A DNA stretch of 64,000 nucleotides from Escherichia coli (GTDB lineage: Bacteria; Pseudomonadota; Gammaproteobacteria; Enterobacterales; Enterobacteriaceae). The DNA is taken from assembly GCF_050920415.1 (NCBI RefSeq), contig NZ_CP169309.1; one strand, 5' to 3'. A model generated the notes under the pieces. It was not told the origin of the DNA. It saw nothing but the letters and a program-made list of their open reading frames with translations, and did not search any database. Positions within the stretch are counted from its first letter, which is position 1; every line of letters starts with the position of its first letter. This document shows, piece after piece, positions 1 through 64,000 of this stretch. The position numbers and the translations under genes were made by a program.

Positions 1-8771: not shown

Positions 8772-9260
8772 ATGGCAGCACCAAAGGGCAACCGATTTTG
8801 GGAGGCCCGCAGTAGTCATGGGCGAAATCCTAAATTCGAATCGCCTGAGGCGCTGTGGGCTGCTTGTTGTGAATACTTCGAGTGGGTGGAAGCTAACCCG
8901 CTATGGGAGATGAAGGCGTTCTCGTATCAGGGTGAAGTAATACAAGAGCCTATCGCCAAGATGCGAGCGATGACCATTACCGGCCTCACTCTGTTCATTG
9001 ATGTGACGCTTGAAACATGGCGCACATATCGCCTGCGAGAAGATTTATCTGAAGTCGTTACGCGAGCAGAACAGGTCATCTACGACCAGAAATTCTCTGG
9101 CGCAGCCGCTGACCTTCTCAACGCTAACATCATCGCCCGTGATTTGGGCCTCAAAGAGCAGTCGCAAGTTGAAGACGTGACACCTGATAAGGGAGATCGC
9201 GATAAGCGGCGCTCTCGTATCAAGGAGCTATTCAACCGTGGAACTGGACGCGATTCTTGA
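8772..9260 (+). CDS. gp3: Terminase small subunit (P22 gp3)
   Basis: 162 aa [48 protein letters not shown].... Matches the remembered P22 gp3. Confidence 0.95.
9039..9060 (+). other. pac: pac site for headful packaging initiation (P22 type)
   Basis: Exact string GAAGATTTATCTGAAGTCGTTA inside gene 3. This is the 22-bp P22 pac sequence as I remember it. Confidence 0.8.
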
Positions 9261-10737
9261 TAACCTGAGCGACGAAGAGCAAATCGAGTTGCTCGAGCTA
9301 CTCGAAGAAGAAGAGAACTACCGGAACACACACCTGCTATATGAATTTACGCCATACAGCAAGCAGCGTGAGTTCATCGACGCCGGGCATGACTATCCAG
9401 AGCGATGTTTTATGGCTGGTAACCAGCTTGGTAAGTCATTTACTGGTGCTGCTGAAGTCGCGTTTCACCTTACCGGTCGTTATCCGGGCACAAAAGGCTA
9501 TCCTGCTGATGGTAAATATGGCGGTGAGTGGAAAGGTAAGCGTTTCTATGAGCCTGTTGTCTTCTGGATTGGTGGAGAGACAAACGAGACTGTAACCAAA
9601 ACGACTCAACGCATCCTGTGCGGTCGTATCGAAGAGAATGGTGAGCCAGGCTACGGTTCCATACCGAAAGAAGACATCATTAGCTGGAAGAAGTCTCCTT
9701 TCTTTCCGAACCTTGTTGATCATCTTCTGGTTAAGCATCACACGGCTGATGGCGTTGAAGATGGCATTTCAATCTGCTACTTCAAACCATACTCGCAAGG
9801 CCGTGCTCGCTGGCAGGGTGACACAATCCACGGCGTGTGGTTTGACGAAGAGCCACCATACAGCATTTATGGCGAAGGTCTTACCCGTACCAACAAATAC
9901 GGGCAATTCTCAATTCTGACGTTTACCCCGCTGATGGGGATGTCTGACGTTGTTACCAAGTTCCTGAAGAATCCCAGCAAGTCTCAGAAAGTGGTCAACA
10001 TGACCATCTATGACGCTGAGCACTACACCGACGAGCAGAAAGAGCAAATCATCGCATCCTATCCTGAGCATGAGAGAGAGGCGCGTGCTCGCGGTATTCC
10101 TACGATGGGTAGTGGTCGAATCTTCCAGATACCGGAAGAGACGATTAAGTGTCAGCCGTTCGAGTGTCCTGATCACTTCTACGTAATTGGCGGTATGGAT
10201 TTCGGATGGGATCACCCGCAGGCGCAGGTTCAGCTTTGGTGGGATAAGGACGCAGACATAATCTACCTTTCACGCGTTTGGAAGGCGAAAGAAAAGACAG
10301 CCGTTCAGGCGTGGGGAGCTGTTAAACCATGGGCGCATAAAGTGCCAACCGCATGGCCTCATGACGGAAACCAGCACGAGAAGGGCGGCGGTGAGCAGCT
10401 CAAAGGGCAGTATGCGGACGCTGGATTTATGATGTTGCAGGAGCATGCGACATGGCCTGATGGCGGTAACGCTGTTGAGCCTGGCATCACTGAATTGCGA
10501 GACATGATGCTCGACGGTCGCTTCAAAGTATTCAACACCTGTGAGCCATTCTTTGAGGAGTTCCGCCTCTATCACCGTGATGAAAACGGGAAAATCGTCA
10601 AGCTTAACGACGACGTGCTATCCGCCGTTCGCTATGCATACATGATGCGCCGCTTCGCAAAAATGATGCGCGACATCAAAAAGCCAAAAGAGAAAAAGAT
10701 ACCAGCCCCAATCAGGCCCATCGCACGGAGAACTTAA
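9238..10737 (+). CDS. gp2: Terminase large subunit (P22 gp2)
   Basis: 499 aa with a GTG start: (M)[36 protein letters not shown].... P22 gp2-like throughout. Confidence 0.95.
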
Positions 10738-12903
10738 ATGGCCGACGAAAACAGACTCAATTCCATTCTGTGTAAGTTTGACGCAGACTGGATGGCGAGC
10801 GATGAAGCCAGAACCGAGGCGACAAATGACCTGTATTTTAGCCGAGTGTCGCAATGGGATGACTGGCTATCAAACTACACCACCCTGCAATATCGCGGAC
10901 AATTCGATGTTGTTCGCCCGGTGGTCAGGAAGCTGGTCGCAGAGATGCGCCGGAACCCTATCGATGTTCTCTTCAGACCAAAAGACGGCGCTAATCCTGA
11001 TGCTGCCGATGTGCTGATGGGGATGTATCGTACTGATATGCGCCATAATACGGCAAAAATTGCCGTTAACGTTGGCGTTCGTGAGCAGATAGAGTCAGGC
11101 GTTGGTGCATGGCGTCTGGTCACGCAGTACGAAGACAACGATCCAACAAGCAACAATCAGGTAATCCGACGCCTGCCAATCCATGAAGCCTGCTCACACG
11201 TCATATGGGACGCCAACAGCAAGCAGATGGATAAGAGCGACGCTAAGCACTGCACGGTGATTAACGCCTTGTCGCGCAATGGCTGGAAAGAGTTCGCAGA
11301 GGATTACGGTATTGATCCGGACACGCTGCCATCTTTCCAGAATCCAAACGATACATGGCTGTTTCCGTGGGTATCGAATGATGTCGTCTACGTCGCTGAG
11401 TATTACGAGGTCGAAGAGAAGAAAGAGAAAGTCTTCATCTACCGCGACCCGCTGACAGGTGAGCCGGTCAGCTATTACCAGCAGGATATCAAAGACGTCA
11501 TCGACGACCTGGCTAATCGTGGATTCATTAAGGTAGCAGAGCGCAAGGTGAAGCGTCGGCGTGTGTATAAGTCGATCGTCACCTGCACGCAGATACTGAA
11601 AGACCGCGAGAAGATAGCCGGAGAGCATATTCCAATCGTTCCAGTATATGGCGAATGGTCATTCGCTGGTGACAAGGAGTGCTACGAAGGAGTGGTAAGG
11701 CTGACGAAAGACGGTCAACGCCTTCGTAACATGATCATGTCATTCAACGCCGATATTGTTGCTCGTTCACCGAAGAAGAAACCGACCTTCTTCCCTGAGC
11801 AAATCGAAGGCTACGAATACATGTACGGTGGAAATGATGACTATCCGTACTATCTGCAGAACAGGACCGATGAAAACGGCAACGACCTGCCGATTGGTCC
11901 AATCTCCTACATGGAAAACCCTGAAGTGCCGCAAGCCAACGCTTACATGCTTGAGGCTGCCACCAACGCAGTGAAAGAGGTGGCTAGTCTTGGTGTGGAT
12001 GCGCAGGCAGCAAACTCTCAGGTCGCTTTCGATACCGTCAATCAACTGAACATGCGGGCAGACCTTGAGACATACGTGTTTCAGGATAACCTTGCTACCG
12101 CAATGCGACGTGATGGCGAGATTTATGCTTCAATGGTCAATGATATTTATGACGTTCCTCGTCATGTAACGCTGACACTTGAAGATGGTAGCGAGAAAGA
12201 CGTTCAACTCTACGCGCAAGTTGTAGATTACCAGTCCGGTAATGTGGTCACACTCAACGACATTCGCGGTCGCTATGAGTGCTATACCGACGTTGGACCA
12301 TCCTTCCAGAGTATGAAGGAACAGAACCGCGCAGAGATTCAGGAGTTACTCACCAAGGTTCCGCAAGGTACTCCAGAGTTCCAGATGCTGATGTTGCAAT
12401 ACTTCACGCTGCTTGACGGTAAAGGCGTCGAGATGATGCGAGAGTACGCGAACAAGCAACTGGTGATGATGTGGCTGAAGAAACCAGAAACACCTGAAGA
12501 GATGGAGATGGTGCAACAGGCGCAACAGCAGCCGCAGCAGCCATCAGCAGAGCAAATTCAGGCGCAGGGTATCCTTCTGCAAGGTCAGGCTGAATTGATC
12601 AAGGCAGAGAACCAACAGGCGCAGATTCAGGTTGAAGCCGCCAAGGTTGAAGCCCAAAACCAACTCAACGCCGCGAAGATTGCAGAAATCTTCAACAATA
12701 TGGACCTCGACAAGCAGGCAGAACTGCGTGAGTACCTCAAGCTCGTAGGTCAATTCCAGCAACAGCGCAGCAAAGATGCTCGTGCTAACGCTGAGCTGCT
12801 TCTTAAAGATGCAGACCAGACTCATTCACAACGCATGGATTTCGCGAATCTTATGCGTCAAGTTCAAATCCCCTCCGGCGGAGTAGCCGAGACACCTCAA
12901 TAA
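10738..12903 (+). CDS. gp1: Portal protein (P22 gp1)
   Basis: 721 aa. Position after terminase. Long Gln-rich helical C-terminus ([18 protein letters not shown]...) like the P22 portal barrel. Confidence 0.95.
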
Positions 12904-12916
12904 GAGAGAGTTAACC

Positions 12917-13828
12917 ATGGACCAAACCACCGACATTCAGGCTTCTGAAGAATTAACCCTGCCCGGCAATCATGCAGCGGCATCTGCTGATGGCTTAGTT
13001 GTCGATAATGCCAACGACAGCGCAGGTCAGGAAGAAGGCTTTGAGATTGTCCTGAAAGACGATGAGAAACCAAAACAAGACCCGGCAACTAATGCTGAAT
13101 TTGCCCGTCGCCGCATCGAACGCAAACGCCAGCGTGAGCTTGAGCAGCAGATGGAAGCGGTTAAGCGTGGAGAGTTGCCGGAGCACCTGCGGGTGAACCC
13201 TGAGTTACCAAAACAACCAGACCCTAACGATTATCTTTCCGAAGATGCACTGGCTAAGTACGACTATGACCAGAGCCGCGCACTGGCTGCCTTCCAGCAG
13301 GCAAACAGTGAATGGCAGATCAAGGCCATGGACGCACGAAGCCAGGCTGTCGCCGAGCAGGGTCGCAAAACTCAGGAGTTCACCCAGCAATCAGCGCAAT
13401 ACGTCGAGGCAGCCCGTAAGCACTACGACGCAGCGGAAAAGCTCAATATCCCTGACTATCAGGAGAAAGAGGATGCATTCATGCAACTGGTGCCGCCAGC
13501 AGTCGGTGCCGACATCATGCGCCTCTTCCCGGAGAAATCCGCTGCTCTCATGTATCACCTTGGTGCTAATCCTGAGAAAACACGCCAGTTACTGGCGATG
13601 GACGGGCAATCCGCGCTGATTGAACTCACTCGACTGTCAGAACGTTTAACTCTCAAGCCTCGAGCCAAGTCTGTTTCAGAAGCCCCGTTACCTGATGAAC
13701 CCATTCAGGGACACGCTGTTGCTGCAAATATCTCTGCGATTGAAAAGCAGATGGAAGCGGCAGCAAACAAAGGTGATGTAGAGACGTACCGCAAGCTTAA
13801 GGCGCAACTGAATAAAGGAATTCGATAA
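12917..13828 (+). CDS. gp8: Scaffolding protein (P22 gp8)
   Basis: 303 aa, the same length as P22 gp8. Highly charged and helical. Lies between portal and coat. Confidence 0.9.
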
Positions 13829-15123
13829 TGGCATTAAATGAAGGTCAACTGGTCACATATGCTCTGGATGAAATCATCGAAACCGTCCAGAACCTGACGC
13901 CAATGGCGTCCAAAGTGACAAAATACACCCCTCCGGCAGAATCCATGCAACGTTCAAGCAACACCGTGTGGATGCCTGTTGAGCAGGAAGCGCCAACTCA
14001 GACAGGCTGGGATTTAACTGGCAACGCAACCGGGATTCTGGAACTCTCCGTGAAATGCAACATGGGCGATCCGGATAACGATTTCTTCGAGCTTCGTGCA
14101 GATGACCTGCGTGATGAGCGTTCTTACCGTCGCCGCATCCAGGCATCCGCCAAAAAACTGGCGAATAACATTGAGTCAGCAATTGCCAAACAGGCAACCG
14201 AAATGGGCTCACTTGTTGTTCACGATACCCGCGCAATTGGTCCATCTACTGGCCTGTCTGGCTGGGATTTTGTGTCTGATGCAGAGCGCCTGATGTTCTC
14301 CCGTGAGCTAAACCGCGATATGGGCATCAGTTACTTCCTGAACCCTGACGATTACCGCAAAGCAGGCCGCAACCTGGTAGATGGTGACATCTTTGGGCGC
14401 GTTCCTGAAGAAGCGTATCGTAACGGTACTATTCAGCGTCAGATTGCTGGCTTTGATGAAATTCTTCGCTCACCGAAACTTCCGGCAGTTACCAAGTCAA
14501 CCGCTACTGGTGTAACTGTTTCTGGTGCGCAGAAGTTTAAGCCGCAGGCATACACCCTTGATACCGATGGTAACAAAGAGAACGTCGACAACCGTGTTGC
14601 AACGGTGACCGTATCCTCCACCACCGGATTTAAGCGCGGCGACAAAATCAGCTTCACTGGTGTGAAATTCCTATCTCAGATGGCGAAGAACGTGCTGACT
14701 GATGATGCTACTTTCTCAATCACCCGAGTGATCGATAGTACTCACATCGAAATCACGCCGAAGCCGATTGCGCTGGATGACTCGTCACTGACAAAAGAAG
14801 AGAAGGCTTACGCTAACGTAAACACCTCTCTTGCTGATGCCACTCCGGTAAACGTTCTGAACGTGGCAACAACCACCGCTAACGTGTTCTGGGCTGATGA
14901 CTCAATCCGCCTGCTGTCTCAGCCGATTCCGGTAACCCATGAACTGTTTGCTGGCATGAAAACTTCTTCCTTCAGCATTCCAGGTATTGGTGTTAACGGC
15001 ATCTTCGCAACGCAGGGTGATATCAACACTCTGTCTGGCAAGTGCCGTATTGCTGTGTGGTATTCAGCATGTGCTGTACGACCAGAGGCAATTGGTGTTG
15101 GTCTGCCTAACCAGACTGCGTGA
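13828..15123 (+). CDS. gp5: Major coat protein (P22 gp5)
   Basis: 431 aa [30 protein letters not shown].... P22 gp5-like in size and position. Confidence 0.95.
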
Positions 15124-15130
15124 TAACCAG

Positions 15131-15154
15131 AGGGAGCTTCGGCTCCCTTTTTTA
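15131..15154 (+). terminator. Rho-independent terminator after the coat gene
   Basis: GGGAGC / TTCG / GCTCCC followed by TTTTTT, starting 8 nt after the coat stop codon. Confidence 0.75.
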
Positions 15155-15167
15155 TCTGGAGACAAGC

Positions 15168-15405
<238 letters not shown>

Positions 15406-15428
<23 letters not shown>

Positions 15429-15906
15429 TTTAGTTCTTGCGGCATTACGTAAGCTCGGTGTGGCATCAAATGCCACGTTAACCGATGTCGAACCGCAGTC
15501 TATGGAAGACGGCGTCAACGACCTTGAAATGATGATGGCTGAATGGCTTGGCGGTGATGTGTCACCTGGTATCAACGTTGGCTACATTTTCGCTGATGCA
15601 GATGTCGCTCCAGATCCGGGCGATGAGCACGGTTTATCAAATAACGCTATCAATGCTGTCATTTTCAACCTTGCCTGCCGCATTGCACCGGATTATGCGC
15701 TGGAAGCGCCTGCAAAACTTATAACCACTGCCAGATACGGGAAAGAGCGACTCGTCAAACTGTCTGCAATGGACAGAGCAAAAGCCGCTAAATGTAAGTC
15801 CGGTTATCCAAACCGTATGCCTGTTGGTAGCGGTAACCAGTTGGCGAAGTGGAACGGTTGGAATTACTTCCACCGAAAGGAACCTTGCGATAACGGGAGC
15901 GAATAA
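15406..15906 (+). CDS. gp4: Tail accessory / head-completion protein (P22 gp4)
   Basis: 166 aa from the ATG at 15406: [41 protein letters not shown].... This parallels P22 gp4 ([33 protein letters not shown]...). The upstream part of the track ORF (15310-) is the out-of-frame repeat. Confidence 0.85.
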
Positions 15907-17324
15907 TGCCGATTCAGCAACTTCCGCTCATGAAAGGTGTCGGCAAAGATTTCCGAAACGCCGACTATATCGACTATCTGCCAGTGAATATGTTGGCTAC
16001 ACCCAAAGAAATCCTCAACAGCAGCGGATATCTTCGCTCATTCCCGGGCATTGCCAAACGCTCTGATGTGAATGGTGTATCGCGCGGTGTCGAGTACAAC
16101 ATGGCGCAGAATGCTGTTTATCGCGTTTGCGGTGGCAAGCTGTACAAAGGAGAAAGTGAAGTCGGTGACGTTGACGGAAGTGGTCGTGTATCAATGGCGC
16201 ATGGTCGGACATCACAGGCGATAGGCGTTAATGGTCAACTGGTCGAGTATCGCTATGATGGCACGGTTAAAACCGTCTCAAACTGGCCTACAGACAGCGG
16301 ATTCACACAGTACGAGTTAGGTTCAGTTCGCGACATTACGCGCTTACGTGGGCGTTATGCGTGGTCAAAAGACGGAACTGATTCATGGTTTATCACTGAC
16401 CCTGAAGACGAATCGCACCCTGACCGATACAGTGCACAATATCGCGCAGAATCGCAGCCGGACGGCATCATCGGTATCGGGACATGGCGAGACTTCATCG
16501 TCTGCTTTGGTTCTTCGACGATTGAGTATTTTTCCCTGACTGGTGCAACCACCGTTGGTTCTGCTTTGTATGTCGCCCAGCCATCGCTGATGGTGCAGAA
16601 AGGCATTGCCGGGACTTACTGCAAAACGCCATTCGCTGATTCTTATGCGTTTATCAGCAATCCGGCAACAGGTGCGCCGTCTGTGTATATCATTGGCTCC
16701 GGTCAGGTGTCACCAATCGCCAGCGCGAGCATTGAGAAAATTCTCCGCTCCTACACTGCTGATGAACTGGCTGATGGTGTGATGGAGTCTCTGCGATTTG
16801 ATGCGCATGAGCTGCTGATTATCCATCTTCCGCGCCATGTTCTGGTGTACGACGCATCTTCAAGCGCCAATGGTCCGCAATGGTGTGTGCTGAAAACAGG
16901 CCTGTATGACGATGTGTACCGCGCTATCGACTTCATTTACGAAGGCAATCAGATAACGTGCGGCGATAAGCTGGAATCCGTGACCGGGAAATTGCAGTTC
17001 GATATCAGCAGTCAGTACGACAAGCAACAGGAACACCTGCTGTTTACTCCTTTGTTCAAAGCAGATAACGCCAGAGTTTTCGACCTTGAAGTTGAATCTT
17101 CAACTGGCGTTGCGCAGTACGCCGACCGCCTGTTCCTCTCTGCAACCACTGACGGCATAAATTACGGTCGTGAGCAGATGATTGAGCAGAATGAACCGTT
17201 CGTTTACGACAAACGCGTTTTGTGGAAGCGTGTCGGGCGCATCAGGAAAAATGTCGGCTTCAAATTGCGCGTTATCACGAAGTCACCTGTAACTCTGTCT
17301 GGCGCTCAGATAAGGATTGAGTAA
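15906..17324 (+). CDS. gp10: Tail accessory protein (P22 gp10)
   Basis: 472 aa, the same length and position as P22 gp10. ATGA-type overlap with gp4. Confidence 0.9.
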
Positions 17325-18172
17325 TGGCGGATTCGAATCTCAATGTGCCGGTAATCATCCAGGCTACGCGGCTCGATACATCAGTCCTTCCACGCAATAT
17401 CTTCTCGCAGTCGTATCTGCTGTACGTTATCGCGCAAGGTACTGATGTTGGTAACGTGGCTAACAAGGCCAACGAGGCCGGACAGGGCGCTTATGATGCA
17501 CAGGTCAGGAACGATGAGCAGGATGTGATTCTCGCTGACCATGAGCAGCGAATTTCTGCTGCGGAAGCAACGCTTGTTAATCATGAGGAGCGAATCAGCC
17601 AGGCAGAATCAACTCTTCAGGAACATGAAACGCGAATCGCTCAGAATGAAAGCGATATTGCGTCGCTTGATACCAGAGTTCAGTCGCTGGAATCGCAGGT
17701 TTCAGATCATGAATCGCGCATTGATGCTCTGGATTATGCAACCACGCGCAAGAAGTCAGAGGTTGTTTACTCTGGCGTATCAGTAACCATTCCGACAGCG
17801 CCGACCAACCTTGTTAGCCTACTGAAAACGCTCACGCCGTCATCCGGCTCGTTGACACCATTCTTCGACACCGTTAACAACAAGATGGTTGTGTTCAACG
17901 AGAACAAAACCTTGTTCTTCAAGCTGTCGATCGTCGGGACGTGGCCCAGCGGAACCGCCAACAGGTCAATGCAACTAAGCTTTTCCGGCTCTGTTCCTGA
18001 CACACTGGTAAGCAGTCGCAACTCGGCGACAACAACCGATAACATCCTGTTAGCTACGTTCTTCAGCGTGGATAAAGACGGCTTTCTTGCCACAAATGGC
18101 AGTACGTTAACCATTCAGTCAAATGGTGCGGCGTTTACTGCCACAACCATCAAAATCATTGCGGAGCAGTGA
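17324..18172 (+). CDS. gp26: Tail needle (P22 gp26 family) with extended C-terminal knob (Sf6/HK620 type)
   Basis: 282 aa. Conserved N-terminus [44 protein letters not shown]. Heptad/HExRI coiled coil. About 130-aa C-terminal beta-rich domain that is absent from the 233-aa P22 gp26. Confidence 0.9.
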
Positions 18173-18627
18173 TGATTCAGTTCAAACCAACGCGAAACAT
18201 CGACTTGATCGAAGCAGTCGGAAATCACCCTGACATTATTGCCGGGAGCAACAACGGTGATGGATACGACTACAAACCTGATTGCCGTTACTTTGAGGTG
18301 AACGTGCACGGGCAGTTCGGCGGCATTGTTTACTATCAGGAGATTCAGCCGCTGACATTCGATTGCCACGCCATGTACCTGCCAGAGATTCGCGGCTTCA
18401 GCAAGGAAATTGGGCTGGCGTTCTGGCGATACATTCTGACTAACACCACCGTCCAGTGTGTCACATCGTTCGCCGCACGCAAATTCCGCCACGGTCAGAT
18501 GTACTGCGCAATGATTGGCCTTAAGCGTGTAGGAACCATCAAGAAATACTTCAAAGGCGTGGATGACGTGACTTTTTACAGCGCCACACGCGAAGAACTA
18601 ATCGACTTCCTGAATCACGGGAGATAG
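18169..18627 (+). CDS. gp14: gp14-position protein (ejection-protein assembly factor in P22-like phages)
   Basis: 152 aa. Assigned by synteny between the needle and gp7. The sequence itself is not recognised. Confidence 0.65.
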
Positions 18628-18629
18628 CC

Positions 18630-19322
18630 ATGTTATATGCATTTAAGCTGGGCAGAAAACTGCGCGGCGAGGAACCTTATTGCCCTGAAAAAGGCGGGAA
18701 AGGTGGCAGCTCTGATAAAAGCGCAAAGTATGCAGCAGAAGCTCAGAAGTATGCTGCAGATCTGCAAAATCAGCAGTGGCAGACGATCATGAAAAACCTT
18801 GCTCCGTTCACGCCTCTTGCGGAGCAGTATGTTAACCAGCTTCAGAACCTTTCCAGTTTAGAAGGTCAGGGGCAGGCACTTAATCAGTATTACAACTCTC
18901 AGCAGTATAAAGACCTTGCAGGTCAGGCTCGTTACCAGAGTCTTGCTGCTGCGGAGGCTACGGGAGGACTTGGTTCGACAGCCACAAGCAATCAACTGGC
19001 TACGATCGCGCCTACACTCGGTCAGTCTTGGTTATCAAACCAGATGAGCAATTACAACAATCTGGCAAACGTTGGGCTTGGTGCGCTGCAAGGTCAGGCA
19101 AACGCCGGGCAGACGTACGCCAACAACATGAGCAGCATTGCACAGCAAAGCGCAGCACTTGCCGCTGCTAATGCCAATAAACCATCAAGTCTTCAGACTG
19201 CAATTAGCGGTGGCACGTCTGGTGCGATTGCCGGTGCAGGTCTTGCCAGCCTTTTGGGAACATCAACGCCTTGGGGCGCTGGCATTGGTGCTGGTATCGG
19301 ATTGCTTGGCTCGTTGTTTTAA
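18630..19322 (+). CDS. gp7: Ejection (E) protein gp7
   Basis: 230 aa MLYAFKLGRKLRGEEPYCPEKGGKGGSS.... Gln/Ala/Gly-rich. P22 gp7-like in size and N-terminus. Confidence 0.8.
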   Translation: MLYAFKLGRKLRGEEPYCPEKGGKGGSSDKSAKYAAEAQKYAADLQNQQWQTIMKNLAPFTPLAEQYVNQLQNLSSLEGQGQALNQYYNSQQYKDLAGQARYQSLAAAEATGGLGSTATSNQLATIAPTLGQSWLSNQMSNYNNLANVGLGALQGQANAGQTYANNMSSIAQQSAALAAANANKPSSLQTAISGGTSGAIAGAGLASLLGTSTPWGAGIGAGIGLLGSLF

Positions 19323-19331
19323 GGGGTAATC

Positions 19332-20738
19332 ATGGCTACTTGGCAAGGAACAAACGGCGGATTGTTGGCTGGTATCGGCGGCGTCAACTCAAACGCTCCG
19401 AGCGTAAATGACATCGGCAATACGCTTCAGCTTATCAGGCAGAACAATGATATTGAGCGTTCAGGCGCTAACAATGTTGGGCTGACTGCTTTGCAAGGCC
19501 TTTCAGGTATTGCGGGGGTGTTTCAGCAGGAAAAGCAGGCTCAGCGGCAGAAAGAATTTCAGCAGGCATACGCTAATGCTTATGCGTCTGGTGATCGCGG
19601 TGCTTTGCGTCAGTTGGCTACTCAATATCCAGACCAGATTGAATCCGTTCGTAAAGGCATGGGATTCATTGATGAAGACCAGCGTAATTCTATCGGCACC
19701 TTAGCGGCTGGCGCTCGCCTTGCGGCATCGTCTCCAGAAGCGATGCAATCATGGCTGCAAAACAACGCCAAGGAACTGACTCGCGTAGGTGTTGACCCTA
19801 ACAACGTTGCTCAGATGTATCAGCAGAATCCTTCAGGATTTGGTGAGTTTGTTGATCACCTTGGGATGGCTGCTCTTGGTCCGATTGATTACTTCAATGT
19901 TCAGGACAAGATGGCTGGTCGTGAAATTGACCGAGGCAGGCTGGCAGAGACAATCCGCAGCAATCAGGCTGGCGAGGCACTTCAGGCGAGAGGGCAAAAC
20001 CTTTCCTATCAGTCAGCAATGACTGGACACAATATCGCAGCGCAACGCTTGGCTCTGGATCAGCAAGAGTTCGGGTTTAAGATGCAGCAAGCGCAGGAAA
20101 AGGCTCAGCAGTTGATTAGCGAAGCACCTAAGCTGTCAGTAAACATGGAAAAAGGCATCGAGACGGCTGTAAACAATGCCACAGCATCATCAAACTCAGC
20201 CAATTCCATGAGTGCGCTTGCTCAACAGTTCAGAGCAGAAAAACCAACGACAGGTTTGTTCGGTAACGCACAGAACATGTTCGCAAAACTTACCGGAAGC
20301 GATACGACATTGCGTGATTTGCGCATTCGCCAAAATGCCCTTGTTAACAGTCAGGTTCTTAAATTCCTACCTCCCGGCCCAGCAACGGATAAAGACGTTG
20401 AGATCGTTCGACAGGGTGCGCCAACTGACATGGATAACCCTGAGACGGTCGCAAGATGGCTTGATGCAATGGCAAACCTTGAGCGACGAAACGCGCAGTT
20501 TAATGAGTTTAAAGCCGAGTGGATGAGCGCGAATGGCAACCCTGGACAATCGCGTAATGGCGGTCAGATATTGGGGTTGGATGTTAAAAAAGGTGAATCA
20601 TTGGGGAGTGCCGTTAAGCGGTATATGTCAATGAATACTGACGCAGCGCCAGCACAAGATTCGACACCTTCAGGAGAACCACGGAATCAGGTTGGATCAT
20701 ATACCTCAAAATCAGGCATTCAATTTACGGTGGAATGA
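19332..20738 (+). CDS. gp20: Ejection protein gp20
   Basis: 468 aa (P22 gp20 is about 471). Assigned by synteny. Confidence 0.85.
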   Translation: MATWQGTNGGLLAGIGGVNSNAPSVNDIGNTLQLIRQNNDIERSGANNVGLTALQGLSGIAGVFQQEKQAQRQKEFQQAYANAYASGDRGALRQLATQYPDQIESVRKGMGFIDEDQRNSIGTLAAGARLAASSPEAMQSWLQNNAKELTRVGVDPNNVAQMYQQNPSGFGEFVDHLGMAALGPIDYFNVQDKMAGREIDRGRLAETIRSNQAGEALQARGQNLSYQSAMTGHNIAAQRLALDQQEFGFKMQQAQEKAQQLISEAPKLSVNMEKGIETAVNNATASSNSANSMSALAQQFRAEKPTTGLFGNAQNMFAKLTGSDTTLRDLRIRQNALVNSQVLKFLPPGPATDKDVEIVRQGAPTDMDNPETVARWLDAMANLERRNAQFNEFKAEWMSANGNPGQSRNGGQILGLDVKKGESLGSAVKRYMSMNTDAAPAQDSTPSGEPRNQVGSYTSKSGIQFTVE

Positions 20739-22741
20739 TGAAAGTAACTGCAAACGGTAAGACATTTACCTTCCCTGATGGTACGAGCACGGAAGATATT
20801 GGCACCGCCATTGATGAGTATTTTGCTGGTCAGTCAGCACCAACACAACAAGGTGTTCAGCAATCGCCAGCAGACAACTCACTTGCATCAGGATATGCAC
20901 AGCTTGCCACTCAGCAGAAGGAAGGACTAGATCGCTCTGCTGAGCAAGGGGCTGTTTTAGGTGCTGCAATGCGCGATGCCGTTACCGGTGAAAGCCGAAT
21001 GACACCAGAAATGGAGAGACTGCAAAATGTTGGGTCTGCTCCAGAGCTTAATAGCTTAAGCACTGATGCGCTGCGTGCTGGATTGGGGCAGCTATTTGGT
21101 TCCGACGCTTCACAGGAGAAAATACTGCAAAGTATTGGCGGGAAAATCCGGAAGGATGAGAAGGGAAATTCCATAGTCACCCTTCCTTCAGGGGAATATG
21201 CACTTAACAAGCCTGGTTTGTCACCGCAGGATATAACGTCATTCTTGGCAAATGCTCTTGCATTCACTCCAGCAGGTAGAGCTGCGTCTGTTGTAGGTGC
21301 AACACTAAAATCAGGCGCTACTGATTTAGCTTTACAGGGTGCCACTAAGATCGCTGGCGGTGAGAATGTTAATCCAGTTCAAACTGCAATTTCTGCTGGT
21401 CTTGGTGGGGTACTGAAGGGTGTAGAAAACACCGCAAGCGCAGTGTCTCGTTCTGCTATGGGTAAGATTGCTCCTGAAAAACAAGCTCAGATTGACTTTG
21501 CCAAGCAGAACAACTTGCCACTGATGACAACAGATCTTGTGGAACCGGGAACAAATATTGGTAAGCAAGCACGAGCTATGGCTGAGCGAATCCCAATAGC
21601 CGGAACAGGTGGGATAAGAAATGCACAGCAAAAGGCCAGGGAAGATTTAGTTAGAACTTTTAGCGATAATGTTGGTGGAATATCTGACGCACAACTTTAC
21701 CAATCAGCTACTCGTGGTCAGCAGCAATTTATTCAGGCTGCTGGCAAGCGGTACGACAGGATCATCAGTTTGATGGGGGATACTCCTGTTGACATCACTG
21801 GAACAGTGAAAGCAATTGATGAGCAGATTTCCAAGTTAACTCGCCCAGGAGTATCGCAAGATCGCTCAGCTGTTTCTGTCCTTCAACAGTTTAGAAATGA
21901 CATCACCAGCGGTCCAAATAACCTGCAATTAGCTAGAGAAAACCGTACAAACTTACGTAAGCGCTTTATGGCAGCACCTGACGAGGTCGATAGAGATACG
22001 CTGGAGAAAGCTGCGCAGTCTGTTTATAACGCATACACAACAGACATGAAAAAAGCGGTTGGCGCAAAACTAGGTGCGAAGGAAGCGCAAAACATGTCGC
22101 GTGTTGATCGTTCTTGGGCAAAGTTCAACGACATGATGAGCAATACACGTGTCCAAAAAGCTATTCAGAGTGGTAAAACAACGCCAGAAGATGTCACTAA
22201 ACTAGTATTCAGCCAAAGCCCAGCGGAAAGGGCGCAACTTTATCGATTGCTTGATGATAGTGGGCGTCAAAATGCTAGAGCAGCACTTGTTCAGCGTGCA
22301 ATGGATAAGGCGACAAGCGATTCAGGAAAGCTTAGCGTTGAGAAGTTTATTAATGAAATGAAAAGGAATCGGAAGCAGGCTGAGACGTTCTTCAGAGGAG
22401 AGCATGGGAAACAGCTTGATGGGATAATGAAATATCTTGATTCCACTAGACAGGCAGCTACTGCTGCCGCAAGCCCACTAACAGGGCAAATGGTAGCTGG
22501 TCCAGCAGCGCTGATAACAGCTCTTGCGTCTGTTACAAATCCAATGTTTGCAAAAGTTGCGGCAGTTGGAGCTGGTATCGGTATGGCTGGCAGGGGCTAT
22601 GAGTCACGCGCGATGAGGAACGCATTACTAAAGTTAGCAAACACGCCAAAAGGAAGTACTGCTTATGATAGAGCGATCAGACGGGTATCTGAAACTCTTA
22701 CACCTCTAATTCAGGCTTCAAGTGAGAAAGCCCAGCAGTAA
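20735..22741 (+). CDS. gp16: Ejection protein gp16
   Basis: 668 aa. Last gene of the late operon by synteny. ATGA overlap with gp20. Confidence 0.85.
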   Translation: MMKVTANGKTFTFPDGTSTEDIGTAIDEYFAGQSAPTQQGVQQSPADNSLASGYAQLATQQKEGLDRSAEQGAVLGAAMRDAVTGESRMTPEMERLQNVGSAPELNSLSTDALRAGLGQLFGSDASQEKILQSIGGKIRKDEKGNSIVTLPSGEYALNKPGLSPQDITSFLANALAFTPAGRAASVVGATLKSGATDLALQGATKIAGGENVNPVQTAISAGLGGVLKGVENTASAVSRSAMGKIAPEKQAQIDFAKQNNLPLMTTDLVEPGTNIGKQARAMAERIPIAGTGGIRNAQQKAREDLVRTFSDNVGGISDAQLYQSATRGQQQFIQAAGKRYDRIISLMGDTPVDITGTVKAIDEQISKLTRPGVSQDRSAVSVLQQFRNDITSGPNNLQLARENRTNLRKRFMAAPDEVDRDTLEKAAQSVYNAYTTDMKKAVGAKLGAKEAQNMSRVDRSWAKFNDMMSNTRVQKAIQSGKTTPEDVTKLVFSQSPAERAQLYRLLDDSGRQNARAALVQRAMDKATSDSGKLSVEKFINEMKRNRKQAETFFRGEHGKQLDGIMKYLDSTRQAATAAASPLTGQMVAGPAALITALASVTNPMFAKVAAVGAGIGMAGRGYESRAMRNALLKLANTPKGSTAYDRAIRRVSETLTPLIQASSEKAQQ

Positions 22742-22749
22742 AAAGTTGG

Positions 22750-23070
22750 TTAGCGGTTGATGGTTGCTTTTTTCGGGTCATACCATCTCGGCCATTCTTT
22801 CAGGAATGGGAATGAGTCGGGAGCGTGGTTCTTTTTGTACGATTTAAGCAGCCTTAACCGCTCTATCGCACACTCATAAACCTCTTGTTGCCCTGTAGTC
22901 ATCTCGGTCCATGAAAGGTGATCCATTGATAAGACAACGTTTTCAGCTTCTTTTATGAGGGCGTTTTTATTTCTCACCGCAGCAGCATGGCTGACAGAGC
23001 AATCCTGCCATATTCTTAAAAGCCAAATAGCTAAGCAGATAAAAAAAATGGTAGATAGCGATATATACAC
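22750..23070 (-). CDS. Hypothetical single-pass membrane protein (106 aa) in the P22 sieA slot
   Basis: GTG at 23070 with GGAGG 5 nt upstream. N-terminal TM YISLSTIFFICLAIWLLRIW, then a soluble tail ending FLKEWPRWYDPKKATINR. The longer track ORF (to 23286) would overlap the opposite-strand gene and lacks an RBS. Confidence 0.45.
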   Translation of the reverse strand: MYISLSTIFFICLAIWLLRIWQDCSVSHAAAVRNKNALIKEAENVVLSMDHLSWTEMTTGQQEVYECAIERLRLLKSYKKNHAPDSFPFLKEWPRWYDPKKATINR

Positions 23071-23100
23071 ACCAACCTCCTTAGTTTTGAGCAGGATACC

Positions 23101-23466
23101 ATGAAAAAAGTTAACATTGGAAACGTACCAAAGATGCTCGTACCGCTCTTTGAGAGCGGTACAATTGTGTTTTGTAGAGACTTTCCAGAATGGCAACGCC
23201 TGCATCAAAAACTTGGCGTTGACGTGCATGACTCGGACGCCAACGGAGCGTCTCATACAATGAGTAGCGAGAATGGTGTTTTGCATGTGATAGGCGTGTT
23301 CAATGGCAAACTATCTACTATTGCCCATGAGTGCGCTCACATGGCATTCGATATCTGCTCAAGGGTAGGTGTTGATGTTGAACCAGGAAGAGCCAACGAG
23401 ACTTACTGCTACTTAATGAGCAGGCTTGTTGAGTTCTGCGAGCGACATATCAAAAAGCCGGAGTGA
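23101..23466 (+). CDS. Hypothetical 121-aa protein with a minimal zincin signature (HECAH ... E)
   Basis: AGGA upstream of the ATG. HECAH at aa 76-80 (nt 23326-23340). Glu100 lies 20 residues after the second His, which is gluzincin spacing. No named family recognised. Confidence 0.55.
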   Translation: MKKVNIGNVPKMLVPLFESGTIVFCRDFPEWQRLHQKLGVDVHDSDANGASHTMSSENGVLHVIGVFNGKLSTIAHECAHMAFDICSRVGVDVEPGRANETYCYLMSRLVEFCERHIKKPE

Positions 23467-23476
23467 CCCGGCTTGA
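23453..23476 (-). terminator. Hairpin terminator between convergent genes (T-run on the minus strand)
   Basis: AAGCCGG / loop / CCGGCTT. On the minus strand it is followed by TTTTGATAT, directly after the 59-aa gene. Confidence 0.5.
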
Positions 23477-23479
23477 TTA

Positions 23480-23659
23480 TTACTTTTTGCTGTCTGGAGT
23501 TCGCTTATCCAATACCCAGCCATGACCTGGCTTTGTTGTTGGTGGAAGCCTTTCGTTGTCCTTGACGGTGGCAAAATTGTCTTTCTTACCGCCGCGTGGG
23601 CCAACTTCTTGGTATATTCCGCCGTTTTTTCCTGTGTTTTCACCTGGTTTTTTCGCCAT
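23480..23659 (-). CDS. YjzC-like small protein, 59 aa (same size and position as P22 orf59a downstream of mnt, from memory)
   Basis: MAKKPGENTGKNGGIYQEVGPRGGKKDNFATVKDNERLPPTTKPGHGWVLDKRTPDSKK. GAGG lies 7 nt upstream of the ATG at 23659. The pattern resembles the Bacillus YjzC family. Confidence 0.55.
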   Translation of the reverse strand: MAKKPGENTGKNGGIYQEVGPRGGKKDNFATVKDNERLPPTTKPGHGWVLDKRTPDSKK

Positions 23660-23758
23660 GATATACCTCAACATACACCCGTTATTGGGCGATTAAATAT
23701 TGATCTCATTTTATAAGTAGTCAATATGGCCCAGGTAAATGCAAAAATTAACTCACCG

Positions 23759-24010
23759 TCAGGTGGTTTTTTTGTACAAATCCTTCAGCGTATCAAACAC
23801 CATCTTCTTAACAAGATCTGACTGCTCATCAGCGAGTCGTTCTGCATCGTCACGATATCCAGTCACAGGCGATGGTTTTGATAGAGCATCTTGGACGATT
23901 TGCAACAATTCTGAGTTCATTGATCTACCATTTGACTCTGCTCTGTATTTTAATTTTTCTCTTACTTCCAAAGGCATGCGGAAGTTAAAGTGCGGATCGT
24001 CTCTAGCCAT
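23759..24010 (-). CDS. mnt: Mnt repressor (ribbon-helix-helix)
   Basis: 83 aa MARDDPHFNFRMPLEVREKLKYRAESNGRSMNSELLQIVQDALSKPSPVTGYRDDAERLADEQSDLVKKMVFDTLKDLYKKTT. Nearly identical to the remembered P22 Mnt. Confidence 0.95.
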   Translation of the reverse strand: MARDDPHFNFRMPLEVREKLKYRAESNGRSMNSELLQIVQDALSKPSPVTGYRDDAERLADEQSDLVKKMVFDTLKDLYKKTT

Positions 24011-24033
24011 GCCATCACTCCAAGTTAGTATCT

Positions 24034-24297
24034 TTAACTTTCGTCTTTATTGTTGCCATACATGCATTTCAACTTCTCAACATCATGTTCAAGATCTATC
24101 AATCGTGATGCTATAGTTGCAAGGTCTAGTGCTTGAATGTGTTTATTTTTTTCGGTCCATGCTTCAAGTGCCGCGACCATCTCAGCATTTAATGAACGAG
24201 AATTAGCCTCAGCCAGTTCAATAAGACGTTCCTTTATCTCTACAGGAAGCCTCAGATTCACTTGAGGGTTTTTGTACTTACGATCAGACATCGGCAC
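24034..24297 (-). CDS. Second Mnt/Arc-family RHH protein (87 aa), first gene of the leftward immI operon
   Basis: N-terminal RHH pattern KNPQVNLRLPVEIKERLIELAEANSRSLNAEMVAALEAW plus a C-terminal helical tail, like the Mnt tetramerisation region. Confidence 0.7.
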   Translation of the reverse strand: MPMSDRKYKNPQVNLRLPVEIKERLIELAEANSRSLNAEMVAALEAWTEKNKHIQALDLATIASRLIDLEHDVEKLKCMYGNNKDES

Positions 24298-24327
24298 ATC
24301 CTGAATAATTTTTTACCACAGGATATG

Positions 24328-24383
24328 TAGGTATCTATTGACTATCAATGCGTACCTAAATACTATGTATGCGTACCACATAC
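24328..24383. promoter_or_regulatory. immI control region: back-to-back divergent promoters inside a 31-bp near-palindrome, plus repeated ATGCGTACC
   Basis: Rightward promoter: TTGACT (24338-43), 17 nt, TACTAT (24361-66). Leftward promoter: TTGATA, 17 nt, TATCCT. Palindrome TAGGTAtctATTGAcTaTCAATgcgTACCTA centred at 24343 (11/15 arm matches). ATGCGTACC occurs at 24348-56 and 24369-77. GTATG..CATAC occurs at 24367-83. Confidence 0.5.
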
Positions 24384-24396
24384 AACGGAGGATGCA

Positions 24397-24537
24397 ATGA
24401 AGGTAAAAACACTGCGTATGCCAGAGAAGTTAGAAAAAATCCTTGAAGAGAAAGCAAAGGAAGAGTGTCGCTCATTTAGCGCAGAAGTAATTAAACGGGT
24501 GATGGACAGCCTGAAGAGAGATGGGGTGGCGATATGA
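24397..24537 (+). CDS. Arc-like RHH repressor (46 aa)
   Basis: ACGGAGG upstream. MKVKTLRMPEKLEKILEEKAKEECRSFSAEVIKRVMDSLKRDGVAI follows the Arc pattern (beta strand, then two helices; compare P22 Arc ...NGRSVNSEIYQRVMESFKKEG). Below the ORF-track cutoff. Confidence 0.65.
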   Translation: MKVKTLRMPEKLEKILEEKAKEECRSFSAEVIKRVMDSLKRDGVAI

Positions 24538-24716
24538 ATAAAGAAGATGGCTTTAAGTGCTCCTTCTGCTGAAAGCCTCAGCATGAATGTGCAATGTTGA
24601 TTCGCGCTAAAGCAGAGATATTTATCTGTAATGGTTGTGTATCTCTTTGCGTTGAAGCGATGGGGAAAGAGTTAAATTCTAGAAAAACAATGTTAGATGT
24701 GAGCATAAAACAGTGA
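24534..24716 (+). pseudogene. ClpX-type C4 zinc-ribbon ORF interrupted by an in-frame TGA at codon 13
   Basis: ATGA overlap with the Arc-like gene. MNKEDGFKCSFC*KPQHECAMLIRAKAEIFICNGCVSLCVEAMGKELNSRKTMLDVSIKQ*. The pattern CSFC-x-K...LI....ICxxCVxxC matches the ClpX N-terminal zinc-binding domain (CSFCGK...). TGA at 24570-24572 sits where Gly (GGA) is expected. Confidence 0.55.
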
Positions 24717-24767
24717 AGCCCCAACTGCGGTAACAGTCAGGGCTTCGGTATCAACAAAACTTACGAG
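24705..24767 (-). ncRNA. Candidate sar-like antisense RNA covering the ant ribosome-binding site
   Basis: Minus-strand TTGACT (24800-24795), 15 nt, TATCCA-like TATCAA (24779-24774). Minus-strand hairpin GAAGCCC-ca-ACTG-cggtaa-CAGT-ca-GGGCTTC (24715-24746) followed by ACTGTTTTA. The transcript would be antisense to GAGG-ATG of ant. Proposed by analogy to P22 sar. Confidence 0.3.
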
Positions 24768-25439
24768 GTATTATTGATATGTCAAGCTTAGCAAAGTCAA
24801 CTGTAAATTGCACTAATAGCATCATCATTTCTGACGTCAAGATTCATATGGATTCAGAGGGTCGTTACTCGCTTAATGACCTTCATGTAGCGTCTGGAAA
24901 GGAGGAAAAACATCAGCCAGCTTTCTTCATGCGTAGAAATGAAACTATTGAATTGATTAATGAAATTTTTAATTCTGCGGATATGCAGAATAAGAATCCC
25001 GTCATTTCTAAGAAAGGTAGATATGGTGGAACATACGTGTGCAAGGAGCTTGTTTACTCCTACGCCATGTGGATTAGCGCAGCATTTGCGCTGAAGGTTA
25101 TCCGCGCATATGACGCAATGGTTACTGCCACACAAGAGAGGAAGGCTATTGGCGGTAAAACTTCAGTAGCTGAACGCACGCCGCTACGCGATGCAGTAAA
25201 CATGCTGGTAGGAAAGAAAGGACTTCGCTATGACGATGCATACAATATGGTTCATCAGCGTTTTGGTATTGACAGCATTGATGAACTTTCAATTGAACAA
25301 ATCCCGCTGGCCGTAGAGTACATCCACAGGGTAGTGCTTGAAGGTGAGTAGACTGGCCCCCTGAATCTCCAGACAACCAGTATCACTTAAATAAGTGATA
25401 GTCTTAATACTAGTTTTTAGACTAGTCATTGGAGAACAG

Positions 25440-25805
25440 ATGATTGATGTCTTAGGGCCGGAGAAACGCAGACGGCGTACCACACAGGAAAAGATCGCAA
25501 TTGTTCAGCAGAGCTTTGAACCGGGGATGACGGTCTCCCTCGTTGCCCGGCAACATGGTGTAGCAGCCAGCCAGTTATTTCTCTGGCGTAAGCAATACCA
25601 GGAAGGAAGTCTTACTGCTGTCGCCGCCGGAGAACAGGTTGTTCCTGCCTCTGAACTTGCTGCCGCCATGAAGCAGATTAAAGAACTCCAGCGCCTGCTC
25701 GGCAAGAAAACGATGGAAAATGAACTCCTCAAAGAAGCCGTTGAATATGGACGGGCAAAAAAGTGGATAGCGCACGCGCCCTTATTGCCCGGGGATGGGG
25801 AGTAA
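25440..25805 (+). CDS. insC: IS2 OrfA (InsC)
   Basis: 121 aa [56 protein letters not shown].... Confidence 0.95.
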
Positions 25806-26668
25806 GCTTAGTCAGCCGTTGTCTCCGGGTGTCGCGTGCGCAGTTGCACGTCATTCTCAGACGAACCGATGACTGGATGGATGGCCGCCGCAGTCGTCAC
25901 ACTGATGATACGGATGTGCTTCTCCGTATACACCATGTTATCGGAGAGCTGCCCACGTATGGTTATCGTCGGGTATGGGCGCTGCTTCGCAGACAGGCAG
26001 AACTTGATGGTATGCCTGCGATCAATGCCAAACGTGTTTACCGGATCATGCGCCAGAATGCGCTGTTGCTTGAGCGAAAACCTGCTGTACCGCCATCGAA
26101 ACGGGCACATACAGGCAGAGTGGCCGTGAAAGAAAGCAATCAGCGATGGTGCTCTGACGGGTTCGAGTTCTGCTGTGATAACGGAGAGAGACTGCGTGTC
26201 ACGTTCGCGCTGGACTGCTGTGATCGTGAGGCACTGCACTGGGCGGTGACTACTGGCGGCTTCAACAGTGAAACAGTACAGGACGTCATGCTGGGAGCGG
26301 TGGAACGCCGCTTCGGCGACGATCTTCCGTCGTCTCCAGTGGAGTGGCTGACGGATAATGGTTCATGCTACCGGGCTAATGAAACACGCCAGTTCGCCCG
26401 GATGTTGGGACTTGAACCGAAGAACACGGCGGTGCGGAGTCCGGAGAGTAACGGAATAGCAGAGAGCTTCGTGAAAACGATAAAGCGTGACTACATCAGT
26501 ATCATGCCCAAACCAGACGGGTTAACGGCAGCAAAGAACCTTGCAGAGGCGTTCGAGCATTATAACGAATGGCATCCGCATAGTGCGCTGGGTTATCGCT
26601 CGCCACGGGAATATCTGCGGCAGCGGGCTTGTAATGGGTTAAGTGATAACAGATGTCTGGAAATATAG
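25763..26668 (+). CDS. insD: IS2 OrfB (InsD); transposase made as an OrfAB fusion by -1 frameshifting
   Basis: 301-aa DDE ORF. Slippery A6G at 25757-25763 lies in the OrfA/OrfB overlap. Confidence 0.95.
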
Positions 26669-27023
26669 GGGCAAATCCAGTGAGTTCATTGGCAAACAAG
26701 AGAAGAAAACCAACGAGCTTTCTGCAAAAGAAGCAAACAGCCTTGTATGGTTATGGGATTATGCCAACCGCTCACAGGCATTATTCCGCGAATTGTATCC
26801 GGCATTAAAACAAATTCAATCGAACTATTCCGGCAGATGTCATGACTGCGGTTATGAGTTCTCCCGTATTATCGATATAGCGAGAGACGTTTTAATTAAT
26901 CACACACGAGATGTTGATATCAATGAGCCAGACGGACCAACGAATCTTTCCGCATGGATGAGACTTAAGAATAAAGAATTACCTCCTTCAGTACATAATT
27001 ACTGACAGATAACCAACGCAACG

Positions 27024-27047
27024 ACCCAGCTTCGGCTGGGTTTTTTT
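27024..27047 (+). terminator. Rho-independent terminator after ant
   Basis: ACCCAGC / TTCG / GCTGGGT followed by TTTTTT. Confidence 0.75.
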
Positions 27048-27105
27048 ATGCCCAAAATTCACCGTAGCCATGCTGCGGCGATTCCTTGTATCTGGAGCAA
27101 ATTAA

Positions 27106-29063
27106 ATGACAGACATTACAGCCAATGTTGTAGTGAGCATGCCTTCGCAACTCTTTACTATGGCCCGCTCTTTTAAAGCCGTAGCTAATGGTAAAATTTA
27201 TATCGGTAAAATTGACACTGACCCGGTAAATCCTGAAAACCAGATTCAGGTTTATGTAGAGAACGAAGACGGCTCTCACGTTCCTGTTTCGCAACCAATC
27301 ATCATTAACGCTGCTGGATATCCGGTATATAACGGACAGATTGCCAAATTCGTAACTGTGCAAGGCCATTCTATGGCTGTATATGATGCGTATGGTGCAC
27401 AGCAGTTCTATTTTCCTAATGTGCTGAAGTATGACCCTGATCAGTTTAAGCAGCAGTTAGAAAGCGATGCTGATGGAATGGGAGATGCATTAGTTACAGT
27501 TAAACAACCGTACACTGGTGCTACTTCTATTTCACAGCACATTAAAAATTCACAGGCTATAAGTGTTATTGATTTTGGCGCTACAATTGACGGAACGCTT
27601 CACCCTTTAAGCGAGATATTTTCAACACTATCAGCCGCTCAGATGGTATATCCATTTGTTTCATCTCTATCTCAATCTGTTGATTATGCTGCGCTTCAGT
27701 CCGCATGTAACACGGGAAAAACAGTGCTTATTCCAAAGGGAACTGGTTACTATAATTCAACTATTTTTCTGAAAAACTCCGTCAGGATTGTTGGAGAGGG
27801 AACTGATACAATAAATAGAGCGCAATCATTTATGTCTATTGTTGGTAATATTTCAGCCTTTGCTTTAGATCAAGGTGATTCACTATCGACAAAAATGATT
27901 CAGATTTTTATTGATGGTCTTTATATTTTCTATGATCCAGGAACCACACCAACGAATCCTGAAGATGATGGTGGGAAAATTGCATTTAATTTCTACTCGA
28001 CAATTCCAAATTCAACAAGCTTGGAAATGTCTGAAATTAAAAACTGTACAGTTCATGGTGCATGGTCATGCTTTAATGATCAGACTGGCACATACTTGAC
28101 AAAACTTACGAATGTGTGGGCCAGAAACTGCCATAATGGTTTTACAAAAGGAACTGGCACTACCATTCTGATGGAAAGATGTTATACATCTGGATGTATA
28201 TCACCATATCAGTTTGGTTCTGTCTTTGCAGCTACAATGATTAACTGTGCCATGGATGGATCAAATATTTCGTTAAACGCAGGTTCGCTTGGTGGGGCTG
28301 GCGTTCATGTTCTTAACACACATAGTTTTAACATTATTGGTTTTGATGCGGAGGGTAACACCATCTCTACAGATGGTTATGGAGAGGCAGCACTATTCCA
28401 TTTCGAAAATAGTAGTGGTGGCATTTCTGGCCTGACTGCACATCAGAACAGCATGCGAAGTGTTGCGCCAAGTGATGCTGGTGTAGTTTCCTACATCAGG
28501 GCGTCAGGTAGCAGCGATGTAAAATTGAGTCATCAGAAGATGATTTATCTGACACCAACACAGTTGCATATACTGGGTCTGGGTATCCCATCATGCTACA
28601 TGCAACTGACACAGCTAAAATAAGCGTCTTTAATAGCAGATTCAGGGCGACTACCACTGGTACCCCTGTCTTAAGTACGCTAAGTACTGGTGATGTATCA
28701 TGGTATGACTGCCCTAAAAAAACAGGACTTATCGTAGATGGTTATTCACAAATAACATCTAAGGAAGGATTGCAAACATCATGCTTCTATACCAGTAAAG
28801 GCTCTACTGCTGTTGCTGAAAATACTCCGACAACACTTTTCTCTCTACCAGATTCGCAAGGTACTTACATTATTAGCGTATGGGGGGCTGGAAGCGGAGA
28901 AAATTACGCATCTACACAACTGGCAATGTATGATGGAGATAAGCTAATTCTTGTTGCGTTAAAAATAGCAGCATTTCTTAGTTTTTCAGCAACAGGGAGA
29001 ATTGTAACCATTACAAGCCAGGGCACAGGCACTTTTAATTGGACCTACACAAAAATAGGTTAA
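27106..29063 (+). pseudogene. gp9: Tailspike (P22 gp9 family head-binding domain plus a different receptor-binding body), split by a 1-nt frameshift
   Basis: N-terminus [59 protein letters not shown]...NVLKYDPDQ is the conserved P22-type particle-binding domain. Frame 1 stops at 28623. Frame 3 is open from 28512 to 29063. The total span of 1958 nt is 3n+2. Confidence 0.8.
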
Positions 29064-29134
29064 TATATTTTGAACTATCTACGTTATTTAGTTCGTTAAG
29101 TAGACATAGGGCGGTTATCTCTGTTGCTGGTGAG

Positions 29135-29180
29135 AAAAAAATGAGAAACACAAAGCTTTGCACTGTATTGCAAGGCTTTG
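29135..29180 (-). terminator. Rho-independent terminator downstream of int
   Basis: On the minus strand: CAAAGC-c-TTGCA-atacag-TGCAA-a-GCTTTG followed by TGTTTCTCATTTTTTT. Confidence 0.6.
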
Positions 29181-29206
29181 CGCTCTTCGATAGTGGTTAA
29201 GGTGGA

Positions 29207-30364
29207 TCACTCCACCTTTTCATCAATCCAATCCGCCCACCACTGCATCATTTCTCTGCGCTTATCGAGATACTGAGCATGGTTGTAAATTCCGCGCACA
29301 GATCCGCCGTTGGCATGTGCCAGTTGCACTTCAATAGCATCAGCAGGCCATTCGTGCTCGTTCATAATCGTGCTGAATTCATGCCTGAATCCGTGACCGC
29401 TTTCCAGACCTTCATAGCCGATTTGTTTGATCACAAGCAGTACCGCGTTCTCGCAGATTGGCTTCTTCTTATCGTTGCGCCCGGCAAAAACAAACTCTGA
29501 TACTGGTTTGGTGATTGAGCTTAGCGTAGTGAGAAGTTCAACCACCTGGTCCGACATCGGGACAACATGAATCTTGCGTCCCTTCATCACACTGGCGTCG
29601 ATAGTGATAATCCTGTTTTCAAAATCGACGTTCTTCCATTGCATGGAACGAAGCTCTTTCGTTCTTAGGGCTGTGTAGCGTAAAACTTTGGTCGCAATGA
29701 GCGATACGATACTTCCTGAAAATGTTGCCAGTGCTTTGTTGAATGCAGGGATCTGGTCTGCAGGAAGAAACGGGAAGTTCTTCTTGCGGTATCCCTTCAT
29801 GGCGTCAGCAAGGTCAGGTGCCGGGTTATATTTAGCCCTTCCGGTGACAATAGCGTAACGGAAAACCTCGCCGCATCTTCTGCGTGCTTTGTTGGCTCGC
29901 TCCATTGCACCGCGATCTTCAAATCTGCGGATTACTTCCAGAAGTTGCATCGGCTCAATATCCTGAATTTCAAGGCTGCCGATGATAGGTAAAATGTCGT
30001 CATCAAACATTTTGGCAAGTTCAGTTGCATAGCCTACTGACCAGACTTGCTTCTTGTGCTCGTACCATTCCTTGTAAATCGCACTAAAGGAATTGTTGTT
30101 AGACGAAGCCTTTTTCGCCTTTACCGGATCGATACCAACCGAGATGTCTTTCCTCGCAGTCCATGCTTTATCCCTTGCCTCCTGCAAAGTCATAAGCGGA
30201 TATTTTCCGACGGTCAGGATTTTCTCCTTACCGTCAATCTTGTAGCGAAGCTGCCATACCTTTTTCCCTGACACAGGGACATAAAGGTACAGGCCATTAC
30301 CATCGAGAAGGCGGTATGGTTTTTCTTTCGGCTTTGCTGCTTCAATCTGCTTAACGGTGAGCAT
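29207..30364 (-). CDS. int: Tyrosine integrase, argW-specific (IntS/Sf6 Int type)
   Basis: 385 aa from MLTVKQIEAAKPKEKPYRLLDGNGLYLYVPVSGKKVWQLRYK.... Nearly identical to the remembered K-12 IntS. C-terminal catalytic HGFRH...Y region is present. Confidence 0.95.
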   Translation of the reverse strand: MLTVKQIEAAKPKEKPYRLLDGNGLYLYVPVSGKKVWQLRYKIDGKEKILTVGKYPLMTLQEARDKAWTARKDISVGIDPVKAKKASSNNNSFSAIYKEWYEHKKQVWSVGYATELAKMFDDDILPIIGSLEIQDIEPMQLLEVIRRFEDRGAMERANKARRRCGEVFRYAIVTGRAKYNPAPDLADAMKGYRKKNFPFLPADQIPAFNKALATFSGSIVSLIATKVLRYTALRTKELRSMQWKNVDFENRIITIDASVMKGRKIHVVPMSDQVVELLTTLSSITKPVSEFVFAGRNDKKKPICENAVLLVIKQIGYEGLESGHGFRHEFSTIMNEHEWPADAIEVQLAHANGGSVRGIYNHAQYLDKRREMMQWWADWIDEKVE

Positions 30365-30525
30365 GGGTAAAAATCCGGTGGGTAAAATTATTTTATCCAC
30401 TTTTTACCCGTCATGGTGTGCGGCTGTCAACGATCTGACGCGAACCATGACGAACTGTGAATCTACGGAAGGCTTGATATTCAGGGGATTTTGCGGACTG
30501 GTACGGATGGGAGCGAACTGATAAA

Positions 30526-30600
30526 TGGTGTCCCCTGCAGGAATCGAACCTGCAATTAGCCCTTAGGAGGGGCTCGTTATATCCATTTAACTAAGAGGAC
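30526..30600 (-). tRNA. argW: tRNA-Arg (anticodon CCU)
   Basis: The reverse complement reads GTCCTCTTAGTTAAATGGATATAACGAGCCCCTCCTAAGGGCTAATTGCAGGTTCGATTCCTGCAGGGGACACCA. 75 nt, cloverleaf, CCT anticodon, encoded CCA. Confidence 0.95.
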
Positions 30601-30675
30601 AATGCGGCATGAGTATACCCGCTAATGCTCAGCGGGGTAAGTACACTGCCGCTCGATTGCTTAAACCCTCGCCAT

Positions 30676-31608
30676 TTATGCCGGGTTTTTATCATTTTTC
30701 TTAATGTTTTCCGCACGTTCTGCTTTTTGTCGTGCTTCTGCTTTGCGCTTGTTGCTCATGTCGTTACGGATCTGTGCATGACTCATTAACGCGAATATAA
30801 AGGTGCCGCCGCAGATGTTTCCTGCCAGAGTAGGCAGCGCGAAGGGCCAGATGAAATCGCTCCAGTGCAGCGTGCCGTTAAATACCAGATAGAGGATTTC
30901 TACAGAACCGACAACGATGTGGGTGGTGTCTCCGAGGGCGATAAGCCAGGTCATTAATATAATCACTACAATCTTTGCCGCACCCGCTGCAGGAAACATC
31001 CATACCATAGTGGCGATCAGCCAGCCGGAAATGATCGCGTTGGCAAACATCTCACTGGGGGTGTTCTTCATCACATCCATGCCGATTTTTACAAATGCAT
31101 CGCGAGTTTCTTCATTAAAGATAGGCATATATTCAAATGCCCACGCCGCAATACCTGTCCCGAGAATATTCCCCAGCAGCACGACGCCCCATAACCGCAT
31201 AAGTAAGCCGACGTTGCTCATTGTCGGTTTTTGCATGACGGGTAGTACCGCAGTCACGGTGTTTTCGGTAAATAATTGCTGGCGGGCCATAATGACGATA
31301 ATAAAGCCAAAGGTATAACCGAGATTCTCCAGCAAGAAACTGCCCGGCACGCCTTCCAGTTCGACATGAAATATCCCTTTTGCCAGTAGTGAAGCGCCCA
31401 TCGACAGACCCGCCGCAATGGCTGACCACAGTAGCGCCATTGCGTCGCGTTCCAGCTCTTTTTCACCATCCTGGCGGATATGTTCATGAATTGCCATCGC
31501 CCGGGAGGGGAGTCGGTCTTCATCTATTTCTATTTTTTTGCCGCGTTCTTTTTCTTCGCTCTCAACTTCAATTTCGTCGCTGTGTTGATCAATTTTGTCG
31601 TTGTCCAT
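30676..31608 (-). CDS. yfdC: Formate/nitrite-transporter-family inner membrane protein YfdC
   Basis: 310 aa MDNDKIDQHSDEIEVESEEKERGKK.... Multiple TM segments. K-12 neighbour of argW. Confidence 0.9.
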   Translation of the reverse strand: MDNDKIDQHSDEIEVESEEKERGKKIEIDEDRLPSRAMAIHEHIRQDGEKELERDAMALLWSAIAAGLSMGASLLAKGIFHVELEGVPGSFLLENLGYTFGFIIVIMARQQLFTENTVTAVLPVMQKPTMSNVGLLMRLWGVVLLGNILGTGIAAWAFEYMPIFNEETRDAFVKIGMDVMKNTPSEMFANAIISGWLIATMVWMFPAAGAAKIVVIILMTWLIALGDTTHIVVGSVEILYLVFNGTLHWSDFIWPFALPTLAGNICGGTFIFALMSHAQIRNDMSNKRKAEARQKAERAENIKKNDKNPA

Positions 31609-31902
31609 GGTCTCTTCTCTTGAATTAGCACGTATAGCTAAAGCGTAGCGGCTTTTTTGCTCGCAACTGGCGGGAGTTACTCTGAAAATGTAGAAAAGGC
31701 TGTGTTTGCCTTTTTCTGTTTCTATAGAATCAAGTAGCCTACAGGGCGTCGATTACCAGGCTATGATCAAATCAGCAAATCAGGGCGTCTGGACATCAGT
31801 TGACGTGCTGTTACAATCGCCCACACCTAAACAGGCGGATACGGTATCGTTCCGTCATGGATGGCAAACTGCATAAGCCATAAAAAAAACAGGGAGACAT
31901 TT

Positions 31903-32658
31903 ATGAAGCTTCGCCTGTCGGCGCTTGCTCTTGGAACTACGCTTCTGGTGGGGTGTGCGAGTTCCGGTACAGATCAGCAAGGGCGTTCTGACCCATTAGA
32001 AGGGTTCAACCGCACCATGTACAACTTCAACTTCAATGTATTAGACCCGTATATTGTTCGACCGGTCGCAGTCGCCTGGCGTGATTATGTTCCGCAACCG
32101 GCGCGTAACGGTTTGAGCAACTTTACCGGCAACCTTGAAGAACCTGCGGTGATGGTTAACTACTTCTTGCAGGGCGACCCTTATCAGGGGATGGTCCACT
32201 TTACCCGCTTTTTCCTGAACACTATTTTGGGGATGGGCGGCTTTATTGATGTTGCGGGGATGGCGAACCCGAAACTGCAACGGACTGAACCTCACCGCTT
32301 CGGTAGTACGCTTGGTCATTATGGCGTGGGGTATGGGCCGTACGTACAATTACCGTTCTACGGAAGCTTCACGCTGCGTGATGACGGCGGTGATATGGCG
32401 GATGGTCTTTACCCGGTACTTTCCTGGCTGACCTGGCCGATGTCCGTGGGTAAATGGACGCTTGAAGGTATCGAAACCCGTGCGCAACTGCTGGATTCCG
32501 ACGGCCTGCTGCGTCAGTCGTCCGACCCATACATTATGGTGCGCGAAGCGTACTTCCAGCGTCATGATTTCATCGCCAATGGCGGCGAACTCAAACCGCA
32601 GGAAAACCCGAACGCGCAAGCGATTCAGGATGAGTTAAAAGATATCGATTCTGAATAA
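31903..32658 (+). CDS. mlaA: Outer-membrane lipoprotein MlaA (VacJ)
   Basis: 251 aa from MKLRLSALALGTTLLVGCASS (lipobox LVGC). The track ORF starts at an upstream in-frame ATG. Confidence 0.9.
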   Translation: MKLRLSALALGTTLLVGCASSGTDQQGRSDPLEGFNRTMYNFNFNVLDPYIVRPVAVAWRDYVPQPARNGLSNFTGNLEEPAVMVNYFLQGDPYQGMVHFTRFFLNTILGMGGFIDVAGMANPKLQRTEPHRFGSTLGHYGVGYGPYVQLPFYGSFTLRDDGGDMADGLYPVLSWLTWPMSVGKWTLEGIETRAQLLDSDGLLRQSSDPYIMVREAYFQRHDFIANGGELKPQENPNAQAIQDELKDIDSE

Positions 32659-32667
32659 GAAACAAAT

Positions 32668-32699
32668 AAAAAGGTGAGTCGCAAAACTCACCTTTTTTG
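32668..32699 (+). terminator. Rho-independent terminator after mlaA
   Basis: AGGTGAGT / cgcaaa / ACTCACCT followed by TTTTTT. Confidence 0.7.
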
Positions 32700-32837
32700 T
32701 TGTTATCCCTCAATTACCACAAGTAAAAGGAGACAAACCGACAATGACCCGGACGAATTATGTAAAAATACTGATGTTCGTCACTGACTGTTTCCGATAT
32801 TCAGACGTTGAAAAATCAAAAAACTGGACAAATAATT

Positions 32838-34037
32838 TTAATTATCATCAAAATTAACACCCAACGCAGAGAGTTGTTTAATTTCACTTTGATATTTCAT
32901 CTGGCGATTTTGAAGTCTTTTTTCAACTTTATCTTCGATTTCCTTAAACTGTTTATATTCATTTTGAGAGTTGTCAACGTCAACTTCGTTAGCGAATAAA
33001 GTAGAAATTATTTCTTTTACATTATCGCGTCTAAATTTTGCATCGTCCACTTGAAAATTGTATCTTATTGCTCGACCTAAACGTTTAAAAACTTCGTTAG
33101 GTTCTCTCAGTCTTTCCCCGTTGAGCTCGTTTACAACCTGATGATCGGAACCTGTTGCGAATGATTCTGCCATGATAGCTTTACTGCTTTCAAACCACGC
33201 TGAAGCATTCCTGGCGTTTTCACTACAATATTGGGTGAGACTATCACCATTAATACGAATTCCTCTTTGAATGTGGTAGTCGTCCTGATCGTAGTAACCG
33301 AGAGATAAGTAATCATTTCCGTTTTTATTTTTAATTACAATAGCGAGAGAGTCGCCTTTTTTATCTTTACCGTACCAGGTAAATAAGTCCGTTGGTTCGC
33401 TTTTCCCGCTCTCATCAAGTTTCGTTACCGTATGTCTGAGTTTGTGTGATATTTTATCGAAGATAAAACCAGGATTTCCATCATATATTTCTTTTATTGC
33501 GCTGAAGATCATTTCCTTGTTATGGATATCATGAGTATTCTCTACTACATTTTCACTGATGATGGTTTGACCGACTTTTTTGTTTTCATCGTTCGCAGGT
33601 GATTTTGTTGGTTCTTGATTATTAATACCAATAATACCATCATCAGTATATTCAGCATTATTTATATCATCATGAGTCTTCTCAACTATGTTGTCATTAA
33701 TGATAGTACGGACGAGTTCTTTGTCTTTATAGTTCGCAGATAATTTTATTGGTTCTTGGTTGTCGATACCAATAGTAATATAGTCTGTATCATTGGAGCC
33801 AATATCAATATAAGTAACTGAGGAATTATTGATAATTATTCTATCAAGTTCACCGGTTCCTCGTATGGCATTTTTTATAAGCTCAAGTAGATGTTTAATA
33901 CAGGTACTTATTCCTTCCTTGCCATTAAAAAGGTTTTTGAACTCTTGTACTAATCCATTAACTTCATTATTGTTATTTTCATTGGTGGATTCTGTGTAAG
34001 TTGGGCAGGTATTGTTGATTGAAACAGCTGGTAGCAT
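32838..34037 (-). CDS. yfdF: YfdF, AT-rich gene of unknown function; 399-aa allele with an internal 47-aa duplication
   Basis: N-terminus MLP..SINNT...NGLVQEFKNLFNGKEGISTCIKHLLELIKNAIR and C-terminus ...LSALGVNFDD match the remembered K-12 YfdF (352 aa). Low GC. Confidence 0.75.
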   Translation of the reverse strand: MLPAVSINNTCPTYTESTNENNNNEVNGLVQEFKNLFNGKEGISTCIKHLLELIKNAIRGTGELDRIIINNSSVTYIDIGSNDTDYITIGIDNQEPIKLSANYKDKELVRTIINDNIVEKTHDDINNAEYTDDGIIGINNQEPTKSPANDENKKVGQTIISENVVENTHDIHNKEMIFSAIKEIYDGNPGFIFDKISHKLRHTVTKLDESGKSEPTDLFTWYGKDKKGDSLAIVIKNKNGNDYLSLGYYDQDDYHIQRGIRINGDSLTQYCSENARNASAWFESSKAIMAESFATGSDHQVVNELNGERLREPNEVFKRLGRAIRYNFQVDDAKFRRDNVKEIISTLFANEVDVDNSQNEYKQFKEIEDKVEKRLQNRQMKYQSEIKQLSALGVNFDDN

Positions 34038-34355
34038 GATTTTATTCCACGTTGATTGATTTGTTGCAAATATATATTACCTAATAAAATAGACTATCAA
34101 AAAACGCTCATTTATTTAGAACCTATCTTTAATTTGAGTGTATGAGTGCATAATAGCCAGGGTGGTTTGAGTATCCTGGAAATTCAGAAAAGTAAACTCA
34201 TTGAGAAGGACGAGCAGAATGCCTGATAATCTGTCTTTCCCTTTAGGCCTGTCTGTGGATAACGCTTACAAATTTGCAAGGGCAAGCTGCCATCAGGCTG
34301 TTTGCAAAACTCAGGAGGCAAGCAATGAGGAAACTACTTTCGGTGAAGAGAGGGA

Positions 34356-34388
34356 GTTAAAGTCACCTGCATAGCAGGTGACTTTAAC
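34356..34388 (-). terminator. Large perfect hairpin downstream of fadL
   Basis: GTTAAAGTCACCTGC / ata / GCAGGTGACTTTAAC, a 15-bp perfect stem. No clear U-run, so terminator function is uncertain. Confidence 0.45.
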
Positions 34389-34403
34389 TAAGCTAACGCG
34401 TTA

Positions 34404-35744
34404 TCAGAACGCGTAGTTAAAGTTCGTCCCGAACAGCCAGGCTTTACCTTCAGACTCGAACTGATATGGGCCTTCGTTAATTTTCACGCTCTGGCCGTGC
34501 ATATAAGAAACACCAACGTCGACTGAAGCATCTTTATTAAATGCGTAAGTCGTACCTGCACTCAGCCAGAAACGGTCCTGGTCCGGAATGGAGATAGAAC
34601 GATTCTGTGCCGGAACTGGGCTGTCATCGAAGGCGATACCGGTACGGAAGGTCCAGTTATCATCGTAGTAATAAGTGGTACCCAACGCGATGCGGTAAGC
34701 ATCTTTAAAGCCTTCATGTTTCTGGAACAGCGTGTCGCCACTCGTTGATGTCGCTTTCAGTTGCTGGAACTGACTCCAGCTGGTGTAAGCCAGGCTATAG
34801 TGAATTGCCCACTGCGGATCAACACGGTTATAACCCGACACTTCCCACATTTCAGGCAGGTTCAGCGTCAGATAACCCGACTGCGTAGAGCCACCTGTCG
34901 CGGTAGGAATTGGCAAACCGTAGTTATTAAAAGCCGGGTTAAGATCGCTGCTGTAGTTACCCTTGAAGTCAATTTTCACTTCAGAGCGGTAGGTCAATGC
35001 GTAGCGGTTGTTTTTATCCAGTTCGTACAGGATCCCGGCGTTCCAGCCAAAGCCCCACTGGTTACCGTTCAGGTGAGCGATTTTGGTATTACTGTCGATG
35101 CCGTTGGCGGTAGCTGCTAATGCTTGCCCCTGAGGAGTCCGCCCAGCAGGAGATTGCATAATCTGACCAGCCACCAGTTGCCCCAGATCGCCTGCAAAAC
35201 GTTCAATTTTCGCACGAGCGTAGACGGCGTTGAAACCGAGACCAAAGCTCCATGCATTATTTAAGCGATACGCACCGCTTAAGTTCAGGTTCATGGTTTC
35301 GAGGTCGGTGGTACCACCGACAGAGCCGCCTGCATAAGTATCGTTAAACTCTGTCGCCAGACCATAGTTAGAGGTAATAGAAGCCCCCCAACCAAATTGG
35401 TCGTTAATCGGTGCAACAAAGTGCATGTTCGGAACCCATGCCGTAGGCGCGATATTATCGGCTTTCAGGCTACGACCAGACGGAGACGTTCCGCTGATAT
35501 TTACGTCCGGATCTATATAAACCGCACCCGCAGAAAATGTCGGGCGGTCAAACATGGTAATCAACGCGGGGTTACGGCTGACGTTACCTGCATCATCGGC
35601 AATAGCGCCTTCCCCTGAATAAGCCCGGCCCAGGCCAGAGGAAGAAAATTCGTTTAACTGAAAGCCTGCCGACCAGGCCTGGGTGGAGATAAGTGCCACT
35701 GCGACTGCGATAGCAGACTTTGTAAACAGGGTTTTCTGGCTCAT
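34404..35744 (-). CDS. fadL: Long-chain fatty acid outer-membrane channel FadL
   Basis: 446 aa from [47 protein letters not shown]...FGTNFNYAF. Confidence 0.95.
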
Positions 35745-35829
35745 GACCATAACCTCAATGATTTATTTTTATACAAACTATGTTACGTACTGTAACAGGA
35801 GCGCGAAGTGTAGGGTCTGAGGTACATCT

Positions 35830-35870
35830 TAGAAATCAGACCAGTGGCGAGAGTATAGGTCGGACCAGAT
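35830..35870 (-). promoter_or_regulatory. Two FadR operator sites in the fadL promoter
   Basis: The minus strand reads ATCTGGTCCGACCTATACT (35870-35852) and CACTGGTCTGATTTCTA (35846-35830). Both fit the FadR consensus ANCTGGTCNGAYNTGTT. Confidence 0.65.
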
Positions 35871-36115
35871 GGAATGTTGCAAGTATGTTTCTATATTTTT
35901 TCAAATATGATCTAAGAAACGCGATCCAGCTGGCAAAATTTGGAGGTGGCGCACTCATGGATTCGGGTGAATTTTGTTTTAGATCATTTTTAAGTGTGAT
36001 TTCGGTCACTTATCCGATTTTGCAGAATTAACAACTGGAGCAGCACTTTCCGGAAGCGTAAAATATCCCCAACGTTTATCTGGCACCTTAGGTGCACATA
36101 CAGAGGAAATCAACG

Positions 36116-36400
36116 ATGAGTAAATGTAGTGCTGATGAAACCCCGGTTTGCTGCTGTATGGATGTTGGCACCATTATGGACAACTCCGACTGCACCGCGT
36201 CTTACAGCCGCGTGTTTGCAAACCGCGCAGAAGCAGAACAAACGCTGGCGGCGCTGACTGAAAAAGCCCGTAGCGTGGAATCCGAACCTTGCAAAATCAC
36301 CCCGACTTTCACTGAAGAGTCTGACGGTGTGCGCCTGGATATCGATTTCACTTTTGCCTGCGAAGCTGAAATGTTGATCTTCCAGCTGGGTCTGCGTTAA
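36116..36400 (+). CDS. yfcZ: YfcZ (UPF0381 family)
   Basis: 94 aa MSKCSADETPVCCCMDVGTIMDNSDCTASYSRVFANRAEAEQTLAALTEKARS.... Confidence 0.85.
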   Translation: MSKCSADETPVCCCMDVGTIMDNSDCTASYSRVFANRAEAEQTLAALTEKARSVESEPCKITPTFTEESDGVRLDIDFTFACEAEMLIFQLGLR

Positions 36401-36418
36401 TTCCTCTCGGGTATATAC

Positions 36419-36453
36419 GCCCCTGTCAGTTCCTGGCGGGGGCTTTTTTATTT
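36419..36453 (+). terminator. Rho-independent terminator after yfcZ
   Basis: GCCCC / loop / GGGGC followed by TTTTTTATTTT. Confidence 0.7.
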
Positions 36454-36537
36454 TCTCTTCCTCTTTTCTCTCTGTGTCATAGCTCCCACTTTCCCTTTTC
36501 TCCACTTGGCTAAATGTAAAAAAATGGTTAAGACTAT

Positions 36538-36554
36538 GATCAGGTCAGACCACT
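36538..36554 (+). promoter_or_regulatory. Candidate FadR operator upstream of fadIJ
   Basis: GATCAGGTCAGACCACT resembles the FadR consensus and lies about 30 nt upstream of the fadI start. Confidence 0.45.
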
Positions 36555-36581
36555 TTATTTATTTTTTTACAGGGGAGTGTT

Positions 36582-37892
36582 ATGGGTCAGGTTTTACCGC
36601 TGATTACCCGCCAGGGCGATCGTATCGCCATTGTTAGCGGCTTACGTACGCCTTTTGCCCGTCAGGCGACGGCTTTTCATGGCATTCCCGCTGTTGATTT
36701 GGGGAAGATGGTCGTAGGCGAATTGCTGGCACGCAGCGAGATCCCCGCCGAAGTGATTGAACAACTGGTTTTTGGTCAGGTCGTACAAATGCCTGAAGCC
36801 CCCAACATTGCGCGTGAAATTGTTCTTGGCACCGGAATGAATGTCCATACCGATGCTTACAGCGTCAGCCGCGCTTGTGCTACCAGTTTTCAGGCGGTTG
36901 CAAACGTCGCCGAAAGCCTGATGGCGGGAACTATTCGTGCGGGGATTGCCGGCGGGGCAGATTCCTCTTCCGTATTGCCCATTGGTGTTAGTAAAAAACT
37001 GGCGCGCGTGTTGGTGGATGTCAACAAAGCCCGCACGATGAGCCAACGACTGAAACTTTTTTCTCGCCTGCGTTTGCGTGACTTAATGCCCGTACCGCCT
37101 GCGGTGGCGGAGTATTCCACAGGCTTGCGGATGGGCGACACCGCCGAACAAATGGCGAAAACCTACGGTATTACTCGCGAACAGCAAGATGCGCTGGCGC
37201 ACCGTTCACATCAGCGTGCTGCTCAGGCATGGTCAGAAGATAAGCTCAAAGAAGAGGTAATGACCGCCTACGTTCCTCCTTATAAACAACCGCTCGCGGA
37301 AGACAACAATATTCGCGGCAATTCCACGCTTGCTGATTACGCAAAGCTGCGTCCGGCGTTTGATCGCAAACACGGGACGGTAACGGCAGCAAACAGTACG
37401 CCGCTGACCGATGGCGCAGCGGCGGTGATCCTGATGACTGAATCACGGGCGAAAGAATTGGGCCTGGTGCCGCTGGGATATCTGCGTAGCTACGCATTTA
37501 CCGCTATTGATGTCTGGCAGGACATGTTGCTCGGCCCGGCCTGGTCAACGCCGCTGGCGCTGGAACGCGCTGGATTGACGATGGCCGATCTGACATTGAT
37601 TGACATGCACGAAGCCTTTGCCGCCCAGACGCTGGCTAATATTCAGTTGCTTGGCAGCGAACGTTTTGCGCGCGACGTACTGGGGCGTTCCCATGCTACT
37701 GGTGAAGTGGACGATAGTAAGTTTAACGTGCTTGGTGGTTCCATTGCGTACGGGCATCCCTTCGCAGCGACTGGAGCGCGGATGATTACCCAGACATTGC
37801 ATGAACTTCGCCGTCGCGGCGGTGGATTTGGCTTAGTGACCGCTTGTGCTGCTGGTGGGCTTGGTGCGGCAATGGTTCTGGAGGCGGAATAA
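36582..37892 (+). CDS. fadI: 3-ketoacyl-CoA thiolase FadI (anaerobic beta-oxidation)
   Basis: 436 aa. Thiolase active-site context [13 protein letters not shown]-terminus [13 protein letters not shown]. Confidence 0.95.
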
Positions 37893-40036
37893 TGGAAATG
37901 GCATCAGCTTTTACTCTTAATGTTCGTCTGGACAACATTGCAGTCATCACCATCGACGTTCCCGGTGAGAAAATGAATACCCTGAAGGCGGAGTTTGCCT
38001 CGCAGGTGCGCACCATTATTAAGCAACTTCGCGAAAACAAAGAATTACGTGGAGTTGTATTTATCTCAGCGAAACCGGACAACTTTATCGCCGGAGCAGA
38101 CATCAACATGATCGGCAACTGCAAAACGGCGCAAGAAGCGGAAGAGCTGGCGCGGCAGGGGCAACAGTTAATGGCGGAGATTCATGCTCTGCCTGTTCCG
38201 GTTATCGCGGCTATTCATGGCGCTTGCCTGGGGGGCGGGCTGGAACTGGCACTGGCGTGTCATGGCCGCGTCTGCAGTGACGATCCTAAAACGGTGCTTG
38301 GCTTGCCGGAAGTTCAGCTTGGATTATTGCCAGGTTCAGGCGGTACTCAGCGTTTGCCGCGCCTCATTGGCGTCAGCACCGCGCTGGAGATGATCCTCAC
38401 AGGCAAGCAACTACGGGCAAAGCAGGCTTTCAAACTGGGGCTGGTGGATGATGTCGTTCCGCACTCTATTTTACTGGAATCCGCCGTTGAGTTGGCAAAG
38501 CAGGATCGACTATCTTCCCGCCCGCTACCTGTACGCGAGCGTATTCTGGCGGGGCCGCTAGGTCGTGCACTGTTGTTCAAAATGGTCGGCAAGAAAACAG
38601 AGCAGAAAACTCAGGGGAACTATCCGGCGACAAAACGCATTCTTGAAGTCATCGAAACCGGATTAGCGCAAGGCACCAGTAGCGGCTATGACGCGGAAGC
38701 CCGTGCCTTTGGTGAACTGGCGATGACACCACAATCGCAGGCTCTGCGTAGTATCTTTTTTGCCAGTACCGAAGTGAAGAAAGATCCGGGCAGTGATGCT
38801 CCGCCCGCGCCGTTAAATAGCGTAGGAATTTTAGGTGGTGGCTTGATGGGGGGCGGTATTGCTTATGTTACTGCTTGTAAAGCGGGCTTGCCGGTCAGAA
38901 TTAAAGATATCAACCCGCAGGGCATAAATCATGCATTGAAGTACAGCTGGGATCAGTTGGAGGGCAAAGTGCGCCGCCGACATCTCAAAGCCAGCGAACG
39001 TGACAAACAGCTGGCATTAATTTCGGGAACAACGGATTATCGCGGCTTTGCCCATCGTGACTTAATTATTGAAGCGGTGTTTGAAAATCTCGAATTAAAA
39101 CAAAAGATGGTGGCGGAAGTAGAGGAAAATTGCGCCACTCATACCATCTTCGCTTCGAATACGTCATCTTTACCAATTAGCGATATTGCCGCTCACGCCT
39201 CGCGGCCGGAGCAGGTTATCGGTCTTCATTTCTTCAGCCCGGTAGAAAAAATGCCGCTGGTGGAGATCATTCCCCATACGGGGACATCGGCGCAAACCAT
39301 CGCTACAACGGTAAAACTGGCGAAAAAACAGGGAAAAACGCCAATTGTTGTGCGTGACAAAGCCGGGTTTTATGTCAATCGCATTTTAGCGCCTTACATC
39401 AATGAAGCTATCCGCATGTTGACTGAAGGTGAACGGGTTGAGCATATCGATGCCGCACTGGTCAAGTTTGGTTTTCCGGTGGGACCAATCCAACTTTTGG
39501 ATGAGGTAGGAATCGACACCGGGACTAAAATTATTCCTGTACTGGAAGCCGCTTATGGAGAACGTTTTAGCGCGCCTGCAAATGTTGTTTCTTCAATTTT
39601 GAATGACGATCGCAAAGGCAGAAAAAATGGTCGGGGTTTCTATCTTTATGGGCCGAAAGGGCGTAAAAGCAAAAAACAGGTCGATCCTGCTATTTATCCG
39701 CTGATTGGCGCGCAAGGGCAGGGGCGACTCTCCGCACCGCAGGTTGCTGAACGGTGTGTGATGATGATGCTGAATGAAGCTGTACGTTGTCTGGACGAGC
39801 AGGTTATCCGTAGCGTGCGTGACGGGGATATCGGCGCGGTATTTGGAATTGGGTTTCCGCCGTTTCTCGGTGGCCCATTTCGCTATATCGACGCTCTCGG
39901 TGCGGCAGAAGTGGTTGCAATAATGCAACGTCTGACCGCGCGGTACGGTTCTCGTTTTACCCCTTGCGATCGTTTAGTTGAGATGAGCGAACGTGGGGAA
40001 AGTTTTTGGAAAACAACTGCAACTGACCTGCAATAA
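37892..40036 (+). CDS. fadJ: Multifunctional enoyl-CoA hydratase / 3-hydroxyacyl-CoA dehydrogenase FadJ
   Basis: 714 aa from [31 protein letters not shown]. The ATG overlaps the fadI TAA. NAD-binding motif [13 protein letters not shown]. Confidence 0.95.
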
Positions 40037-40238
40037 GAAGGTCAAAGTTATATGAATCCGCGCTGAATGGCGGAGTGTTGGTCAAAATGTAAACGCATAT
40101 TGACTATACTTACGCCATTGAGGTAAAAAACAGCGTTTCATTCGGTGAATGGATAAGGCACAATGCCGGCCACCGTCGTGTTTCTCTGGTTTCAGATGAA
40201 ACACGATGGGCGAATCTGGTTAACAAAAGCGGTGCAAT

Positions 40239-40724
40239 ATGCAAGTTTTTATCATGCGTCACGGCGACGCAGCCCTCGATGCCGCCAGTGATTCGGTTCG
40301 TCCTCTGACCACTAATGGTTGTGACGAATCTCGCCTGATGGCGAACTGGCTGAAAGGTCAAAAAGTGGAAATCGAACGTGTTCTGGTGAGCCCGTTCCTG
40401 CGAGCCGAGCAAACACTGGAAGAAGTGGCGGATTGTATGGACCTGCCTTCCAGTGTAGAAGTTCTGCCTGAGCTAACGCCCTGTGGCGATGTTGGTCTGG
40501 TCAGTGCGTATCTCCAGGCACTGACCAACGAAGGTGTCGAGTCGGTACTGGTTATCTCCCACTTACCATTAGTCGGGTATCTGGTTGCCGAGTTATGTCC
40601 GGGCGAAACGCCGCCTATGTTTACCACTTCAGCGATTGCCAGCGTTACACTTGATGAAAGTGGAAACGGTCAATTCAACTGGCAGATGAGCCCGTGTAAT
40701 CTGAAGATGGCAAAAGCAATTTAA
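40239..40724 (+). CDS. sixA: Phosphohistidine phosphatase SixA
   Basis: 161 aa MQVFIMRHGDAALDAASDSVRPLT... with the RHG motif. Confidence 0.95.
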   Translation: MQVFIMRHGDAALDAASDSVRPLTTNGCDESRLMANWLKGQKVEIERVLVSPFLRAEQTLEEVADCMDLPSSVEVLPELTPCGDVGLVSAYLQALTNEGVESVLVISHLPLVGYLVAELCPGETPPMFTTSAIASVTLDESGNGQFNWQMSPCNLKMAKAI

Positions 40725-40734
40725 AAGCTCATAT

Positions 40735-40770
40735 GCCCGGTTGCGTACGCGTATACCGGGCAAATTTTTT
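40735..40770 (+). terminator. Rho-independent terminator after sixA
   Basis: GCCCGGT / loop / ACCGGGC followed by AAATTTTTT. Confidence 0.75.
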
Positions 40771-41271
40771 CTGTCCTAATTGTGATCATATTTTACATAT
40801 CACGAATTTTATTATCTTTCTTGTTATTGAAACTGGTAATAACACAGTGGAATAATGGTTTTGTATCTTGAATATATATTAATTAATTTAATTGAGATTT
40901 AATCTTATCAATAAATAATTGCAAAATCATTATAAATTATCTCAGTGGTTTTTATATTCAATGCATTCACATTGATTATGATGTCTTTTCTTTTTTTTGA
41001 TAATGCGCATGTTTTTTTATTGAAAAGCGAGTGAGATATTCTGGTTGTGTATTGATTAATTAAATCTACATAAAGTCTTTAAGTATTGCTACATTGATTA
41101 TTTTTAAGGATAAGACCAACATAACGACACACCAGAGAATATCTGTTTACATTCTATGATTATTTGGGACATATGATGTTCAATGGTTAACTAAAAGCGT
41201 CAGACATAATATATACAATAATATTATGTCAGTTGCTTGTATTATACATTTTAATGATTTAAGGACAAATA

Positions 41272-41832
41272 ATGAGTAAGTTTGCCAAAACAGCCATTGC
41301 TGCCGCAATGGTGATGGGCGCAGTTGTCTCCGCGTCAGCATTTGCTGCAGGCAACAACGGTACTGCACGTTTCTACGGCACCATTGAAGACTCCCCGTGC
41401 TCTATCGTTCCAGACGATCACAAACTGGAAGTGGATTTAGGTAACATCGGTGCCGAAGTACTGAAAAACAACGGGACTACCACGCCGAAAGATTTTCAGA
41501 TTCGTTTGCAGGACTGCGTATTTGAAACCCAAACGAACATGGAAACGACGTTCACCGGTAACGTTTCTACGGGAAACGAGAATTACTACACCATTTTTAA
41601 TACCGATACAGGTGCTGCGTTTAACAATGTAAGCCTGGCGATTGGTGATAAGCAAGGTACTTCCTATAAAAGCGGTGCTGGCATTAAACAGGCGATCGTA
41701 AATGACTCAGCAACCAATAAAGGCAAACCTAAACAGACTCTGAACTTCAAAGCCTGGTTAGTCGGTGCGACGGGTACGCCTGACCTGGGTGGTTTTGAAG
41801 CGAATACCACTTTCCAGATTACCTATCTCTAA
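41272..41832 (+). CDS. yfcV: Fimbrial major subunit YfcV
   Basis: 186 aa. Signal peptide MSKFAKTAIAAAMVMGAVVSASAFA. Fimbrial-subunit Cys pair. C-terminus NTTFQITYL. Confidence 0.85.
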   Translation: MSKFAKTAIAAAMVMGAVVSASAFAAGNNGTARFYGTIEDSPCSIVPDDHKLEVDLGNIGAEVLKNNGTTTPKDFQIRLQDCVFETQTNMETTFTGNVSTGNENYYTIFNTDTGAAFNNVSLAIGDKQGTSYKSGAGIKQAIVNDSATNKGKPKQTLNFKAWLVGATGTPDLGGFEANTTFQITYL

Positions 41833-41841
41833 GGTAATTCA

Positions 41842-41873
41842 CCCCCATAGCATCTCGCTATGGGGGATTTTGG
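41842..41873 (+). terminator. Intra-operon attenuating terminator after the major subunit gene
   Basis: CCCCCATAGC / atctc / GCTATGGGGG followed by ATTTTGG. Confidence 0.65.
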
Positions 41874-41904
41874 CGAGTTTTTGGACTTATTATAATAATC
41901 ACGG

Positions 41905-44553
41905 ATGAATACGTGTATGCCTGACCATTCCCTTTTCCGCTTACGGGCGCTTCCCTGGTGCGTTGCCGTGGCCATCTCTGGATGCCATATCAATGCCTGG
42001 GCTGATGAAGATATTCAGTTTGATTCCCGTTTTCTGGAATTAAAAGGCGACACGAAAATCGATCTAAAACGCTTTTCAAGCCAGGGTTATGTTGAACCGG
42101 GTAAATACAGTTTACAGGTTGAGGTGAATAAACAGCCATTACCCGGTGAATATGATATTTACTGGTATGCAACAGAAAATGATGCCAATAAGACTTACGC
42201 CTGCCTGTCGCCAGACCTGGTGGCACTGCTTGGTTTCAAAGAAGACATTGCGAAAAATTTGCAATGGGTTCACGACGGTAAATGCCTGAAGCCAGGCCAA
42301 TTTGACGGTCTGGAAATGCGCGCTGATTTAAGCCAGTCCGCACTCCTTATCAGCTTGCCGCAGGCTTATCTTGAATACAGCGATGTCGACTGGGACCCTC
42401 CCTCGCGCTGGGATGATGGCATCTCAGGTTTAATTGCCGATTACAGCATCAATGCCCAAACCCGACACGAAGAAAATGGCGGTGATGACAGCAACGATAT
42501 CAGCGGCAACGGTACGGTTGGCGTTAACCTCGGGCCGTGGCGCTTGCGAGCCGACTGGCAAAGCGATTATCAGCATACCCGCAGTAATGATGAAGAGACA
42601 GAAGACAGCACCGAAAGAAACTGGGACTGGAGCCGTTACTATGCCTGGCGCGCGTTACCGAGCCTGAAAGCCAAACTGGCACTCGGTGAAGATTACCTCG
42701 ATTCCGATATATTCGATGGCTTTAACTACATCGGCGGTAGTATCAGTACTGACGATCAAATGCTGCCGCCGAACCTGCGCGGCTATGCCCCGGATATTTC
42801 CGGCGTGGCCCATACGGCGGCGAAAGTCACCGTTAGCCAGGCCGGGCGTATAATTTATGAAACCCAGGTGCCAGCCGGGCCATTCCGTATCCAGGATCTC
42901 GCCGATTTTAGCTCTGGTACGCTGCATGTGCGCATTGAAGAGGTGAACGGTCAGGTGCAGGAGTATGACATCAGCACTGCCTCCATGCCGTTCCTGACTC
43001 GCCCGGGCCAGGTGCGCTACAAAATTATGATGGGGCGACCACAGGAGTGGGGGCACCATGTGCAAGGCGGGTTCTTTTCCGGTGGCGAAGCGTCCTGGGG
43101 GATAGCAAACGGCTGGTCACTGTATGGCGGGGCGCTTGGCGATGAAAATTACCAGTCAGCCGCGCTTGGGATTGGTCGCGATCTCTCCGTTTTCGGTGCG
43201 ATGGCCTTTGATATCACCCACTCGCATACCCGACTTGACGATTCGACCGCTTACGGAAAAAGCACGCTCGACGGTAACTCTTTCAGAGTCAGTTATTCCA
43301 AAGACTTTGATGAACTCAACAGCCGCGTCACCTTCGCCGGATACCGCTTCTCGGAAGAGAACTACATGACCATGAGCGAGTACCTGGACGCAAATGACAG
43401 CGCAATGGTCCGCTCAGGCAATGATAAAGAGATGTACACCGCCACCTATAACCAGAACTTCAGGGATGCCGGTGTTTCTGTTTACCTGAACTATACGCGC
43501 CACACCTACTGGGATCGTGATGAACAGACCAACTACAACGTAATGCTCTCCCACTATTTCAATATGGGCGGCATTCGTAACATGAGTATTTCTCTGACCG
43601 GTTATCGCTACGAGTATGACGACAGTGCTGACAAAGGCGTCTACATCTCCTTAAGTATGCCGTGGGGCGATAGCAGCGTTGTGAGTTACAACGGCAACTA
43701 CGGTAGTGGTTCAGACAGCAGCCAGGTAGGGTATTTCAGCCGTATCGATGACGCCAGTCATTATCAGATAAACGTGGGCAACAGTGAAAATCACTCCAGC
43801 GTGGATGGTTATTACAGCCGTGACGGTTCAATGGCCCATGTGGACCTCAGTGCCAACTACCATGAAGGGCAGTACACCTCTGCCGGGTTGTCGCTACAGG
43901 GCGGCGCTACGCTCACGGCTCACGGTGGCGCGTTGCACCGTACTCAAAATATGGGCGGTACGCGATTACTGATTGACGCTGACGGTGTTGCTGACGTACC
44001 GGTCGAAGGAAACGGTGCAGCGGTGTACACCAATATGTTTGGCAAAGCCGTCGTTGCCGACGTCAATAACTACTACCGTAACCAGGCCACGATTGACCTG
44101 ACCAAACTGCCAGAAGACGCCGAAGCCACACAGTCAGTGGTGCAGGCGACGCTTACCGAAGGCGCCATTGGCTACCGTCAATTTGCGGTCATCAGTGGGC
44201 AAAAGGCGATGGCTGTCCTGCGCATGAGTGATGGCAGTTACCCGCCATTTGGTGCGGAAGTGAGAAACGAACATGACCAGCAGGTCGGCCTGGTTGATGA
44301 TGACGGCAACGTCTATCTGGCCGGGGTAAAAGCGGGCGAACACATGCGTGTCTCGTGGAATGGCGAACCTCACTGTGAGATCTCACTGCCAGACCCGCTA
44401 CCCGCCGACCTGTTCAACGGCCTGTTACTGCCGTGCAAGCAACAAGGCGCGGTGATGCCTGCGGCTCCGGCAGAGATTAAACCGATGATTCAGGAACAAA
44501 CGCAGCAGGTCACACCTGGCGCGGAACCCATGGCTATTTCAGCAAACCAATAA
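41905..44553 (+). CDS. yfcU: Fimbrial outer-membrane usher YfcU, full length
   Basis: 882-aa uninterrupted ORF. Usher N-terminus ...DIQFDSRFLELKGD. Sits between the major subunit and the chaperone. Confidence 0.9.
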   Translation: MNTCMPDHSLFRLRALPWCVAVAISGCHINAWADEDIQFDSRFLELKGDTKIDLKRFSSQGYVEPGKYSLQVEVNKQPLPGEYDIYWYATENDANKTYACLSPDLVALLGFKEDIAKNLQWVHDGKCLKPGQFDGLEMRADLSQSALLISLPQAYLEYSDVDWDPPSRWDDGISGLIADYSINAQTRHEENGGDDSNDISGNGTVGVNLGPWRLRADWQSDYQHTRSNDEETEDSTERNWDWSRYYAWRALPSLKAKLALGEDYLDSDIFDGFNYIGGSISTDDQMLPPNLRGYAPDISGVAHTAAKVTVSQAGRIIYETQVPAGPFRIQDLADFSSGTLHVRIEEVNGQVQEYDISTASMPFLTRPGQVRYKIMMGRPQEWGHHVQGGFFSGGEASWGIANGWSLYGGALGDENYQSAALGIGRDLSVFGAMAFDITHSHTRLDDSTAYGKSTLDGNSFRVSYSKDFDELNSRVTFAGYRFSEENYMTMSEYLDANDSAMVRSGNDKEMYTATYNQNFRDAGVSVYLNYTRHTYWDRDEQTNYNVMLSHYFNMGGIRNMSISLTGYRYEYDDSADKGVYISLSMPWGDSSVVSYNGNYGSGSDSSQVGYFSRIDDASHYQINVGNSENHSSVDGYYSRDGSMAHVDLSANYHEGQYTSAGLSLQGGATLTAHGGALHRTQNMGGTRLLIDADGVADVPVEGNGAAVYTNMFGKAVVADVNNYYRNQATIDLTKLPEDAEATQSVVQATLTEGAIGYRQFAVISGQKAMAVLRMSDGSYPPFGAEVRNEHDQQVGLVDDDGNVYLAGVKAGEHMRVSWNGEPHCEISLPDPLPADLFNGLLLPCKQQGAVMPAAPAEIKPMIQEQTQQVTPGAEPMAISANQ

Positions 44554-44572
44554 CGTGATTAAGGATTGATCC

Positions 44573-45322
44573 ATGTATACATTGACTCGCTCTGCAACAC
44601 GCGTTGCCCCGGCGCTGGCGCTGCTGGTGGCCGCCAGTTTTACAACCCACGCATCGGTGACGCCCGATCGCACACGCCTGATCTTCAATGAAGGCGACAA
44701 ATCTATTAGCGTCACGTTGCGCAATAACGACCCGAAGCAGCCCTACCTGGCACAAAGCTGGATGGAGGACGAAAAGGGCAACAAAATCAGCTCGCCACTT
44801 ACGGTACTGCCGCCGGTACAGCGTATTGATGCGATGATGAATGGTCAGGTAAAAGTCCAGGGAATGCCGGATATCAACAAGTTACCCGCCGATCGTGAGA
44901 GCATGTTCTACTTTAACGTGCGTGAAATCCCGCCAAAATCGAACAAACCTAATACGCTGCAAATTGCCCTGCAAACGCGTATCAAATTGTTCTGGCGACC
45001 CAAGGCACTGGCAAAAATTAACATGAGAGACCCGTGGCAGCACAAGGTAACGTTAACCCGCAATGGCCAGGCGTTCACCGTCAACAACCCCACGCCGTAT
45101 TACGTGATTATCAGCAATGCCAGCACACAGAAAAATGGTAATCCGGCAGCCGGGTTTACGCCGCTGGTCATGCCGCCGAAATCGTCCGCACCGTTGAATG
45201 TGAAGATGGACACTGTGCCGGTGCTGACTTATGTCAACGACTACGGTGCGCGATTGTCGCTGAACTTTAAATGCACTGGCAATAATTGCCAGGTGGATGC
45301 AGAGCAAAGCCGCAAAGGCTGA
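44573..45322 (+). CDS. yfcS: Periplasmic fimbrial chaperone YfcS
   Basis: 249 aa. PapD-like motifs RLIFNEGDKSISVTLRN and MFYFNVREIPP. Confidence 0.9.
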   Translation: MYTLTRSATRVAPALALLVAASFTTHASVTPDRTRLIFNEGDKSISVTLRNNDPKQPYLAQSWMEDEKGNKISSPLTVLPPVQRIDAMMNGQVKVQGMPDINKLPADRESMFYFNVREIPPKSNKPNTLQIALQTRIKLFWRPKALAKINMRDPWQHKVTLTRNGQAFTVNNPTPYYVIISNASTQKNGNPAAGFTPLVMPPKSSAPLNVKMDTVPVLTYVNDYGARLSLNFKCTGNNCQVDAEQSRKG

Positions 45323-45337
45323 TGCCGGGAGAGTCTT

Positions 45338-45853
45338 ATGAAATACACGTTTCTGGTGGGAACGGGCATTTTTCTCCTGAGCGGCTGGCTGATGGGGAAC
45401 CTTGCTGTCGCAGGGCAAAGTAAAAAGGTGTCATTGTCGTTGCGCATTTTGGTGGATGGGCCACCGCCCTGTTCCGTAAAGGGGAGCAACGTGGATTTTG
45501 GCAATGTCTACATTAGCAAAATCAATGGCACAAATTACCGTACCACGACCCCGCTTTATACCCTGAACTGTGATAACAGGGCGGTGGATGCTGATGAGCT
45601 GCGGATGCAGCTTAAAGGCGCTACCACCGTGATTAACGGGGAAACTGTCATGGCCACCGAAATACCAGGCCTGGGCATTCGCATCGAAAACGGTGCCGAT
45701 AACTCTTTGTTCAGAGTGGGTGAAGGTAACTGGACTCCTTTCAACTTTTACCAGTCGCCCAATCTCAAAGCAGTGCCGGTTAAACAGAGCGGAGCGCAGC
45801 TTATGCCTGCGGTTTTTAACGCCACTATGACGATGGTGGTGGATTACCAATGA
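45338..45853 (+). CDS. yfcR: Minor fimbrial subunit YfcR
   Basis: 171 aa. Signal peptide. Fimbrial C-terminal beta-strand ...TMTMVVDYQ. Confidence 0.8.
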   Translation: MKYTFLVGTGIFLLSGWLMGNLAVAGQSKKVSLSLRILVDGPPPCSVKGSNVDFGNVYISKINGTNYRTTTPLYTLNCDNRAVDADELRMQLKGATTVINGETVMATEIPGLGIRIENGADNSLFRVGEGNWTPFNFYQSPNLKAVPVKQSGAQLMPAVFNATMTMVVDYQ

Positions 45854-46338
45854 AAAAACACTTGTTCCTTTTACTCTGCACCTGCGGTGGCGTTGCGCTG
45901 GCGGCTGACGATGACATCACCTTCCACGGTACGCTGGTGGCACCGCCTGTCTGTGCTATCAGCGATGGAAAGACCCTCGAAGTGGAATTTCGCGATCTCA
46001 TCATCGACAGTATCAACGGGGACTATGGCCGCAAGGAAGTGGAATATGACCTGAGCTGTGACTCTGACACGCGCGATCCCGAGTGGATTATGACGCTCAC
46101 CTGGACGGGGACGCCGACCGCCTACAATAACGCGGCTATCGAAACAGACGTTCCCGGCTTTGGTATTGAGCTTCAGCATGATGGTCAGCGTTTTGTGTTG
46201 AATACTCCGCTTGCCATTAACGCCACCGATTTTACCCAAAAGCCGAAGCTGGAAGCCGTGCCAGTGAAGTCAGCCGATGCGGTGCTGAGTGATACCACGT
46301 TTTCAGCCTATGCAACATTGCGGGTGGATTATCAATGA
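45850..46338 (+). CDS. yfcQ: Minor fimbrial subunit YfcQ
   Basis: 162 aa. Signal peptide MKKHLFLLLCTCGGVALA. C-terminus ATLRVDYQ. Confidence 0.8.
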   Translation: MKKHLFLLLCTCGGVALAADDDITFHGTLVAPPVCAISDGKTLEVEFRDLIIDSINGDYGRKEVEYDLSCDSDTRDPEWIMTLTWTGTPTAYNNAAIETDVPGFGIELQHDGQRFVLNTPLAINATDFTQKPKLEAVPVKSADAVLSDTTFSAYATLRVDYQ

Positions 46339-46874
46339 AGACAGAACGTATTTATTCGCTCGGCTATGGGCTGTTAGCGGGCCTGCTGTTGATCGGCAGC
46401 ACGCGTGCCCTGGCCGTGGACAACAACCTGCATTTTTACGGCAACTTACTCAGCCGCTCTTGTACGCTGGTGGTTGAGAGCGGGAATCTGGCCGAAGTCC
46501 ATTTTCCGACTATCAGTCGTCGGGATCTTATGGCTACGGGGGAGTCTGCGCACATACCGGTGGTGTTTAAGCTGAAAGATTGTAAGGGGCCCGCGAGTTA
46601 TCAGGTCCAGGTGACCCTTACCGGTACGGAAGACAGTGAGCAGCCCGGTTTCCTGGCGCTGGATACCACATCAATCGCGCAAGGCGTCGGAATTGGGATG
46701 GAAACGACGGACGGTGTACGGGTGGCGATTAACAACCCCTCCGGGGCGAAATTCACGCTTAGCGATGGCAGCAATAATATTAATTTCAGGGCCTGGCTAC
46801 AGGCGAAAAGCGGTCGGGAAGTAACGATGGGCGATTTTACCGCCAACCTGACGGCAACCTTCGAGTATATATAA
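46335..46874 (+). CDS. yfcP: Minor fimbrial subunit YfcP
   Basis: 179 aa. Signal peptide. C-terminus NLTATFEYI. Confidence 0.8.
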   Translation: MKTERIYSLGYGLLAGLLLIGSTRALAVDNNLHFYGNLLSRSCTLVVESGNLAEVHFPTISRRDLMATGESAHIPVVFKLKDCKGPASYQVQVTLTGTEDSEQPGFLALDTTSIAQGVGIGMETTDGVRVAINNPSGAKFTLSDGSNNINFRAWLQAKSGREVTMGDFTANLTATFEYI

Positions 46875-46875
46875 T

Positions 46876-47721
46876 ATGAAAAAATGGATGATTTGTTTCG
46901 CAAGTCTGATATTACTTGCTCTCAGTTTAGGAACCCCAAAGAGCTATGCTGGTGATAAGCTCTACAGCTCAAGCTTTCCAGGGACTGCAGTATATTATGC
47001 AATGAATAATGCCTCTATGCAGGGTACTTTATATTACTATGTTACGGTATTAACGCCAAAAGAAGTCGCTTATGGTCAATACAATGCAACACGCGCGGGG
47101 AGAGGCGATACTCTCCCGGTAATATCCTGGACCGGCTCAGGTCCGGCACCAAAGCTAGTGCTGGCTGACTGGGGCCGCACAGATAGCTCAAACTGCCCAG
47201 GTATGAATACGACTATATATGTCTGCGGATTTATGACTTTTAATGTCACGGTCGCATCTGATGATTATGGCTGCCCATGGATTGCCTCTCTTTATTCAGT
47301 TGCCCAGGCCAGTGGATTTAGTGCATATACAAGTCCAACAGTGAGTCGTACTGTTTGTCCAACAATTCCAGTATCTTCTTATGATATATCCTGGAGTGAT
47401 AGTTATGTTAGCCATTCTAAAACGTTGCAATTACAATCCAATGGTTCAACCATCACGACAACGCTTTCGACCTATTTGATGGAAAGTGGCAATCTCTGCG
47501 ATGGCAGTAATTTTGATGCCAGAGGAGCATACTGTCGTGCAGTTTCAGATTTATTAACGTTTACCTCTTATGGTTGCGATAATGCAAAGGTGACAGTCAC
47601 ACCGACACGTAAACCGTTAACGGATAGAAAACTCCACGACATTGTGGTGAAGGTGAATACCAGTAGTCGGCAACCGATTGATTCTACGTGCCGTTTCCAA
47701 TATGTCTTAAATGAATTGTAA
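46876..47721 (+). CDS. yfcO: YfcO, terminal gene of the yfc operon (putative tip adhesin)
   Basis: 281 aa. Signal peptide MKKWMICFASLILLALSLGTPKSYA. Lower GC than its neighbours. Assigned by operon position. Confidence 0.7.
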   Translation: MKKWMICFASLILLALSLGTPKSYAGDKLYSSSFPGTAVYYAMNNASMQGTLYYYVTVLTPKEVAYGQYNATRAGRGDTLPVISWTGSGPAPKLVLADWGRTDSSNCPGMNTTIYVCGFMTFNVTVASDDYGCPWIASLYSVAQASGFSAYTSPTVSRTVCPTIPVSSYDISWSDSYVSHSKTLQLQSNGSTITTTLSTYLMESGNLCDGSNFDARGAYCRAVSDLLTFTSYGCDNAKVTVTPTRKPLTDRKLHDIVVKVNTSSRQPIDSTCRFQYVLNEL

Positions 47722-47778
47722 TGTTAATCTTTCACCGACCAGTTAGCTGGTCGGTGAAAGTACATGTTGATAATGATG

Positions 47779-48330
47779 TCAGGGCAACTCAGGCGGCAAC
47801 CACTCTTCCACTTCAATCAACACTAATAAAGCTGCATCACCGCCGTACTCTTTCGGTGCCTGATGAAACGCCATCACATGGGGATGTTGCGCCAGCCACA
47901 GCGGCGTTTGCTGCTTCAAAATATGCTTACCATGACCATGCATCACGCAGGCGCAAAACACATGTTCACGACGGCAGGCGGCAATCAGAGCCCCAAGTTC
48001 CTGCTTAGCTTGCAACTGCGTCAAACCGTGTAAATCCAAAAACAACTCCGGCGAATAATCGCCGCGGCGCAGTTTCTTCGCTTCAAAGTGGCTGACATCC
48101 GGACGGACATATTTCACCGGACCTTCGGTATTCAATAACGGTTGAAACTCATCGGAGAAATAATGGCTGGCATCGGCCTGTTCCTGAATTAACCGCTTGA
48201 CCGGTACTTCGCTAATTTTTTTACGTAGCGGCCGATGGACGATGGTGTCCTGCTTTATCTGGCGGGTCCCCGCCATCAACTGGCGGAACAGCGCCTGGTC
48301 CTCCTCGCTAAGTGATGATTTCTTTTTCAT
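47779..48330 (-). CDS. smrB: Smr-domain ribosome-rescue endonuclease SmrB
   Basis: 183 aa [34 protein letters not shown]...[15 protein letters not shown].... Confidence 0.9.
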
Positions 48331-48494
48331 TTACATCTCTCATTTCTAATTTTCCTACAGTTTACCCGACTCGTCGTCTAATCGATCGTTTTAAACGTAT
48401 TTTTCCTCACTCACCGCGCGTGAATGCTGATTTATCGTCATCTTCATGGCAAACTAGCCGCCGAAATTAATGCGACCATGCCCTGGAGGAATAC

Positions 48495-49427
48495 GTGGAT
48501 AAAATTTTCGTTGATGAAGCAGTAAATGAGCTGCAAACCATTCAGGACATGTTGCGCTGGTCGGTGAGCCGCTTCAGCGCGGCAAATATCTGGTACGGCC
48601 ACGGCACCGATAACCCGTGGGATGAAGCCGTACAACTGGTGCTGCCATCGCTCTACCTGCCGCTGGATATTCCGGAAGATATGCGCACCGCGCGTCTGAC
48701 TTCCAGCGAAAAACATCGTATTGTTGAGCGCGTGATCCGCCGCGTCAACGAACGCATTCCGGTGGCCTACCTGACCAACAAAGCCTGGTTCTGCGGTCAT
48801 GAATTTTACGTCGATGAACGTGTGCTGGTGCCGCGCTCGCCGATTGGTGAACTGATCAACAATAAATTTGCCGGACTCATCAGCAAGCAACCGCAGCACA
48901 TTTTAGATATGTGCACCGGAAGCGGCTGTATTGCGATTGCCTGCGCTTATGCCTTCCCGGAAGCAGAAGTCGACGCGGTAGACATCTCTCCTGACGCGCT
49001 GGCGGTTGCTGAACAGAACATCGAAGAACATGGTCTGATCCACAACGTCATTCCGATTCGTTCCGATCTGTTCCGGGACTTGCCGAAAGTGCAGTACGAC
49101 CTGATCGTCACTAACCCGCCGTACGTTGATGCGGAAGATATGTCCGACCTGCCAAATGAATACCGTCACGAGCCGGAACTGGGTCTGGCATCTGGTACTG
49201 ACGGCCTGAAACTGACGCGTCGTATTCTCGGTAATGCGGCAGATTACCTTGCTGATGATGGCGTGCTGATTTGTGAAGTCGGCAACAGCATGGTACATCT
49301 TATGGAACAATATCCGGATGTTCCGTTCACCTGGCTGGAGTTTGATAACGGCGGTGATGGTGTGTTTATGCTCACCAAAGAGCAGCTTATTGCTGCACAA
49401 GAACATTTCGCGATTTATAAAGATTAA
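48495..49427 (+). CDS. prmB: Ribosomal protein L3 glutamine methyltransferase PrmB
   Basis: 310 aa with a GTG start. SAM-MTase motifs [14 protein letters not shown] and VTNPPYV. Confidence 0.9.
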
Positions 49428-49461
49428 GTAAACACGCAAACACAACAATAACGGAGCCGTG

Positions 49462-50547
49462 ATGGCTGGAAACACAATTGGACAACTCTTTCGCGTAACC
49501 ACCTTCGGCGAATCGCACGGGCTGGCGCTCGGCTGCATCGTCGATGGTGTTCCGCCAGGTATTCCGCTGACGGAAGCGGACCTGCAACACGATCTCGACC
49601 GTCGTCGCCCTGGGACATCGCGCTATACCACTCAGCGTCGTGAGCCGGATCAGGTCAAAATTCTCTCCGGTGTTTTTGAAGGCGTTACTACCGGCACCAG
49701 CATTGGTTTACTGATTGAAAACACTGACCAGCGTTCTCAGGATTACAGCGCAATTAAAGACGTTTTCCGTCCAGGCCATGCCGATTACACCTACGAACAA
49801 AAATACGGTCTGCGCGATTACCGCGGCGGCGGTCGTTCTTCCGCTCGCGAAACCGCCATGCGCGTTGCAGCAGGGGCGATTGCCAAAAAATATCTCGCTG
49901 AGAAATTTGGTATAGAAATTCGCGGCTGCCTGACCCAAATGGGCGACATTCCGCTGGAAATCAAAGACTGGTCTCAGGTCGAGCAAAATCCATTCTTCTG
50001 CCCGGATCCGGACAAAATCGAAGCCTTAGATGAACTGATGCGCGCGCTGAAAAAAGAGGGTGACTCTATTGGCGCGAAAGTCACCGTTGTTGCCAGTGGC
50101 GTACCCGCCGGACTTGGCGAGCCGGTCTTTGATCGCCTGGATGCCGACATCGCCCACGCGCTGATGAGCATCAACGCGGTGAAAGGTGTGGAAATTGGTG
50201 ATGGTTTTGACGTGGTAGCGCTGCGTGGCAGCCAGAACCGTGACGAAATCACCAAAGACGGTTTCAAGAGCAACCATGCGGGCGGTATTCTCGGCGGCAT
50301 CAGCAGCGGGCAGCAAATCATTGCCCATATGGCGCTGAAACCGACCTCCAGCATTACTGTGCCTGGACGCACCATTAACCGCTTTGGCGAAGAAGTTGAG
50401 ATGATCACCAAAGGCCGTCACGATCCTTGTGTTGGGATCCGCGCGGTGCCGATCGCGGAAGCGATGCTGGCGATCGTTTTAATGGATCACCTGTTACGGC
50501 AACGGGCGCAAAATGCTGATGTGAAGACTGATATTCCACGCTGGTAA
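49462..50547 (+). CDS. aroC: Chorismate synthase AroC
   Basis: 361 aa [33 protein letters not shown].... Confidence 0.95.
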
Positions 50548-50549
50548 AA

Positions 50550-51374
50550 ATGAACAAAACTGCGATTGCGCTGCTGGCCCTGCTTGCCAGCAGCGCCAGC
50601 CTGGCAGCGACGCCGTGGCAAAAAATAACCCAACCTGTGCCGGGTAGTGCACAATCGATAGGCAGTTTTTCAAATGGCTGTATCGTTGGTGCTGACACGC
50701 TGCCGATACAGTCCGAACATTATCAGGTCATGCGTACCGATCAGCGTCGCTATTTCGGGCACCCGGACCTGGTGATGTTTATCCAGCGTCTGAGTAGCCA
50801 GGTGAGCAATCTGGGTATGGGCACGGTGCTGATTGGCGATATGGGAATGCCTGCTGGTGGGCGTTTCAATGGCGGTCACGCCAGTCATCAGACCGGACTG
50901 GATGTGGACATCTTCCTGCAACTGCCGAAAAAACGCTGGACCTCCGCGCAACTCTTGCGCCCGCAAGCATTAGATTTGGTTTCCCGCGACGGTAAACACG
51001 TTGTCCCCGCGCTGTGGAAGCCCGAAATTTTCAGCTTGATTAAACTCGCCGCGCAGGACAAAGACGTCACGCGTATTTTTGTTAATCCGGCGATTAAACA
51101 ACAACTTTGCCTTGATGCGGGCACCGATCGCGACTGGTTGCGCAAAGTGCGACCCTGGTTCCAGCATCGCGCCCATATGCATGTACGATTACGTTGTCCT
51201 GCCGATAGTCTGGAGTGTGAAGATCAACCTTTACCGCCACCGGGCGATGGTTGCGGGGCAGAACTGCAAAGCTGGTTTGAACCTCCAAAACCGGGAACAA
51301 CAAAGCCTGAGAAGAAGACACCGCCTCCGTTGCCGCCTTCCTGCCAGGCGCTACTGGATGAGCACGTGATCTAA
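50550..51374 (+). CDS. mepA: Penicillin-insensitive murein DD-endopeptidase MepA
   Basis: 274 aa. Signal peptide [30 protein letters not shown] and HRAHMHVRL metal-binding motifs. Confidence 0.95.
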
Positions 51375-52183
51375 TGGAAACGTTTAATAGCCTGTTTATG
51401 GTTTCCCCGCTATTACTGGGACTCCTCTTTTTTGTCGCCATACTGGCGGGATTTATCGACTCTATTGCCGGGGGCGGTGGGCTACTCACCATTCCGGCAT
51501 TAATGGCGGCGGGGATGTCTCCGGCTAACGCGCTGGCAACCAATAAACTGCAAGCCTGCGGTGGCTCTATTTCTGCCACTATCTACTTTATTCGCCGCAA
51601 AGTGGTTAGCTTAAGCGATCAGAAACTCAATATCGCCATGACCTTTATCGGCTCAATGAGCGGCGCTTTGCTGGTGCAGTACGTTCAGGCTGATGTCTTG
51701 CGGCAGATTTTGCCCATTCTGGTGATTTGTATTGGTCTTTATTTCTTACTGATGCCCAAACTGGGAGAAGAAGATCGCCAGCGTCGGATGTATGGACTGC
51801 CATTTGCGCTGGTGGCGGGGGGCTGCGTAGGTTTTTACGATGGATTCTTTGGCCCGGCTGCCGGATCGTTTTACGCGTTAGCCTTCGTTACGCTGTGCGG
51901 CTTTAACCTCGCCAAAGCCACGGCCCACGCCAAATTACTCAACGCAACGTCTAATATCGGCGGTTTGCTGCTGTTTATTCTCGGCGGCAAAGTGATTTGG
52001 GCGACAGGATTTGTGATGCTGGTGGGGCAGTTCCTCGGCGCGCGCATGGGGTCAAGACTGGTGTTGAGCAAAGGGCAAAAGCTGATTCGCCCGATGATTG
52101 TTATCGTCTCGGCGGTGATGAGTGCCAAATTACTTTATGATAGCCACGGACAGGAGATCCTCCACTGGTTGGGGATGAACTAA
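51374..52183 (+). CDS. yfcA: TauE/SafE-family inner membrane protein YfcA
   Basis: 269 aa, polytopic. The ATG overlaps the mepA stop. Confidence 0.9.
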   Translation: METFNSLFMVSPLLLGLLFFVAILAGFIDSIAGGGGLLTIPALMAAGMSPANALATNKLQACGGSISATIYFIRRKVVSLSDQKLNIAMTFIGSMSGALLVQYVQADVLRQILPILVICIGLYFLLMPKLGEEDRQRRMYGLPFALVAGGCVGFYDGFFGPAAGSFYALAFVTLCGFNLAKATAHAKLLNATSNIGGLLLFILGGKVIWATGFVMLVGQFLGARMGSRLVLSKGQKLIRPMIVIVSAVMSAKLLYDSHGQEILHWLGMN

Positions 52184-52731
52184 TGAATAGTACACACCAC
52201 TATGAGCAGTTGACTGAAATTTTTAATAGCTGCTTTGCCGATGAATTTAATACCCGTCTGATTAAAGGCGACGACGAACCGATCTATCTTCCTGCTGATG
52301 CGGAAGTACCGTATAACCGAATCGTCTTTGCTCACGGCTTTTATGCCAGCGCAATTCATGAGATTTCGCACTGGTGTATTGCCGGGAAAGCGCGCCGTGA
52401 GCTGGTTGATTTCGGCTACTGGTATTGTCCCGACGGACGCGATGCCCAAACGCAAGGCCAGTTTGAAGATGTTGAAGTGAAGCCGCAGGCGCTGGACTGG
52501 TTGTTCTGTGTGGCGGCGGGATATCCGTTTAATGTCAGTTGCGACAATCTGGAAGGGGATTTCGAACCGGACCGCGTGGTATTTCAACGGCGGGTACATG
52601 CACAGGTAATGGATTATCTGGCAAACGGTATTCCCGAGCGTCCGGCACGCTTCATTAAAGCACTACAAAATTATTATCACACGCCGGAACTTACGGCGGA
52701 ACAGTTCCCGTGGCCGGAAGCGCTCAACTGA
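52183..52731 (+). CDS. epmC: EF-P beta-lysyl-lysine hydroxylase EpmC (YfcM)
   Basis: 182 aa MNSTHHYEQLTEIFNSCFADEFNTRLIKGDDEPIYLPA.... Confidence 0.85.
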   Translation: MNSTHHYEQLTEIFNSCFADEFNTRLIKGDDEPIYLPADAEVPYNRIVFAHGFYASAIHEISHWCIAGKARRELVDFGYWYCPDGRDAQTQGQFEDVEVKPQALDWLFCVAAGYPFNVSCDNLEGDFEPDRVVFQRRVHAQVMDYLANGIPERPARFIKALQNYYHTPELTAEQFPWPEALN

Positions 52732-52764
52732 AGCCTGCGCCACGTTTTACAATGAGGAAAGAAG

Positions 52765-53043
52765 ATGATCGCGGAGTTTGAATCACGCATTCTGGCATTA
52801 ATCGACGGTATGGTTGACCATGCCAGTGATGATGAGTTGTTTGCCAGTGGGTATTTGCGTGGCCACCTGACATTAGCCATCGCAGAACTGGAAAGTGGTG
52901 ATGACCACTCCGCCCAGGCGGTACATAAGACCGTTAGCCAGAGTCTGGAAAAAGCCATTGGTGCCGGTGAGTTGTCGCCGCGAGACCAGGCGCTGGTGAC
53001 CGATATGTGGGAAAACCTGTTTCAACAGGCTTCACAGCAGTAA
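52765..53043 (+). CDS. yfcL: YfcL
   Basis: 92 aa [38 protein letters not shown].... Confidence 0.8.
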
Positions 53044-53063
53044 GTTGTTGGCGTCTGGAGCGT

Positions 53064-53244
<181 letters not shown>

Positions 53245-53258
53245 GCTGCCAAAGCAGA

Positions 53259-55331
<2,073 letters not shown>

Positions 55332-55423
55332 CTATTAATTGGCTGATCGGACTTGTTCGGCGTACAAGTGTACGCTATTGTGCATTCGAAACTTACTCTA
55401 TGTGCGACTTACAGAGGTATTGA

Positions 55424-56644
55424 ATGAAACGTGCAGTGATTACTGGCCTGGGCATTGTTTCCAGCATCGGTAATAACCAGCAGGAAGTCCTGGCATCTCT
55501 GCGTGAAGGACGTTCAGGGATCACTTTCTCTCAGGAGCTGAAGGATTCCGGCATGCGTAGCCACGTCTGGGGCAACGTAAAACTGGATACCACTGGCCTC
55601 ATTGACCGCAAAGTTGTGCGCTTTATGAGCGACGCATCCATTTATGCATTCCTTTCTATGGAGCAGGCAATTGCAGATGCTGGCCTCTCCCCGGAAGCTT
55701 ATCAGAATAACCCGCGCGTTGGCCTGATTGCAGGTTCTGGCGGCGGTTCCCCTCGTTTCCAGGTGTTCGGCGCTGACGCTATGCGTAGCCCGCGCGGCCT
55801 GAAAGCGGTTGGCCCGTATGTGGTCACCAAAGCGATGGCATCTGGCGTTTCTGCCTGCCTCGCCACGCCGTTTAAAATTCACGGCGTTAACTACTCCATC
55901 AGCTCCGCGTGTGCGACTTCCGCACACTGTATCGGTAACGCAGTAGAGCAGATCCAACTGGGCAAACAGGACATCGTGTTTGCTGGCGGCGGCGAAGAGC
56001 TGTGCTGGGAAATGGCTTGCGAATTCGACGCGATGGGCGCGCTGTCTACTAAATACAACGACACCCCAGAAAAAGCCTCCCGTACTTACGACGCTCACCG
56101 CGACGGTTTCGTTATCGCTGGCGGCGGCGGTATGGTGGTGGTTGAAGAGCTGGAACACGCGCTGGCGCGTGGGGCTCACATCTATGCTGAAATCGTTGGT
56201 TACGGCGCAACGTCTGATGGTGCAGACATGGTTGCTCCGTCTGGCGAAGGCGCAGTTCGCTGCATGCAGATGGCGATGCACGGTGTTGATACGCCAATCG
56301 ACTACCTGAACTCTCACGGTACTTCAACTCCGGTTGGCGACGTGAAAGAGCTGGCGGCTATCCGTGAAGTATTCGGTGATAAGAGCCCGGCGATTTCTGC
56401 AACCAAAGCAATGACCGGTCACTCTCTGGGCGCTGCGGGTGTGCAGGAAGCTATCTACTCTCTGCTGATGCTGGAACACGGCTTTATCGCACCGAGCATC
56501 AACATTGAAGAGCTGGACGAGCAGGCTGCGGGTCTGAACATTGTGACCGAAACGACCGATCGCGAACTGACTACCGTTATGTCTAACAGCTTCGGCTTCG
56601 GTGGCACCAACGCCACGCTGGTAATGCGTAAGCTGAAAGATTAA
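55424..56644 (+). CDS. fabB: 3-oxoacyl-ACP synthase I FabB
   Basis: 406 aa [36 protein letters not shown].... Active-site [12 protein letters not shown]. Confidence 0.97.
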
Positions 56645-56649
56645 TTCGG

Positions 56650-56748
56650 AGTAGGTCGGATAAGACGCGCCAGCGTCGCATCCGACGATACGCGCCAATG
56701 CGGCATTCGACACTAACGCAAAAGGGAACCCGATGGTTCCCTTTTTCA
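56650..56748. repeat. REP element(s) followed by a hairpin terminator downstream of fabB
   Basis: GTAGGTCGGATAAGACGCGCCAGCGTCGCATCCGAC REP, then AAAGGGAACC / cgat / GGTTCCCTTT followed by TTC. Confidence 0.6.
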
Positions 56749-56907
56749 CATCATTGACAATCGCCGCCTGTTCCAGGCAAACTTCCCGCTTTGTCGATTT
56801 CCTTCTGAAAAGACGTACGCGTTAAATCCTGCCAACGCGTACCGTAACCCTGAAACCAGAGAGATGAGACGGGGAAATTCCTCGCCTCGCGCTGCATTCT
56901 GGAGTAA

Positions 56908-59081
<2,174 letters not shown>

Positions 59082-59179
59082 TACGTATCCTTATACCTGA
59101 AATCATCGCAAGTATGCCTGGCCGCGAGATTATGGCACACTTGTCCGGTTAACTCTCGTCTCATACAGGTAACACAAAC

Positions 59180-60316
59180 GTGAAAATCCTTGTTGATGAA
59201 AATATGCCTTATGCCCGCGACTTATTTAGCCGTTTGGGTGAGGTGACTGCGGTTCCGGGGCGTCCAATCCCAGTAGCTCAACTGGCAGATGCGGATGCGC
59301 TGATGGTGCGTTCGGTCACGAAAGTGAATGAATCTTTGCTGGCAGGAAAACCCATTAAATTTGTTGGCACAGCCACAGCGGGAACCGACCATGTCGATGA
59401 AGCATGGTTAAAGCAGGCGGGAATTGGTTTTTCCGCAGCACCTGGCTGTAATGCGATTGCGGTGGTGGAATATGTTTTCTCCTCACTGCTGATGCTTGCT
59501 GAACGCGATGGATTTTCACTGCATGAGCGTACCGTGGGGATCGTGGGCGTTGGTAACGTTGGTCGGCGTTTACAGGCGCGACTGGAAGCGCTGGGGATCA
59601 AAACCTTGCTTTGCGATCCGCCGCGTGCCGATCGTGGGGATGAGGGCGATTTCCGTTCGTTGGATGAATTAGTCCAGCATGCGGATATCCTGACATTCCA
59701 TACGCCACTCTTTAAAGACGGACCTTACAAAACGCTGCATCTAGCGGACGAAAAACTGATTCGTAACCTGAAGCCGGGAGCGATCTTGATTAACGCCTGC
59801 CGTGGCGCAGTCGTTGATAATACTGCCCTGTTGACCTGTCTGAATGAAGGTCAGAAGTTAAGCGTAGTGCTGGATGTCTGGGAAGGCGAACCGGAACTCA
59901 ACGTGGAATTGCTGAAAAAAGTGGATATCGGCACGCCGCATATTGCGGGTTACACCCTCGAAGGTAAAGCCCGTGGCACTACGCAAGTATTTGAAGCGTA
60001 TAGCAAGTTTATTGGGCGTGAGCAACACGTTGCGCTTGATACGTTGCTACCCGCGCCAGAGTTTGGCCGTATTACACTGCATGGTCCGCTCGATCAACCG
60101 ACACTGAAAAGGCTGGTGCATTTGGTGTATGATGTGCGCCGCGATGACGCACCGCTGCGTAAAGTCGCCGGGATACCGGGTGAGTTCGATAAACTGCGCA
60201 AAAACTATCTTGAGCGCCGTGAATGGTCATCTCTGTATGTGATTTGTGATGACGCCAGTGCGGCATCATTGCTGTGTAAACTGGGTTTTAACGCCGTTCA
60301 TCATCCGGCACGTTAA
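59180..60316 (+). CDS. pdxB: Erythronate-4-phosphate dehydrogenase PdxB
   Basis: 378 aa with a GTG start: (M)[21 protein letters not shown].... NAD motif [12 protein letters not shown]. Confidence 0.95.
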
Positions 60317-60381
60317 TCTCTTCTTCATGCTCTCTGCTGTAACATTGGCAGAGAGCTTTGCTATTTCTGGAGTAAACCACC

Positions 60382-61395
60382 ATGTCTGAAGGCTGGAACA
60401 TTGCCGTCCTGGGCGCAACTGGCGCTGTGGGCGAAGCCCTGCTTGAAACGCTGGCTGAACGTCAGTTCCCGGTTGGGGAAATTTATGCACTGGCACGTAA
60501 CGAAAGCGCAGGCGAACAACTGCGCTTTGGTGGTAAGACAATCACCGTGCAGGATGCCGCTGAATTCGACTGGACGCAGGCGCAACTGGCGTTTTTTGTC
60601 GCAGGCAAAGAAGCTACCGCTGCCTGGGTTGAAGAAGCGACCAACTCAGGTTGCCTGGTGATCGACAGCAGCGGATTGTTTGCTCTCGAACCTGACGTAC
60701 CGCTGGTGGTGCCGGAAGTTAACCCGTTTGTACTGACCGATTACCGCAACCGAAATGTCATCGCCGTACCGGACAGCCTGACCAGCCAGCTGTTGGCAGC
60801 ACTGAAACCGTTAATCGATCAGGGCGGTTTGTCACGTATCAGCGTCACCAGCCTGATTTCTGCCTCCGCCCAGGGTAAAAAAGCGGTCGATGCGTTAGCA
60901 GGACAGAGCGCGAAACTGTTGAACGGTATTCCGATTGATGAAGAGGATTTCTTCGGTCGTCAGCTGGCGTTCAACATGCTGCCGTTACTGCCGGATAGCG
61001 AAGGTAGCGTGCGTGAAGAACGTCGTATCGTTGACGAAGTACGCAAAATTCTGCAAGACGAAGGGCTGATGATTTCGGCAAGTGTTGTTCAGGCACCGGT
61101 ATTTTACGGTCATGCCCAGATGGTCAACTTTGAAGCTCTGCGTCCGCTGGCGGCAGAAGAAGCGCGTGATGCGTTTGCCCAGGGCGAAGATATTGTGCTC
61201 TCTGAAGAGAACGAATTCCCGACGCAGGTGGGGGATGCTTCTGGTACGCCGCATCTTTCCGTTGGCTGTGTACGCAATGACTACGGTATGCCGGAGCAAG
61301 TCCAGTTCTGGTCAGTGGCCGATAACGTTCGCTTTGGCGGCGCGCTGATGGCAGTAAAAATCGCCGAGAAACTGGTGCAGGAGTATCTGTACTAA
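60382..61395 (+). CDS. usg: Aspartate-semialdehyde-dehydrogenase-like protein Usg
   Basis: 337 aa [39 protein letters not shown].... Confidence 0.9.
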
Positions 61396-62207
61396 TGTCC
61401 GACCAGCAACAACCGCCAGTTTACAAAATTGCGCTGGGCATTGAGTACGACGGCAGTAAGTATTACGGCTGGCAACGGCAGAACGAAGTACGCAGTGTGC
61501 AGGAGAAACTGGAAAAGGCACTCTCTCAGGTGGCGAACGAACCGATCACCGTCTTTTGTGCCGGGCGTACCGACGCAGGCGTACACGGTACAGGGCAGGT
61601 TGTGCATTTCGAAACTACCGCACAGCGTAAAGACGCTGCGTGGACGTTGGGCGTAAATGCGAATTTACCTGGTGACATCGCCGTGCGTTGGGTTAAAGCT
61701 GTACCTGATGATTTTCATGCCCGATTTAGCGCCACGGCTCGCCGTTATCGCTACATCATCTACAATCATCGGCTGCGTCCGGCAGTGCTGAGTAAAGGGG
61801 TAACCCATTTTTACGAACCGCTGGACGCTGAACGGATGCATCGGGCCGCGCAATGCCTGCTGGGCGAGAATGATTTCACCTCGTTCCGTGCGGTGCAGTG
61901 CCAGTCCCGAACCCCGTGGCGCAACGTTATGCATATTAATGTCACGCGTCACGGTCCTTATGTGGTGGTAGATATCAAAGCAAATGCCTTTGTACATCAT
62001 ATGGTCAGGAATATTGTAGGCAGCCTGATGGAAGTCGGTGCCCACAACCAGCCGGAGAGCTGGATAGCAGAACTGCTGGCGGCAAAGGACAGAACGCTGG
62101 CGGCAGCAACGGCAAAAGCGGAAGGACTGTATCTGGTCGCGGTGGATTACCCTGACCGGTTTGATCTTCCAAAACCGCCAATGGGCCCGCTATTTCTGGC
62201 GGACTAA
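61395..62207 (+). CDS. truA: tRNA pseudouridine(38-40) synthase TruA
   Basis: 270 aa. [19 protein letters not shown]...[18 protein letters not shown] with the catalytic Asp motif. Confidence 0.95.
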
Positions 62208-62227
62208 CGAGAATAATGCTCGGAACA

Positions 62228-62262
62228 TTTCAGGCTGTAGCCAACGTAGTTACAGCCTGAAA
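62228..62262 (+). other. 12-bp perfect hairpin between truA and dedA
   Basis: TTTCAGGCTGTA / 11-nt loop / TACAGCCTGAAA. No U-run, so its function is unclear. Confidence 0.4.
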
Positions 62263-62289
62263 GATGACGAGTACAAGGCATAGGCTAAT

Positions 62290-62949
62290 ATGGACCTGAT
62301 TTATTTCCTCATCGATTTTATCCTGCACATTGACGTGCATCTGGCAGAACTGGTCGCAGAGTATGGCGTCTGGGTTTATGCCATCCTGTTTTTGATTTTG
62401 TTCTGTGAAACCGGTCTGGTGGTAACGCCGTTCTTACCGGGAGATTCGCTGCTGTTTGTTGCAGGGGCACTGGCCTCGCTTGAAACCAACGATCTCAATG
62501 TTCATATGATGGTGGTACTGATGTTAATTGCCGCGATTGTTGGTGATGCGGTCAACTACACCATAGGACGGTTGTTCGGTGAGAAATTATTCAGTAATCC
62601 GAACTCGAAAATTTTTCGTCGTAGCTATCTCGACAAAACTCATCAGTTTTATGAAAAACACGGCGGCAAAACCATTATTCTCGCCCGTTTTGTGCCAATC
62701 GTCAGAACGTTTGCCCCCTTTGTCGCAGGGATGGGCCACATGTCGTACCGTCATTTCGCTGCCTATAACGTGATCGGCGCACTGTTGTGGGTACTGCTTT
62801 TTACCTACGCAGGCTATTTCTTCGGTACAATTCCGATGGTTCAGGATAACCTTAAGCTGCTGATCGTCGGGATTATTGTGGTTTCCATTTTGCCGGGCGT
62901 CATCGAAATTATCCGTCACAAACGCGCTGCGGCACGCGCCGCAAAATAA
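62290..62949 (+). CDS. dedA: DedA-family inner membrane protein
   Basis: 219 aa [56 protein letters not shown].... Confidence 0.95.
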
Positions 62950-63104
62950 AAAGTAACTCCGCGGTTCGACCACTTTTTTATCCAAAGTTTCGGGCTGTTA
63001 TGTTTTAATGTGCAACATTCATGGTCTGTTGGGGACAAAAATGGCATTATGCGTCCCCAAAGATAAAACTGGCATCGAACCAGGTTCAGACAGAAAGGTC
63101 CCTA

Positions 63105-64000
63105 ATGAGCTGGATTGAACGAATTAAAAGCAACATTACTCCCACCCGCAAGGCGAGCATTCCTGAAGGGGTGTGGACTAAGTGTGATAGCTGCGGTCAG
63201 GTTTTATACCGCGCTGAGCTGGAACGTAATCTTGAGGTCTGTCCGAAGTGTGACCATCACATGCGTATGACAGCGCGTAATCGCCTGCATAGCCTGTTAG
63301 ATGAAGGAAGCCTTGTGGAGCTGGGTAGCGAGCTTGAGCCGAAAGATGTGCTGAAGTTTCGTGACTCCAAGAAGTATAAAGACCGTCTGGCATCTGCGCA
63401 GAAAGAAACCGGCGAAAAAGATGCGCTGGTGGTGATGAAAGGCACCCTGTATGGAATGCCGGTTGTCGCTGCGGCATTCGAGTTCGCCTTTATGGGCGGT
63501 TCCATGGGGTCTGTGGTAGGTGCACGTTTCGTACGTGCCGTTGAGCAGGCGCTGGAAGATAACTGCCCGCTGATCTGCTTCTCCGCGTCTGGTGGCGCAC
63601 GTATGCAGGAAGCACTGATGTCGCTGATGCAGATGGCGAAAACCTCTGCGGCACTGGCAAAAATGCAGGAGCGCGGCTTGCCGTACATCTCCGTGCTGAC
63701 CGACCCGACCATGGGCGGTGTTTCTGCAAGTTTCGCCATGCTGGGCGATCTCAATATTGCTGAACCGAAAGCGTTAATCGGCTTTGCCGGTCCGCGTGTT
63801 ATCGAACAGACCGTTCGCGAAAAACTGCCGCCAGGATTCCAGCGCAGTGAATTCCTGATCGAGAAAGGCGCCATCGACATGATCGTCCGTCGTCCGGAAA
63901 TGCGCCTGAAACTGGCGAGCATTCTGGCGAAGTTGATGAATCTGCCAGCGCCGAATCCTGAAGCGCCGCGTGAAGGCGTAGTGGTGCCACCGGTACCGGA
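63105..64000 (+). CDS. accD: Acetyl-CoA carboxylase carboxyltransferase beta subunit AccD, 3'-truncated by the window edge
   Basis: [54 protein letters not shown]... with its zinc ribbon. The frame is open to nt 64000, so it is absent from the ORF track, which lists only the antisense ORF 63257-63922. Confidence 0.95.

Follow-up and report, generated by a model that had tools for sequence, protein, structure and literature searches.

The interval between ejection gene 16 and the mnt repressor gene in a P22-like prophage of Escherichia coli, located within a 64,000 nt stretch of contig NZ_CP169309.1 (hereafter, the window), raises the question of what two small divergent genes are doing in the position where phage P22 carries the superinfection exclusion gene sieA. 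The original prediction was that both genes together replace sieA and form a module for exclusion or defence, and the open reading frames themselves are as it described them: a 106 aa frame on the minus strand and a 121 aa frame on the plus strand containing an HECAH motif followed by E100, with start codons 30 nt apart. The reading moderately favoured here is that the region forms the left-hand end of the 'ant moron', a known mosaic segment, in a P22-like prophage and holds two independently assorting accessory genes, which are arranged back to back around a conserved junction of ~34 bp. This is no new kind of biology, and instead refines what is known of a mosaic hot spot.

The left border of the variable region is the homologue of P22 gene 16 (20735..22741, plus strand), which encodes a 668 aa protein whose N-terminus could be aligned with that of P22 gp16 by eye, an assignment with which synteny agrees; the same 668 aa protein is ORF13 of phage N7, and a Pfam search with the window's copy returned no match. 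The right-hand landmark is mnt (23759..24010, minus strand), the product of which matches the Pfam Arc and Repressor_Mnt families, and the region around this gene is 98% identical to P22 by megablast. Between them lie a leftward gene for a single-pass membrane protein of 106 aa, termed p106 (22750..23070, minus strand); a rightward gene for a stand-alone zincin of 121 aa (23101..23466, plus strand), named hkcC in phage HK620; and orf59a, or HkcD (23480..23659, minus strand), which encodes a YjzC-like protein of 59 aa and is convergent with the zincin. The three proteins match phrog_10450 (E 3e-52), phrog_1365 (2e-39) and phrog_3202 (1e-31) respectively, in all of which the function field reads 'unknown'. 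None of them matched a PADLOC-DB 2.0 model at E <= 1, and searches with Pfam and NCBIfam gave nothing usable.

Parts of this arrangement have been described previously. Ten types of ant moron were distinguished in sixteen genomes (Villafane et al. 2008, PMC2629481), a work in which hkcC and 59a already appear among the P22 genes without known function. HK620 (AF335538) has an identical layout, comprising a small leftward gene without assigned function, hkcB, the divergent hkcC, a bidirectional terminator and the orf59a homologue HkcD, although its hkcB is a different 109 aa cassette unrelated to p106; its hkcC, labelled 'unknown', is 99% identical to the copy in the window. Similarly, P22 holds the same 121 aa frame, with one residue different, at 13861-14226 between sieA and orf59a. 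The curated P22 record (BK000583) leaves this frame unannotated, placing only a promoter and a terminator there, such that the reference annotation of a well-studied phage omits a conserved gene that is under selection and carries a zinc-protease signature. The suggestion that both genes replace sieA is consequently wrong for the zincin, which replaces nothing, being present beside sieA in P22 and also in HK620. The hkcC layout and the mosaicism of the moron are already known; neither the identity of hkcC as a zincin nor a fixed-start cassette site with a dozen envelope alternatives was found to be stated in the AF335538 annotation or in PMC2629481.

The replacement is sharply delimited. Homology to P22 begins, by megablast, at window position 23067, equivalent to P22 13827, at the sieA start codon, and it is the sieA coding sequence alone that has been replaced, the swap beginning at the shared GTG. 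The divergent junction (23068..23101) consists of the leftward GTG and its GGAGG, the 30 nt spacer and the first base of the rightward ATG. Hence p106, which runs from GTG 23070 to a stop codon at 22750-22752, inherits from sieA its start codon, its ribosome-binding site (GGAGG at 23080-23076, 5 nt 5' of the start) and the sequence annotated in P22 as the sieA promoter. The counterpart of this putative promoter (P22 13861-13891) was located at 23101..23131 on the minus strand by transferring the BK000583 coordinates via the 98% identical alignment. A simple sigma-70 scan found no match at 23101..23131, and its function as a promoter therefore rests on the P22 annotation and the literature. Since the GTG, the ribosome-binding site and the P22-annotated promoter sequence are all retained, p106 would most likely be made in the lysogen, judging solely by its position.

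A survey of 84 loci in which the zincin is 99-100% identical revealed that the leftward slot is occupied by at least 12 types of gene, the products of which show no BLASTP similarity to one another. These are SieA type A, a 161 aa lipoprotein, a 129 aa protein with a signal peptide, p106, and proteins of 75, 62, 68, 149, 99, 140, 109 and 109 aa; a TM segment, a signal peptide or a lipobox is present in approximately 11 of these 12 products. The same GTG serves as the start codon for 11 of the 12 types, the lipoprotein type starting elsewhere. The cassette p106, which is the left neighbour at seven of the 84 zincin loci, is thus one alternative cargo of the sieA slot. Among these very diverse envelope cassettes, SieA is the sole protein with a shown function, and Pfam searches with ten of the alternative cassette proteins, SieA included, returned no match. 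A junction stretch of just 34-50 bp is kept in many more E. coli genomes, with other genes on both sides. The sieA slot is therefore a fixed-start cassette site for at least 12 unrelated genes, nearly all encoding membrane or secreted proteins, which makes it a source for a short list of exclusion or defence candidates that could be screened with the assays already set up for SieA.

The p106 frame is not a chance one, as its homologues, at 65-77% identity, retain 25 invariant columns. A longer frame of 178 aa on the minus strand, starting at ATG 23286, was considered as the true gene and rejected, because homologues begin at the GTG or ATG of the 106 aa form and the added stretch runs antisense to the zincin frame, the one under selection. 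The protein contains one hydrophobic segment, at residues 3-21 (Kyte-Doolittle 2.05), and its AF2 model (pLDDT 88) consists of a helix spanning residues 5-48, representing the TM segment and a stalk, a second helix at 59-77 and a C-terminal hairpin. It would thus be a bitopic inner-membrane protein with a two-residue N-terminus, one TM helix and a helical domain of ~85 residues, this soluble domain being predicted to be cytoplasmic because N-terminal positive charge is absent. That p106 is expressed from the prophage and located in the membrane is probable.

Relatives of p106 are always found beside or downstream of lysogenic repressor genes. In phage N7 and in two further loci they lie downstream of mnt, either directly (mnt-p106, L118) or after two intervening genes (mnt-x-x-p106, L117), and gp49 of mEp043, identified as a homologue by hhalign (98.2%, E 3.7e-14), is encoded 15 bp past cI, ahead of PL/N. 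This corresponds in position to the lambda rex slot; like rexAB, the mEp043 gene is downstream of the repressor gene, and its product is a single small bitopic protein that would not be expected to be related in sequence to RexA or RexB.

Comparison with P22 SieA, of which types A, B and C have been described (Leavitt et al. 2024, PMC10883804), shows that p106 occupies the same place, directly against the 3' end of gene 16, and that both are small inner-membrane proteins without a signal peptide. The location typical of the SieA family, between genes 16 and 9 with the PsieA sequence upstream, is shared by p106, for which expression is judged from position. By contrast, SieA has three to four TM helices according to PMC10883804 (three by hydrophobicity here) and p106 has one, and the cytoplasmic SieA motif FxRYPxEAxxFNK described in that study is absent from p106 on inspection of its sequence. 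BLASTP aligned p106 with P22 SieA at no E value up to 100, and tblastn detected no cross-match between the two in 98 loci. On sequence grounds p106 is an analogue of SieA by position and not a member of its family.

The zincin, translated from ATG 23101, has HECAH at residues 76-80 and E100 20 residues past H80. Homologues extend down to ~25% identity, forming a family of 517 clusters at E <= 1e-3, comprised of stand-alone phage proteins of ~120 aa. Among full-length relatives HExxH is kept in 123 of 124, and in an alignment of 109 sequences G49, H76, E77, H80 and E100 are invariant, bearing out the expectation that the HExxH..E residues should be constant. Between diverged copies synonymous sites are saturated (pS 0.75-0.94) while pN is 0.24-0.42, indicating purifying selection. 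The AF2 model (pLDDT 89.3) has the topology b-b-a-b-b-a(HExxH)-a(E), in which HExxH falls within a helix spanning residues 71-88 and E100 opens another at 100-116. When this model was used to search BFVD, 26 matches were obtained at E < 1e-3, the named ones being 'SprT-like' (E 2.5e-5 and 4.5e-4) and 'Metalloprotease', with 'IrrE' appearing more weakly. Setting the protein below all peptidase families in size was accordingly too strong, as many small phage proteins share a matching fold and a few carry the designation SprT-like or metalloprotease. Among solved peptidases no match was significant: the best PDB match by Foldseek was SPRTN (6mdx), at E 0.2 and a probability of 0.47. Likewise Pfam returned no match for the window's protein, to SprT-like (PF10263) or any other family, and three of the 109 relatives weakly match SprT-like (best E 1e-4). 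This family of small phage proteins, more than 500 clusters strong, has no Pfam model.

Stand-alone HExxH proteins of the SprT-like/Wss1/SPRTN and ImmA/IrrE (M78) groups are, like hkcC, small and common in phages. The third ligand in the SprT/Wss1 family is His, whereas the invariant third candidate ligand of hkcC is Glu, and unlike ImmA/IrrE, hkcC has no conserved adjacent repressor partner of the ImmR HTH type. Gluzincins (thermolysin-type, clan MA(E)) have HExxH on one helix and the third ligand, Glu, on the next; in the hkcC model E100, which would be this ligand, opens the helix after that of HExxH. The gene product would be a minimal, soluble zinc metallopeptidase-like protein of the HExxH..E type, and the odds that it is an active metallopeptidase are somewhat better than even.

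In every locus checked, the zincin belongs to the late operon and is co-directional with the late genes. In P22-like phages its place is bounded by gene 16 and mnt; epsilon34, L, ST64T and the Citrobacter and Atlantibacter loci have it between their lysis genes and dec or terminase; and prophages with long-tail genes carry it upstream of those for the tape measure or tail tube. A scan for sigma-70-like promoters upstream of the zincin on the plus strand found none. Late transcripts from Plate are thought to traverse the ant moron to the tailspike gene (PMC2629481). Oriented with the late operon, hkcC would most likely be translated from such transcripts reading through the region, and the proposal that it is expressed mainly late, a deduction purely from position, stands at an even chance. 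The protein would then act on one specific protein target during lytic growth.

How these genes are functionally connected can be judged from their distribution. It is very improbable that the membrane protein and the zincin constitute one exclusion or defence module, such as a membrane sensor and protease effector under shared divergent control, even though they are head to head with starts 30 nt apart, and the same pair recurs in E. coli K71-77, in the 0H strain series and in five IMG/VR contigs. The co-occurrence that such a pairing implies is not seen: the head-to-head junction is present in seven of 5,426 complete E. coli genomes, compared to 56 with p106 and 127 with the zincin. Furthermore, at least 11 other unrelated genes adjoin the zincin on its left, sieA of P22 among them, and p106 homologues in phages N7 and HZ41, in L117 and L118 and in mEp043 have no zincin within their locus. 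SieA also functions without the zincin; a sieA fragment that includes 85 bp of upstream DNA suffices to confer exclusion (PMC10883804), and therefore the slot can function without hkcC. The single-module reading is thus largely refuted by distribution, and the two genes very probably do not form a functional pair. The most constant neighbour of hkcC is the convergent YjzC-like orf59a, not p106. The product of orf59a itself scores below the gathering cut-off of Pfam YjzC (PF14168; 19.1 bits against 25, E 0.0017); its close relatives are named 'YjzC family protein' in source databases and its distant matches carry PF14168. A rather doubtful proposal, accordingly, is that the functional unit consists of the zincin and orf59a, the small protein being made in the lysogen from Pmnt or a promoter of its own and serving as substrate, inhibitor or partner of the late protease, in a switch between lysogeny and lysis or a pair resembling toxin and antidote. 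A YjzC-like gene follows the zincin convergently, with stop codons 5-16 nt apart, in 70 of 80 near-identical loci, and also in seven of nine diverged loci of the hkcC subfamily (46-63% identity), these being in P22-like prophages and prophages with long-tail genes (Rosenbergiella, Klebsiella, Xenorhabdus, Proteus, a Pasteurellaceae bacterium and Morganella). Yet physical linkage alone could hold the two together, as the final zincin codons contain the YjzC transcript's terminator: the hairpin at 23455..23474 overlaps the codons for KKPE and the stop, and a terminator scan rated it strong in the leftward direction, for the mnt-orf59a transcript, and weak in the other. Its counterparts are tORF59A of HK620 and the 'mnt terminator' of P22, and the hairpin is retained with different stem sequences in four other loci (L004, L009, L010 and L110). 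Moreover, YjzC-like genes occur without the zincin in S. bongori, compost-metagenome and JGI loci, and the zincin without YjzC in 10 of the 80 loci, in K71-77 and throughout the Orf129 subfamily. Full-text literature searches on orf59a, hkcC and SprT-like anti-defence proteases of phages found no functional study of these genes. As for the 121 aa frame not encoding a functional protease at all, the promoter and terminator that are the only features annotated over it in P22, and the lack of a significant match to a solved peptidase, would fit either a non-coding artefact of those signals or a catalytically dead scaffold. The strongly purifying selection, the invariance of HExxH..E across 109 diverse members, the confident zincin-like topology of the model, and the occurrence of homologues in contexts lacking a sieA promoter or mnt terminator all stand against this; the non-coding version is already refuted, and the alternative as a whole is very improbable.

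With the two genes treated as independent, the role of p106 has to be considered separately. By analogy with SieA, its likeliest task would be to exclude superinfecting phages or to act against them at the membrane in some other way, a suggestion that falls slightly short of an even chance. The original prediction was therefore right to place this gene in the sieA slot, as position, GTG and ribosome-binding site attest; its assignment to exclusion or defence survives as a reasonable candidate function, against which stands that p106 resembles no characterised exclusion or defence protein. It is possible, albeit unlikely, that p106 is a membrane protein of the prophage with a non-exclusion role in lysogenic conversion or host physiology, or as an anchored regulator of prophage development. 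The diversity of envelope proteins in the slot, with function shown for SieA only, is compatible with this, as is the predicted cytoplasmic location of the soluble domain, unlike many exclusion proteins that act in the periplasm. The C-terminal 200 aa of the gene 16 product are of one type that is strictly linked to the p106 cassette (seven of seven loci), which could reflect hitch-hiking or a self-directed function. Against a non-exclusion role, the p106 family is found in three classic exclusion-gene positions, namely the sieA slot and the places following mnt and cI, a recurrence which anti-phage cargo fits best. The same breadth, across three different lysogenic control regions and including the isolated phages N7 and HZ41, makes p106 the first candidate for screening. 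A more far-reaching and improbable scheme would have p106 found a new class of single-pass inner-membrane exclusion or defence proteins, encoded under lysogenic repressor operons in P22-like and lambda-like prophages and acting at the cytoplasmic face on the ejection-protein conduit, with hkcC as a late minimal gluzincin removing a lysogen-made protein, Orf59a or a host factor, at the lytic switch. Action on this conduit would explain the strict linkage to one gp16 C-terminal type.

Two smaller features of the locus deserve mention. A terminator-like hairpin on the plus strand, at 23140-23162, falls inside the zincin frame and could limit expression of the gene. It was rejected as a conserved RNA element, as diverged homologues keep it only in part, and for this reason its presence probably stems for the most part from the conserved codons for VPLFESG. 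The ant gene of the window's prophage is interrupted by an IS element, and the prophage may therefore be decaying.

Both open reading frames (ORFs) of the head-to-head pair were confirmed as originally described. The minus strand gene, p106, runs from a GTG at 23070 to a stop codon at 22750-22752, is preceded by GGAGG 5 nt upstream and encodes a 106 aa protein with a single hydrophobic helix at residues 3-21, while the plus strand gene (ATG 23101 to 23466), referred to here by its HK620 name of hkcC, encodes a 121 aa zincin with HECAH at residues 76-80 and E100 positioned 20 residues after H80; the two start codons are separated by 30 nt. A 178 aa minus strand ORF at 22750-23286, an upstream extension of p106 antisense to the 5' half of hkcC, is almost certainly a mis-call, and this over-extended form is present in public databases (P0035 and P0037, each 178 aa). 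The neighbourhood is a P22-like late region, with a gene 16 homologue (20735-22741) on one side and, on the other, orf59a, encoding a YjzC-like 59 aa protein (23480-23659, minus strand), and mnt (23759-24010, minus strand). Beyond mnt lie a second Arc-family gene (87 aa; 24034-24297, minus strand), found between mnt and arc where the P22 annotation has no gene; arc itself; the sar antisense RNA (24712-24777, minus strand; Rfam RF00262, 62.8 bits; gathering score 43), directly upstream of the ant start; ant; and a tailspike gene with a P22 head-binding domain. As ant (24779-27005) is split into a KilA-N part (24779-25351) and a P22_AR_C part (26643-27005) by an IS3-family element, with transposase ORFs at 25395-25805 (HTH_Tnp_1) and 25763-26668 (rve), this prophage probably lacks a functional immI region.

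The proposal that the pair represents a novel two-gene module in place of sieA is not supported, as P22 itself carries hkcC. Window positions 23067-23800 are 98% identical to P22 13827-14560 by megablast, and the P22 DNA contains an intact 121 aa ORF, under purifying selection, with the single residue change H44Q (13861-14226 in BK000583/NC_002371; 2535-2900 in the P22 comparison locus). The curated BK000583 record annotates within 13827-14560 only the sieA promoter (13861-13891), the mnt terminator (14212-14234), orf59a and mnt; hkcC is thus missing from the P22 reference annotation. The homology between the two phages breaks at the start codon, with the window GTG at 23070-23068 corresponding to the annotated sieA start at P22 13830, and the ribosome-binding site is common to both, as is the annotated sieA promoter sequence, a feature that sits within the first 31 nt of hkcC. 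Because P22 also has the 121 aa ORF and the homology break falls at the start codon, only the sieA coding sequence is replaced in the window. In HK620, hkcC is annotated as 'unknown' and flanked by the leftward hkcB, a 'bidirectional terminator tORF59A' and a possible HkcD, the orf59a homologue. The record for phage 34 (KR296688) names hkcC a 'GNAT family acetyltransferase', for which this analysis found no support. The entire gene 16 to gene 9 interval has been described by Villafane et al. as a highly variable 'ant moron', and hkcC and 59a are counted there among the P22 genes without a known function (PMC2629481).

The variability of the leftward position was surveyed in 80 IMG/VR contigs whose zincin is 99-100% identical, along with the window, P22, E. 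coli K71-77 and HK620, scoring the leftward gene beginning at the shared GTG. At least 12 types were found: a 161 aa lipoprotein with its own start a few nt from the shared GTG (18 loci), SieA type A (14), a 129 aa signal peptide protein (12), a 109 aa protein with a transmembrane (TM) segment and coiled coil (nine, including two small-indel variants), a 75 aa two-TM protein (eight), p106 (seven), a second 109 aa protein unrelated to the first (six), a 62 aa protein (four), 68 aa and 149 aa proteins (two each), and 99 aa and 140 aa proteins (one each). BLASTP detected no similarity between any two of the 12, and approximately 11 of them have a TM segment, signal peptide or lipobox. The predicted lipoprotein (MKKSLLIIPLLLAGC...; for example at 3481-3966 on the minus strand of L025, a comparison locus, and in 17 similar IMG/VR loci) fills the slot more often than any other type among the contigs sampled; it matches no Pfam family and is a further candidate exclusion gene.

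Nor do p106 and hkcC show the co-occurrence expected of a module: among 5426 complete E. coli genomes, a full-length zincin was present in 127 and p106 in 56, while a query spanning their junction was covered in only seven. Phages N7 and HZ41 carry a 100% identical p106 closing a leftward operon of mnt-like, orf115, orf170 and p106 genes with no zincin, and diverged homologues (67-70% identity) occur as mnt-x-x-p106 in one locus (L117) and mnt-p106 in another (L118), neither of which contains a zincin anywhere. The junction alone, 34-50 bp comprising the GTG, ribosome-binding site, spacer and first hkcC codons (23068-23117), is kept in many further E. coli genomes with other genes in both flanking slots; in examples, the place of hkcC is taken by a P63C-domain protein or a 139 aa protein (L115 and L116). 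Hence the rightward slot is exchangeable like the leftward one, and the junction resembles a recombination boundary separating exchangeable modules. Taken with the many leftward types and the occurrence of p106 without a zincin, this shows the head-to-head layout to be a generic scaffold with two slots filled independently. Two separate, modestly interesting leads remain. Neither amounts to a new kind of system; both fall within known kinds, namely the morons that populate the ant-moron hot spot and the small zincins of phages.

The first lead is p106, a new candidate in the cassette slot where SieA is also found. Only 14 clusters (90% identity) make up its family, but constraint is clear: 25 columns are invariant among members sharing 65-77% identity. 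The AF2 model (pLDDT 88) comprises a long helix at residues 5-48, forming the TM segment and a stalk, a second helix at 59-77 and a C-terminal hairpin; with two uncharged residues at the N-terminus and R19 the first charge after the TM segment, the positive-inside rule predicts that the soluble domain should be cytoplasmic. Homology to SieA was ruled out, since p106 does not align with P22 SieA, has one TM helix rather than three or four, and lacks the motif FxRYPxEAxxFNK. The p106 profile does match gp49, a 98 aa protein of the lambdoid phage mEp043 (hhalign 98.2%, E value 3.7e-14; 2432-2728 in L114, the mEp043 locus) that shares the architecture of p106, its TM helix being accompanied by the same soluble domain with the CAIERL motif; it is encoded 15 bp downstream of cI, ahead of PL/N, by position the slot of rexAB in lambda. 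The family's four arrangements, in the sieA slot, two mnt operons and a cI operon, are all tied to lysogenic control regions, and the placements under mnt and cI lend independent support to its candidacy. This placement, the precedent of SieA and the predominance of envelope proteins among the other cassettes make a prophage-expressed, membrane-located exclusion or defence factor the best, if still tentative, reading of p106, its main rival being other roles in lysogenic conversion. The gene is also strictly linked to one type of gp16 C-terminus (7/7 loci), which is suggestive because mutations that escape SieA lie in the C-termini of both gp16 and gp20 (PMC10883804), although adjacency alone could account for the linkage.

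The second lead, hkcC, is a long-known 'unknown' gene of P22 and HK620; its zinc-peptidase signature is invariant, and the phage family to which it belongs is large and unstudied. In close homologues (43-99% identity), H76, E77, C78 and H80 are invariant, and E100 is present in all except one frameshifted sequence. An exhaustive profile search recovered 517 clusters (50% identity) at E ≤ 1e-3, nearly all stand-alone proteins of 100-140 aa; HExxH is found in 123 of 124 full-length relatives, and G49, H76, E77, H80 and E100 are the only invariant residues in an alignment of 109 sequences. Diverged copies have pS of 0.75-0.94 and pN of 0.24-0.42, which marks hkcC as a selected protein and rules out the ORF being a by-product of the overlapping promoter and terminator. 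The AF2 model (pLDDT 89.3) contains two strands, a helix, two strands and the HExxH helix, followed by a helix starting with E100, a zincin-like order of elements. Foldseek found no significant match among solved structures in the PDB (the best being SPRTN, E value 0.2); in BFVD there were 26 matches at E < 1e-3, all small phage proteins, most uncharacterised and a few named SprT-like or metalloprotease. The window zincin matches no Pfam or NCBIfam model, and three of the 109 relatives weakly match SprT-like. The protein is best placed in an uncharacterised phage family of minimal gluzincin-like proteins.

In every readable context the zincin points the same way as the late genes. P22-like phages have it between gene 16 and mnt; the Orf129 subfamily (38-40% identity) sits with lysis genes on one side and dec or terminase on the other in epsilon34, L, ST64T and Citrobacter/Atlantibacter loci, with a relative in mEp044 following the lysozyme gene; and in long-tail-gene prophages of Rosenbergiella, Klebsiella, Xenorhabdus, Arsenophonus and Moraxella it is just upstream of tape measure or tail tube genes, sometimes just 30 bp from the preceding late gene. 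Given that no sigma-70-like promoter was found ahead of hkcC on the plus strand in the window, that a variable cassette lies upstream and that Plate transcripts are held to read through the ant moron as far as the tailspike gene (PMC2629481), hkcC is inferred to be expressed mainly late, at roughly even odds. A terminator-like hairpin with a perfect 10 bp stem and T-rich tail (23140-23162, plus strand) lies within zincin codons 14-21 and could damp non-antiterminated rightward transcription; as it is partly retained in two diverged homologues and lost from others, conservation of the VPLFESG codons may account for most of it.

Rather than p106, the gene that constantly accompanies members of the hkcC subfamily is the convergent YjzC-like one, present in 70 of the 80 near-identical and seven of the nine diverged loci, across both P22-like and long-tail-gene prophages. 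This constancy would fit a functional link in which the protease acts on, or is restrained by, the small protein. However, the terminator hairpin of the YjzC transcript (AAAAAGCCGG..CCGGCTT), kept in diverged loci with different stem sequences, overlaps the last zincin codons, so part of the linkage has a mechanical cause; YjzC-like genes are also found without zincins, and zincins without YjzC, leaving such a link as a less likely rival reading. One long-tail-gene prophage carrying the pair, in Klebsiella oxytoca (L004), also has a SNIPE/T5orf172-domain gene and a divergent Arc-family gene pair just after the tape measure gene (10241-12369), which looks like an immI-like insertion in the tail operon.

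Follow-up and report, generated by a model that had tools for sequence, protein, structure and literature searches.

What is a ClpX-type zinc finger, broken by a stop codon, doing between arc and ant of a prophage? The question is raised by a small open reading frame (24534..24716, plus strand) in a stretch of 64,000 nucleotides of Escherichia coli DNA (contig NZ_CP169309.1; hereafter the window), which comprises 60 codons and a natural stop and is interrupted at codon 13 by an in-frame TGA. Several other questions follow from it. Is the resemblance to ClpX genuine? Is the stop codon real, and if it is, does the cell read through it, restart behind it or benefit from it? Do intact copies exist, and what might they do for a phage? 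The answer that best explains the observations, and that we hold with high confidence, is that the finger ORF is a nonsense-inactivated allele of a gene accessory to P22-like phages; it became a pseudogene recently, and the prophage around it is decaying.

The surroundings of the finger ORF are a P22-type immI region ("ant moron"), with mnt, arc, sar and ant all in canonical order and orientation. The immI region of P22 (mnt, arc, sar, ant) was reportedly described by Sauer et al. in 1983. On the minus strand of the window lie an mnt-like repressor gene (23759..24010; Pfam Arc and Repressor_Mnt, 98.1 and 63.6 bits) and, between it and a pair of divergent promoters, a second Arc-family gene of 87 amino acids (24034..24297; Pfam Arc, 40 bits). 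A consensus scan found a P_ant-like promoter (TTGACT-17-TACTAT; 24338..24366, plus strand), which is so assigned from the layout of P22 immI, and a divergent promoter-like site facing it on the minus strand (24348-24320). Downstream of the finger ORF, the sar antisense RNA gene occupies 24712..24777 on the minus strand (Rfam RF00262, 62.8 bits against a cutoff of 43); its segment 24714-24749 is 100% identical to P22, and its terminator hairpin, located by a terminator scan at 24715-24746, starts within the natural stop codon of the finger gene. It is this combination, namely mnt and arc, the divergent promoter-like pair (24320-24366), sar over the start of ant and ant downstream, that places the locus among P22-type immI regions. 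The prophage itself is of the Sf6/HK620/CUS-3 type and is integrated at tRNA-Arg(CCT)/intS, adjoining yfdC-mlaA-fadL of the E. coli chromosome. P22 immI has mnt, arc, the sar RNA and ant in the same canonical order (Villafane et al., 2008, PMC2629481) but no gene between arc and sar, whereas the window has the finger gene there and an extra Arc-family gene beside mnt.

The translation of 24534-24716 on the plus strand reads MNKEDGFKCSFC, a stop, KPQHECAMLIRAKAEIFICNGCVSLCVEAMGKELNSRKTMLDVSIKQ and the natural stop; the segment 3′ of the internal stop starts with KPQHEC, contains ICNGCVSLC and ends with KQ. Upstream of it lies the first gene of the ant operon, an arc-like gene encoding a 46-aa Arc-family protein (24397..24537, plus strand; Pfam PF03869, 35 bits; 95.5% identity to the CUS-3 region), the stop codon of which overlaps the ATG of the finger ORF as ATGA at 24534-24537. 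This ATG (24534) is preceded by a strong Shine-Dalgarno sequence, AUGGGGUGG (-9.2 kcal/mol, spacing 4), similar in strength to that of arc (-9.5 kcal/mol). The sole internal stop, TGA at 24570-24572, is followed by 47 open codons and leaves 12 codons translatable on its 5′ side (24534..24569, plus strand; MNKEDGFKCSFC). An earlier note on this DNA had described the ORF as coupled to arc by ATGA and as interrupted by one internal TGA with 47 open codons behind it, and the overlap and the translation bear out both statements. Transcription of the gene would start at P_ant, and its translation would be coupled to that of arc; in the window copy, ribosomes would halt after 12 codons and the zinc-binding domain would not be made.

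Is the encoded domain really that of ClpX? With Gly13 restored, the conceptual translation matches Pfam PF06689 (zf-C4_ClpX) with 43.9 bits (E 2.2e-11), the gathering cutoff being 27 bits, and a phmmer search against PDB sequences returned ClpX N-domains only (1OVX, E 1.7e-7; 2DS5), with all four cysteines aligned. A BLASTP alignment with E. coli ClpX has 19 of 39 identities (49%, in the core of the zinc-binding domain, ZBD); the encoded Cys9, Cys12, Cys32 and Cys35 align with Cys14, Cys17, Cys36 and Cys39 of ClpX, and the stop stands opposite the Gly of CSFCGK. The cysteine pattern by itself is weak evidence: across all six reading frames, the window has seven instances of a generic CxxC...CxxC motif when no more than one stop is allowed. 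It is the profile match that carries weight, and judged by it the ClpX resemblance of the finger ORF is not due to chance. The earlier note had recognized a ClpX-type zinc ribbon in the ORF, and the Pfam and PDB comparisons uphold that identification. Two CxxC pairs spaced by 18-20 residues in one polypeptide are found in the intact alleles but not in the window copy, in which the TGA at codon 13 parts the pairs; the 12-aa N-terminal peptide is too short to qualify as PF06689.

The finger ORF is nevertheless not a ClpX, as it has 60 codons and no AAA+ ATPase module, and the NCBIfam ClpX-unfoldase models NF003745 and TIGR00382, which have cutoffs of 359 and 370.75 bits, score it at 32.9 and 28.6 bits. 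What it has in common with the ZBD of E. coli ClpX (1OVX, 2DS5-2DS8; PF06689) is the C4 signature CSFCGK-QHE-LI-IC..CV.LC with its four cysteines and Phe16; what sets it apart is that it stands free as a 60-aa protein without AAA+, that the loop between the knuckles has one extra residue, that I46 is replaced by Ala and that, in the window copy, a stop codon replaces the Gly that follows the second Cys. A single-sequence AlphaFold2 model of the finger protein had a mean pLDDT of 54.1, too poor for a fold search. The defence models of PADLOC-DB yielded no family at E <= 0.01, and by that comparison the finger is not a known defence or anti-defence protein.

The nature of the stop codon becomes apparent from intact homologues, for which the earlier note had proposed a search in other P22-like prophages. 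Such homologues of 60 amino acids are indeed found there, in the same slot between arc and sar-ant in prophages of other E. coli, Shigella and Salmonella; copies with GGA at codon 13 occupy the identical slot in loci L001-L003 and L018-L022. The main intact allele (P0002/WP_047668240.1), named "ClpX C4-type zinc finger protein" in RefSeq, is present in 469 contigs. It is the same gene in the same slot as that of the window, with 180 of 183 nucleotides identical, and the window copy differs from it by GGA>TGA (G13*), AGT>AAT (S33N) and AAC>AGC (N57S), as well as by its 46-aa Arc type, the junction lying inside the 3′ end of arc. Because the homologues in the same slot have GGA at codon 13, the stop can be read as a plain G-to-T nonsense mutation. 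It had been suspected from the window alone that the stop had replaced the GGA codon for Gly, and the DNA, per-codon and ClpX alignments agree on this.

The slot is of interest in its own right. Each of the 12 loci read has the ATGA overlap with arc and an unchanged position of the stop codon against the adjoining sar hairpin, and ant comes next. The N-termini of the neighbouring ant genes are of at least four unrelated types, and therefore the finger gene travels with arc, not with ant. In E. coli QML220601 the same slot is filled by an unrelated 73-aa gene (phrog_11805), which makes the slot a mosaic insertion point. The immI or ant moron region has been published as highly variable and mosaic (PMC2629481, PMC8022706). 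We read the finger ORF as the GGA-to-TGA allele of a small gene, accessory to P22-like phages, that sits in a swappable immI slot.

Is the stop real? A sequencing or assembly error would need to affect one base only, but independent assemblies (GCA_000194575.2, GCA_021088925.1, IMG/VR UViG_2534682161) have the identical 183-nt allele, and its hallmark, the 40-aa product, is recorded in five contigs (compared with 469 for the intact allele). This recurrence across independent assemblies led us to reject an error, which is hardly credible. Besides the window, at least three assemblies carry the TGA allele with 183 of 183 nucleotides identical: L016 (E. coli STEC_7v), L017 (GCA_021088925.1) and L023 (the IMG/VR contig). 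Their flanks match the window at 99-99.96% identity, 23880-25349 differing by one poly-T indel only. In all three, ant is intact (296 aa) and the insertion sequence that disrupts ant in the window is absent. These near-identical flanks together with the intact ant point to a single recent event that is older than the insertion, and they indicate that the mutation arose once, recently, in one prophage lineage. The earlier note had offered "a very recent nonsense mutation" as one possibility. The mutation is nonsense, and it is young, with no further decay and with near-identical flanks; "very recent" calls for a qualification, as the allele is common to at least three other assemblies and predates the insertion.

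The other possibility offered there was a leaky or recoded stop. Could TGA be decoded, whether as selenocysteine or through programmed readthrough of high efficiency, with the result that a full-length zinc-finger protein is still made? The frame does stay open for 47 codons past the stop, with no frameshift, and the allele persists in several assemblies beside an intact ant. However, an open downstream frame is what is expected of a young mutation whose carriers have essentially identical flanks. The homologues and ClpX have Gly at this position, one allele having Glu, and never Cys or Sec; Trp at the Gly of the zinc knuckle would probably be destabilizing. The SECIS elements of E. coli are located some 11 nt 3′ of the UGA. 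In the minimum free energy fold of 24560-24640, the UGA is buried in a small local hairpin and no stem-loop is found about 11 nt downstream, nor within 15 nt after the UGA hairpin, and the fold is no better than those of shuffled sequences (z -0.69). With no SECIS-like element in this fold, selenocysteine insertion and programmed readthrough were rejected, and the ORF does not belong with bacterial selenoproteins or programmed UGA recoding. Basal UGA readthrough is roughly 0.1-1%, and nothing suggests that it is enhanced at the finger TGA. The proposal of a leaky or recoded stop does not survive the lack of a SECIS-type hairpin, the Gly at this codon in the homologues and the confinement of the allele to one close prophage lineage. 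That the TGA is recoded is very improbable, and so, to the same degree, is the idea that the allele still yields some active protein by readthrough.

Could translation instead restart behind the stop? Met21 (24594) lies only 21 nt past the TGA, and reinitiation there would yield a 40-aa C-terminal fragment that might have a function of its own. Gene callers have annotated this 40-codon remnant (24594..24716, plus strand) elsewhere as a 40-aa hypothetical protein (P0014), in five contigs. Against this, the ribosome-binding site of Met21 is absent (Shine-Dalgarno pairing of -1.4 kcal/mol, compared with -9.2 kcal/mol at the true start). The remnant also lacks the first CxxC pair, so that a four-Cys zinc site is impossible, and by themselves the 40 residues from Met21 score 20.3 bits against PF06689 (E 5e-4), under the cutoff of 27. 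Reinitiation at Met21 was rejected for want of a Shine-Dalgarno match, and a functional fragment of this kind is scarcely to be expected.

Loss of the finger protein thus being the preferred reading of the stop, was the loss neutral? The prophage in the window is accumulating damage. An IS3-family, IS2-like element of 1331 bp (25349..26679, plus strand), recognized by its terminal inverted repeats, a 5-bp GTGAG target duplication and HTH_Tnp_1 and rve domains, splits the antirepressor gene ant into two parts on the plus strand: a truncated 5′ part with the KilA-N domain (24779..25351; Pfam KilA-N, 71.1 bits) and a 3′ part with the P22_AR_C domain, cut off by the element (26680..27005; Pfam PF10548, 102.1 bits on ORF 26643-27005). 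A lookup of the exact truncated Ant (190 aa) found it not on record. Relative to its closest relatives, the tailspike gene is split by a 1-bp deletion near 28519. A finger pseudogene fits a resident prophage that is piling up damage.

The knockout might also have been selected, either because loss of the finger benefits the lysogen or because the premature stop is polar on ant. With the stop in place, about 205 nt of mRNA 5′ of ant go untranslated. In the lineage of the window, ant was later disrupted by the insertion, as would suit a resident prophage under pressure to shut down its antirepressor operon. Codon 13 has moreover been hit twice independently, by TGA and by GAA (G13E, 16 contigs), and a further allele, C9Y (3 contigs), loses a zinc-ligand Cys. 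On the other hand, these variants are rare compared with the intact allele in 469 contigs, their star-like scatter of single substitutions is what mutation alone would produce, and polarity is speculation. Selection for the knockout is accordingly improbable, though less so than recoding or reinitiation, and the reading as a nonsense-inactivated, recently decayed accessory gene stands. G13E and C9Y are probably damaging, and given such alleles the finger gene may be weakly constrained in lysogens.

How widespread is the gene? It is present in 9 of 5,426 complete E. coli genomes, in all nine as an intact copy; the intact finger gene is rare. Among the sequenced phages of INPHARED, P22 included, none carried it, and the matches concerned only arc (CUS-3) or the start of sar/ant (P22, Emek). 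The P22 records match just the 36-nt sar hairpin (query 415-450) and leave the ORF unmatched, in agreement with the earlier note, according to which such a gene is not known from P22 immI. A scan of species-representative genomes found distant relatives of the ClpX finger only and no copy of the finger gene, a metagenome scan in which codon 13 was left free found no match, and a scan of viral contigs returned only six contigs, all of them already found. A search for protein homologues returned nothing beyond the gene's own cluster, and for the 60-aa immI form no relative with more than 50% identity outside that cluster was found among 1.84 billion representatives. Its 13 DNA copies have no synonymous difference at all. 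On these comparisons the 60-aa immI form appears as an isolated, very young cluster, with near-identical DNA across differing prophage backgrounds.

What, then, is new? The domain family PF06689 is well known, and RefSeq already names the intact gene by its domain; what the window adds is an inactivated allele, new in itself, of a known kind of gene, and this allele is an ordinary pseudogene in a decaying prophage. The literature searched contained nothing relevant on a phage ClpX-ZBD protein, a zf-C4_ClpX phage gene or a ClpX decoy. Papers on phages epsilon34 and L describe the variable ant moron without mention of the finger gene (PMC2629481, PMC8022706).

The question of function concerns the intact protein. 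The earlier note had proposed that the product could interfere with the recognition of adaptors or substrates by ClpXP, an idea that could hold for the intact alleles only. In ClpX the ZBD dimerizes, and a hydrophobic pocket in it that includes F16 and I46 is where lambda O, SspB, RssB and trigger factor all dock (PMC7804408); the isolated ClpX ZBD in trans inhibits sigma-S breakdown mediated by RssB in vitro (PMC7226468). F16 is kept as Phe11 in the phage protein, and I46 stands opposite Ala42. A scheme can be drawn as follows: when P_ant fires, the intact finger protein would be co-expressed in a burst with Arc and Ant; the free finger domain would then bind the docking motifs of ZBD-dependent adaptors and substrates (of the SspB, RssB and lambda O types) or pair with the N-domains of ClpX; and the ZBD-dependent branch of ClpXP proteolysis would be transiently dampened. 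Expression from P_ant, zinc binding, dimerization and an effect on ClpXP are predictions for the intact alleles. For these alleles, and not for the window copy, a role as a ClpX N-domain decoy is the mechanism that we prefer. The inhibitory action of the isolated ClpX ZBD on adaptor-dependent degradation in vitro makes it plausible; we regard it as a tentative proposal, possible but short of an even prospect.

The intact protein may also have nothing to do with ClpXP. The zinc ribbon could have been reused as a small protein- or nucleic-acid-binding module that works within the immI circuit, with Arc or Ant, for instance, as its partner. The finger gene always accompanies, and is coupled to, an Arc of the 50-aa type (of the 46-aa type in the window copy), whereas the type of ant varies, with four unrelated N-termini. 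Proteins with a ClpX-type finger have many architectures other than that of ClpX (the 2,355 representatives include many short or multi-repeat ones), several PHROG families with the domain have no known function, and the pocket residue equivalent to I46 is not conserved. Yet the core is unusually near to that of E. coli ClpX (CSFCGK.QHE..LI....IC..CV.LC, 49%), the Phe of the docking pocket included, and competition for adaptors by the free ClpX ZBD is on record (PMC7226468). A role outside ClpXP is rather unlikely, yet it is a rival to be taken seriously.

How does the finger protein compare with other phage proteins? Small phage proteins with a ClpX-type C4 finger are known from phrog_5259, phrog_6797 and phrog_12435 and from a 110-aa protein of the P2-like phage P88; unlike the immI form, to which their identity is at most about 45%, they have other lengths and other genome positions (the replication or early region in P88). 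T4 PinA is an inhibitor of Lon, and lambda RexB is a reported inhibitor of degradation by the ClpP family. With these two the likeness is one of function only, in that a host AAA+ protease is the proposed target of modulation by a phage protein; there is no sequence relationship, and the mechanism proposed for the finger protein, mimicry of the protease's docking domain, would be a different one.

The pseudogene in the window itself changes nothing; its value is that of a pointer to a rare 60-aa phage gene. The intact gene, within an antirepressor operon, encodes a protein about 50% identical, in its domain core, to the host ClpX domain on which adaptors and substrates dock, and this phage-encoded copy of the ZBD is a candidate viral modulator of ClpXP. 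The candidate is directly testable, because the free ClpX ZBD has an established inhibitory effect on adaptor-mediated degradation in vitro, and the natural TGA, G13E and C9Y alleles provide ready loss-of-function controls. If the decoy role holds true, the protein could serve, in the course of infection or induction, to shield one of the phage's proteins or to stop a host response that depends on ClpXP, and it would be the first phage factor shown to mimic a protease's own recognition domain.

The Arc type upstream of every intact finger gene, the 60-codon ORF for a ClpX-type C4 zinc finger between arc and sar, is a protein of 50 aa (MEKEISKILVRMPQ...), while the TGA lineage, in which codon 13 of the finger gene is a stop, has a type of 46 aa (MKVKTLRMPEK...), the same as in CUS-3 and QML220601. 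When window 24397-24537 is aligned with 2432-2584 of L001, a locus with an intact finger gene (alignment A1), the switch between the two Arc types is located inside the final ~60 nt of arc, and thus the TGA lineage is a recombinant.

On the other side of the finger gene lies the sar antisense RNA gene (24712-24777, minus strand; Rfam RF00262, 62.8 bits), the terminator hairpin of which is 100% identical to its P22 counterpart and begins within the natural stop codon of the finger gene. The start of this hairpin marks the 3′ limit of a swappable slot. In Escherichia coli QML220601 (L004 2655-2876), the slot between arc and sar is occupied by an unrelated 73-aa gene (phrog_11805, unknown function), which has the same ATGA overlap with arc and the same ...KQ* ending as the finger gene, indicating that cassettes are swapped in this slot at fixed junctions.

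Further variant alleles of the finger gene are found in the protein cluster of the intact gene (P0004/P0005). The codon hit by the stop is GAA in the G13E allele (16 contigs, Shigella flexneri among them), and a zinc ligand is lost in the C9Y allele (3 contigs); both are probably damaging. A second truncated call of 40 aa (P0018) comes from E. coli 3-105-05_S3_C1, and 3-105-05_S3_C2, an isolate of near-identical name, has an intact G34S allele.

The remainder of the prophage was compared with those of the other members of the TGA lineage: E. coli STEC_7v (L016), GCA_021088925.1 (L017) and an IMG/VR contig (L023). Relative to all three, window 23088-23822 is replaced, with flanks elsewhere 99-99.96% identical, and the recombination edge of the replaced segment is marked by 18 substitutions that lie together at 23826-23879, within the 3′ end of mnt. 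This segment includes a phrog_1365 ORF (23101-23466) and the 5′ part of a phrog_10450 ORF (22750-23286, minus strand), both of unknown function, neither of which was matched by PADLOC. Between mnt and the divergent promoters is an additional Arc-family gene of 87 aa (24034-24297, minus strand), containing a poly-T tract (position 24146) that differs in length among relatives: the tract is one T shorter in L016 and L023, so that a 54-aa gene is called there.

The antirepressor gene is interrupted by an IS3-family (IS2-like) insertion sequence of 1331 bp (25349-26679), which has imperfect terminal inverted repeats of 33 nt and has duplicated its target, GTGAG. A KilA-N part of the gene (24779-25351) lies on one side of the element and a P22_AR_C part (26680-27005) on the other; the otherwise near-identical prophages of L016, L017 and L023 lack the insertion. 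The tailspike gene lacks 1 bp at ~28519 relative to L016 and L017, and is split into ORFs 27106-28623 (a 505-aa head-binding part) and 28593-29063 (the 156-aa remainder). This deletion is either a true frameshift, leaving a defective prophage, or an assembly error; 3′ of it, 19 substitutions relative to L016 are clustered at 28555-28845. An intS-like integrase (29207-30400, minus strand) adjoins tRNA-Arg(CCT) (30526-30600, minus strand), followed by yfdC, mlaA and fadL; the prophage (29207-30600, minus strand) is integrated here at argW. The flanking host DNA has just ~98.5-98.8% identity to the best-matching complete genomes of E. coli.

A ClpX-type finger is also encoded by P88 (KP063541.1, L024 1824-2156), a P2-like E. 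coli phage, at the C-terminus of a 110-aa protein whose gene is located in the early/replication region. The record labels this protein 'carboxylate-amine ligase', apparently in error, and a note in the same record says ClpX. Thus, free ClpX fingers recur among unrelated temperate coliphages.
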